From contig JAWQFM010000001.1 of NCBI GenBank assembly GCA_033442325.1, forward strand, positions 1,548,138-1,612,137: a stretch of DNA of 64,000 nucleotides. The letters are read 5' to 3'. Positions within the stretch are counted from its first letter, which is position 1. Every line of letters starts with the position of its first letter. Made by a program: the position numbers and the translations under genes. Under the pieces are notes generated by a model. That model worked only from the letters and a program-made list of their open reading frames with translations. It had not been told where the DNA came from and ran no database searches. Below, in pieces: positions 1 to 64,000 of the stretch. Source of the DNA: Salpingoeca rosetta (lineage: Eukaryota; Protista; Choanoflagellata).

Positions 1-27
1 ACACACACACACACACACACACACACG

Positions 28-82
<55 letters not shown>

Positions 83-209
83 CGCATGCACGCGCACACA
101 TACCCACACATACACACATATATACACAGACACACACACATACGCACGCGCACACATACACACACACCCGTGCTCATACGGCTGCTTCTCGTGGTGTTCC
201 TGGCGGCAG

Positions 210-1813
210 CATTCAGCATGGTTAAGGACAAGGAGACCAAGAAGAAGACGCCACAGCTGGAGGTCAAGGGCATCGGGTGGGTCATTCTATTCCTTCCTTG
301 CTGTTCACCAACCATTTCAACGCAACAACGCCCAACACAGCGACATCACGCCACACATCACCACAGCAGTACCCCAGCGCACTTCCCTTCTCACAAACCA
401 CAACACCGCAACGAAACAGCAGCCCTTCTCACACCCTGCTTGCCTCCGTGCCTCTCCTCCTCACGTTGGCAGGTTCGACCGAACACTCGGCGGGTTCGAG
501 CTTGACCTGCGCCTGCGCGACCATCTGCTTGCGGAGTTTAAGAAGGCCAAGGCGGCGCAGCTGAAGGGCGACCCAGCGAAGAGCCCGCGCGCAATGGCCA
601 AGCTCCTTAAGGAGGCACAGAAGGTCAAGACGGTCCTCAGCGCAAACACAGAGACGTTTGCACAGGTCGGCCCCCATCCTTGGCGCGTATGCGCTCTGCG
701 AACACCCGTGGGGGAACATCGATACATGTTGTATCTGTTGCATGTGCCTGTGCAGTGTCGTGACGTCAGTCCAAGTTGGGAGACGGGTGTTGCGCCATTG
801 TCGATTGCATGATGATGCACAAGCAGAACAACGCTCGCGTGCCTGCTCACACCCGCCGCCGCCGCCGCCGTGTACACACAAACATGCCAGGTTGAGGGCG
901 TATTTGAGGATCTTGACTTCCGCGTGCAGGTGACGCGGGCGACGCTTGAAACACTCGGTGCCGACCTGCTGCAGCGCGCGGACAAGCCCGCCCTCGCTGC
1001 GCTCCAGTCTGCAAACATCACCATGGCGGATATCCGCTCCCTCATCATCATCGGCGGCGCTGTTCGGTGCGCTTGCGTTTTGAAATTGCTTGGTTTGGGT
1101 TGGGCTGTGCTGGGGTTGGTGTTATTGCTTGGGCTTCGTAGTGTAGCCTCCGGTTGGCTGGTATTGGGTTTGTTCTGGCTGTGTGTCTTGTGCCTCTTGT
1201 GGAGTTGTTACAAGTGTGGGCAAATCAGTGCTACTTTTCCAAGCCTCTCCCTTGTCACATATGCCTGGCAGCGTGCCTGTTCATGTTCTCACCACCTCCC
1301 CCTTACCCGTACGATGTGCCTCGCAGCATTCCCAAGGTGCAGGATGTGCTGCTTGGGCTGACCGGCGGTGTTGAGCTCGGCAAGAACCTCAACGGTGACG
1401 AGGCGTGCGCCCTTGGTGCCGCATACGAGGTGTGTGCCATAAACGTGCTTGCACGGCCCTCCAATGCTGCTAATCTTTTTTCTCTTGGACGTTTGCATGT
1501 CTCATCTTCTTCCCACAACGCGCCGGCGCCAGCCCGCCACACATGCATGCAACACGTACATGCACGCATGCTTATATCCACATCGAGATACACACACAGA
1601 CACACACGCTCACACATTCACCTGACTGCCACACTCTTTAACTCTTACTGCAGGCTGCCGCCCTCAGCAAAGCGTTCCGCGTCAAGAAGTTCATTGCAAA
1701 GGATGCCAACGTGTACCCCATCGAGGCAAGGGCATAATATTGTTCTTGCCGCTTGACACAGACAGACAGAGAGACAGGCACACAGACAGGCACACAGACA
1801 GGCACACAGGCAC

Positions 1814-1904
<91 letters not shown>

Positions 1905-2064
1905 CAGAGACACTCCTCCTGATATTGCTCTTTGGATGGTCATGCACATACCCGTGTTTCAGGTCTCGTACAACCGAACGTACGAGGACGAGGAGGGCGA
2001 ATCCAAGATGAAGACTGTTGTGCGTAGCATTTTCCCCGTCAACAACCCAATCCCCCAGAAGAAG
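210..2064 (+). CDS. HYOU1: Hsp70-family ER chaperone GRP170/HYOU1, internal fragment (5' part outside window; 3' part not found). Exons ~210-276, 473-665, 891-1066, 1327-1429, 1654-1725, 1963-2064
   Basis: Spliced translation ...[29 protein letters not shown]...[22 protein letters not shown]...[13 protein letters not shown]...[31 protein letters not shown]...YPIEVSYNR...NNPIPQKK matches the GRP170 ATPase-domain C-half. GT-AG junctions keep frame, with one GC-AG intron. Confidence 0.85.
1758..1905. repeat. (CAGA)n tetranucleotide microsatellite in HYOU1 intron
   Basis: Direct inspection. Confidence 0.9.
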
Positions 2065-2134
2065 GTCCGTTTCACTCAAGCCACTTTGCTTATAGCTCAG
2101 GGGCGCACATGGCACGCGTTTGCCTGTTGTCCCG

Positions 2135-2238
<104 letters not shown>

Positions 2239-3089
2239 TGTTGACGTTGTATCCACCGCGTGTAAGCGCAGAGGACGCATTGTCAACCGCGCAAAAAAAC
2301 CACGTGTGTGGTGGCGAATTTTCTTCTTGCTCGTTTTCGCCTGCGTGCACGCTGCGTTGCTCGTTTCTTTTGCGTGCATGTGGTTGGTTGGTGGTTGCTT
2401 GTGCCTTTTTTTCTCTCACTCGACCTTCTCACCTCGTGGACACCCACCATCTCGCTGACACACTTCGGAACCCCCCTTACACGACCTTCACTCAAGGACT
2501 CGAAACCAACCCACCTATCCTTCTCCCCTTCCACTCCTCAGGAGTCCACCCTCTTGTAAGTTCGCGCAGCTCAGGTGCTGTCTCATGGGGATGAGGGTGC
2601 GCACATTTTCTCTTGCTTGATCTTGAGAGTGCTGTGATCGTTCGTTCGGAGTCATCCACCGCCCACCCACGCATACACCCACGCCATCACCATCCATTAT
2701 CAACACCAGCTTCTTCAAGCACACACCCACACGCGCATACACGCACACGCATACACACTTGCGTCGTTGTCTTCCACTTGTTCGCGATTTCTGTTCCTGC
2801 CACACCCCGATCTCACTTGCATCAGCCACCACACAATCCTTCAGCTCACGTGTTGCGTGTAGCCACCCATTTTGACATCAACCCCACCAACCCTTACCGA
2901 GTCTCACTTTGCGCCTTGGCGTTCCGCCTCCCTTCTTGTCTCTCTCTCTCTCTCTCTGTCTACCTTCCTGCCCAATACCTGTCTATCTGTCTATCTATCT
3001 GTCTATCTGGATCTCCTGGCCTCTGCGTATTCGTCTCTTCTGATTTGCTTCCATTGTGTTAGAGAGGACCTGCGAACGAGACAGCAGCA

Positions 3090-6000
3090 ATGTCGCGCCA
3101 CAACAAGTCCCAGTACCCACCAGGGTACTCCCACTACAGTCAGTCGCCGTACTCCAACCTTCCCCCTTCTGCCCCTCAGCACCCCGGTGTGCCGTTTCCG
3201 CAGCCGAGCATGTCCGTGCCGTACTTTACGCCCAACGCCTATGGGGCTCGCGGCGCCCCGCCCATGCACGCCCAAATGCAGGCCGGCACGACGCCCATGG
3301 GCGTGCCCAGCTCCTACGCCAGCCCGTATGGCTCGCACATGATTGCCCAGCAGCACCAGCAGCAGCAGCTGCAGCCACACACCATGCCTGGCCAGCCTCC
3401 TCACCAGCACGGCCAGCGCCAGCCCATGCCCTTGCGCACGGGTCCCACCATGCCAGCTTCCACCACCGCCGCAACCAACCCCACCACCACGACGCCATCT
3501 GCTCCGCCGAGCAGCAAGCCGGCCGGAAGCACGCTGCTCTTCAAGCTCGGAGATAAGCCGTCCACCCCGACCACCCCTGAGGTGCAAGGCGACGCCACAA
3601 AGCCAGTCCAGCAGCCGCAGAAGGAACTGGAGGAGGCAGCCACGCCCCCGGCCGCCACCATTACCAAGCCCACAGGACCCAAGCGCCTCTTCGAGGTTAC
3701 CAAGCCCAAGGAAGAGGAGGCGGACAAGAACGCAAAGCCCGCCCAGGAGCACGCCAAGGCACCCGAGCCGCAAGCCCCGGCACCGGCTGCCGTCGCCACC
3801 ACCTCCGCCGCTGCTGCCGAGCAGCCCAGCAAGAAGGAAGAGGAGCAAGCCCCAGCACCAAAGGCAGAGGCACCAGCCAGCAGCGCTGCGCCCCAGGCTG
3901 CCGAGGCCACGCAAGCACAACAGCCCGTTAGCGAGCAAGCGCATCCCGCTGACCAGGAACAGCAGGAGCAACAACAAGAGGAAGCAGAGGAGGAAGAGGA
4001 GGAAGAGGAAGAGGAAGAAGACCAAACCCCACCATCTCCCTTGCCCTTTGAGGGCCCCTACACCATGGCTTTTATGATGAGCCTGCGCGAGAAGCCCCAG
4101 TGCCGGGAGTCGCCAACCAACCCCAACAAGTCGCTCAGTGGTCTTCTTCAAGGCACTAAGAACCCGCTCAACCAGTTCGGCCGCGCCCGCACAGATGATC
4201 GCCCGAGCCGCCGCCAGCCTCGCCCAGGCCCCAATAACCAATCCTCCTCGCTGCTTGTTGGTGGCACCCGCCGTCGCGGCGGTGGTCGCCGGCCCATGCC
4301 GCCACCCCAGGCCCGCGGCCCACACCTCATCTCCGTCCACATCCCCGACACGGATGTCACACTCAAGCGCTCCGAGAACGCATTCAAGCGAGGCGAGCAG
4401 AGCATCATTGGCAACCTTCGTGGGCACCTGGGCAAGATCACCCTGGACAACTTTGACGATATTGTCCTTGACATTATCCAGGAGGCAGAGCAGCTCCCTC
4501 CTGACAGCGAGGAGTTTGACAAGTTCATCGAGCTCATCCAGGACACGGTACGACCCCAAATCCTTGCCGTGTGATGGTTGTGTTTGAACGGAACCGCGCG
4601 TGCATGTGTGCGAATCGAGATGTGTCGGTCTTGTCTTGGCGCTATGCGTCGCTCTTGTTCCAAGTGTGACGCTCTGTTCTTGACGCAAAAGAGCAAAGTG
4701 GTGATCCTGTATCTCGCTTAATTGCATGTCCCTATGTTGTCCTCACCTGAACGTACGTGCATGCGGTTTGTTGCCCATCACAGGCCAAGGATAGCGAGTT
4801 CTTCTCCATGATCTACGCAAAGCTGTGCAAGTCCCTGAGCAGAGCGCGAACGGAGAGTATGGGGGCCAAGTTCCCCACCTTCCAGAACAAGCTCCTGGCC
4901 ATTTGCAAGAAGGATGTGCAGGAAGACTTCAAGACGCTTGACACGGAGATCAAGAAGCTCGAGAAGATTGTCAAGGAGCTGCAGCAAGGTCGGTTGTTCT
5001 GTGTGCGTGTTTGCGTGCGTATGTTTGTACGTGCATGTTTGTTTGCGTATGTTTGTACGTGCATGTTGCGTTTGTTTTCTTTGAGTACGCGTGCATTGTT
5101 CCGCTTTGGTGCTTGTGTCTCGTTGCAAGTGAAGTGGTCTCACATCACTCTGCTCCTACTTCTCCTCGCTGTCCTTCCCCCTTTGTTTGTTACAACTTTG
5201 TCTGCGTAGGCAACCCCAACGATCCCGAGCTTCAGAAGCAGGGCGACGAGCTGTACACGCTCAACCGCAAGCGCCAGAAGCTCATTGGCAACGCTGTCTT
5301 TGTCGCTGAGCTCTTCAACGAAACTGTGGTACGTTACAGTGCAGGGTTGAATGCGACTACCCAACAGCAACCAAGCACGACAAACACCAAAACAGCGACA
5401 ACAACATCAACATCACCTCCTCCTCCTCCTCCTCCTCCTTCTTCTTCTTGTTCTTGTTCCCTGTTCTTTCGCCATTCTACGATTTGTGTACGTTCCGTCG
5501 TGGGTTTGTTTCCTTTCGTTCTTTTTTTTTTCGGCCGAAGTGGTATCTGCAGCCTTGAGTTATCCCCATCTCGATGGTTGTTCGAGTCAGGCCAAGACCG
5601 ACACTATATGTTTACAATAGTTGTGCACAAGCTATCGCTCCTTTCGCAAGCATGCGTTATGGTGTCAATACCACTATGCATTGCATGAAAGTGGACGAGT
5701 GCATGCATTCATGCCTTGAGCACACATTCAACCCAATCCGTTTCTTTGTCGTTTCTGTGTTTCCCTTCGTGCTGTTCTTGTGCTTCTTTCTGCGCTCGGC
5801 TTTCAACCGCGTGCTGTGCGCTTTCTTCCTTCATCTCCCTGTACTTTCTTTCGTTCTGATGTTTTGCTTGCCAAGTAACTGTGATGGCGCTGCTCTCACC
5901 GTTTCGATCCGCACCACCCATGCACTGCAGGTAAGCCTTGACCTGCTCAAGCAGGTTGTGGAGACGTACTGGAAGCAGAACGAGGCCGAGGACGCGGTCA

Positions 6001-8738
6001 TGTGCATGTGCAAGATTGTGGAGAAGGCAGGCGCCAAGCTTGAGAAGGAGCAGAAGCCGCTTCTCGAGGAGTACCTCGGCCGACTCTCCGGCTGCAAGCA
6101 CATCCCCAACAAGCTCCAGTTCTTCATCATGGACATCAAGGACCTTCGCAAGAAGGGGTGCGTTGCATGTGTGAGTGTGAGAGAGAGAGGCAGAGAGAGA
6201 GTGTGTGTGTTTGCGTGTGTGAAGGGGGATTGGGCGTGCAATGAAGTCGACGCACTCTTAACAGCCTCACGTTTTTCCATACATTTTCACTCATTCACCA
6301 CTGCTCCGGTCATGATGATGACTGCTTGCATCACACACCCCACAGATGGGTCAAGCCTGAAGATGGTCCGCGCAAGCGCAAGGATGTTATTGCCGAGGCG
6401 CAGGCTGAGATGAAGTCACATGGCCGCCCACTGCAGGGCAGGCGCACCAGCTCCTCCTCACAGGTATGCCACACACAACACACACACACACGCACACACA
6501 CAGAGCACGTCTGTATACAAGATTTTGATGGTGGTGGCATGATGATTGTTACATGATTCTTGAACATCAATAGGAAGTGTCGTCTGATCGGGCGATGAAA
6601 GCCAGCGCTGGAGCCCATGACGATGAATCATGTCTCTGACCACCACCCACCAGTTTCGTCTGTTGCTGTATCTTTACTATTTGTTGCTGTATCGTAACGA
6701 TCGCAGAAGTGCTCCATTGTGCCACCAACAACGTCTTGACTCACCCCTGTTCTCTCTGCTCGTTCTCTCTGCTCGTCTCGTCTCCAATGTTTTTCTCTTC
6801 CTCGTACAGCCGGGTGCAAAGGCAAAGATGACGCAGGAGCGCCGCGACGTGAACAAGATTGGTCTTCAGGGCAAGCTTGCGCCCATGCGCCGCGCCAACC
6901 AGGCGTCCCGCTTCTCCCGCGGTTCCCGCCCGACGCCGCCCGGAAGCCAGTCAGCCACCCCGGCCCCAAGCAAGCCCGCCAACCGCTACAAGCTCCTTGG
7001 CGAGGCTGAGCCCACTCCCGAGCCTGAGACCCCTGCCGCCGAGCCCGCCCAGGACCTCGACAAGCTCAAGCGCTCCTGCAGGAACACCATTGAGGTGCTT
7101 CGCTCTGCGTGCTGTGTCGAGTGTTGTGTTTGTGTACTGGGTTGGTCGTGTTCACATGTCCGTCCACAACCCCATTTCGACCACTGATCATTTCCTCTTG
7201 CTCGCTTGCCCCCACCCAATGATTGACATGAATCATTTCACGTGCGCAGGAGTATGTGCTGAACAAGGACGACAAAGAGCTGTACGCGTGCGTGCGTGAG
7301 CTTGGCGAGGACCAGTACCACGTGTTTGTGTCTGAGCTTGTGGCCGACCTGTTTGGTCTGATCAAGGCCCCGAAGCGCGAGGCCCTCCTCCAGCTGCTGC
7401 AGAAGCTCATGTCCGAGAAGATTCTCACCCACAAGCACGCCCTGCAAGCGTAAGCCGCTGTGTGTGTGTGTGTGTGTGTGATCGATACATGTTGTTGCGC
7501 ATTGCGTTGTGTTCTTGTTTTTGTATTTTTGTGTGTGGCCTTTGTCGAAGCTTCGAGCTTTTTAGCGGCAGTGATTGGCCAGATGTCTATGATGTGAATT
7601 AACCATGCTAATCCTGAATGCCCCTTCATTTACTTGGAGGTGCATACCGTGACGAGCAAATAATCTCGTTAAACTGAGACATCTTGTCGCTGTGCTGTGT
7701 GTTTGTGTGCCATCGATTCTGCTCCTCCTCATTTCCCCACCCGAGTGCTGACCTGCGCGTGATTCTCACACCATGTTTTTGTTTTCGCTGTTTATTTGCT
7801 TGCTTGCCTGCGTCACGCCATCATCTTCGTATCTGTTCGTATCTATCTTTCGTGGTTGGTGTACACAGCACGCACGACCGCCTGGAGACGCTCGATGACG
7901 ACAGCATGGACTCGCCAAAGGCCCCTGCATTCCTGGCGCAGTTTGTTGTCAACGTGAGTTGTTGTTGTGAATGTTGAGCTCCACTGCATTTATCAGTTTT
8001 GTCTGTGCCTCGTCGCTGAGTGTGCTTCTGTTCTAGTTTTACGCTACGTGGCGGATATTGGGCACTCACTCACACTCTTTGCTCCTTGGTCCTGTGGTGG
8101 CATCATTGGAAAGGGTCTTGACGACAACGAGATTGAGACGCTGCTGAAGGATGAGTCCACGCTCAAGCCGCTGATGAACCCCTTCAGCTTTGTTGTTGAG
8201 GTTGTTGCCGCCATGAACGAAGCCAAGGGCGAGGAAGCCGCCAAGAAGCTCACCGCTGCCCTGGGCGGTGACCTGTCCTCCTTCCAGAAGAGGAAGAACG
8301 AGGCGCTGTTTAAGCGCACGCTGGAGCGCAAGGTACGTCTTTCTTTGCACTCCGTTGTTCCTTGTACTGTTGGTTGCTCTTGTGTATGTATGTCGCTGTT
8401 TGACTGTGTCCGGGTGATGAACTCGTGTTTTGAATCAAGATGTATCAGAGTGACCTTTGCGTCACGTGCTGAAGAGAATCACATGCACCACCTTCTGACG
8501 GGCTGTTGTTGTCATTGTGCTGCCGATGTTGTTGTTGTTGTTGTTGTCCATGGTTTTGGCTTGTGACGTCTGTGAGACGTGCGTACGAACGAGCATGTGT
8601 TCTAATCTAACGTTGGCTCTTCCCACTTGTATCTCACGACATGGCTTGTCTTGTTGCACACGTTGCACTGCCTCCTGTTGTCTCCTGTGACTGTTGTGAT
8701 TGCAGGGCTTGTCCTTCCTGCTGCCCACGGAAGCTTAA
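3090..8738 (+). CDS. EIF4G: Translation initiation factor eIF4G (MIF4G + MA3). Exons 3090-4547, 4784-4988, 5210-5328, 5931-6157, 6346-6463, 6810-7094, 7250-7449, 7869-7953, 8114-8332, 8706-8738
   Basis: P/Q-rich N-terminus and YTMAFMM 4E-binding-like motif. MIF4G: LKRSENAF..LRGHLGKITLDNFD..FSMIYAKLC..FQNKLLAIC..GNAVFVAELF..LQFFIMDIKDLRKKGWV. MA3: IEEYVLNKD..ACVREL..MDSPKAPAFLAQF. All junctions are GT-AG and in frame; ends KGLSFLLPTEA*. Confidence 0.9.
5539..5729 (+). ncRNA. Candidate structured intronic RNA (H/ACA-like) in eIF4G intron 3
   Basis: Non-repetitive block with many stems: AGTGGTAT/ATACCACT, GCCT/AGGC, CCATC/GATGG, GACACTA/TGGTGTC, ATAGTT/AGCTAT, GCATGAA/TTCATGC. ANANNA at 5668-73 and ACA+3 nt at 5724-29. 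Confidence 0.4.
6530..6647 (+). ncRNA. Intronic box C/D snoRNA, U49/SNORD49-like (eIF4G intron 5)
   Basis: Perfect 8-bp terminal stem GGTGGTGG/CCACCACC, box C ATGATGA (6539-45), box D CTGA (6636-39), D' CTGA (6584-87). D' is preceded by AATAGGAAGTGTCGT, near-identical to the U49 guide AATAGGAAGTGCCGT (antisense to LSU UCGGCUCUUCCUAU). Internal 9-bp stem ACATGATTC/GAATCATGT. Confidence 0.85.
7581..7684 (+). ncRNA. Intronic box C/D snoRNA with two guides: U6 Am53 (mgU6-53/SNORD8-like) and LSU rRNA (U30-like) (eIF4G intron 7)
   Basis: Terminal stem AGATGTC/GACATCT, box C ATGATGT (7589-95), D' CTGA (7614-17), C' GTGACGA (7649-55), D CTGA (7674-77). D' guide CCATGCTAATC is the reverse complement of U6 GAUUAGCAUGG. 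D guide AATCTCGTTAA is the reverse complement of LSU UUAACGAGAUU. Confidence 0.85.
8408..8503 (+). ncRNA. Intronic box C/D snoRNA, U33/snR55-like (SSU rRNA Um1326 human / Um1269 yeast equivalent) (eIF4G intron 9)
   Basis: Stem GTCCG/CGGGC, box C GTGATGA (8414-20), D' CAGA, hairpin GTGAC/GTCAC, C' TGAAGA, D CTGA (8495-98). Guide CATGCACCACC (8482-92) is antisense to SSU GGUGGUGCAUG with the same D+5 register as U33. Confidence 0.85.
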
Positions 8739-9132
8739 TGCATTTGCAACCTCGTTCCTCTTTGGCTAAGCTAATTCGTCTCTGTTGTGGTGAGTTTGGT
8801 CAACTGCGACATGTGCTCGCCTGGTCTCGTCTTCCTCGTTTGTGTGGCGCTTTGTTTGTCTCTCTCTCTCTCTCTCTTGCTCTCTCTCTTGCTCTCTTGC
8901 TCTTCTTTCTGCTTTTCAACCGCCTTCTCTTGAACGCAGCTGCTAGAGCCTTTCAGCCCTATTTGCGAAGACTTGTGGGCTGTTGAGGTTTGGGAATTTA
9001 CATTTCGCTGCAAGATCACCTTGGGTGCTCTTAGAGTCGACTACGGCTGCTTCCCATCAGCTACTAGTCGCTACCGCACTCGTACACTTGTCTTTTTTGT
9101 TGTTGTTGTATGCAAGTGTGCGTCTCTCTCTC

Positions 9133-9170
<38 letters not shown>

Positions 9171-10239
9171 CGGTCTTCTTGTGTGTTGTGTGCTGGCGCT
9201 GAAGCAGAGTAGTGCTCTGCTGGTCTGTTCTTCTGTTGTCAGTGTCACAACTTCTTTTTGTTCTCTCTCTTCGTTCCTTCGTTCCTTCTTTCCCTTCGCT
9301 GATCTTGTACTTTGTTTTCTCGTCTTCTCCCTAGCACAGTGCACCCCATCACACCCTGACCTCACTTTCTCACACCGTCACTGCCTTCCACCCCCTCCCC
9401 AAAACGTATCCTTCTGGTTAACGACAGGCTCGCTCGTCGCCGTTCTCGCCTCTATTCTGGGCTGTTTGTGGTTGTATCTTGCTGTCGTTCATGTGATGAC
9501 AGTATCTGTACTGAAGCACCAGACCGTACTCTCTTCTCTCTCTCTTCCCTCTCTCCCTTGTCTCCCTCCTTTCTTGTTTCCGCTCAATGTATAGATGTAT
9601 CATCTCTATGCTTATTCCCTCTCATCCCAAATCCCCTCAAGCAGCCTCTTCCCGGGCTCTTGACTGAGAAGTGTGTTGACTGCTGCTCGTTCCCGTTTGT
9701 TCGCGTCCGCCCTTCCTCCCTCCCTCTCACCCCAAGAGAACCCGCAGCGCAGTCTGCGGGTTGCTCATTTTTCATCTCGTCCTTCTTCTCCCTCTCTCTC
9801 TACTTTGCTACTGTATAATCGCCCTTGCCTGACGCTAATTGAGCATGCGTCCCACCCGCGGTTGTCCCACGCCCATTTGGGTTTGTTTGCTTTCTGTGTG
9901 CTGGGGGCGCCGATGTGTGTGTGCTTGTGTTTGACGGAGGAAGTACACTGTTGGGTTTTGACCAAAGCAAGACGGCGCGGGATTGTGTGTGCGTGCGCGC
10001 GCGCGTGTGTGTGCCAGTGCTTGTAGTGTTTGCAATCAGGAGAACTCAAAGCTGCAAGCAGACTGGTAGAGTGGAGTGAACAAGGGATAAAAGGACTGTT
10101 TCTTGTTTCTCCTGCTAGCAAGTTGTCGTCTCTTTTATGTTGGTTGGGTCTCAAGGCAAGCCTGCAAGCAAACAAGAAGCCTGGCAAGCAAGCAAGAAGC
10201 CCAGCAAAAAAGAAAAACAAAAGAAAAACAAACGTTGGT

Positions 10240-10313
10240 TGCTCCATACCAGGCTCGAACTGATGACCTTGAGTTTATTAGACTCACGCGCTAACCAACT
10301 GCGCCAATGGAGC
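10240..10313 (-). tRNA. tRNA-Ile (anticodon AAT)
   Basis: Minus strand reads GCTCCATTGGCGCAGTTGGTTAGCGCGTGAGTCTAATAAACTCAAGGTCATCAGTTCGAGCCTGGTATGGAGCA: full cloverleaf, A and B boxes, anticodon loop CT-AAT-AA, and downstream T-runs (Pol III terminator). Confidence 0.95.
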
Positions 10314-10507
10314 TTCAATTTGTTGTGGAGAACGGAGAAAATTGCTCATACAATCCAAAGGCACACTTGGTTGTTGATGACACACCACAACAGGCACACA
10401 AGCAAGCAACCACAACAGGCACACAAAAAGAGAAGTGCAGACAACACCAAACCTGCCCTGCACTAGTGCCTTGCCCGAGTGTCCAGGTCTTTTGCCTCGG
10501 GCACACA

Positions 10508-10558
<51 letters not shown>

Positions 10559-10851
10559 AGGTCTCCACAGCCTCACTTGGCGCCCCTTCCCTCCATTGCC
10601 TGGCCATCCCCATCCTGTGGCGAGTGTGGTGCGTCATCAACTTGCCATCCCACCACAGGAGCACCCTCTCTTGCGCTGAGGACCACCCACACTGACTCAC
10701 GCAAGACATACTGACTCACGCAACGCGAGTCACGCACGCACATACAGTTGCGGAATAAAGCTGGTCATTTAGGAATAAAGATAGGGAACGCCAATGCACT
10801 ACGCACTTTGTCAACACAACACCAAACCCAGATGCACTCCACTGGTGTTAT

Positions 10852-11185
10852 TCAGCGTGTGCCCTGCACACCGCCAAACTCACGCAGGGCAATCGCATCA
10901 AATGTGTACATGTGCAAGTCGATGTTGGCGGCAAACGTGGGCAGCTTGTCAGGCACAGCACTCAACTCCTCATACTCTTGTTTAAGCGTGTCCAATTCCT
11001 AGTTGCGCCAGGCGTCATCAACGTGCACATGTATTCACATGAGGTGCAAGCTGTGTCAGTAAGCGCGTACTGCATGTTTGTGTGGACGCGTGTGCGTTTG
11101 TGTGCGTTTGTGTGCGTTTGTGTGCGTTTGTGTGTGTGTGTGTGTGCGTTTGTGTGTGTGTGTGCGTTTGTGTGTGTGTGCGTTT

Positions 11186-11240
<55 letters not shown>

Positions 11241-12451
11241 GTTGTTGTTGTTGTTGTGTGCTGATGCTGTGATGTGTGGACCAGACGATGGTCGGTGCAC
11301 TGCCTCTAGCAAGAGGTACCGACCTTTTCTGCAATGTCCTGTGGCAGGCGAGCAAATGCTGTGTCCCGAAGGTGCTGCTCAATGCGATCCCAGGGCGGAG
11401 GCTGACCTTCTGTAGCCCCAAGCGCAGATGCAAGGACTGGCACAAACCACAAAGTGAGATGAAGCAATACCATGAGTATGGGCATGCACAGCCGACAACC
11501 TGACACAAAGCGCAGCAAGCAAGTGCAGGTAGCGGCCCTGACACGCATCACAGGGAAATCATGTCGCACAGACAAACGATGAACACACAAACGCACATGG
11601 CATACAAGCGCAAAGCACGCTTGCACAACATGTACAAAGCACGCAGTCATGCAGGAAAGCAAACAAAACATGCAAAGAGCATGGTAATACTTTGTGGATT
11701 GCAACTCACGCGCAAGTCGGCTGCTCGGCGATGCCTTTGAGCTGACTTGGCCCATGGAGTTAATGAAGGTTGGAAGCGGGCAGGAGGCGCGCGGTGTGTC
11801 TGTTCCCAGCGCTGCTAGGACCATGTCTCGAACCAAAGGTCTGATAACGCGGTGCTATCATGTGAGCGCACGTCCAATAGCTGTGCATTTCTCTGCTGAG
11901 AGAGCAAGCACCATCGCCCAAGCGTTGCAAGGTTCGCATATACAGGTTGCACAGTCACACAACCACACACACGCAGAGGCATTCGTATGCCCGCACACAA
12001 ACACATACACGATACGTGAACGCACGGCAGATAGTGTAGTTGTAGACCTGTCATCGAGGCAAAACGCGGCGAAAAAGGTGTCAACGTTCACGACATTGTT
12101 GTTGATGCATCCAATGCTCTTCAGCTGCTTCACAAGCGTCTTGATCTCCTTCTCCGTGTCTGTTCAAGATAGTGAAGCGCCACAGCGTATTGTCACAACC
12201 CGGGTTGGACGACGACACAAATGTAGACACGCTCACGCACAGACGTTGTCAATGAACTCACACACATCTGACGCTCGCTGGTCTTCCGGCAGCGATGATC
12301 CCGAGCCCTGCGCGAAATCACACACGCACGCACACACGCACATTTAGCTATGCAGTGCACAGATCGACACACACACAGAGGGAGAGAGAGAGACGGGCAG
12401 ACAGACACACGCACAGACACAAACACAGACACACACACACACACACACACA

Positions 12452-12541
<90 letters not shown>

Positions 12542-12543
12542 AT
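10852..12543 (-). CDS. Small N-myristoylated protein, calcineurin-B/CIB/NCS-like with degenerate EF hands (multi-exon; first coding exon is only ATG)
   Basis: Spliced M|[15 protein letters not shown]|[28 protein letters not shown]|[23 protein letters not shown]...WDRIEQHL...[13 protein letters not shown]...GTR*. MGxxxS motif; 'YTEKEIKTL' resembles the F(S/T)xxEIxxL motif of this family. Middle junctions are uncertain. Confidence 0.55.
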
Positions 12544-12625
12544 TGCCGCAACTGCCCTGGACACCACAAAATTTGAATGCCGCCAACTTGAAAATTTCGG
12601 CGATCGGCAACAGCTGCAAACGACG
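12544..12625. promoter_or_regulatory. 82-bp bidirectional region between two start codons with CHR-like and E2F-like motifs
   Basis: TTTGAA 12572-77, CTTGAA 12587-92, GCCGCCAA 12579-86, TTTCGGCG 12595-602. Confidence 0.45.
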
Positions 12626-18629
<6,004 letters not shown>

Positions 18630-19047
18630 TTGTCGAGTGTGATGTCGTGACGGTGTGTTTGTGTGTGCTTGTGTGTGCTCTCGCGTGTGGTTTTGGGTGC
18701 AGCAGCGTGACTGTGATATGGGTACTTTTTTGTTTCGTCGATCAGTCACAACAGCAACAGGCAGCAGAAAGAGCACTCTGCATCAATGCAACTGGAGAAC
18801 TTTGGTGGTGGTGGTGGTGGTGCGAGAGAACGAGAGAGGGACACGGGAAAGGGAGCACACAAACCAGGCAACGCCACCGAAATTCTAAACATGCGCATCC
18901 CCGAACGTCACTGAGGATGACGTCATGGTCACCGAGCGCCTTGCACGATGTTGCTGCCCACGTGGCCACATCTCTGCTCTTCTTCTCACTTGTTCATTCA
19001 CCGCTCGACTTCCAGCCTGACGCCCTTCCACAACCACAACCACAACG

Positions 19048-19637
<590 letters not shown>

Positions 19638-20323
19638 GCACCTTTGCTGATGATGTCAAAGAAGAAGGAAGCAAAGCGGAGTGCTCACGCGACCTCAAAG
19701 GGCCAAAAAGCGTTCAGTGCGCGACCCCCCCCCCCTGTGGCATGATTCTGTGGTTATCGCCGGTATCACACTGTCTCCTTTCTTCGACTGACGGGACTGT
19801 TCATAGAACAGCCCGGACTTGCACCCCCTCCCTTTGTACATCTCTTGTTCGTCCCTTGTCTTTCACAACGGTGGCACGACCAACCAACCAAGCTAGTTTG
19901 TCTCAGCTACCTTTCCCTTCCTCCCACTGCACCCCACTCCACCAGCACCCTTACACCGTGCCTCATTGGCAGCGTCCTTCGAGCTTTACACCACTGTACA
20001 CCTCCATCAACACCACACGCTCCAGTAAACAAGCAACCAACCAACACAAGCAACCAACCAACACACCATCGCACTTGTCAGCGTTTATGCAGCCAGTTAT
20101 CACACATGCAGAGACATGAACAGGAGGAGGGCACACGCAGACGCAACACGAACACACAGACACAGACACACGCAGCCGCACACAGACACACACACACACA
20201 GGCACACGCAGACGCACACACACACACACAGACACAGACACACAGACACAGACACACAGGCACAGACACACACACACAGACACACAGACACACACACAGA
20301 CACACACACAGACACACACAAGG

Positions 20324-23300
20324 TCAGTCGAGGTCGGAGTGGAAGCGTCCAAAAGGCAACTGAAACTGAGCAGGCGCAAACACCAAAGGAGGGCGCGTGG
20401 TCAGCCCACCACCATCACCACCACCATCACCACCACCATCACCATCGCCACCACCACCATGCGCCTGCATGGTCATGAACGGTGTCAACAACAAGCGGCG
20501 TACCCCATCAACGCAATGGACACCATCAACCATAACCGAGAATCCATCCTCGCGCCCCTGCCGCCCTGCCTGTGCCGCGTCTTCAACGACCTCCAGCCCC
20601 AGCTCATGCACCTCCATGCTGGCAGTCTGCCCGTCTTGTAGGCACAGCTGCAGGCGCAGATGCCCTTCGCGTGGCGCAACCCCATCGCCTTCACCACCCT
20701 GCACGGGGCACACGCTCAATGACGCACAAGAACACGGCGACGGCGTGTGGAATCGATGCAGCTTCCCTGCCTCATCTCGACAGATCACATCAATGCGCAG
20801 CTGCACGCTCGTCTTGCTGCTTTCCACCGCCGCCGCCACTGTGGTGTGCCGGTGCTTCCTCCTTGTTGCCGTGGTGGTGGCAGTGCTATCCGCTACACTT
20901 CCTGACCCGCTCACGCTCACTGTCACACCGCTCACCCACGGTAGCACCCAGGGCGCGCCGCAACCGTCAGCTTGATCGACGCTGGCCAGGAACACAGGCA
21001 CATGCTCCCGCGCAAAGGTGTCGTGTACGTAGTGCAGCACAACGCGCGAGAAGAGGGAGACGGGGTCGTTGCGTCCTCCGCCGTCAACACCATGCTCAAC
21101 ACCACCACATCCACGTACACCACGACCACGACCACCATCGTCAGCTGTTTGGTTCCATGCAGGGGTGTCCCCACCACGTGCGCCGGCAGCGCTCGCATCA
21201 TCATCGGGCTCACAAGCCCGCACAATGTCCAGCGCCATTGTGGCAGCCAGCAGCTGGCGAGACGTGCCGACAACCTCCCTCGCATACCACTCACTCTGCG
21301 CACACAGCACGCAGTGCCAGCAGATTTCACCGTCTCCGCCACTCGCACAGCTTGGCAGCGCAACTCGCGAGTCCTGCACATCACCGTCATCATTGTGCAC
21401 ACCGCGGCGCTGCTGTGATGTCGACATCAGCGACCACGCACTCGGCCGCTCGTCCTTCTCCGCAGCCTTGCTCACGTGCACAGCGCCATGAAGCAGCACA
21501 TCGTCGTTGTCCTGCAAGCTGGATGTGAGAGTTTGTGGATGTGCACTGGGGCCCGACTTTCTTGGCGTCCTCGTTTTGGCAGCCATCCCCCCTGTTGTGG
21601 ATGATGGTGGCGGCGGTGCTGCTGTTTCGGGTATTGCTGCTGTTGCAGCGCTTGTCACACGACAGCCCTTGTTGGCAATGAATCCACGTGTGGGTGATGC
21701 TGTGACGTGAGGAGTCGATGCCACAACACCGTCATCCTCCAACTCAAGAACAGCGGAGGTATCTTCCGCGCCACTCATGGTTGCATCGTTCATGTTGGCG
21801 CACACATCCGCAGCAACCGTGTTTTGATCGTGGGAGCCCTCACTGGCGCCTGTCGCTGCTGAATCGAGGTACCCGGCCCACGTCTGGTTGCGCCGCAGGT
21901 CCATGCCACCCTTGTGCTCGCCCCGCTCCCCCGCCCGCTTTGGTTCTGCACCCGGTGGTACTGCCGCTGTTTTCCCCAGCGCTCCACTGGCGCCTGACGA
22001 TGTACGATGACCATCATTTGCGCCACGAGCGCTCCTGCTGTTGTCGCCAACGCTGCTGGTGCTGCCGGGCGGGTTTGGCGGTGGTGGCGTGCTGGAGCCG
22101 TCGCCGTCAGCGCCAACATGTGTCTCCGTGTTACAATCACCATCGCCACCGCCACTCGCCCGCCCAGGGCGTCGCCTGGTAACCATGTTCAGGAGGGCGT
22201 GCATGGAGCCTCGTCGCTGCTGCGGTCGGTTGTGCTCGACGGTCGGCTCAAACACCACGTCCCGGCTCCGTGTCCTGGGTTTGCGGCGTGACTTCGACCG
22301 CCCCGAGAGCGTCAGCACCAGGCCACCTCCACTGCCCTCATCACGCCCGTCAATCCTTCCTTGCTGGTGGTGCTGCTGGTGGTACGTGTGGCGACGGTGA
22401 TGCACTGAAGCGCTGGCGGGCGTGGATGGCGGCTGTAATGCTGCGGACTTTGGTGTCCGTGTCCGTGCTCGTGTTCTAACCACGGACGCTGAGGACGAGG
22501 GTGTCTGCGGCGTGGTTTTCTTTGGCGTTGCTGCGCCGGTTGCACTGTCTTCAGGCCCCGCGTGGTTCTGGACACGGCAGTGCTCACGTTCAAGGTCGAG
22601 CGGAAGCAGCTTCAGGTGCGAGAGGGGCGTGCTTTGTGGGGCGGAGACGGCCAGATATGCAAGGGCAGATGCGCACGTGTGCAAGGCAGGCTGCCCTCCG
22701 ATCACGACCACAGGCATCGGAAGCGTGGTGGTGGCGCCGTGTGAGTGGTCACGATCTCGCGAGCACAAGGCTGCTGTCATGTGCGCCAGCACATCCTTGT
22801 GCACAAGCATGCGCTCATGCTGCCCGGACAGAGGATCATGGCCACCATCATCACCGCCCTGCCGACTCTCGTGATCACCATCGTGAGCAGCTGTGGTGGG
22901 CAGTGAACGGAGAACAAAGCGAGACGCGTCCTCGGAGGAGAAGCGATGCACCACAAACGGCGAATGCAGAGCACGCCACTCGTTGCCGACTGCAAGAAGA
23001 ATGGCGGGGGTGGGGGCACAATCGAGGGTGAGCAAAGAGGAGACGTGCATGTTGTCAGGCATCATGAAAAGACAGCAGCGGGAGGGGCAGTAGAAATGAA
23101 ATACTGCTGTGTAACGGAAGCGTACATGCCAGATAACATGAACAAGGCGAGAGAAATGACATGTAGAAAACTTGCAGTGGCAACACACGTTTTTGGTGGC
23201 TGCCGTCGTCTTGTTGTGCTGTTTCCAGCGTCTTCAAAACGGATGTCAGTCGGTGGGCCAGTTGCTCATGGGCAGTCGATTCCGGCAGCCGTGCACACTG

Positions 23301-23829
23301 TTCGCTGCAGTGGGAGCAGATACAAACCACAAATAAAAAACGCAAACAAGAATTAGCACAACAACAACAAGCACGCACGCGCACACGTGAGTGAGGTGTG
23401 AGTAGAGCTGAACAGGGGTAGTTGGAAGCTCGAATATCGTGACCAACACCTGACATGGAAATGGTGGATACATGTATGTGCAGTTCACAGAGAACAGTAC
23501 ACCACATGCGTGCGCACACCTTGTGGTCAGGAGGTCTCGGCAGCATCGGAACACGGTGGGTGCTGGTGCCTGTTCAAGTGCAGTGTGCACCCGCGCGAGC
23601 ACTGCACTGTCTTTGGTGTAAGCCTGCACGTGAACAATAGGGCATGATGGTGGTGTGACGGAGTGAGGAGACGGAGAGTTGATTAGACAGACAGCAAGTT
23701 GAAGCTAGCAAGAAAGAGCCACACATCCTGCTGTTCGCATCACATTCAGACACACAGACAGACACAGTCACACACACAAACAGACAGACAGACAGACAGA
23801 CACACAAACAGACAGACACACACACACAC

Positions 23830-23923
<94 letters not shown>

Positions 23924-24762
23924 GCTAGCAGCTCACCTTGAAGCAATCTTTCAGCAGCCCACGCGCACGGAGTGCATGGGGACGAACGCTGTTGCCACTG
24001 CCATCACCACCACCATCGTTGTCCTTCCGCTTCTCCTCTCCTTCTTCCCCTTGCTGCTGCTGTTGCAATAGCACGGCTGCCGCCGTTGCTGTTCGCGTTG
24101 AAAGTGTTGCCATGCGTGACGACAGCTGCTCAAGCAACGCGTCTGCTGTGACAGCGTCCGAGCCGTCTGTCACGTCAATGAACACGTGCACGCGCGTACA
24201 TGCGCGGCGAAGCATGTGGCAGAAGGGAGATGATGCAACCTCCTCAATGCGTCGCAGAAGGCGGACAGATGGACCGGAAATCCGCACATCTGCGCGACAC
24301 AACGGCCGCAGCGTGTGGTGCAATCTGGACAGCGTTGTTTCCGTGATGTGCGCGCATGCAGCGAGTGCATTCGTCAGCATGAACACAGCATGTAGTGGCG
24401 GCAAGTTGTAGTTTGGCAGCGAGAGCAGCAGTTGCGGGGGCGCTGCGCGTGCTCCGTGCTGTGCGAGGGAGGAGGAGGAGGATGACGCCTGCACTGGCAC
24501 GGCTTGTGCTCTCGTTGCTGCCGCATGTGGAGTGTGCGGATGACAGTGCGGTGGTCGAGGCAAGGCCGCAACACCAGCAACCGCCTGCGCCACATCCAGC
24601 AGCACTGAAGACGCACATACAGGCGCCTGCCATATCTGCAGTGCTTCCTCCTCTTTCTCCCCTCCTTCCCTCTCATGCCGTAGATTTTGCTGCCGCTGTG
24701 GATCGCCTTTCTGCCACAGGCTCTGTTGATCACGAAGCTGTTGTTTGTGTTGCCTGTGCTTG

Positions 24763-24794
<32 letters not shown>

Positions 24795-25152
24795 ACGGCT
24801 GGATGGGAGGGCCACCCGTTGACGTGTGTGCATCGCCCACAGACATCGCAGCTCGTCACCAACATTGCAAAGCACCGCTGGGACGGTGTCTTTGGCGCGT
24901 GGCTGCCCCAACCGCTTGAGAACGCGCCCCTCCTCCTTAGCGTCTGTGCATGCAGGCACGCTCCGCTCACCTGCCCACTGCAAGAAGCAGGACCGAAGCG
25001 GCGGCGTGGCTGCCAGTGCTGTTGCTGTTCCGAGCAGCAGCGAGATGGAAGACAAGAGTGTGTTTGCAGACAGGTGACACTCGAAGAATTCAGAGACGGC
25101 AGACTGATGCTTTCCCCCTCGTTGCTGACCCTGTTGCTGATTCTGTTGTTGT

Positions 25153-25184
<32 letters not shown>

Positions 25185-25580
25185 TTGTTGGTCCAGCATG
25201 ATCATTGCAGAGTCGTGTGCAACCATGCTTGCAGTTCGAGACGTGAGCGGGGATGAGGGTACTGCAGCTGACATGTCTTGCGCTTGCGCTGCCGTCGCTG
25301 CTGATACCGTCTTGCTGGTGAGCAGTGCGCTGGCACTGGCGTGCTTTCCGTGCAGGTGTGCAGCAGCAGGGCGGTGGAGGATGGTGGCGAGCGCAGTCTC
25401 GAGGGGTGCAAGTGCCGGCGTGGACGCAAGCGTACCGGCACGCAGATCCAGATACCTCGTGACAAGAATAGCAGCGAGGGAGGTGGCAGTTGTTGCATCC
25501 GACACGGCGCGCGACCATATGCTCATGTCACCAACACGGCGCAGCTGCGAGCGGAAAACCTCTCCAGCCCCTTCCTCTCG

Positions 25581-25618
<38 letters not shown>

Positions 25619-27470
25619 GCTGTCGTCGTCGTAGTTGGTTGCTGTTGGGAGAGAGGATGCAGTGTGCGAGGTCGAAGCAGGCGTCTGCGGCAGCGGCAGC
25701 AGCTGCCTGCTTGCTGTCCCGGCCACCGACAATCATGGACGCACGCGCAGGCGATGAAATGGCCGGAGCATGTGCTGTGTGGGCTGCGTGTGCGCGTGAT
25801 CTCAAGCTGCCGGGGCGCAACAGAAGCGGGGTGCTCTGTGCAGCACTTCCTGTTGGTGCTGGTATTGTTCGTGCGGCTGCGGGATCTCGAGTGGGAGTGG
25901 CCGTGCTGGTGGTGACAGTGTGTTGGTGGTGCTGCTGGTGGTTGCAAAGGTGCTGGTTAGTATGGCTGCTCGGAGTAGGCTGCCAGCTAGTTGAAGGGCC
26001 AGTGACTTCAGCATTAGCTGTGGGGTGTCTGTAGAAGCTTGCCCACACCACACGCTCTGCTGCGCCGGGGATGCTGGAAAGAAACGCCCCCATGTCACGG
26101 CTGGCAGGGAAGCCGTCGAAGACAAGCAGGCCATCGCCTTGCGTTGAAGGATATGCCGCGAGGCAGGCAGATATGCGCGCACGTGCGCGATCCAGGATCG
26201 CCCTTGGAGTGATGCTGGGCAGGAGTGGGTGCGAGAAGACTACTACCCACTTGATGTTGGCGTGCCCCAACAGAGCGACTGGCTGTGCAAACACAAGACT
26301 CGGCCGGGTGTTCACGGGATCGAGGGACGATAGCGAGGTGTGCAACGCCGAGAACGTTGCAGTTGACAACGACGACGACGACGACGATGATGGTGATGGT
26401 GATGATGTGGGGTAGGAAGCAGAGGACTTGGTTGTCGTGCTGGAGGCCGGCTGGGGCGCAGCACGGTGCTTCTCGGCAAAGTAGCGCAGCAGCAGGATCC
26501 GAGCGGCGTTTGTTGGTGATGGTGCTGGTTGCTTCCGGTGCTCCAGAGATGAGGTGGACTGGGATGCCGCCCCAAGATCTGTGGCTGTGCTGTGGGTGGA
26601 AGCTGTTGTTGTTGCTATTGCGTGCTGTTGTGTGGTCACAATGGCAAGAGAGGACGTAGGGTGTGCTGAAACGGTGTTGGGGACAAACGATGCGCGGGCT
26701 GTGACAGCGTGTTGCTGCCGCTGCTCATGCTGAGCGTGCTTCCACTGCTGTGGGGTGTCGCCGGTGAGTGCACGCAGTGCTGAAGCCACGGTACGCTCCT
26801 GAGCGTCGACCGCGTCTGTGCAGGCAGCAAGATGGCGAGCGTACGCTCTGGCTTCTGGGGACTGTGCCACCTGCCGAAAGACGGCGTATCTGAGCTTGAC
26901 GTCTTTGCCTGTCAGGGAGGGCGGGGTTGTGGCGTGCCTGTCTGCGACTGCCGGGGTGGGTAGCATGATGGGCTGATCATTGGAGAGCATGTCCATGACC
27001 GAGCGCAGTTCCGAGCTAGACATGGTGGCGAAGAGCTGCAGCACATCTTCGCCAATGAGCTCCGCTGCCAGTGGGATAAACGGCACGCCGTACGTCTGCG
27101 CCAGCGCGCGCGTGTGCACGTTCAGGGATCGCATGGCATCCAGCTTGCTGGCGAGCGCCGTCATGTGGGATGGTGCGCTGCGGGCGATCCATTCGCGGAC
27201 CATGACATGCAGCAGCGGCGGCTCTGTTGATGGGAAGGGTCGCACGTAGCTTTCCAGGTAGCTGAGGCCATCTTGATTCAAAGCCTTGAGCAAGGCGCCG
27301 TCCAACGCGTGGGCGGCGCGGCCGACTTGTGCCGCCTGGTCTTGGTCGTGTGTTGGTGCCGCAGCTGCGTCTGCAAGTGCAACGTGCTGGAGCACGTTGT
27401 GCTTTGTCAAGATGGATGCCACATCCCCGTCTGCAAGCTGTGTCTGTACCAGTACGCCTTCCCTCTCCAT
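20324..27470 (-). CDS. Very large hypothetical low-complexity protein (~3.5-kb exon 23938-27470, short middle exons, ~2.7-kb last exon); possible remote PI3K p101/p84-like C-terminal part
   Basis: Two long coding-like ORFs (1276 and 954 aa) on the same strand, linked by plausible small exons at ~23190-23630. Probable start MEREGVLVQ at 27470. Whether this is one gene or two is not proven. Confidence 0.55.
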
Positions 27471-27515
27471 ACACCCAGAGCGTGTGGTTGTGTGTGTGTG
27501 TGTGTGTGTGCTGGA

Positions 27516-27566
<51 letters not shown>

Positions 27567-27705
27567 AGTGTGTGTGTGTGTGGTTGTGGTCGTGTGTGTG
27601 TGTGTGTGTGTGTGTGGTTGTGTGTGGTTGTGTGGTTGTGTGTGGTTGTGCGTTTGTGTGTGCATTCCCTCGTTCCTCTCTCTTTTTCTTGCACAAGCAG
27701 CAGTG

Positions 27706-29987
<2,282 letters not shown>

Positions 29988-30009
29988 GCTCGGGCGGCGT
30001 GTTCACGTG

Positions 30010-30061
<52 letters not shown>

Positions 30062-30478
30062 GTGTGTGTGTGTGTGTGTGCGTGTGTGCGTGTGTGTGTG
30101 TGTGCGTGCGCGTGTGCGTGTGCGTGTGCGTGTGCGTGCGTGTGTGTGTGTGCGTGTGTGTGGGTGTGTGTGCGCGTCAACGCGTGTATGTGTGTTTGTG
30201 GGTGACGCCTGTGCCATATCTTAGTGAGGTAAGGAGGAATAGGCGTGTCAGTGTGTTTAAAGAGGATGAAGCCCATTCGCAAAAACAAAGAGAAACAATA
30301 GCAAAACGGAAAAAAATAAAACAACCAACTAAGTAAGGAAAAGCCAACTATAGAAATGCAAAAATGATGTAGTGGGTTGTGTGTGTAAGTCAATGTGATG
30401 GCGTGTGCGCAAAGGTGTGTGTGCGTGCTCACTCCCCGAGCTCTGCAAGGACGGCAGCGAATGCGCTTCTCGTAGTCG

Positions 30479-38706
<8,228 letters not shown>

Positions 38707-39051
38707 GCTGGTACCTCCCTTCTCTGCTTATGCCGCCGAGGTCCCTTGTTTGTTCGTCTCCCTTTGCGTACCTGTCCTTCACTGTGTCTCTCGTTTGTGT
38801 TTGTGTTTTGCTTTTTTTCCTCCCAGCAACAACGCACAACTCAACACGTCTGCTCTTCTTCTTCTTCTTCTTCTTCTCTTTTTTTGTGTGTTTTGTTTCG
38901 TGACCGTCAAAGCTCGTCAGTGGCCAGTGGCCAGTGGCAGGCGACAGAGGTGGGGATGAAAGGTGGAGTAGGAAGGAGGAAAGAAGCAGGGAACAGTGCA
39001 AGGTAGTAGACACACACGTACACACACACGCACACACGCAAGGGGGTTCTC

Positions 39052-39531
39052 TTATTCGGCAGCGTGCTTGCTCTGTTTGTTCTTGAGCTCAGCCTGTGCG
39101 TCGAGCTTGGCCAGGTACGCCTGCCGCTTCGCATACCACTCCTTCGACCCGTCCGCCGCCATTGCCTTGTCAAGCAGCTCATCCGCTTTCGGATCAACCT
39201 GGACACGTGTGTGTGTATGTAGTGTATGTGTGTGTGTGTGTGTAGTGTGTGTGCGACACAGCGTGAATGAAGATGGAAATGTTATTCACACTTCCAGCGA
39301 CTGGCAGCACACACAAGTCCACGTCTGTACCTGCGAGAGTTCTCTGAAAGCCTCGTCGCCGACGAAGCAAATCTCGTAGCCATCCTGGACAGAGGAGCAC
39401 GTGCACATTCGTGTTCAGTGAGATCAGGCACCAGGTAGAGCAGCAAACCCAATCATGTACGGAAGTGGGCATACGAAAGAGCACACGCACACGCACAGAC
39501 AGAGAGACACACAGACACAGAGAGAGAGAGA

Positions 39532-39562
<31 letters not shown>

Positions 39563-41223
39563 ACACAAGTACACAACCACGCACACACACACAACACACA
39601 CAGACAGGCACAGGCGCACACACAACACACACAGGCACAGGCGCACACACAACACACACGCACACAAGAAAGCATACATACACACACATACACACACACA
39701 TACCGGGTCTGCGAGGATGACCACTTGGACGGTGGCCTTGCCAGGGGTGTCCAAGCTGATGAGAGGGGTCAGCACCTTGTGGCCCGCCTCCTCAGCCTTC
39801 TTCTGCTTCTCAGGCAGCTGCGCGCAAAACACACACACATATGCATTAACATGCAAACCCACGCACATGCACATGGGAAGTGGTGTCAAGTGACAATGCT
39901 TCGGTGCAAGTAGGGACAGGAGTTGTTTGATGGAGACGACCAACCTCAGCTGCAGGGCAGGCAAACGCGACGCGCCCGTAGGCGGAGGCGTGATTCAGGG
40001 GCTCAGCAATCTGGTGGAGCACGAGGGTTGCCTGATCCTCGCCATACGACAGGCTGGCTTCCTTGTCACTCTTCTCCACAACACTCATTCCGAGCAGTCC
40101 ATTCCAGTACTCTGCAGGGTGGTAGGGAAACAGCACAAGGCACTCGCCATGTCAGCACAGCTGCTGTAATTGTGGTCGGGCGCTGCGCATGTTGCGGTGC
40201 ACTGTGCACTGAACGACTTTCCAACCACACATGCACATGTGTAAGCACGGGCACATGTGCAAGCACATACTCACAGCACACAGACACACAGCACACAGGC
40301 ACAGCACAGACACACAGCACACAGACACGCTCACTCACAGCTAAGAACGTGCACGAACCAAGGGACTTGGCGAGGGAGGTCACGTTGAGCACAAGGCCAG
40401 TGACTGGGTCCATGCCTTCAGCAACATCGGCATTTGTCTAGGAGATGATGCAGAACACAGCATCAATGACGTGCAGGGTGCGTGAGAGCACGCCCCTTCA
40501 ACAAACATGGCTAGCGGTAGTAGTGGTTGGAAGCGGCATGACCAGCGGTGGAGCTTGGAACACATGGGTGAAGGTGCATTTGTGCCCAATACGTACAATT
40601 TCAAAGTTGTAGCCGCCTGGCGCTTGGACCTTCAGCTGGGCGTCTGACAAAGACTGAACCGGGAACTCATCCTTGAACTGCATGGCGTTCTTGAAGGCTG
40701 CCGTTGACGACACCTTGATGCAGTTGTAGTCGTTCCCCAAATCGTAGTGCTTGACGCCATAGTTGTACGTCAGCTCAACTACAAAGTGGTTGTCCTCTGG
40801 GCCATACCCCACCATGGACTTGGACCACTTGCCGTCATATGGCCTGAGATATTTGTTGGGTGAGGGGGTTGGTTCATCAGAGGCCACGTGCGAAGCACAA
40901 TGAGATACATCACAAGCAAGCAAGCAAGGCACAACAAATTCAAGCAGACAGTTTGGCTGTCAGACACACAGACAGACACACAGACACACAGACAGACACG
41001 GACACACAGACAGACAGACACAGACACACAGACAGACACAGACACACAGACACACAGACACACAGACACACAGACACACAGACACACACCCGTTGCACTG
41101 GGCGTCGCAGCCTTCCTCGAACTCTTCGTGGCGAAGCACACGCATGCCAAGCACGCTGCGATAGAACTTGATGGTCTGGCCGCGGTCTGCGACCTTGAAC
41201 ACCCAGTGAAGCATCCGTGGCAT
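39052..41223 (-). CDS. GLOD4: Glyoxalase domain-containing protein 4
   Basis: [105 protein letters not shown]. Confidence 0.95.
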
Positions 41224-41499
41224 CGCTGCTGACCCTGAAGAAGAAGAACAAGAACAAGATGGAGGAGGAGAAAGGTGGCAGTGGTGGTCGCGGTGGTGGT
41301 GAGAAATGGATGGGGAAACGTCTTGTAGTCCTGCCTTGTTGCTTGCCTTGTCTGATGAGAAATGACAGCAAAGTCAAAATTGACTTGAAAAAGCGAATTT
41401 GCCTTTTCCATCAACATCGTGCAAGAAAGAAAGCAGACGAAGCGACCACGCTGCACAGAACCCCACACAGCACACCAAACAAGCCACAGCCAGCCAACC

Positions 41500-41959
41500 A
41501 TGTTCGAGCAGCGCCAAGCGTCTCCCGAGGAGCAGGCCGCCATGCGCCAGGCGGTGATCCAGAACGTCGTTGTCTTTGGTGTTGTCGTCGGTCTCATCCG
41601 TGCAGGTTTGTTCCCTCTGTGCGAAATTGCATGCATGTGGGTGGGTGTGTTTTGAGCGTGTGAGTTTGTGTGTGTGTGTGTGTGTGTTTGTGTGTGCGAG
41701 CGTGAGGTTGAGTGCACGCATGCGCATGTGCACTGCGCATGTGCACACGCGTACTTCCATGCACGTCGAAGCGCGCAACTCCACGTTTCCATGTGTGACT
41801 CAAGTGTCGAGAGTTGCCAAGGTTTTATTGTCGCATGCACTCCATCTTGCTTGTCCCACTCACATTTGTTCTGTTCATCGTTGCTGTTGTTGATTTGCAC
41901 GTGTTGTGCACGCACGTTCAGGACCCAAGGTGGTGTCCTTCATCTCGGAGAGCCTCTAA
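41500..41959 (+). CDS. TOMM5: Mitochondrial import receptor subunit TOM5 (47 aa; exons 41500-41605, 41922-41959)
   Basis: MFEQRQASPEEQAAMRQAVIQNVVVFGVVVGLIRAGPKVVSFISESL* follows the Tom5 pattern (MF..PEE..R..V...V.NF....LLRxxP). Confidence 0.75.
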
Positions 41960-42433
41960 GCGAAGCCCACGACCACTCACACACCCTCGCACACAAATGC
42001 ACCCGCACTACTGGATGCTCTTCCTCGTACCAACCTGTGTCAAACCCTGACCACCTACCTACCTTTGTGCCTTTCCAACTCTTTTCCAATTCTTGTCCAA
42101 CCCGACTTCTCCCCTCTTTCCACAAACGTGACACACCCGCCCACCATTTGTTGGCTTCCCATGCTGTTGTTAATAGTGCTTCACACACTATGTGACTCGT
42201 GAGACGGACAGGAAGTGTCCACAAAATTACAATAGGACACAGGCAAGAGCACATTGCGGTCACTGTGAAGTTTCGCACATCAACAGTGATATCGTGGTCA
42301 CTGCGGGGTTCAAACACGACCACAACACAGTGGCGCATCTGTGGGGTTAACGCGGCCAACATCCCGTGACAGCGCCTTCACGCGGTTTCGTGCCAAGTCG
42401 CCAAGGTTCACTGGATGGGAATTGCGGATCCTG

Positions 42434-42854
42434 TTACTGCTGGCCATCATCCTCGGGGGCAGCATACGGGCTCATGAACGGTCCAAGAAACCCGTTGTGT
42501 GCGTTCACGTACGCGTAGAAGGCGGTGGAGTTTGTGGGCGCTGCGTCTTTGGGCGGGTGATACTCGTTGTTCAGGCTGTCGAACAGCGCAAGCATCTCCA
42601 TCACCACGAGAGGGTGCTCCTTTGCAACATTGTGTTGCTCGGTCATGTCCTTCTGCAGTGCGCGAGGTGGAGAGGAGTGCACATGCATGAGAGGGACGTT
42701 GACCGGGGGGGGGTGGTGGCGAGGTGGCGAGGAGGCTCGACAGATGATGGGGTACGTAATGCCAGGTCATTTGCAACAAAACAAATGCACCGAATCGGCC
42801 ATTGCACAGAGAACACACAGTCGCACACGCAGATACAAACGAACAAACAGAGAC

Positions 42855-42885
<31 letters not shown>

Positions 42886-44077
42886 CACACACACACACAC
42901 ACACAGACACAAACACACACAAACACAGACACAGACACACAAAATCAGACACAAACGAACAAAACAAACACACACACACATGGATACAAACGAACAAAAC
43001 AAACTACTGCACACAACGACACCTCCCCACCTTGATGTTGAAGAGGCAAGGGCTTTCACGCGGGCACTGGAGGGTTTCCTTGGGCGGATCTGGGACGGAG
43101 GCGTTTGGCGCGAAAAAGCCAAACCAGTTTGCCCACTTCATATCCGGGTCCACAAACAGCTTCCAGTCGCCCTTGCGGATGGCGCCCGTAATGTTTGACG
43201 TGAACATGCGGTGGTCGTGCACGATAAAGTCACGTGGGGACTCCGACACGGCACCGCTGATGTAAGGCCACATGTCGATTGCGTCAAGCGGCGCAATGCC
43301 GCCGGGGTCAGCAGGGTCCACGCCAGCGACAGAGCAGAGCGTGCTGTACCAATCGCACACGTGCATCAGCCCGTCCAGCCGCTTCCCGCGCATATGTGCA
43401 GGCAGCACGGGCCCCGAAACAAACGTTGGCGTGCGCACGCCGCCCTCGAAGTTGGTGTGCTTCGATCCGCGCAGTGGGTAGTTTGAGCCGCACATGCATG
43501 CGCCACCTCTGGAATCGGGAACAACGTTCTTGCACCCGCCATTGAACGACCCCATCGTGGGTGAGCCGTTGTCCTGGTTCGTGTGGGTGTGGGGAGAGGG
43601 GTGAGGGTGGTTGGTATTGTTGTTTAGGCAAGGGGGGGGGGCGTGTTGTGAATGGAAGTTCAAGCTTAAGGTTAGGGTTAGGGTAACAGATCACAAGCAT
43701 GTAATGTAAACACACACACACACACACAACGAGTAGGCAAGCAAGCAGAGGGTGCAACGTACAGATGTCCAGACAAGGAGGGTATCGTTCCACATGCCCG
43801 CTGCCTTGAGCGCATCCGTCACGTTCCTCACAGCCTCATCCACGCCTGCAACGCATGCAGACACGGGAATGCAAACACAGTGGCGTGCGTCAGTTATGGC
43901 AGCCATTAACGCCACAACAAGAACAAGAACAACAAGAACAAGAAGAACAACAACAACAACAACTTAAACAACAACAACTTAAACAACAACAACAACAACA
44001 ACAACAACTTAAACAACAACAACTTAAACAAGAACAACAAGAACAAGAACAAGAAGAACAAGAAGAACAACAACTTA

Positions 44078-44122
<45 letters not shown>

Positions 44123-44780
44123 ACAACAACAACACCAGCAGCAGCAGCAGCACCACCACCACCACGCTCCCATCCACATACCCGAGATCATGCCGTAGAA
44201 GGTGCTCTTGAGGCCCGCGTCGTCGCCAGTGAAGTTGTACAGTTGCGCCAGCCGCACGGGCGACTGCGTTGGCGCATGCACGTCATCTATACGCCGTGTG
44301 GTGCGATGTGAGCGCGGTTGGCAACGCTGCTGCTGATGAAAGTGGGGGAAGGGGCTTTGCGTTTTCAGATCACAATCCAAGCACGTGTTTGACACACACA
44401 CACACACACACAGGCACACACACAGGCACACACACAGGCACACACACACACACACACACACACACAACGTCTTACGGAGGGCAAAGTAGATGAAGAGCGG
44501 GGGCGCGTCGCCTGTTGCGTTGCGGAGTTGGGCGTTGTTGCGGATGATATCGAGGGCAGCATCAGTGAACATCTTGCCCGTCCACGTGCCGTTCATCCCG
44601 TACGCAGGTGCTTCTGTGATGCAGCACACAGAGCAATGGAGGGCGAGGATGGTGATGGTGGTGGTGGTGGTGGTGGTGAGCAAGGAGAAAGCAGAAGGGT
44701 GATTGCTACATGTAAACAGAATGCACGAGCAAGCGCGCGCACACATGCACACATGCACACAGACAGACATGCACACACAT

Positions 44781-44840
<60 letters not shown>

Positions 44841-45671
44841 TCGTCCCACAGGTCCACAGCTGGTGGGCTCACGAATGCGCGTTGCGTGTAGTGGTTTTCT
44901 CCTCCTGCGTGTAAGACAAAGGAGAAGGGAAGAGCGAAAGTATTGAGCGAAGAACGGGTGTGGTGTGAGATGGGTGCACACGAGCACGCTGATTGGATCG
45001 CCACCAGCCACAGCATGCAGCAAGCACAGACCTGTCAAGAAGCCAAACCTGCAGACAAAGCAAACCTTGTGGTGTGAGATAAGACTGGAGTGAAGGTGCT
45101 TCAAACTGGTTGTCACATACATGCTGTGTCCGTATCGAGACAACACACGAACAAACACACACACAGACACGAGTCACAAGCACAAAGAAACACACACGCA
45201 CACACACACACAAACACACAAACACACAAACACACACACGCACACGCACGTTGTATCAAAGCCGCGGTAGCGAGGCGTGTACTCCTTCTTGTACATGCCA
45301 AGGTGCCACTGCACAAATCGTTATACATGCGCAAACACCAGGTGCACGTGAGTAGAAGCAACGCACACACACACACACACGCACAACCCAAGCGCGAACG
45401 TGCTTACAGCGCAGAGAACACACCTTGCCGATGTGGTGCGTGGAGTAGTTGGCCTGCTTGAGCTTGTCGGCGAGCGTTGTGTAGGAGAGGTCAAGGCCCA
45501 GCATGCGCGTCGGCGGTAGCAAGTTGGTGTTTGTCATCTCATGTTTGTACGGAAAGCGTCCACTAGCAAGACGAAGCGAGCCAGCATCGAAGGTGGAGGG
45601 GGAGACGAAAGTGAGGGGGCGCAGTGCATGCAAGCAAGGAAGATCAAAAGCGTCCTCGACGCAGTGTCCAG

Positions 45672-45746
<75 letters not shown>

Positions 45747-47266
45747 ACACGCACACACACACACAAAGCATCAAGTTGCATACGTGAGAAAGCTGGCGCG
45801 GGTTGGAGAACAGAACCTGCAAGCAGCCACAAGTGTGCATGCGTGTGTGAGTGTTTGTCATCATCGGTAGCTATGAGCGTGAGCGAGGCTCTTGAGTGAG
45901 TGGACAGCAGCAGCAGCAGCAGCGACAGCAAGGAAGCAGCAACATGCATGCAGATGCAAGTGTGCGCACATGTATGTGTAGTGACTGTAGAGCTCGACCC
46001 CATTGGCGTGCAGATGATGCAAGGTGGGCGTGATGATCTCATTGTTGTGGAAGGAAGGCGCATTCCACCCTGTTGTGTGGGGTCACGTCGAACAAGGGCA
46101 TGTGAGCGAGGGTGACGGGCACCCATCTACTGGAGGCCTCAGAGTTTGTGTGGCAACTAGTCAGGTCAAGTACAAAGGAGTGGCATGACACAAAGGAGTG
46201 GCATGGTTCCATGCTTCGCACACGCACGCACCAAGGTCGTCCCTGCAAGTGAAAGCGTGTGTGAGCGACCGGCAGGGTGTGAGCTCGAGAGGAGACAGAG
46301 AGAGAGAGACGAGGGGGGAGCAAAGAGACAGGGAGGAGGGAAAGTCAGAAGGGAGAGAGAGAGAACGGGAGGGCAAACACACAGACACACACACAGACAC
46401 ACAGACACAAAGACACACACACACACACGCACACACACACACACAGACACACACACACACACACACACAGACACAGAGACACAGACACACAATCGGGTCT
46501 GCTAATACTAAACTCTCATTCGGAGGAGATTGATTTATAGGCGCCCACGACAATTTCCGGGTGCTTGCAGTATCCTGTACTCAAGGAGGGTAATGCGTGT
46601 GCTAGCGCTGAGGGATTCTCGTGGAGGGAAAGTCCACTAATCGTGGTCGTTTGTTGCGCGAGAGACTATGGAGTTCTACTATTAGCAGCTCGCTGTCACT
46701 TGACTGTATGTTACTTTACGCCTCCCCCAGGGTCCGGAATCCTCCGCATTGTTGTTAGTGTAAAGAGGTGTTTATATGCTTATTCAACTGCGCTCTCTGT
46801 GGAGCAGTGCATGGTTCCTACGACCCACCTGTCTTCCCGTGCTGACTATCTTAGATAAGCGTTTCGGGGATAACGTCGCTAATAGTAGGTGGCAAGTCGC
46901 TCCATTGCCAAACTTTACTTCCGGAGTCCCTGCCGCGCCAGAACGCTCTGAGATGGAGCGTCATTAACGATACGCCCCACCATCTAACGTGAGTGCGTCC
47001 TAGTAAAATTCACGACCAGCCGCAATAATAGTTGGAACGGCGTTATGTTTAACCTTTTGAAACACACACAGACACACACAGACACACAGACACACACACA
47101 CAGGCACACACACACACAGACACACTCACACACACACACATGCTTGTTGTTCTCACGTGAGGAAGAAGATGATGTGCGGCTGCTTCTGCTGCTTCCCATG
47201 CACATGGCCAGCAGCCATCAACACAAACAACAGCAAGCCCACAACCACACGCCTCGTCGTCATCAT
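42434..47266 (-). CDS. Arylsulfatase B/I/J-like sulfatase with signal peptide (multi-exon)
   Basis: Signal peptide, [14 protein letters not shown], formylglycine motif [64 protein letters not shown]. Confidence 0.93.
46491..47060. other. ~570-bp compositionally anomalous island in sulfatase intron 1
   Basis: No microsatellites and near-uniform base use. About 40 TA dinucleotides by hand count (~7%, close to the 1/16 random expectation), whereas TA is visibly rare elsewhere. Abrupt borders with CA/CAGA tracts. Confidence 0.8.
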
Positions 47267-47339
47267 CTTGCCGTTGCTGGAGGATTGCGCCAAAAAAAAA
47301 AAGTGAGCACAAGTTGCGGAACACACACACACAAGCAAG

Positions 47340-48273
47340 ATGACACTGACGTGGTTCAACAGCTTTGACCGGCTGTTTGTTCCACTGCTGAAGGAGGTCC
47401 CCAAGCATGCAGTCGCTCACAGCCACCAGGTGAGGGAGAGAGAGTGTGTGTGTGTGTGCGTGCGTGCGTGCGTGTCTGTTTGCGCCATCCTGTTTCCCTG
47501 TTGTGCATCGACCCTGACATCTCTCACACGCAAATCACTCCCCGTCTCCTTGTTTCTCCTCTTTTGCACACCATCCATGCGCCGTTAGCTTCTGCTGCGT
47601 GGCGGATACATCTGGCAGGCGGGCTCGGGGCTGTATGCGCTCTTGCCCATGGCAAACCGCGTTGTGCAGCGCCTCCAGTCGCTGGTGCGCGCAGAGCTCA
47701 ACGCCATCGGCTCGCAGGAGTGCGTCCTGCCAGCCATCACAGACAAGCACCTGTGGCAGCAGTCTGGCCGATGGCAAGAGGCCGGGGACGAGCTGTTCCG
47801 GCTGGAGGATCGCAAGGGCGCCGCGTACTGCCTCGCCGCAACCCACGAAGAAACGGTGACGGCTCTCGTGTCATCGCTGGTGTCCTCGCATCGGTCGCTT
47901 CCGCTCTACCTGTACCAGATGCAGCCCAAGTACCGCGACGAGATGCGGCCCCGCTACGGCCTGCTGCGTTGCCGCGAGTTTATGATGAAGGACATGTACA
48001 CCTTCGACAGCAGCGAGCAAGATGCGCGCGCCACATACGCCAAGGTCGTGGAGTGTTACCAGCGCATCCTCCAGCGCTTGGGCGTCCCCTTCGCTAAAGT
48101 GCAGGCCGACACGGGCCTCATCGGTGGTTCCCTATCTCACGAGTTCCAGATCAAGGCGGAAATTGGCGAGGATGAGCTCATCTTCTGCGACACGTGCAAC
48201 CAGGCCGCAAACATCGAGAAGATCGATGGTGTGTGTGTGTGTGTGTGTGTGTGTGTGGAGGAGAGAGAGAGAG

Positions 48274-48312
<39 letters not shown>

Positions 48313-49115
48313 GCGTGTGTGCAGGCAGTTGTGTGTGTGCGTGTGTGTGTGTGTGTGTGTGCGTGTAGGTGCACCAAAGATTTGGTGGACGACTCACAGC
48401 GTGTAGAACGTCAACAGCTTCTGGCACTTCCACAGCGCACAGCAATTTCCACTCCACCATAACAAAGCCCATTGGCCTGCACTCACGCTGCCATCGTGTG
48501 TAATGCGTCGATGCAACCCATTGGGTGCATGTGTGTTCCGTCCTCACCCCCCCGCGCCCTGCTTCCTGCTCCCCTCACTTCATCGACAGGTTTGATCGAT
48601 GCGTGTCCACACGCGTCTCCATCGCCAAGCACATCGCCACGGCCGCCCTCTGCATCGTGTTCGTGGACCACGTCAAAGGGGATTGAAGTTGGCCACGCGT
48701 TCTTGCTCGGCACCAAGTACAGCACCGTCTTTGACGCCGCCTTTCTGGACGCAGACTCGCAAAGACAGTACGTGTGTCGTGGCCTGTCCGTGAAACACAC
48801 CTGCGGTGAACGCGTGTCCTGTGCTCTATGCGATTCATTCTGAAGGGGGGGGGGTGCGCAAGTGCTGCCAGTCGCTCACCATCGCGTTGCACGTTGATAT
48901 GTCATATGAACTCCTTGCATTGTACCACCAGGGACATTCATATGGGCTGCTATGGACTTGGACTCACACGGATGCTCAGCGCCGTAGCGGAAGCGCAACA
49001 CGATGCGTAAGCCACACAACACACCTCATGGGCGCGTCTATCCGCTCTCTTTGGTTACTGACAGTGCCACCAACCATTCCCAACTCACCCATTCCCAACT
49101 CACCCACACACACAC

Positions 49116-49184
<69 letters not shown>

Positions 49185-49933
49185 GTCCACATCCATGTGT
49201 AGCGAGGGGCTGATCTGGCCAATTGCCATGGCACCGTTTGTCGTCTCGATTGCGTCTGTTGGACGCATGAACACGTTTAAGGATGGTCAGAGTACCAGCG
49301 CCTGCATTCGATTGCGCACCTTGTGTATGTGAGCGCGTGCATATGCATGTGTGTTTGTTATGATAGGGTTATGATTTAAAGCCACATGTGCCGGTGTCTG
49401 TTGCGACCTCATCAAACCAACTTGCTTTGCACCCCAATGCAGAGAAGTGCCGTGCGCTGTATGAAGTGCTGAACAGTCGACCTGAACTGTCGGACCTCAT
49501 CGTATTAGACACGAGGTACGGTCCACGTACGACCCACGTGCTGCGCTGCAAAGGTTCAATCAAGTTACAACGACACATGCACACATGCACGAAATGCTCA
49601 TCTACAAACACACTGACTCTGACACACCCGCACACACGCACACACCCTTGATATTCCTGCCAACTCACACGCAACAAACGCATGCACATGCACATATACC
49701 CCCTCGTACAAACATGCCCACATCTCAGGGACATGTCACCACGGCACAAGCTGGCCAACAGCCGCATGGTTGGCATTCCCTTCACTGTTCTCGTCGGCGA
49801 TTGGTTTGACTCTGAGCACCTAGAGGTGTATGCGCGCACGTCGCACGACAAGCAGGACATGTCCGTGGAAGAATTCGTGTCCCTCCTCTCCTCCCCTGCA
49901 CTCCACAACACCAGCCAGATCGGATATGCGTAG
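47340..49933 (+). CDS. PARS2: Prolyl-tRNA synthetase, bacterial-type/mitochondrial
   Basis: [98 protein letters not shown], plus anticodon-binding domain. No INS editing domain. Confidence 0.93.
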
Positions 49934-50216
49934 CGTTTGGCGTGTCTCGCAGTCCTTGCATGGACGACACGCGCAAGGCCATATGGTCAGCGCCCCCCCC
50001 CCTTGCCGTGTTCCGCTCACATATGCGCGCACGTGCGATTGATGCTTCTGTACACAACATTTTGGCGCTTGCACGTTGCATTGCAGTTGTGTTATTGTCG
50101 TCACACCACAACTTGGTCACATTTAGAGAGTCGAGCCAGCAGTGAAAAAACAAGCGTTTCTCATGAACAACGCCACACACACACCACACACAACATGAAA
50201 AAGGGGCAATTAAAGG

Positions 50217-53200
50217 TCAGAGATAAGGTGCCCAACCAATGTACATCTGGCACAGTTTCTCCGGGTCTGTTGCTTCTTCGATTAGTTTGTGTACCTGAAT
50301 TCACAGCACAGCAACGCAAGTGTGAAACAAGCATCATTCAAAAAGGGGTGAATATACGTCTGCTGTCAATACTCAAAAGACATAAGAACAAACACAATAC
50401 CACACAACACACACAGCAAACACACAACACCACACCAAACACCAACAACACAACAACAACAACACACACCAAACCACCTGTCCTTCGATGGAGAGGGCAA
50501 TGCCACCGCGGCGCTCCTTGGAGAGCCCGCGCAGCTTGTTCTTGACGACGCTGATGTGCGAGACAGCGTGCTCGTTTCGCAGCGCCCGCGATCGGTTGTG
50601 CTTCGACTTGCTCCACTCCAGCAGCGGGTCATACACCAGCGTCTCCAGCACGTTGATGAGCGAGTCCTGCTCCTCGCGAAGAACACGCAGCGTCACCTCG
50701 CACGCGCGGCGGAAACTGCCCTCCACCCCCGTGAAGCCAAGCGCATCCACCATGTTGTGCGTGAGTCTGAACGGCACGCGCTCCGGCACGCCAAAGGTGA
50801 GGCCTTTGTCAAACAGGCAGTTGAAGTCCACGTGCTGCACTTCGCCTGTCTCCGAATGGAACATGATGTTCTCGCCATGGCGATCGCCGAGACCGAGAAT
50901 GAACCCGACCATGGACATGACGGCTGCGGTGCGGCTGTACGCGAGGCGGGCAGCATACCACCGCGCAGGCTCGGGGAAGTTGGTGTAGAACCACTCGCTG
51001 AACACGGGCGGGAACCGCGGCAGCACGTGGTTCACAAACACTTGCATCTGAGGCACACAACGGTGAACACACGGTGAACCCGATGTGCCGAGTAAGAACA
51101 GCAGCACGATACCATGGTTCTGTGATAACCCCCAAACAAACACACACACACAGCCACCCACAACCACACAACCACACACACACACACACAACCACACACG
51201 TACACACAACCACACACACACACATGCGCATGCACTCCGCCATGATTCAAGCTCACCTGTGATGGAACACGGCCATCCTTGGCGTGTGTGCGTGGATTGC
51301 ACAGCGCTTTGATCTCAGATGTCCGCGCGTGCAGGCCACGCGATTTGTAAATGTCGATGAGAATCGGGCGGAACCCTTTCGTGTGTTGTACCTGAACATT
51401 GGCAGGTGTTTGAACATGTAAACGCAGCAAGCAAAGCAGCGTCGTGAGTTGTCAGAAACACAGTTGTCGCACAGTACGTCCTCTGTCGTGGTGCGAGCGA
51501 CTCACCCATTCGATGATACCGCAGGCCTCGTTGAGCGGGATGACGCCGTACGTGCGAATGTGCATCTGCCGCTCGCGCGCCGCCGGGTCGCCCTTGAGCA
51601 GCTTGTTGATGACGCTGTTGAAGTCCATAATGCGGTTGTCCTTGCGTAGGTCATCGTCGGGCTTGCACAGAAACGGGTACGACTTGCCGTCGTTGCCGCG
51701 AATGCTGATCTTGCGCGGCCGCTGCAGACTCACCAGCACGCTCACCTTGTCCTCAAACCGCTGAATGGTGGGCGGGCTCGGGGTGAACGGGTCGTAGGTG
51801 CGCAGCGAGCCGCGGGATGTTGGCAGCGTCACCACCATCGCCTCTGACGTGGGAATGATGATGGGGCCGTGTAGACGGAAGTCACTGCGAATATGTATGT
51901 GTATGTGTGTGCGTTTGTGTGCGTGCGTGCGTGTGTACGTGTGTGTGCGTGTGTACGTGTGTGTGTGTGTACGTGTGTGTGTGTGTGCGTGCGTGCGTGC
52001 GTTTGTGTGCGTGTGTGTACGCGCGCGTGTGTGTATGTGTGTGTGTATGTGTGTGTGCGTGTGTGTGGTTAACGTGAGCTATCAGTCGAGGTTTCTGCAT
52101 CAAGCGAGATGCGCAATTCCATCGTCCCAACAACTCATGTTCACGCTCAAACACAACACATGGAAAAGCTCGAGCCAACGTCTACACGTACCCAAAGTAA
52201 GAGCGAAGGCTGACTGAGGACACATCCTGCGCAACGGGCTTCTGGCACACGTTGAGCAAGTACTTGATCAGCTTCTGGAAGAGCTCAGAGATGGAGCGTG
52301 CCTCCTGTTCAAGGCACAAGCACAGCGGTGAGTGCAGACGCCATGGGCTAATAACAACAAAGCTACCCCTTTGCCGAACACAAACCGGCCAGCCCTCTAT
52401 CGCACACAGCACACACACGCACACGCACGCACACACGCACACACACACAGCATACATCGAAGCGACACTGCACGAAACCCGCACCAACACGCACAACGCA
52501 ACACACACACACACACACACACAGCGCACCGCCTTGGTTGCCCGCTTGATGAGCTCCATGTAACGTTTTGTGCGGAACTTGAAGGTGGACTGGGAAAGTG
52601 CCGTGATCATCCACAGCGTCTGCTGCGGGTGGTTCTCAATCAGCTTGGCAAAGATCTTCACCAGCCGATCAAAGACGTGGCTGTTTGGGTGACAAATGTG
52701 CGAGGAGAGGTGGGGCAGCGCAGTGAGGAACTGGAACGAGTAGATGCTGTCCACCAGCAAGTCAATCTCCTTGTGGATGGACTTGAGCACGGCGTCGGAG
52801 GCCGGCGGCAGATCTTTGGGCTTCTGCAGCGTCTTCTCGGATACAGTGGCAAGCCGCGAGCCATACTCCAGCCACAGCGTGAGCAGGCGTGGCAGCGCCT
52901 GGAAGGTGTGCATGCACCCATGCCGCAGCGACAGCCCGTAGTGGCGGATGATGTGGGGCAGGTCCAGCTCCTTCACCTCGCCAACCTGCAGCAGGCCGTC
53001 GTGATACTTGGCCAGGGCGTAGTGCGCCTCGTCCCATGCCTCGTCCTCCTTGGCCAGCTGCTTGTAGTGGGCCAGCACCTCAACCGCCGTGAACCGCGAC
53101 GTCGCCGCCATCCACTTGCCAACCAGCAGCCGCGCGTCGTTGTACTTTTGCTTGCCCATGCTCTCCGAGTTGGCGGCGAGGTGCTTCTGCAGGCTCACCA

Positions 53201-55327
53201 GCGCCTCGTGCTGCTCGCCGCGCTCCCACCGCAGCTTGGCCTGCTCCAGCGCGACCTCGGCCAACAGGCCCGGGGAGGGCTCCGTCCCCTGCACACGAAG
53301 CAGCGCCGTGTACGACGTGTCCAACAGCCGGCTCTCCCGCGCAGCCTGGGCCGTCTGCAGCCAGCACGCGCCCTGCATGTCGCGCAGCTTGCTTGCCACG
53401 GGCGCCTGCAGCTTGAGCGTGCTCTCCACCAAATCCAGCAGCCCGCGCCGAAGCGACAGCAGCGCCTCCCGGTCCTCAAACGTGTGCTTCGTCAGCTTGT
53501 AGCTTGTGGACCACTGGCTGTCGAGCTTGCGCAGCCGACTCAGCACCACCGTGCAAGGCAGCTCCTCAATGGGCCGCACCCGTGTCAGCATGGGCGAATG
53601 TCTTCCTGCCGCCGCGGATGTTGAAGAGGTCAGCGATGCTGCGGCTGCTGCTGCGGCTGCTGATGATGATGATGCTGCTGTGGTGGTTGGCGATGATGGG
53701 AGAAGGAAAGAGCGCACAACGTGCTCAAATTCGTGCAGCATCTGCAGCCGCAGCACCTGCGGATATGCCTCTGCGTACGAGTCCGACGCAATCGGGGACA
53801 GCGTCACCAGCGGCTGCAGGACACAGTCGCGCGAATGCTCGAGCACGGCCGTGAACTTGGTTGCGTCGTGTTGCCGGGCAGCGCTGAACAGGAGTGCAAG
53901 CTGTGCTTGGAAACTGGCCGGGAGACGGCTGCTGAAGAAGGATGCCCCGTTAATGCCACCATGGGCGCTTGTAGCACCGCAGGACACGTTGCCACCGCCG
54001 GTTGCTGTCGTTGACATCGATGCTGCCGCTGCTGTAGCGATGCGCTCACCAAAACCGACAGCAGATGAGGCCGTGGTTGACGCGGCCGTGGCTGCGGCTG
54101 CGGCTGCTGCTGCTGCTGCTGCTGCCAGCGATGCGCCCGTCTCTGGCTGCAAGAGGCACGCAGCATGCGCGGGACTCGGGCCGACAGCGCCGTTGGTCAC
54201 ACTGCCGAGGCCACCAATGCCACCACTACCGCTGGTGGCGTTGCTGCTGAGTGAGAAATGGTGGTGATGATGCGCAGGGCCGAGCAGAAGCTCTGGCTCT
54301 GCGTTGTCAATCACGTCCCACTTGCCGAGCTTCCACGCCGCCTCAAACCTGTAATCGCTGACCACACCGCGCCATGCCGGCTGCTGCGTGGCCAGGCCCG
54401 TGGCGGTGATGAAAGCGCTCTCCATGTGCCCGAGCTTCATCTGGCACTCCAGCAAGCCGCAGTGGTAGTCCAGGTTGCCTGCGTGCATGCGCAGCCCTTG
54501 CTCGTAGCAGGACAGTGACTCGGTCCAGTGGCCCGTTGCCCTGTGGTCGAGAATTTGCTCCTCAAGCGACGTGTGCGTGCGCGTGGCCGCGACGCCGAGC
54601 ATGCCGTCCGGGTCGCGCAGCGCAGCGTACGTCTGCTGCAGAAAGGGGAGAAACTCCTTGCGCACGCGCTCCTCGTCCGGGCCATGGCGCATCTTCTTCA
54701 GATACAGCTCGCTATGCTTGAGTGCACGCGTGTAGTCGTTGCAACGGAAGGCCGCGCGAGCCAGTTCGTCCTGCGGCATGCGGTCCAGAAACGCCTCCAC
54801 GTACTGCAGGTCGGGTGGCACGTTGACCACGTTGGCGGCGCCGCGGCGGCGCTGGCGCGAGCTTGGGATGAGCGAGTAACGGCGCTTGGCCGCCCAGCGC
54901 GTCAGGTTGTCCACAATCGCAAACACAATCTTCGTGCTCAGCAGCATGTACTGCGCACGCGTGTGCGACGTGAGACGCGACGATGCCTGTTGTTGTTGTT
55001 GTTGTTGTTGTTGTTGCTGCTGCTGCTGTTGTTGTTGTTGTTGTTGCTGCTGGTGGTGGTGTTGGCGCGCACCTGTGCAGGCTTGGCCCGTGGCTGAGGT
55101 GGTGTTGAGCGTTGTGTCGAGGGTGGTGTTGTTGAGGGTGGTGTTGTTGAGGGTGTTGTTGTTGTTGTTGTTGTCGTGGGTGTTGCGGTTGAGCACGGCA
55201 GCCATGAGGTGCGCGTCTCCCAGCACGACGCTCGTGTCACCAGGAAGGTTGAGCGAGCTTCGGCTTGCCATGCGGCTGCTGGCAAGACTGACGCTGCCAC
55301 GGGAGGGTGTGCGGTTGCCCAGCGTTG

Positions 55328-55358
<31 letters not shown>

Positions 55359-58300
55359 GCCGGCGCCAGTCGCGGTTGTGGCCATGCCCAAGACGGAGGC
55401 GTCAGCCATGGCGGCGTGCAGCGGCATCTCGCCTCGCAGCACAGCGAGAATCTCCTCCACAACCTGGTCCACGAGCTGCTGCTGCCGCACCTCGGCCTCC
55501 ATGACGACGTAGCGCACAATATACGGCATGAGGAACGTGCTCATGTCGTGGCTGTCGCGGAACATGGCGTGGCACGCCGCAAAGAGCTCGCGCTCCATGA
55601 AGAACCGGTCGCCGTCGTGGTCATCCGGAATGTCGATGCCGTGCCGCCGCTTTGTGCTGTGCGATGCGCCGTGCTTGGCGGCGTCCGCCTTTGCCTCGTC
55701 GTCCGCGGGTTGGAAGAAGTTCTTGATGAGGTGAAACGCCCACTTGTCCATCCACTGCTGGAAGGAGGTGCAGGTGCTGAAGAACGGCTGCCCGGCGTAT
55801 TCGCTCGGCCGCGCCCACTTGCGGCCCTTGCGCGTGTACATGGACGCGGCGTAAGGGAAGGCCACCAGCCGCACCGTCTTGTCCAGCTTTGGCCAGAACG
55901 ACGGCGCCTGCGGCTGCGTCATCTCCACGGTGAGCGTGGGCGGGCAGCCAAGCGCCTTCAGGCACTTTTGCAGCGTGAGGGCGGCGCGGTCCTGGGAGGA
56001 GTTGTCGTTGGCGGAGAGCAGGGCGCGCACGAGGTGGTCGCTCACCAGCCGCATGACAAACGCGTCCTCCTTGATGGTCATGCAGAAGAGGTCCTGCACC
56101 GTGTCGTGCAAGGGCACGGGCCCGATGCGGCCCGGGTCTGTGGCGCCAAAGAGGCCCAGGCAGCGGCCGCAGCGACGCCGGAACGCGCGGCTGGCGTCGC
56201 GGCAGCCGTTGAGGGTGGCGGAGAGCAGGCGCACCACCACGCTGGACAGCGAACCCTCCTGCTTTGGGCCCTCGGCAACATCCGTGCTGAGCAGGCCGCT
56301 GGCGTTGTGCTTGCGCAGCAGCTGCTCCAGCTTGGAAAACGCCAGGGCGCGCACCTCGGACGACTCGTGCAGGAGCGCCTTTGTCAGCTGCTGGAACGAG
56401 CGCATGAGCGCGTCAACCTGCCGCGGTTCCAGCACGTCCGAGGCGCTGCCGTCGTCCCCGCCCGTGCTGCCCTTGGCCGTCGTGGCGGCGCTGCTGGCTC
56501 CGTCTCCAGCGTCCGCGCCCGCGCCCGTGGCGGTCGCAGATGTCGGCGTGAGCGACGGCAGGCTGCCTTCCAGCTTGTGCGTGTGCTTGTCCAGAACCTC
56601 GTTGACGGCGGCAAACACGGGCAGACGCGGCAGGCAGAAGATGTTCTGGCAGTACTCTGCAAAGATGTCCTCGTTCTGCACAATGAGGCCCTCCAGCACG
56701 TGCGCCGTCTCCCGCGGCCGCGTTTCTGCGCAGCGAATCGCCATCACAATCAGCTGCACCAGGATCGACCCGAGCGCGGGCTTGGACAGCAGTTGTGCAA
56801 ACCGCAGGCACGCCTTGAGCGCCAGCGGCTCCAGGCTCCTTGTGTGCATGGCCGTGTTGATGACACGCAGCGCGGGGATGCGCATGAGCTCCAGGTTGCG
56901 CTCGCCCAGCACCTCAATCAACGCAAGGAAGCCGCCAATGGCCCTGCGGCGCTCTGTAATGACGTCGCTGGCAACACACGTGCGCAGCAGCGTGAGCATG
57001 GCCAACACAAATGGCTTGAGAAACGCCTGCAGCTTCCTCCTTTCTGCAGTCTCGCCCGCCCGTCCATCAGCATCAGCACCAGCGTCGTCGTCGTCATGTT
57101 CCGGCATTGTTGCGGTTGTTGTTGTTGTTGTTGTGGTAACTGTGCCCTTGCTGCGGCTATGTCGCGATCCTCTGCGCTTCGACTTGGCTGCGGGTGAACG
57201 AGACTTGCTGCGGGCGGACTTGCCCGTTTTAGGCGATCGCCCCCGCGCCGGCATCCGTCCTCGTGCCCCCGCCTTCCTTGACGCACCGTCTGTGGTGCCG
57301 TCGTCGTCGTCGCCATCACCATCGTTGTCAGCATCGTCATCATCCAACAGGATCACCTCATCATCGCCACCATCAGCGCCATCGCCGCCGCCATTGGTGC
57401 GACGGCCCGTCTTCTTGCTGGTGCCTCCGTCACTCGCCGCCTCCCTGCGCTGCTGCTCCTCCGCCTCGTGCTGCTTGCGCCCAATCTCGGCGTGCTCCAT
57501 GACCAGGTGCAGGGCGGCGCTGAACCGCGTGCGCTTGTGGGCAAGCTCGTCCGGGTCGAGGAACATGATCACCCGGTACAGAATCTGCAGCGCGGAGAAG
57601 GAGATGACAATGTCTGGGCGGTCGTGGGCGTGCCGGCGGTAAAACTCAAACACCTCCGACAGCTGGGACGACGGCACGCTGATGAAGATGGCGGAGAAGA
57701 TGAAGCCGGCCATATCCACACCAAGGTAGTCCGGGGACTTGCGCACCACCTCGGACAGGCGAAGCAGCACCTTCTTCTTCTTGTGCTTGAACACGTGCGG
57801 CAAGGTGTACTTGAGCGTGCTGTTGAAGAACTCCAAGCGGGACGTGTCAAACAGCAGCCGCACTACGGCCTCCGGCACGGGGTTCTCGGCCAGCGTGTCC
57901 ACGAGCCCGCACGAGAGGCTGGTCATGTGCGCGCGTGTGATGTCGCACACGCGCTTGTTGCGTTGCTTGGCGTAGGCCTGCACGGCGCTCACGGCGACGG
58001 CGGCCGGCTCGGGCTGCTGCAGACACATGACCATGATCAGCAGGGACAAGAACGCTTCCTCCTGCTGCGGGGTGGCAGAGCGAGCAAGGCACTGCGCAAT
58101 GGTCTCCACAAGCACTTCGAGCATGTCGGTGTGCGGGTGCTGCGCAGCCGCCGTCACCGCCGTGTACAAGTCCTTGGAGAGCTGATCGCAGGCGTGCGTG
58201 TCGAAGCGGGGCGAAACGCACGCCAGGCATGTGGACAGCGCCTGGCGGACGCACCGGGGCTGTTGGCTGCACGCCAGCAGCACCGATCGTAGCACGCTCG

Positions 58301-60065
58301 ACGACCACGCTGTATGCGACACCAAGGCGCCTCTGACACGTGCGTGGTCGCGTCGGCACAAGGCCGCACCACCACCACCACCACCATCACCACCATCACC
58401 ACAAGCATACCCGTCCAAATCACCGCTGTCCACGTTGGTGTGACGGAGGGCATCCACATTTTGCTGCTTGTGCTGCTTCTGAACCGTGTGCGTGGTGTTG
58501 CTGGTGCTGTTGTCCTTGTCAAGGGAGAAGGGAAATAGGTGGTGATACGCGACGAACGCGCGCAACGCCAACACACGCGCGTGCGGGGACCCAAATGTTG
58601 CCAGTGGCAAGAAGCTCTCAAACGCCACCAGGTTCCCACGAATGCGGCCGCGAGTGCTGGTGAGACCATCGTCGTCCATGTCATCCTTCGCTGTGTCCAT
58701 CACGGTCACCGTCATTGATGCGGAAGCGCTGGGGCCTGTCGCTAACATGGTCTGTGCTGGGGCGTGCCGTTGAAGCACAATGCCACCCTCGCATGATGGC
58801 GTGGGTGATGCGCAACTGGCAAATGGATGTGTGGTAGAGGCGGAAACAACTGCAGCCGAGATGGCAAAGGATGCGCTGGTGGAAAGGTCGCAAGTGGCAC
58901 TAATCGAGGTGGCAGCACGGGGCTGTGTTGCTGCCTCTGCCGGTGCTGTGCCACCGTCTTCAGTCGATGGCGGTGCTGGTGCTGGGGGCACGGCGGCCGC
59001 AGTGTCGTGCGGGCTGTGATCGCATGACGCATGGCACAGGGCTGGCGAGGGGTCCTGCCAGCGCAGGGAGTGCGCGGCGTGGGGACAGCACGGATGGCAG
59101 GTGAGGGCCACGTGCGCATCTGGTTCAAACAGCAGCACAGCGAGCTGATGCGCCACGCGGGACAGCGTTGCCGACAGCACGTCCACAGCAGCACTCGATG
59201 ATGTGGCGGCTGCCGCAGCAGAGCTGGTGAGGGAGTTGGCGATGGCGCAAACGGTGGTGTAGAGTTCACGCTGACTCTGCGACAGCCCACCCGCAGATGA
59301 ACAGCTCCGGGCAAACAAGACCGGCAGCGCACGCAACGCTGCCACCTGCAAGTGCAGCCGTGCGTTGATGGTGGCTGCATTGCTGCCGTGAGCGGTGCTG
59401 GAAGTGGTGGTGGTGTTGGTGGTGTTGTTGGGGTTGTCGTTAGTGGTGTGGGTGTGGGAGTTTGCGTGTAAACACAAGCGGAACATGGTGTTGCTGAAGG
59501 TGTCTTCCTTTCGCCGAGGGAAGAGCGCAATGGCAAACAAAAACTCGTCCACCCATCGCGTTGCTGTGCATGCGTGTTTGCCGTTCTTGTCGCTTGGGCG
59601 TTGCCGCTGCAGTTCCGCTGTCAGTTGCGATTGCTGGAAGGGCTGGGTGCAGGATGCAGAGTCGTGTGGAGGCACGGTCCAGTCAATGTGGGCTGCGAGG
59701 GAGCGCATGTCGGGGATGGTGGAGTTCACAGCAGCTTTGGCGGCACCATACTGATCGTCATCCATATCACTTGGTGGCGGTGGTACATCGGACAGCAGCC
59801 ACGGCAGCATGCAAACACCCTTAACCAGCAGCAGCGTGTCGGGTGGAATGGCGAGGCCGGGAATGGCCAGGAGGGAGCACATGACACTGGCGAGGAGATG
59901 AAGCGTTGTGGGCAGGTGTGCATCTCGTGGTAACGACTCAAGCACCGGCTGCCACAGCGCTGCCATGTCGGAAAGCCGCAGTTGTGCAGGCGTTACAGCG
60001 GGCTCCACAGCCACACAAGCAGCAGCCAAGCGAAACACGTTTGCCTGGCATGACAGGCACAAGTG

Positions 60066-60138
<73 letters not shown>

Positions 60139-60990
60139 TGAGTGAGTGAGTGAGTGAGTGAGTGAGTCAGGGAGTGAGTCAGGGAGTGAGGCAGGGAGTG
60201 TGTCAGGGAGTGTGTGAGAGTCAGTGAACAAGAGTCAGTGAATGTGCGTGTGCGAGTGGGACAGTGAGTGAGTGAGTGAGTGAGTGCATGTTCGTGGGCA
60301 CGTTCTCCGTTCTGAACGTACCACATCCTGCCAAGGTGTGTTTCCAGACTTGAGCTGGTGGATGACGTCGTGGGTGAGCTTGACCGTTGTTCGCACAGCC
60401 TCGGCAACCAGCCAGATGCTGCTCGCACCTCCCTGTGCAGACGCACCACGCTGCTGGTTCTGTTGTTTCGGGCGCTTTGGGTCGGGCGCACCGTCACCGT
60501 TGTCATCGTTGTGATCCGCGGCGTGCTTGAAGACGTGGGCCGGGTCTGTGGCGTGCAGCCACGCAGCGCGGTCTTCCCGGCTTGGAAGGTGCACCAGCCA
60601 TCGCACCGCAACAAACAAGACATACACGCTGCTTTCGTGCACTTGAAGCGTCGTGAGGCGTCGCATGCTCGCATGCAGCAGGTCAACTACCATCGGCGTC
60701 CATCCCTGTTTGGTGTGACGTGTTGCACATGCGCGGTGGAATGTAACAAGCGGCGTGGCGTGTGAATGCGTGTCGTGGATGGACAACTGGAGAGGGGCTG
60801 ATGGACAAATGGAGGCTTATGCGTGGACAGCGGTCAAGACGTGTAGCGTGCAGAAAATCGTGGTCTTGAAAAAAACTACCGAGAGTGTGTCGGAGAACTT
60901 GGCTGTTGGGTGGGACGCAGCGACTAACGCGCCATCCAGGAAGCGAAAGCATGCCATCTGTTGTGCACGGGCAATTGTGCAATGTGTGTT

Positions 60991-61029
<39 letters not shown>

Positions 61030-62397
61030 GTTGTGTGTGTTGTTGTGTGAGGGGCGTTGGCATGGAAAGCAGCGGCCCCTCAAAACCTGCACTTGCATAC
61101 GAACATGCACACATGCACACACACATGCACACACACGCATTACAGCCACACACACGCACGCACGCACACATATTATACACATATTATGTTGCGTACAAAC
61201 CCTGGTGCTTGGGATGACATGGGGACGGAAGAGGACAGTGAGGGGAAACTGGGCAGGGCAGCGCAGCTGCACTTGAGGCGATGGGGTTGATGGCAACGCA
61301 ACCATAGCGAGTGGGTGCGCACCACCACCAAAACTGCCACTCTTGCTGCTACTGCTCGTGACAGTTGGTGCTGCCAACGATGAAGAGTCAATGGCACTCT
61401 CAAGTAACGCTCGCAACGCACCCTGCGGGCAACGTAGACGCACCAAGCAAGGCATGTGAGCAGCGTTTCAACGCAAGCAATGCGTGATGCGTACAGCACA
61501 CAGCAATGATCATGTGTGTGCGTGTGTAGTTGTCTGAGCATACATGTGCTCAAGTAGCCACGCTGACCTGTGTTTCTGTATGCTTGAGGAGCGGTTGGTG
61601 CGCACACACGAGAAAGAGGGAGGATAGGGTCAGCTGCATGAACACGGGCGTGAGTGTTGATCGACCAGGCTGCATTGTCCACATGTGACGCAGCGCCCTG
61701 AAGAACATCTGTCGTGTGTAAGTGTCAGTGTGTGTGGTGTGAGAGTGTGTGTGTCAGTGTGTGTGTGTAAGTGTGGTGTGAGTAAGTGAGCGAGTGAGTG
61801 GGTGAGTGAATACGCAAACAGGCAAGCGAACAGGTGTGTTGTCAGGGTGCAGTGCAAACAAAAAAATGACGCATAACATAACCACCACACACACACACAC
61901 ACATTCACAAACACATGAGACACGCACGCACCGTCGCCATGGTAGGGGTTGCGATATCAAAGATGGAAGGGGCAAGGTGGTTGAGGTAGCGCGTGAGGAG
62001 GGATTCACCAAACGCACAGCGCTCCACCAAGAGACCAAAGAGTGGCTGCAGATGTGCCAGTGCGTTGACCACCGCCAGTGGCCGGAGGCGGAGAGGGCTC
62101 GTTGCATCTCCATCATGGCTGCTGGTGGTCGTGGTGGTGGTGGTGGCAGTGTAATTGGTGTTCATGTTGTTGGCACAGAGCAAGCGCAGGTGAAACGAGT
62201 GATGAGGGCAGTGAAGAACAGAGTCGTTGTTTGGGCTGGTGTGTTCTCAGTGCAAGCACAGAACGGACACTTGCTCTTGTTGTGTGCGTCCTTTGCACTC
62301 CATCAAACCGCACACCTGGATGCGGACCGAAGATGCAGCTCTGCGGGCTCGACAACGCTGGCTTCGCCTTTCTGGCGGCTCGTTTGCACCACTGCTC

Positions 62398-62494
<97 letters not shown>

Positions 62495-63542
62495 TTTCAC
62501 AAATACGAGGCGTATGAGATGCGTTGGAAGAACACAAAGAGGAGGAAGGAGGAGGAGTTGGGGGATACAGGCAGAACGTGCATCGCCGCCAGAAGATGCT
62601 GCACCTTGATGCAGGTAGAACATGTAGTCCAGGGCGAGGATGGCAATGGGCTCCAAGTCAATGCCAGTCTCCTCCGATGCCTGAGTATGTGGTTGTGCAT
62701 GACAGACCAGGGTGAGTGGGCAGACAGAATGGCAATGCAGCGCAGTGTATCGCAGCGCAGCGCAGTACGGTGAAGTGGTGACCGTACAGCTGCCTGCTGG
62801 TGCCACTGCAGTTGGTCACACCTGTATTAAGGACGCGAGCGCGTCATCGGCGTGGGGTTGCAGTGCGGACGTGTTGTCAAAGAGCACCAGCACCAGCTTG
62901 GAGAAGAGCCAGCCATGGAATGGCAGTCGCGCCATATGCGCTGGTTCAGTGACACGCTTCGTGTCGTGGTCTTGTTGATGCTGCTGCTGCTGCTCATGCT
63001 GCTCACGCTGTGGTTGCTGTTGTCGTTGCTGCTGCTTTACGGAGGTCGTGGTGAGGGTGTCGTCCAGCAACCGCTGTATGCTCCGCAGACCCGTGCTCAG
63101 CCATTTGATAAACAGCACGCTGTGCCTATGCTTAACTGTGTTTGTGTGTATGTGTGTGTATGCGTGTGCGTGTGTGTGTGCGTGTGTGTGTGCGTGTGTA
63201 TGCAGGAGTTGAGGCGTGTGCTGGTGGGTAGGGAAGCACGACAGCAACAGTCGACGAGTGCGGGTATATCACAGCACGTGCAAGATCAAGCCACGCAACG
63301 CAGCGCAGCCGCGCGGGCACGGACTGACTTGGTGGTCGCAGATGCTGCAGGATCCAATCCCTCAGCGTGCGCCTGCAGTTGAGGACGCTGTTGTGTGCAC
63401 GAAGGAGCTTGTGAGTGGTGGAACGCAAAGATAGACGACACGCATCCCACACACACACACACGCTCCACTGGCTCACGTTTGTGGATCGTCGCTGTCGGA
63501 TTCAACGATCACATTGTATAGGCTCTGCAGTGTCGGGTCCAT
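50217..63542 (-). CDS. ATR: Serine/threonine kinase ATR (PIKK: HEAT/UME, FAT, kinase, FATC)
   Basis: [129 protein letters not shown]. The 5' exons and start (MDPTLQSL) are less certain. Confidence 0.93.
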
Positions 63543-63627
63543 TACGACACGGCCACGACGCAAAGACTAGAGCTAGGCAAGCAAGGCGAGGCGCGACGAG
63601 CGGCGGCACCAGTTCACAGCTGTTCGG

Positions 63628-63679
63628 TGGCGGGAAAAACGGAATGAGCGTTTGCACAAAACCGGCAAACACGTTTGAA
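63628..63679. promoter_or_regulatory. E2F site and CHR-like element upstream of ATR
   Basis: Minus-strand TTTTCCCGCCA (63628-38) is a canonical E2F site; TTTGAA at 63674-79; GATTGG (reverse CCAAT) at ~63773. Confidence 0.5.
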
Positions 63680-63851
63680 CAGAAGACGAAAGGAACAGTT
63701 CGGCCAGCCCTTGTTTCACTTCTTTCTTGTTGTAACTGCTGCTTGCAGCGTCTGCGCACACGACCTGGCCTTGATTGGAAGTACACGTTGCTTGCTGGCT
63801 TCATTTCCCCAACCAGCCCCACCACCTGTATCGATCGTCAACCCGAGCAAC

Positions 63852-63943
63852 ATGAGCGAGAAAGAGCTGGTGACCTGGGCTGCCAAGGAGCTGGCCAGGC
63901 TGTCCACCGACCTCGACGTTGACACGGCCCAGGATCAAGTGCA
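63852..63943 (+). CDS. First exon of a gene running off the window; PWI-like N-terminus (TRIP4/ASC-1- or DHX16-like)
   Basis: MSEKELVTWAAKELARLSTDLDVDTAQDQV followed by a GTAAGT donor; coding-like codon use. Confidence 0.5.
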
Positions 63944-64000
63944 GTAAGTCGCGGTGTGAAGTGTGACAGTGACTCAGTGAACCCACCTCTTGCTTGCTTG

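Follow-up and report, generated by a model that had tools for sequence, protein, structure and literature searches.

Does a translation-initiation gene of the choanoflagellate Salpingoeca rosetta carry small nucleolar RNAs (snoRNAs) in its introns, and, if so, which RNAs would they modify? The question is raised by PTSG_00456, an eIF4G-like gene located on the forward strand (positions 3090–8738) of the analyzed window, a stretch of 64,000 nt to which all positions refer. In the literature that we searched, snoRNAs of S. rosetta or other choanoflagellates are described nowhere.

Structure of the eIF4G-like Gene PTSG_00456

PTSG_00456 comprises 10 exons and 9 introns. Its spliced coding sequence (2949 nt) translates without a stop into a protein identical to P0001 (982 aa). 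RNA-seq backed all nine introns, six by GT..AG joints and three by loose ends reaching the next exon. Region 4548–8705, which a previous reading of this DNA from its letters alone (the sequence-only reading) had assigned to an eIF4G gene, matches the span of introns 1 through 9 to the base. The assignment holds. Domain analysis revealed the arrangement that defines eIF4G, i.e., a central MIF4G (HEAT-1) domain (residues 443–668, 53.2 bits) followed by an MA3 domain (residues 795–899, 49 bits), both over the Pfam cut-offs, and the nearest solved structures were eIF4GII and eIF4G1. Judged by these features, PTSG_00456 is an eIF4G-like gene. Comparison with the eIF4E-binding pattern (N-terminal Y-x4-L-hydrophobic) yielded the candidate motif YTMAFMM (residues 324–330), which resembles YDREFLL with L replaced by M; Y324 and F328 are unchanged across three choanoflagellate sequences. 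Homologue searches with P0001, P0002, and representatives retrieved only an S. rosetta paralog, the choanoflagellate protein P0002 (a transcriptome-only eIF4G relative placed on no contig), and distant animal eIF4Gs, and a word search with exon 1 gave no match. Microsatellites were found beside non-repetitive blocks in introns 3, 4, 5, 7, and 9, which agrees with the earlier description of these blocks as non-repetitive islands.

Identification of Three Box C/D Units

Box C/D RNAs were defined by boxes C (RUGAUGA) and D (CUGA), close to the 5′ and 3′ ends, respectively, and by a short terminal stem that flanks them. A box-plus-stem scan of the PTSG_00456 introns returned exactly three matches (C/D boxes at 6539/6636, 7589/7674, and 8414/8495), whereas shuffled introns gave a mean of 0.11 matches and reached three in 0 of 500 shuffles. 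The three units, hereafter sno1, sno2, and sno3, lie on the forward strand in introns 5 (6464–6809), 7 (7450–7868), and 9 (8333–8705), respectively. All of them follow the rule, with terminal stems of 8, 7, and 5 bp and a single mismatch in one C box (ATGATGT, sno2). Each also has internal D′ and C′ boxes, which read CTGA and TGACGA in sno1 and sno2 and are degenerate in sno3 (CAGA and TGAAGA).

The sequence-only reading had proposed an Rfam scan of these introns as a check. At gathering thresholds, a tRNA was the sole match in the whole window and sno1–sno3 were unmatched. In an E-value scan, the four best snoRNA matches fell on sno1–sno3, all with sub-threshold scores and with alignments to the family consensus that include the guide segments; snoRNA matches of comparable strength were absent from the remaining 55 kb of the window. 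Another C/D-like match (12749–12851) with an 11-bp "stem" was rejected as a (GT)n...(CA)n microsatellite artefact, and matches to miRNA families elsewhere in the window were likewise discarded as microsatellites.

Predicted Guides and Target Sites

Guides were defined as antisense elements of at least 10 nt that end beside box D or D′ and whose fifth position faces the modified nucleotide. For pairing, we used rDNA units from two environmental metagenome contigs (L040 and L001) and a U6 sequence from another (L046; Rfam U6, 103 bits), so that the duplexes reflect the conserved cores of other eukaryotes and not S. rosetta's own RNAs. A human-gut metagenome contig (L033) was excluded from all comparisons, L122, an animal chromosome retrieved for P0005, was set aside, and an LSU pattern scan of viral contigs gave no match. 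All three units formed duplexes of 10–12 pairs with SSU, LSU, or U6 that place position 5 at conserved 2′-O-methylation sites listed in PMC3511168 (Table 1). The spacing of the sites agrees as well: the SSU targets in L040 (796 and 1264) are 468 apart and the LSU targets (2302 and 2864) 562 apart, compared to 471 (Am799 to Um1270) and 558 (Am2311 to Cm2869) in Arabidopsis (PMC3511168, Table 1).

The U49/SNORD49-like sno1 (6530–6647) is formed by boxes C (6539–6545, ATGATGA), D′ (6584–6587, CTGA), C′ (6618–6623, TGACGA), and D (6636–6639, CTGA), an 8-bp terminal stem (6530–6537/6640–6647), and a guide at 6570–6582. Its Rfam match to SNORD49 (26.8 bits, E = 0.003) did not reach the gathering score of 37 bits; the guide is aligned, the guide segment and C′ are kept, and the remainder has diverged. 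With LSU CGGCTCTTCCTAT, a site unchanged in 75 environmental LSU copies, the guide forms 11 Watson–Crick (WC) pairs, one GU pair, and one U·U mismatch, with the target C at position 5. sno1 would methylate the LSU cytidine of the U49 site, the C in UCGGC*UCUUCC of 28S (asterisks follow the target nucleotide), which corresponds to human 28S Cm4426 and Arabidopsis Cm2869 (PMC3511168, Table 1). For the second, D-side guide of sno1, no rRNA target above chance was found.

The second unit, sno2 (7581–7684), is a candidate double-guide RNA with boxes C (7589–7595, ATGATGT), D′ (7614–7617, CTGA), C′ (7649–7655, GTGACGA), and D (7674–7677), a 7-bp terminal stem (7581–7587/7678–7684), and a fold z-score of −4.25. 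Its D′ guide (7603–7613) is snR53/snoR53Y/U6-53-like, and its D guide (7662–7672) is U30-like. Three Rfam families matched below gathering: snoR53Y (RF01279; 28.8 bits vs. 43), with 15 consecutive guide-region letters equal to the consensus; snoU6-53 (RF00377; 19.8 bits vs. 36), with an alignment spanning the whole unit; and snoU30 (RF01283; 23.4 bits vs. 45), which covers the 3′ half alone and matches the guide. The D′ guide forms 10 WC pairs with SSU ATTAGCATGG, where its position 5 faces the target, and 11 contiguous WC pairs with U6 GATTAGCATGG, including guide position 1. It would methylate the A in AUUAGCAUGG (AUUA*GCAUGG), a decamer found in both 18S (yeast Am796, Arabidopsis Am799) and U6 (human A53). 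The D guide forms 10 WC pairs plus one GU pair with LSU, and 11 WC pairs with TTAACGAGATT, the commonest environmental LSU form. It would methylate the LSU adenosine of the U30 site, the second A in UUAA*CGAGAUU of 28S, known as human Am3804 and Arabidopsis Am2311 (PMC3511168).

The U33/SNORD33-like sno3 (8408–8503) contains boxes C (8414–8420, GTGATGA), C′ (8470–8475, TGAAGA), and D (8495–8498), a tentative D′ box (8446–8449, CAGA), a 5-bp terminal stem (8408–8412/8499–8503), and a D guide at 8482–8492. The guide is aligned in the Rfam match to SNORD33 (RF00133; 22 bits vs. a gathering score of 44) and forms 11 WC pairs with SSU GGTGGTGCATG, placing the target U opposite position 5. sno3 would methylate the 18S uridine of the U33/snR55 site, the U in GGU*GGUGCAUG, i.e., human Um1326 and Arabidopsis Um1270 (PMC3511168). 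On the D′ side of sno3, no significant rRNA target was found. The claim that three introns each hold a complete box C/D RNA with stem and guide is thus borne out by a scan with 3 matches against 0.11 expected and by guides that match curated families and real rRNA.

Comparison with the Paralog PTSG_05316

PTSG_05316 is a 95%-identical paralog of PTSG_00456, and sno1–sno3 are 100% identical in both genes. The paralog alignment contains 0 differences in 324 snoRNA nt, compared to 91 mismatches and 89 gap columns across the remaining 2425 intron columns; elsewhere, the introns thus differ by ~4% plus indels. The three longest identical intron runs coincide with the snoRNA islands (167 nt for sno1, 245 nt for sno2, and 169 nt for sno3), and identical runs in the other introns of the pair reach 87 nt at most. 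As evidence, the paralog comparison is strong for sno1 alone. Overall, the paralogs resemble each other more closely in the 3′ half of the duplicated block, possibly through gene conversion, and a placement test conditioned on the observed paralog differences gave a P of only about 0.04 for sno1–sno3 jointly.

We rejected the idea that polymorphisms in the reads represent alleles, as 25 of 25 variant letters equal the letter of the paralog. The expression balance between PTSG_00456 and PTSG_05316 varies by sample.

H/ACA Candidates in Introns 1 and 3

The sequence-only reading had also proposed two H/ACA-like folds. H/ACA RNAs were defined by the order hairpin-H(ANANNA)-hairpin-ACA, in which the ACA precedes the 3′ end by 3 nt and a bipartite pocket, complementary to rRNA or snRNA around a U, lies 14–16 nt upstream of the box. 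A strict scan of the PTSG_00456 introns for this order found nothing, Rfam gave no H/ACA match even at E ≤ 10, and seven candidate pockets all scored within the range of shuffled pockets against rRNA. A relaxed scan of the introns gave one arrangement, compared to 0.01 expected, which is located in intron 1 (4632–4783, forward strand; H box AAAAGA at 4687, ACA at 4780). This sole hairpin-H-hairpin-ACA geometry and an unusually stable fold (z-scores of −3.5 to −3.9) speak for a structured RNA in intron 1. Against it, the minimum free energy (MFE) structure differs from an H/ACA fold: it forms a four-way junction, in which the H box lies buried within a helix and loop. The ACA coincides with the splice acceptor (ACAG|), which leaves a 1-nt tail. 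Furthermore, the paralog carries uncompensated substitutions in the lower stem and the 3′ hairpin; it changes 4634–4635, has eight substitutions in 4711–4758, and diverges by ~9% across 4698–4783. The pockets are at chance. We rejected this region as a snoRNA.

Intron 3 holds a non-repetitive block (5530–5730, forward strand) with hairpins (e.g., 5650–5683). In the paralog, TAT>GGC together with A>G either preserves one helix by compensation or lengthens it, and 5644–5876 is covered by a small excess of reads and, in run X9, by a contig at depth 169. However, such a clustered change could come from quasi-palindrome template switching without selection, and the block diverges from the paralog at a rate near the intron average (6 substitutions and a 5-nt indel). 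Fold z-scores are only −1.1 to −1.8, an H/ACA double unit is lacking, and pockets are at chance; by every test applied, the block is neither an H/ACA nor a C/D RNA. It is improbable that, besides the three C/D RNAs, intron 1, intron 3, or both yield genuine H/ACA snoRNAs or some other stable, structured RNA. The two proposed H/ACA RNAs are most likely plain intron sequence.

Proposed Function of the C/D Units and Alternative Explanations

The C/D-like blocks could also be chance combinations of motifs, or relics in decay, from which no stable and functional snoRNAs are made. Several observations point in this direction: every Rfam score is below gathering, and the guide duplex scores by themselves exceed those of shuffled guides by just 1–3 sd. 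The units are located 162–202 nt upstream of the 3′ splice sites, farther than the mammalian C/D optimum, which Hirose and Steitz reportedly placed in 2001 at roughly 70–80 nt. RNA-seq (three stranded runs, 101-nt paired libraries of the mRNA type) covered the snoRNA-intron bins at 0–10x, compared to 200–600x for exons, with no start or end pile-ups at sno1–sno3. The low intron depth is, however, uninformative rather than negative, because mRNA-type libraries would lose non-polyadenylated RNAs of ~100 nt. Chance or decay is also hard to reconcile with three complete units where 0.11 are expected, each of which coincides with an independent Rfam match whose family fits its guide segment, with targets that are ancient conserved methylation sites (PMC3511168, Table 1), and with the lack of any substitution across 324 nt in two paralogs that elsewhere diverge in their introns by ~4% plus indels. 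We consider this explanation very unlikely and conclude that PTSG_00456 is very probably a host gene whose introns 5, 7, and 9 each encode a box C/D snoRNA. The three RNAs would be freed from the excised introns by debranching and exonucleolytic trimming. The C/D kink-turn and the terminal stem, with Snu13, Nop56, Nop58, and fibrillarin attached, would shield them from this trimming. Each would then guide 2′-O-methylation of the nucleotide that pairs with the fifth guide position, counted upstream from box D or D′. Accumulation of the three RNAs and methylation at their target sites are predicted on these grounds, and eIF4G expression may be coupled to rRNA/U6 modification in a regulatory manner.

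A further question concerns the target of the sno2 D′ guide; the sequence-only reading had named U6 modification beside that of rRNA. As a dedicated U6 guide of the mgU6-53 type, it would not act on rRNA, and sno2 would couple spliceosomal with ribosomal modification. This is consistent with the 11 contiguous WC pairs with U6, position 1 included, compared to 10 with 18S, and with the snoU6-53 alignment (19.8 bits) over the full unit. In addition, mgU6-53 is present in animals, the sister group of choanoflagellates, and a human 18S site at this position is absent from Table 1 of PMC3511168. However, the stronger Rfam match is the 18S guide snoR53Y (28.8 bits, 15 identical guide-region letters), and the same decamer occurs in 18S at a position methylated in yeast and plants (PMC3511168). 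The U6 pairing stands, 18S fits equally well (10 bp), and a U6-only role is rather doubtful. The choice need not be exclusive, because for Neurospora crassa CD11, an intronic snR53 homologue, both 18S and U6 are reported as targets of one D′ guide (PMC2780460). It is conceivable, though less likely than not, that the sno2 D′ guide methylates both 18S (the fungal/plant snR53 site) and U6 (the vertebrate mgU6-53 site) via the shared decamer AUUAGCAUGG. With its additional U30-type guide for LSU, sno2 would then be a single intronic RNA, within a translation-initiation gene, that reaches SSU, LSU, and the spliceosome. If this is true, sno2 would represent a dual-target intermediate, in the closest unicellular relatives of animals, ancestral to animal mgU6-53, and the dedicated animal U6 guide would have arisen on loss of the 18S mark. 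The three RNAs offer a handle on the timing at which an snR53-type guide turned into a U6 guide.

Comparison with Known snoRNAs and Hosts

The three so far unannotated RNAs extend the snoRNA catalogue of choanoflagellates, the animals' sister group, by guides of the U49, U33, U30, and snR53/U6-53 types, and leave the view of how snoRNAs work unchanged. With U49/SNORD49 (RF00277, clan CL00062; plant AtU49, RF00337), sno1 shares a D′ guide near-identical to the consensus AAUAGGAAGUG.CGUC, the same internal U·U mismatch against LSU, the same predicted LSU cytidine, and the C′ box TGACGA. In contrast to that family, it is 118 nt long (compared to ~71), has 38 nt separating C from D′ and a hairpin in the D′–C′ interval, and is hosted by an eIF4G-like gene; human SNORD49 copies reside in a non-coding host gene. 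sno3 resembles U33/SNORD33/yeast snR55 (RF00133/RF00472, clan CL00054) in its D guide CAUGCACCACC, with 11 WC pairs to 18S GGUGGUGCAUG, and in a target U that is the same as human Um1326 and Arabidopsis Um1270, but lacks a recognisable second guide. The human U33 is encoded in RPL13A.

sno2 combines features of two families. Its D′ guide ACCAUGCUAAU is common to snR53/snoR53Y (RF00338/RF01279, clan CL00080), mgU6-53 (RF00377), and CD11, and its predicted targets correspond to theirs, namely the 18S adenosine (yeast Am796, Arabidopsis Am799), the adenosine of AUUAGC in U6, or both. Its D guide AAUCUCGUUAA matches the U30 consensus of plants and, as in U30/SNORD30 (RF00088; plant snoU30, RF01283; clan CL00052), complements the LSU position known as human Am3804 and Arabidopsis Am2311. 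Unlike in U30, this guide upstream of D is joined with an snR53-type guide. CD11 is also reported to use its D guide for an LSU site (PMC2780460), but at 26S A356, whereas the U30-like guide of sno2 pairs with LSU UUAACGAGAUU.

Regarding the host, the arrangement that the earlier view called animal-style is not special to animals and their relatives. In Neurospora crassa, 45 of 55 C/D snoRNAs are intronic, in what is called a one-per-intron mode (PMC2780460), and according to Hoeppner and Poole, snoRNA host positions drift among broadly expressed genes (PMC3511168). The layout of PTSG_00456, with one snoRNA per intron, is ordinary for eukaryotes and known in fungi, too. The duplicated host with identical snoRNAs and sample-dependent expression provides a small natural case of the "constrained drift" view (PMC3511168). 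One-per-intron hosting in a translation-factor gene exists in the sister group of animals, and one human counterpart is EIF4G2, which hosts SNORD97 (PMC4696412). Both are broadly expressed translation-factor genes with one snoRNA per intron; PTSG_00456, in contrast, holds three snoRNAs, and its whole unit is duplicated. As the snoRNA families differ, hosting by PTSG_00456 and by EIF4G2 is not orthologous.

Host gene

The interval 4548–8705 is bounded by the opening base of intron 1 and the closing base of intron 9 in a single plus-strand gene, PTSG_00456, whose model comprises 10 exons with an ATG at 3090 and a TAA ending at 8738. The spliced coding sequence (2949 nt) encodes 982 residues without an internal stop. 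Splicing was assessed using stranded reads from three RNA-seq runs together with contigs from a fourth run. GT..AG joints were obtained for introns 1 (4548–4783), 2 (4989–5209), 3 (5329–5930), 6 (7095–7249), 8 (7954–8113), and 9 (8333–8705), all on the plus strand, as are introns 4 (6158–6345), 5 (6464–6809), and 7 (7450–7868), where joints were dropped because of microsatellites and loose read ends continue into the neighbouring exon. A search of representative proteins returned a 982-aa protein with 100% identity to exon 4, hypothetical protein PTSG_00456 of Salpingoeca rosetta on GL832955.1, with the same gene span as our model; the sequence-only reading had correctly presumed a unicellular relative of animals. 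PTSG_00456 contains MIF4G (53 bits) and MA3 (49 bits) domains, both above the Pfam cut-offs, among proteins of solved structure it is closest to eIF4GII and eIF4G1 (E ~1e-16), and it carries YTMAFMM at the place of eIF4G's eIF4E-binding YxxxxL-hydrophobic motif. These features justify the label “eIF4G-like”, and the host assignment to eIF4G is upheld in this form.

Probable box C/D snoRNAs in introns 5, 7, and 9

The nine introns were scanned for units with a C box of at most one mismatch, CTGA 45–150 nt downstream, and a flanking stem of at least 4 bp. Exactly three matches were found, all on the plus strand: sno1 in intron 5 (6530–6647; C at 6539, D at 6636, 8-bp stem), sno2 in intron 7 (7581–7684; C at 7589, D at 7674, 7-bp stem), and sno3 in intron 9 (8408–8503; C at 8414, D at 8495, 5-bp stem). 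Shuffled introns yielded a mean of 0.11 matches, and three were reached in none of 500 shuffles. The top snoRNA matches of a permissive Rfam scan of 4400–8900 fell on the same units, namely SNORD49 on sno1 (6535–6641; 26.8 bits, E = 0.003), snoR53Y (7582–7684; 28.8 bits) and snoU6-53 (19.8 bits) on sno2, snoU30 on the 3′ half of sno2 (23.4 bits), and SNORD33 on sno3 (8407–8504; 22 bits). Every one of these matches is below the gathering score, and a default Rfam scan therefore misses them. The conserved portion of each alignment consists of the boxes and the guide adjoining D or D′, which is the pattern that distant homologues would be expected to show, and the minimum free energy (MFE) folds of all three units contain the terminal stem. 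The other 55 kb of the window gave no comparable snoRNA match in the Rfam scan, only microsatellite-driven miRNA look-alikes. Taken together, sno1, sno2, and sno3 are very probably genuine box C/D snoRNAs; of the five intronic RNAs originally proposed, these three were confirmed and the two of H/ACA type were not.

Elsewhere in the window, a C/D-like match at 12749–12851 with an 11-bp “terminal stem” was rejected as artefactual, since a long (GT)n tract lies opposite (CA)n there. Look-alike matches to mir-466, mir-297, and mir-3149 across the window are likewise explained by microsatellites.

Predicted guide targets

Guide pairing was evaluated with complete environmental eukaryote rDNA units (metagenome contigs L040 and L001; SSU, 5.8S, and LSU annotated by Rfam) and with a U6 gene (103 bits) on environmental contig L046. 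With SSU GGTGGTGCATG, the D guide of sno3 forms 11 Watson–Crick pairs that place a U opposite position 5. The D guide of sno2 is complementary to LSU TTAAYGAGATT, whose second A faces position 5, and forms 11 Watson–Crick pairs with the commonest environmental form, TTAACGAGATT; the D′ guide of sno2 forms 10 Watson–Crick pairs with SSU ATTAGCATGG. For the D′ guide of sno1 and LSU CGGCTCTTCCTAT, we found 11 Watson–Crick pairs, one GU pair, and one U.U mismatch that is also implied by the SNORD49 consensus, with a C facing position 5. The corresponding families have listed sites (Hoeppner & Poole, PMC3511168, Table 1): U33/snR55 at human 18S Um1326, Arabidopsis Um1270, and yeast Um1267; snoR53Y/snR53 at Arabidopsis 18S Am799 and yeast Am796 (human none listed); U30 at human 28S Am3804 and Arabidopsis Am2311 (yeast none listed); and U49 at human 28S Cm4426 and Arabidopsis Cm2869 (yeast none listed). 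The predicted sites in L040 are SSU 796 and 1264 and LSU 2302 and 2864, with spacings at most 4 nt off those of Arabidopsis. Each duplex score alone is only 1–3 sd over shuffled guides; the weight of the predicted assignments lies in known conserved sites being hit by family-like guides, not in these scores. Neither the D guide of sno1 nor the D′ side of sno3 had an rRNA target above chance.

The D′ guide of sno2 had been read as a U6 guide. It does form 11 contiguous Watson–Crick pairs with U6 GATTAGCATGG, but 18S pairs as well (11 bp versus 10 bp), and the top family match, snoR53Y, is an 18S guide. The decamer AUUAGCAUGG is common to U6 and 18S and lies at an 18S position that is methylated in yeast and plants. 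In Neurospora crassa, one D′ guide of CD11, an intronic snR53 homologue, is reported for both 18S and U6 methylation, and its D guide for an additional LSU site (PMC2780460). Given the shared decamer, the similar pairing, and this precedent, it is plausible that the D′ guide of sno2 may serve both 18S and U6. As a side observation, a U6 gene lies beside 5S rRNA and downstream of LSU rRNA on L046 (606–924, minus strand) and on a further environmental contig, L002, which links U6 to the rDNA unit in these organisms.

Comparison with the paralog

S. rosetta has a second gene copy, PTSG_05316 (988 aa), on another scaffold (GL832966.1). The duplication covers ~5.9 kb (3251–9096 versus 3195–9063 of contig L121, 95.2% identity), and upstream of 3251, a stretch comprising the promoter plus ~54 initial codons, the two copies are unrelated. 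Of 2425 intron columns outside the snoRNAs, 91 are mismatched and 89 are gapped, and of the 324 snoRNA positions none differs. The longest difference-free intron runs (6493–6659, 7547–7791, and 8354–8522) each enclose one snoRNA; such runs reach at most 87 nt in every other intron. At each intron's own substitution rate, the probability of zero changes is estimated at ~7e-5 for sno1, 0.08 for sno2, and 0.12 for sno3, and a stricter test of placement, which takes the pattern of differences as fixed, yields ~0.04 for all three jointly. Toward its 3′ end the duplication shows greater similarity overall, with 100% identity in exons 7–10, possibly through gene conversion. On this comparison, paralog identity clearly supports constraint on sno1 and does so suggestively for sno2 and sno3. 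The paralog preserves both the boxes and the guides, whose lack of conservation had been named as grounds for refutation, and counterparts of the guides occur in plant, fungal, and animal families.

At 10240–10313 (minus strand), ~1.5 kb downstream of PTSG_00456, Rfam identifies a tRNA gene with 63.5 bits. Since a stretch with 92% identity to this region occurs at the corresponding spot downstream of PTSG_05316 (L121 9683–9782), the duplication may reach the tRNA, with indels in between.

H/ACA candidates in introns 1 and 3

A strict hairpin-ANANNA-hairpin-ACA scan of the introns returned nothing, no H/ACA match at E ≤ 10 was obtained by the Rfam scan, and none of the candidate pockets pairs with rRNA above chance. 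A relaxed geometric scan identified seven single hairpin-box units versus 4.6 expected, and one double unit, at 4632–4783 in intron 1, versus 0.01 expected. The 3′ part of intron 1 also folds unusually stably (z ~−3.5 to −3.9). As an H/ACA RNA, however, this double unit was rejected: its ACA (4780–4782) belongs to the splice acceptor ACAG, which leaves a 1-nt tail at most, the paralog breaks the 4-bp lower stem (4634–4635) and has eight uncompensated substitutions within 4711–4758 in the 3′ hairpin, and the MFE fold is a different, four-way structure. In intron 3, the non-repetitive block 5530–5730 shows ordinary fold stability (z ~−1 to −1.8) and diverges from the paralog at about the intron average. 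The stem of its hairpin at 5650–5683 is kept and lengthened by the paralog's TAT>GGC (5658–5660) plus A>G (5673), changing T-A to C-G and A/C to G-C, which could reflect either selection on structure or quasi-palindrome template switching. The two additional H/ACA-like RNAs are thus unsupported by scans, paralog, folds, pockets, and Rfam, and we consider some structured RNA in intron 1 or 3 improbable.

The ends of intron 1 pair in the MFE fold (4570–4578, GTGTGATGG, with 4773–4780, CCATCACA), and neither arm differs in the paralog; this could be a putative intron-bridging helix.

Expression

Reads from the host mRNA show good expression and come from the sense strand. All variant letters in RNA-seq reads across 4857–8742 (25/25) are the paralog's letter; hence, both host genes are transcribed. 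The paralog's read share amounts to about two thirds in run X23, ~5% in X22, and 20–35% in X21, which suggests that the two eIF4G genes are used differently depending on condition or cell type. Bins of the snoRNA-bearing introns have 0–10x depth without read-end pile-ups, in 101-nt paired mRNA-type libraries that are uninformative on ~100-nt RNAs. A back-joint from 8311 to 7068 (1244 nt, within the gene) was seen in four reads with two start positions in X21 and was absent from the other runs; either a circular RNA or an artefact of the library may account for it.

Comparison with known systems

In vertebrates, intronic C/D snoRNAs, one per intron, in broadly expressed and often translation-related genes are standard. 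The arrangement, described as animal-style by the sequence-only reading, is not confined to animals, as the intronic mode also accounts for the majority in Neurospora (45 of 55 C/D snoRNAs; PMC2780460). Like PTSG_00456, human EIF4G2 is an eIF4G-type host, carrying SNORD97 (PMC4696412); as SNORD97 belongs to a different family, hosting in the two genes is analogous, not orthologous, in line with the proposal that snoRNAs move by drift from one broadly expressed host to another (PMC3511168). In the literature searched, we found no paper on choanoflagellate snoRNAs.

Accordingly, sno1, sno2, and sno3 are most suitably classified as previously unannotated additions to known guide families, probably U49, a chimera of snR53/U6-53 and U30, and U33, respectively, and are predicted to function like these families, though below Rfam thresholds. 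They sit 162–202 nt from the 3′ splice site, are longer than the SNORD49, snoR53Y, snoU30, and SNORD33 models (96–118 versus 71–86 nt), and carry hairpins between D′ and C′. Further differences are the joining of two guide types in sno2 and the duplication of the entire host and snoRNA unit in S. rosetta. Compared with the known systems, this is a solid finding at the level of annotation, made in an organism of evolutionary interest, rather than a new kind of system.

Follow-up and report, generated by a model that had tools for sequence, protein, structure and literature searches.

In fungi and plants, the double use of an snR53-type guide for rRNA and U6 has already been described. Across fungi, the predicted targets of the snR53 family are 18S-796 and U6, of which 18S is the defining target; S. 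cerevisiae does not modify the equivalent position of its U6 (PMC5824354). In Arabidopsis, 18S A801 and U6 A48 are both methylated, and RiboMeth-seq assigned SnoR53Y, as the sole guide, to the two sites; U30 was assigned to 25S A2322 (PMC8053127). For Neurospora crassa, a multi-function snoRNA (CD11) with predicted targets in 18S, U6, and 26S has been published, which was likened by its authors to mgU6-47 (Liu et al. 2009, PMC2780460). From the guide sequence of CD11, we infer that its U6 site would correspond to human A53. Among the vertebrate guides, SNORD8 acts on U6 A53 and SNORD30 on 28S A3804 (PMC6466398), and mgU6-77 is named solely as a U6 guide in PMC5855946. A link between snR53 and SNORD8 was not found in the literature, and neither a snoRNA catalogue nor a ribose-methylation map of a choanoflagellate was found in the searchable literature.

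The locus described here belongs to the choanoflagellate Salpingoeca rosetta and lies in a window of 64,000 nucleotides, which is the whole stretch of DNA that was analysed and to which all coordinates refer. It encodes, with fair probability, an intronic box C/D snoRNA that combines two guides: an snR53-type D' guide directed at A917 of the SSU rRNA and very probably also at A55 of U6, and a U30-type D guide directed at the LSU rRNA. The features are as follows.

7450-7868, plus strand: host intron (GT..AG) of an eIF4G-like gene; the flanking exons are 7248-7449 and 7869-7953, and 7449 is directly followed by 7869 in a spliced contig
7581-7684, plus strand: whole box C/D snoRNA, 104 nt, sense to the host intron; best Rfam match is snoR53Y over 7582-7684
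7581-7587, plus strand: terminal stem, 5' side, AGATGTC; pairs with 7678-7684 over 7 bp (sequence and fold)
7589-7595, plus strand: box C, ATGATGT, ending in a U capable of pairing with A7673
7603-7613, plus strand: D' guide, CCATGCTAATC; 11 bp with SSU rRNA (A917) and 11 bp with U6 (A55)
7614-7617, plus strand: box D', CTGA (sequence and Rfam alignment)
7619-7647, plus strand: internal hairpin as spacer in the D'-C' interval (fold)
7649-7655, plus strand: box C', GTGACGA; opposite the plant snoU30 C box in the Rfam alignment
7662-7673, plus strand: D guide, AATCTCGTTAAA; 11 bp with LSU TTAACGAGATT through guide positions 2-12 (7662-7672)
7674-7677, plus strand: box D, CTGA (sequence)
7678-7684, plus strand: terminal stem, 3' side, GACATCT; pairs with 7581-7587

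A reading of the sequence alone had placed a double-guide box C/D snoRNA at 7581-7684, and boxes, terminal stem, and fold are indeed all present. Box C and box D are united by the 7-bp stem, and both internal boxes, D' and C', exist, as in box C/D RNAs in general. The last U of box C is unusual; it can pair with A7673, the base preceding box D, and such a pair preserves stem II of the K-turn. The minimum free energy of the fold is -33.8 kcal/mol (z = -3.9), and an equally good value was reached in 0 of 200 shuffles.

The host intron is spliced on the sense strand, as are the neighbouring introns 7093-7247 and 7954-8113. The exons of the host gene give weak matches to the MA3 and MIF4G domains, both under the Pfam cut-offs. 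This gene is heavily represented in RNA-like runs. Its snoRNA intron is spanned by contigs of low depth (7-46, compared to 340-7000 for the exons), whereas the two neighbouring introns, which are snoRNA-free, are not spanned by any contig. Further snoRNA candidates were found in neighbouring introns of the host gene.

For the assessment of the guides, the rRNA copies of the species were located in the genome by means of conserved-motif patterns. The D' guide (7603-7613) forms 11 of 11 Watson-Crick pairs with GATTAGCATGG of the species' own U6, where position 5 falls on A55. The same 11-mer exists in the SSU rRNA and is again matched in 11 of 11 pairs, with position 5 on A917. The D guide (7662-7672) forms 11 perfect pairs with the LSU rRNA and places position 5 at the second A of UUAACGAG, as selected by the U30 guide AAUCUCGUUAA. 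This target is A2956 in the LSU copy of contig 30 and approximately A2966 in that of contig 3; numbering varies by copy because the contig-30 LSU is broken after about nt 3615. Each guide thus offers at least 10 nt that abut its D-type box and are complementary to the organism's own rRNA or snRNA. The SSU target was found in all five SSU copies examined and the LSU target in all three LSU copies covering the region; the rDNA unit of contig 9 is devoid of the LSU target region. The U6 gene is single-copy and carries the target of the D' guide. When the guides were shuffled, at least 11 pairs spanning position 5 occurred in 10 and 11 of 2000 cases, i. e. in about 0.5% for each guide. We take U6 A55 to be the equivalent of human A53 and Arabidopsis A48, SSU A917 to be that of yeast 18S A796 and Arabidopsis A801, and the LSU target to be that of Arabidopsis 25S A2322 and human 28S A3804.

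These results agree with several statements of the sequence-only reading. It had proposed an 11-nt U6 match at the A53 equivalent and an 11-nt LSU match at the U30 adenosine; both are found with 11 bp, in the register of the vertebrate mgU6-53 consensus and of the plant snoU30 consensus, respectively. The alignment to U6, SSU, and LSU that it had suggested as a check yields perfect 11-bp complementarity to all three RNAs. It had, however, regarded the RNA as a U6/LSU chimera and the SSU match as partial and a minor caveat. This part has to be revised: The SSU rRNA carries the complete 11-mer, and the best Rfam match is snoR53Y.

An Rfam scan of the locus at gathering thresholds gave no match. 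Partial matches were obtained in an E-value scan for snoR53Y (RF01279; 28.8 bits, gathering score 43), plant snoU30 (RF01283; 23.4 bits, gathering score 45), and mgU6-53 (RF00377, snoU6-53; 19.8 bits, gathering score 36). As every score is sub-gathering, the family assignment is based on guides and boxes and not on whole-sequence homology. With respect to the boxes, all three matches place the guides in the same register. The snR53/snoR53Y guide CCAUGCUAAU selects, in the consensus register, the A of the SSU rRNA that ends AUUA and precedes GCAUGG (A917), and the fifth position of the mgU6-53 guide lies on U6 A55 within 11 bp. The U30 guide matches too, albeit in the 3' (D) half. It is very improbable that the element is a chance look-alike of a box C/D snoRNA or a non-expressed intronic relic. 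Such a reading would fit the low Rfam scores and also the RNA data, which consist of contigs that span the whole intron, so that the ends of an RNA of ~104 nt are not visible in them. It conflicts with the presence of four boxes in the right order and spacing, with the 7-bp terminal stem, and with the compensated pair of C box and D flank. Moreover, two 11-bp guides abut D' and D and point to methylation sites known in other eukaryotes, at a frequency in the shuffle control that argues against chance, and the neighbouring introns hold more candidates of this kind.

Elsewhere in the genome, neither CCATGCTAAT-N-CTGA nor ATCTCGTTAA-N-CTGA occurs beyond this locus on contig 1 and its duplicate on contig 14. 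The latter comprises the whole locus and is roughly 95% identical; because the two copies are too alike (about 1.5% substitutions), their identical snoRNA sequence cannot indicate selection, and the duplicate was rejected as independent support. Two matches to the relaxed pattern TCTCGTTAA are not surrounded by box C/D features and were judged to be due to chance. A weaker, U6-biased element resembling mgU6-53 was found on the minus strand of contig 8, where it occupies roughly 68 nt at 329782-329849. It possesses a perfect C box and a 7-bp terminal stem, and its guide, which agrees with GCCAUGCUAAUA of the vertebrate mgU6-53 consensus, forms 12 bp with U6 and 10 bp with the SSU rRNA. ATGA and GCGA stand in place of canonical D and D' boxes, and the element is located in an intron of a RhoGAP-like gene, in antisense orientation. 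The contig-8 element may be a relic; if it functions, U6 could be guided mainly by it.

Because the full 11-mer is common to SSU rRNA and U6, both are equally good targets of the D' guide, and for the same reason the U6 target is not separable from the SSU target by sequence. The snoRNA might guide SSU and LSU rRNA only, the U6 match being a by-product of the GAUUAGCAUGG that U6 and SSU rRNA share; U6 A55 would then be unmethylated or served by the contig-8 element. We consider this somewhat unlikely. It is in line with the top Rfam match being snoR53Y and not snoU6-53, with 18S as the defining target of the snR53 family, with the unmodified U6 position of S. cerevisiae (both PMC5824354), and with the C box, stem, and stronger U6 pairing of the contig-8 element. 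However, the complementarity to U6 equals that to the SSU rRNA exactly, and Arabidopsis methylates both sites with SnoR53Y as sole assigned guide (PMC8053127). Furthermore, U6 receives its modifications in the nucleolus, the site of action of rRNA guides, and the contig-8 element is weakened by its missing canonical boxes and its antisense position.

The converse view, which is that of the sequence-only reading, is a dedicated U6 guide of the mgU6-53 type fused to a U30-type LSU guide, with an incidental SSU match. It is quite improbable, although the guide pairs with U6 over 11 bp in the mgU6-53 register and animals, to which choanoflagellates are sister, possess a U6-only mgU6-53. The SSU match has the full length of 11 bp and lies on a residue whose methylation is directed by a homologous guide in both yeast (A796) and Arabidopsis (A801). 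In addition, the guide stops short of the U6-specific GGCC, into which the guides of the vertebrate consensus and of the contig-8 element extend.

We thus prefer the three-substrate snoRNA. It would probably be released from the intron of the eIF4G pre-mRNA, be expressed as a mature RNA, and probably assemble with Snu13, Nop56, Nop58, and fibrillarin, the usual protein partners of box C/D RNAs. The resulting snoRNP is expected to direct 2'-O-methylation of the ribose of whichever target nucleotide pairs with guide position 5, counted upstream from each D-type box, which predicts modification at three sites. The D' guide is the ancient, conserved snR53/snoR53Y guide and would target A917 of the SSU rRNA; given the identical 11-mer in U6 and the nucleolar modification of U6, A55 is very probably a second target. 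The D guide, being of the U30 type, would target the LSU adenosine between GGAUUA and CGAGAUU.

In metagenomes, the combination of this D' guide with this D guide had 0 matches, whereas the D' guide alone occurs in at least 120 contigs. Among the matches listed, 56 possess a recognisable terminal stem and D box, and several are chance occurrences in coding DNA. A D guide containing TCTCGTT does not occur among them, nor does an evident choanoflagellate relative. The listed contigs bear many different D guides. An AUUAA upstream of the guide was considered as an additional pairing element and rejected; it is part of the plant consensus and is not conserved across the metagenome matches. The descriptions of plant, fungal, and vertebrate snoRNAs in the publications consulted do not contain the pairing of this D' guide with a U30-type LSU guide. 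Novelty seems to be limited to this pairing, which seems undescribed. The sequence-only reading knew of no other case of the fusion. The U30-type partner guide indeed appears to be new, but not the combination of U6 and LSU: As CD11 of Neurospora is predicted to serve 18S, U6, and 26S (PMC2780460), a single RNA for U6 and LSU is not unprecedented.

The snoRNA is an ordinary one of a known kind; the locus is a useful and testable annotation, and the mechanism is not new. Second guides have been freely swapped between snoRNA families, and the U30 type occurs only in this genome when compared to the metagenome matches listed. If confirmed, the locus would add a holozoan case to the fungal and plant examples of one guide serving 18S and U6, support the notion of an ancient link between the snR53-type guide and the methylation of U6 A53, both of them old, and suggest a source of vertebrate mgU6-53. 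In a broader reading, which is speculative and rather unlikely, one snoRNA ties the modification of both ribosomal subunits and of the catalytic RNA of the spliceosome to a translation-factor gene, and may also capture the origin of mgU6-53. If this origin were true, the pan-eukaryotic snR53-type guide would, in this close unicellular relative of animals, still serve SSU rRNA and U6 equally by means of an identical 11-mer. The contig-8 copy with its animal-type, U6-extended guide would then represent a split to a U6-only guide under way, and the split would predate the loss of the site from animal SSU rRNA.

Compared to known systems, the snoRNA is most similar to snR53/snoR53Y. It shares the D' guide core one nucleotide from the CUGA D' box, the same SSU target (yeast 18S A796, Arabidopsis A801), and the same second match in U6 (Arabidopsis U6 A48; predicted in fungi). 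Due to the internal hairpin, its 104 nt exceed the 62-83 nt typical of this family. Its D guide is of the U30 type and directed at the LSU, whereas the plant consensus has no evident D guide and the guides of the fungal members go to other 25S sites. Neurospora CD11 follows the same three-substrate logic, with a D' guide for 18S (Am793) and U6 and a D guide for 26S, and is likewise intron-encoded; its LSU site is the fungus-specific 26S A356 instead of the U30 site. Vertebrate mgU6-53 (SNORD8/SNORD9) has the D' guide (C)CAUGCUAAU in the same register and selects the same U6 adenosine (human A53). In contrast to the guide studied here, it runs into the U6-specific GGC, and an SSU target is not described for it. 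Its 3' guide region is without a known target, whereas here this region is a U30-type LSU guide, and its host gene is CHD8 instead of eIF4G. SNORD30 and plant snoU30 select the same LSU adenosine as our D guide. In the plant snoU30 model, however, the guide is located upstream of D' in the 5' half and not upstream of D, and U30 is a stand-alone RNA in plants and vertebrates, whereas here it is joined with an snR53-type guide. Finally, mgU6-77 (SNORD10) was reportedly described by Tycowski et al. in 1998 as a nucleolar box C/D RNA with one U6 guide and one 28S guide. Its working is similar, but guides and target sites are unrelated; mgU6-77 is therefore an analogy and not a homologue of the S. 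rosetta snoRNA.

The candidate box C/D snoRNA in the intron of an eIF4G-like gene (eIF4G snoRNA) reads as a textbook member of its class. Its elements are listed together with the other box C/D candidates considered here.

Elements of the eIF4G snoRNA, read from the sequence, and further box C/D candidates
7581-7684, + strand: whole snoRNA
7581-7587 with 7678-7684, + strand: terminal stem, AGATGTC with GACATCT
7589-7595, + strand: box C, ATGATGT
7603-7613, + strand: D' guide CCATGCTAATC, adjoining box D'
7614-7617, + strand: box D', CTGA
between box D' and box C', + strand: hairpin spacer
7649-7655, + strand: box C', GTGACGA
7662-7673, + strand: D guide AATCTCGTTAAA, adjoining box D
7674-7677, + strand: box D, CTGA
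6531-6645, + strand: second candidate, in a neighbouring intron of the host gene; its terminal stem is 8 bp long and its Rfam match is SNORD49-like, at 26.8 bits against a gathering score of 37
8406-8506, + strand: third candidate, also in a neighbouring intron, immediately downstream of host exon 8114-8333, with the C box GTGATGA
G000:C8:329782-329849 (contig 8 of the same organism's genome; L143 2050 down to 1983), - strand: box C/D-like element of 68 nt, found by a relaxed genome search

Box C deviates from the consensus only in its last base, a U instead of an A. According to the established K-turn model, this U can pair with A7673 just before box D, which would preserve stem II. The predicted fold has a minimum free energy of -33.8 kcal/mol (z = -3.9) with the terminal stem closed, and none of 200 shuffled sequences was as stable.

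The targets were sought in the organism's own genome (55.4 Mb, 68 contigs). It contains one U6 gene (G000:C9:815095-815276, corresponding to L001:1501-1682), which has a TATA element upstream and a T-run terminator, and whose nucleotides 51-61 are GATTAGCATGG. Between GCGCAA and AGGATGA, the loop of its internal stem-loop holds an insert of about 65 nt that folds as an extended hairpin; the snoRNA target precedes this insert and is not affected by it. The rRNA units were located via conserved motifs, and their copies (L137, L005, L138, L139) are heterogeneous. The unit on contig 30 (L137, G000:C30:791000-800999) comprises 5.8S, an SSU 2096 nt long and an LSU that is broken after about nt 3615, the point up to which it matches the copy on contig 3; it lacks the peptidyl-transferase, A-loop and sarcin-ricin motifs, which the contig-3 and contig-8 copies contain. 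On contig 9 (L005, G000:C9:14500-24000), the SSU spans 3272 nt compared to 2096 nt on contig 30, and the LSU reaches only to about model position 600.

A guide scan anchored at position 5 of the guide was performed against these SSU, LSU and U6 sequences. Guide positions 1-11 of the D' guide form 11 perfect pairs with the SSU at A917 and, base for base the same, with U6 at A55. In the D guide, positions 2-12 form 11 perfect pairs with the LSU sequence TTAACGAGATT at A2956; the contig-3 copy has this adenosine at about A2966. All five SSU copies read contain the SSU target, and all three LSU copies covering the region contain the LSU target. Of 2000 shuffles per guide, 10 and 11 respectively reached 11 pairs across position 5. 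The sequence-only reading had claimed a chimeric guide complementary to U6 and LSU, and this double complementarity of 11 bp each holds for the species' own RNAs. It had, however, played down the SSU match as partial, whereas the SSU carries the same full 11-mer as U6. A guide for U6 and LSU only, as then proposed, is thus improbable. An inactive look-alike is more improbable still. We favour, with somewhat more than even confidence, a guide for all three RNAs, SSU, U6 and LSU, as the complementarities suggest.

The remaining possibility, a guide for SSU and LSU only, has perhaps one chance in a few. It would share both rRNA matches with the three-target guide and dispense with the U6 match, and it is here that the contig-8 element matters. 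The terminal stem of this element is 7 bp long and its C box, GTGATGA, is perfect; the D' position reads ATGA and the D position GCGA. Its guide GGCCATGCTAATA forms 12 bp with U6 at A55, compared to 10 bp with the SSU at A917; the 12-nt core GCCAUGCUAAUA is the same as in the vertebrate mgU6-53 consensus (Rfam 21.9 bits; gathering score 36). With respect to a RhoGAP-like gene, the element occupies the antisense strand of an intron, and it may be either a relic or a guide dedicated to U6. Were it active, it would make the action of the eIF4G snoRNA on U6 redundant.

The host intron spans 7450-7868, as 7449 is joined to 7869 in contigs from RNA-like public runs, and the snoRNA lies on its sense strand. 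The introns on either side (7093-7247 and 7954-8113, both GT..AG) are also spliced in these runs. Weak MA3 and MIF4G matches of the exons, each under the Pfam cut-off, fit an eIF4G-like gene. The snoRNA-bearing intron is covered end to end by contigs of low depth (7-46, compared to 340-7000 on exons); the two short introns without a snoRNA have no coverage in the RNA-like runs. Such coverage would fit an intron that is retained or processed slowly; the contigs do not reveal mature RNA ends. For the candidate at 6531-6645, a simple guide scan found no target of at least 10 bp. The D guide of the candidate at 8406-8506 forms 13 bp (one G-U) with SSU rRNA, position 5 falling on U1460 within GGUGGUGCAUGG, a region methylated elsewhere by snR55/U33-type guides. 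The sole Rfam match at gathering level within the window is a tRNA gene (10240-10313, - strand, 63.5 bits).

At least 3 kb of the locus, roughly 95% identical, recur around G000:C14:1108865-1111879 (L013), which may reflect a recent duplication or a haplotype that was not collapsed. Microsatellite indels and some 50 substitutions make up most of the differences between the two copies; the snoRNA sequence is the same in both, and this duplicate is the only other exact genomic occurrence of the D' and D guides. Differences seen in RNA-like contigs include positions 6937, 6959, 7040 and 7792, and both copies are therefore represented in those runs.

An E-value-based Rfam scan of the locus gave three families. 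The best, snoR53Y (28.8 bits), extends across the whole RNA and aligns AUUAACCAUGCUAAU-CUGA. Plant snoU30 follows with 23.4 bits, the C'-guide-D part of the snoRNA being aligned onto C-guide-D' of U30, and snoU6-53 is third with 19.8 bits. None of the three reaches its gathering score, so that guide and register, and not overall homology, are the basis of the assignment. The RNA is probably functional and represents an ordinary box C/D snoRNA of the snR53/snoR53Y type; of its two guides, the second is lineage-specific and of the U30 type. Processed out of the eIF4G intron, it would assemble into a canonical box C/D snoRNP. Judging from complementarity, the D' guide would direct methylation to SSU A917, and probably to U6 A55 as well, and the D guide to the LSU adenosine at the U30 site.

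The novelty of this guide pairing was assessed in metagenome contigs, which carry no taxonomy. The same pair of D' and D guides occurred in none of them. A C box together with the D' guide CCATGCTAAT was found in at least 120 contigs; among the matches listed, 56 have a recognisable terminal stem and a D box. The D guides among these listed matches fall into many classes, for example one with 13 bp to LSU 430, probably fungal, and one from marine samples with 10 bp to LSU 3498. Many D-guide classes beside one D' guide indicate an ancient, fixed D' element with a labile partner. The U30 core TCTCGTT is in none of the D guides among the matches listed; within this comparison, the U30-type partner was seen only in the present genome.

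The meaning of the D' guide is settled by published cases. In Arabidopsis, RiboMeth-seq detected both 18S Am801 and U6 Am48, which were both assigned to SnoR53Y, and 25S Am2322 was assigned to U30 (PMC8053127). The fungal snR53 family guides 18S-796, and a second target of its D' element in U6 was predicted in all fungal lineages except Saccharomycetaceae (PMC5824354). Neurospora CD11 was published as a multi-function snoRNA with predicted targets in 18S, U6 and 26S (PMC2780460). In human, SNORD8/9 act on U6 A53 and SNORD30 on 28S A3804 (PMC6466398). Our literature search found no paper joining snR53 to SNORD8 and none on choanoflagellate snoRNAs; the present case is of value mainly because the organism is a holozoan and because snR53 may be linked to animal mgU6-53. 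U6 is modified in the nucleolus and is therefore within reach of a nucleolar rRNA guide. In vertebrates, mgU6-77 is a single RNA for rRNA and U6, and it is established for fungi, plants and vertebrates alike that one RNA can act on both.
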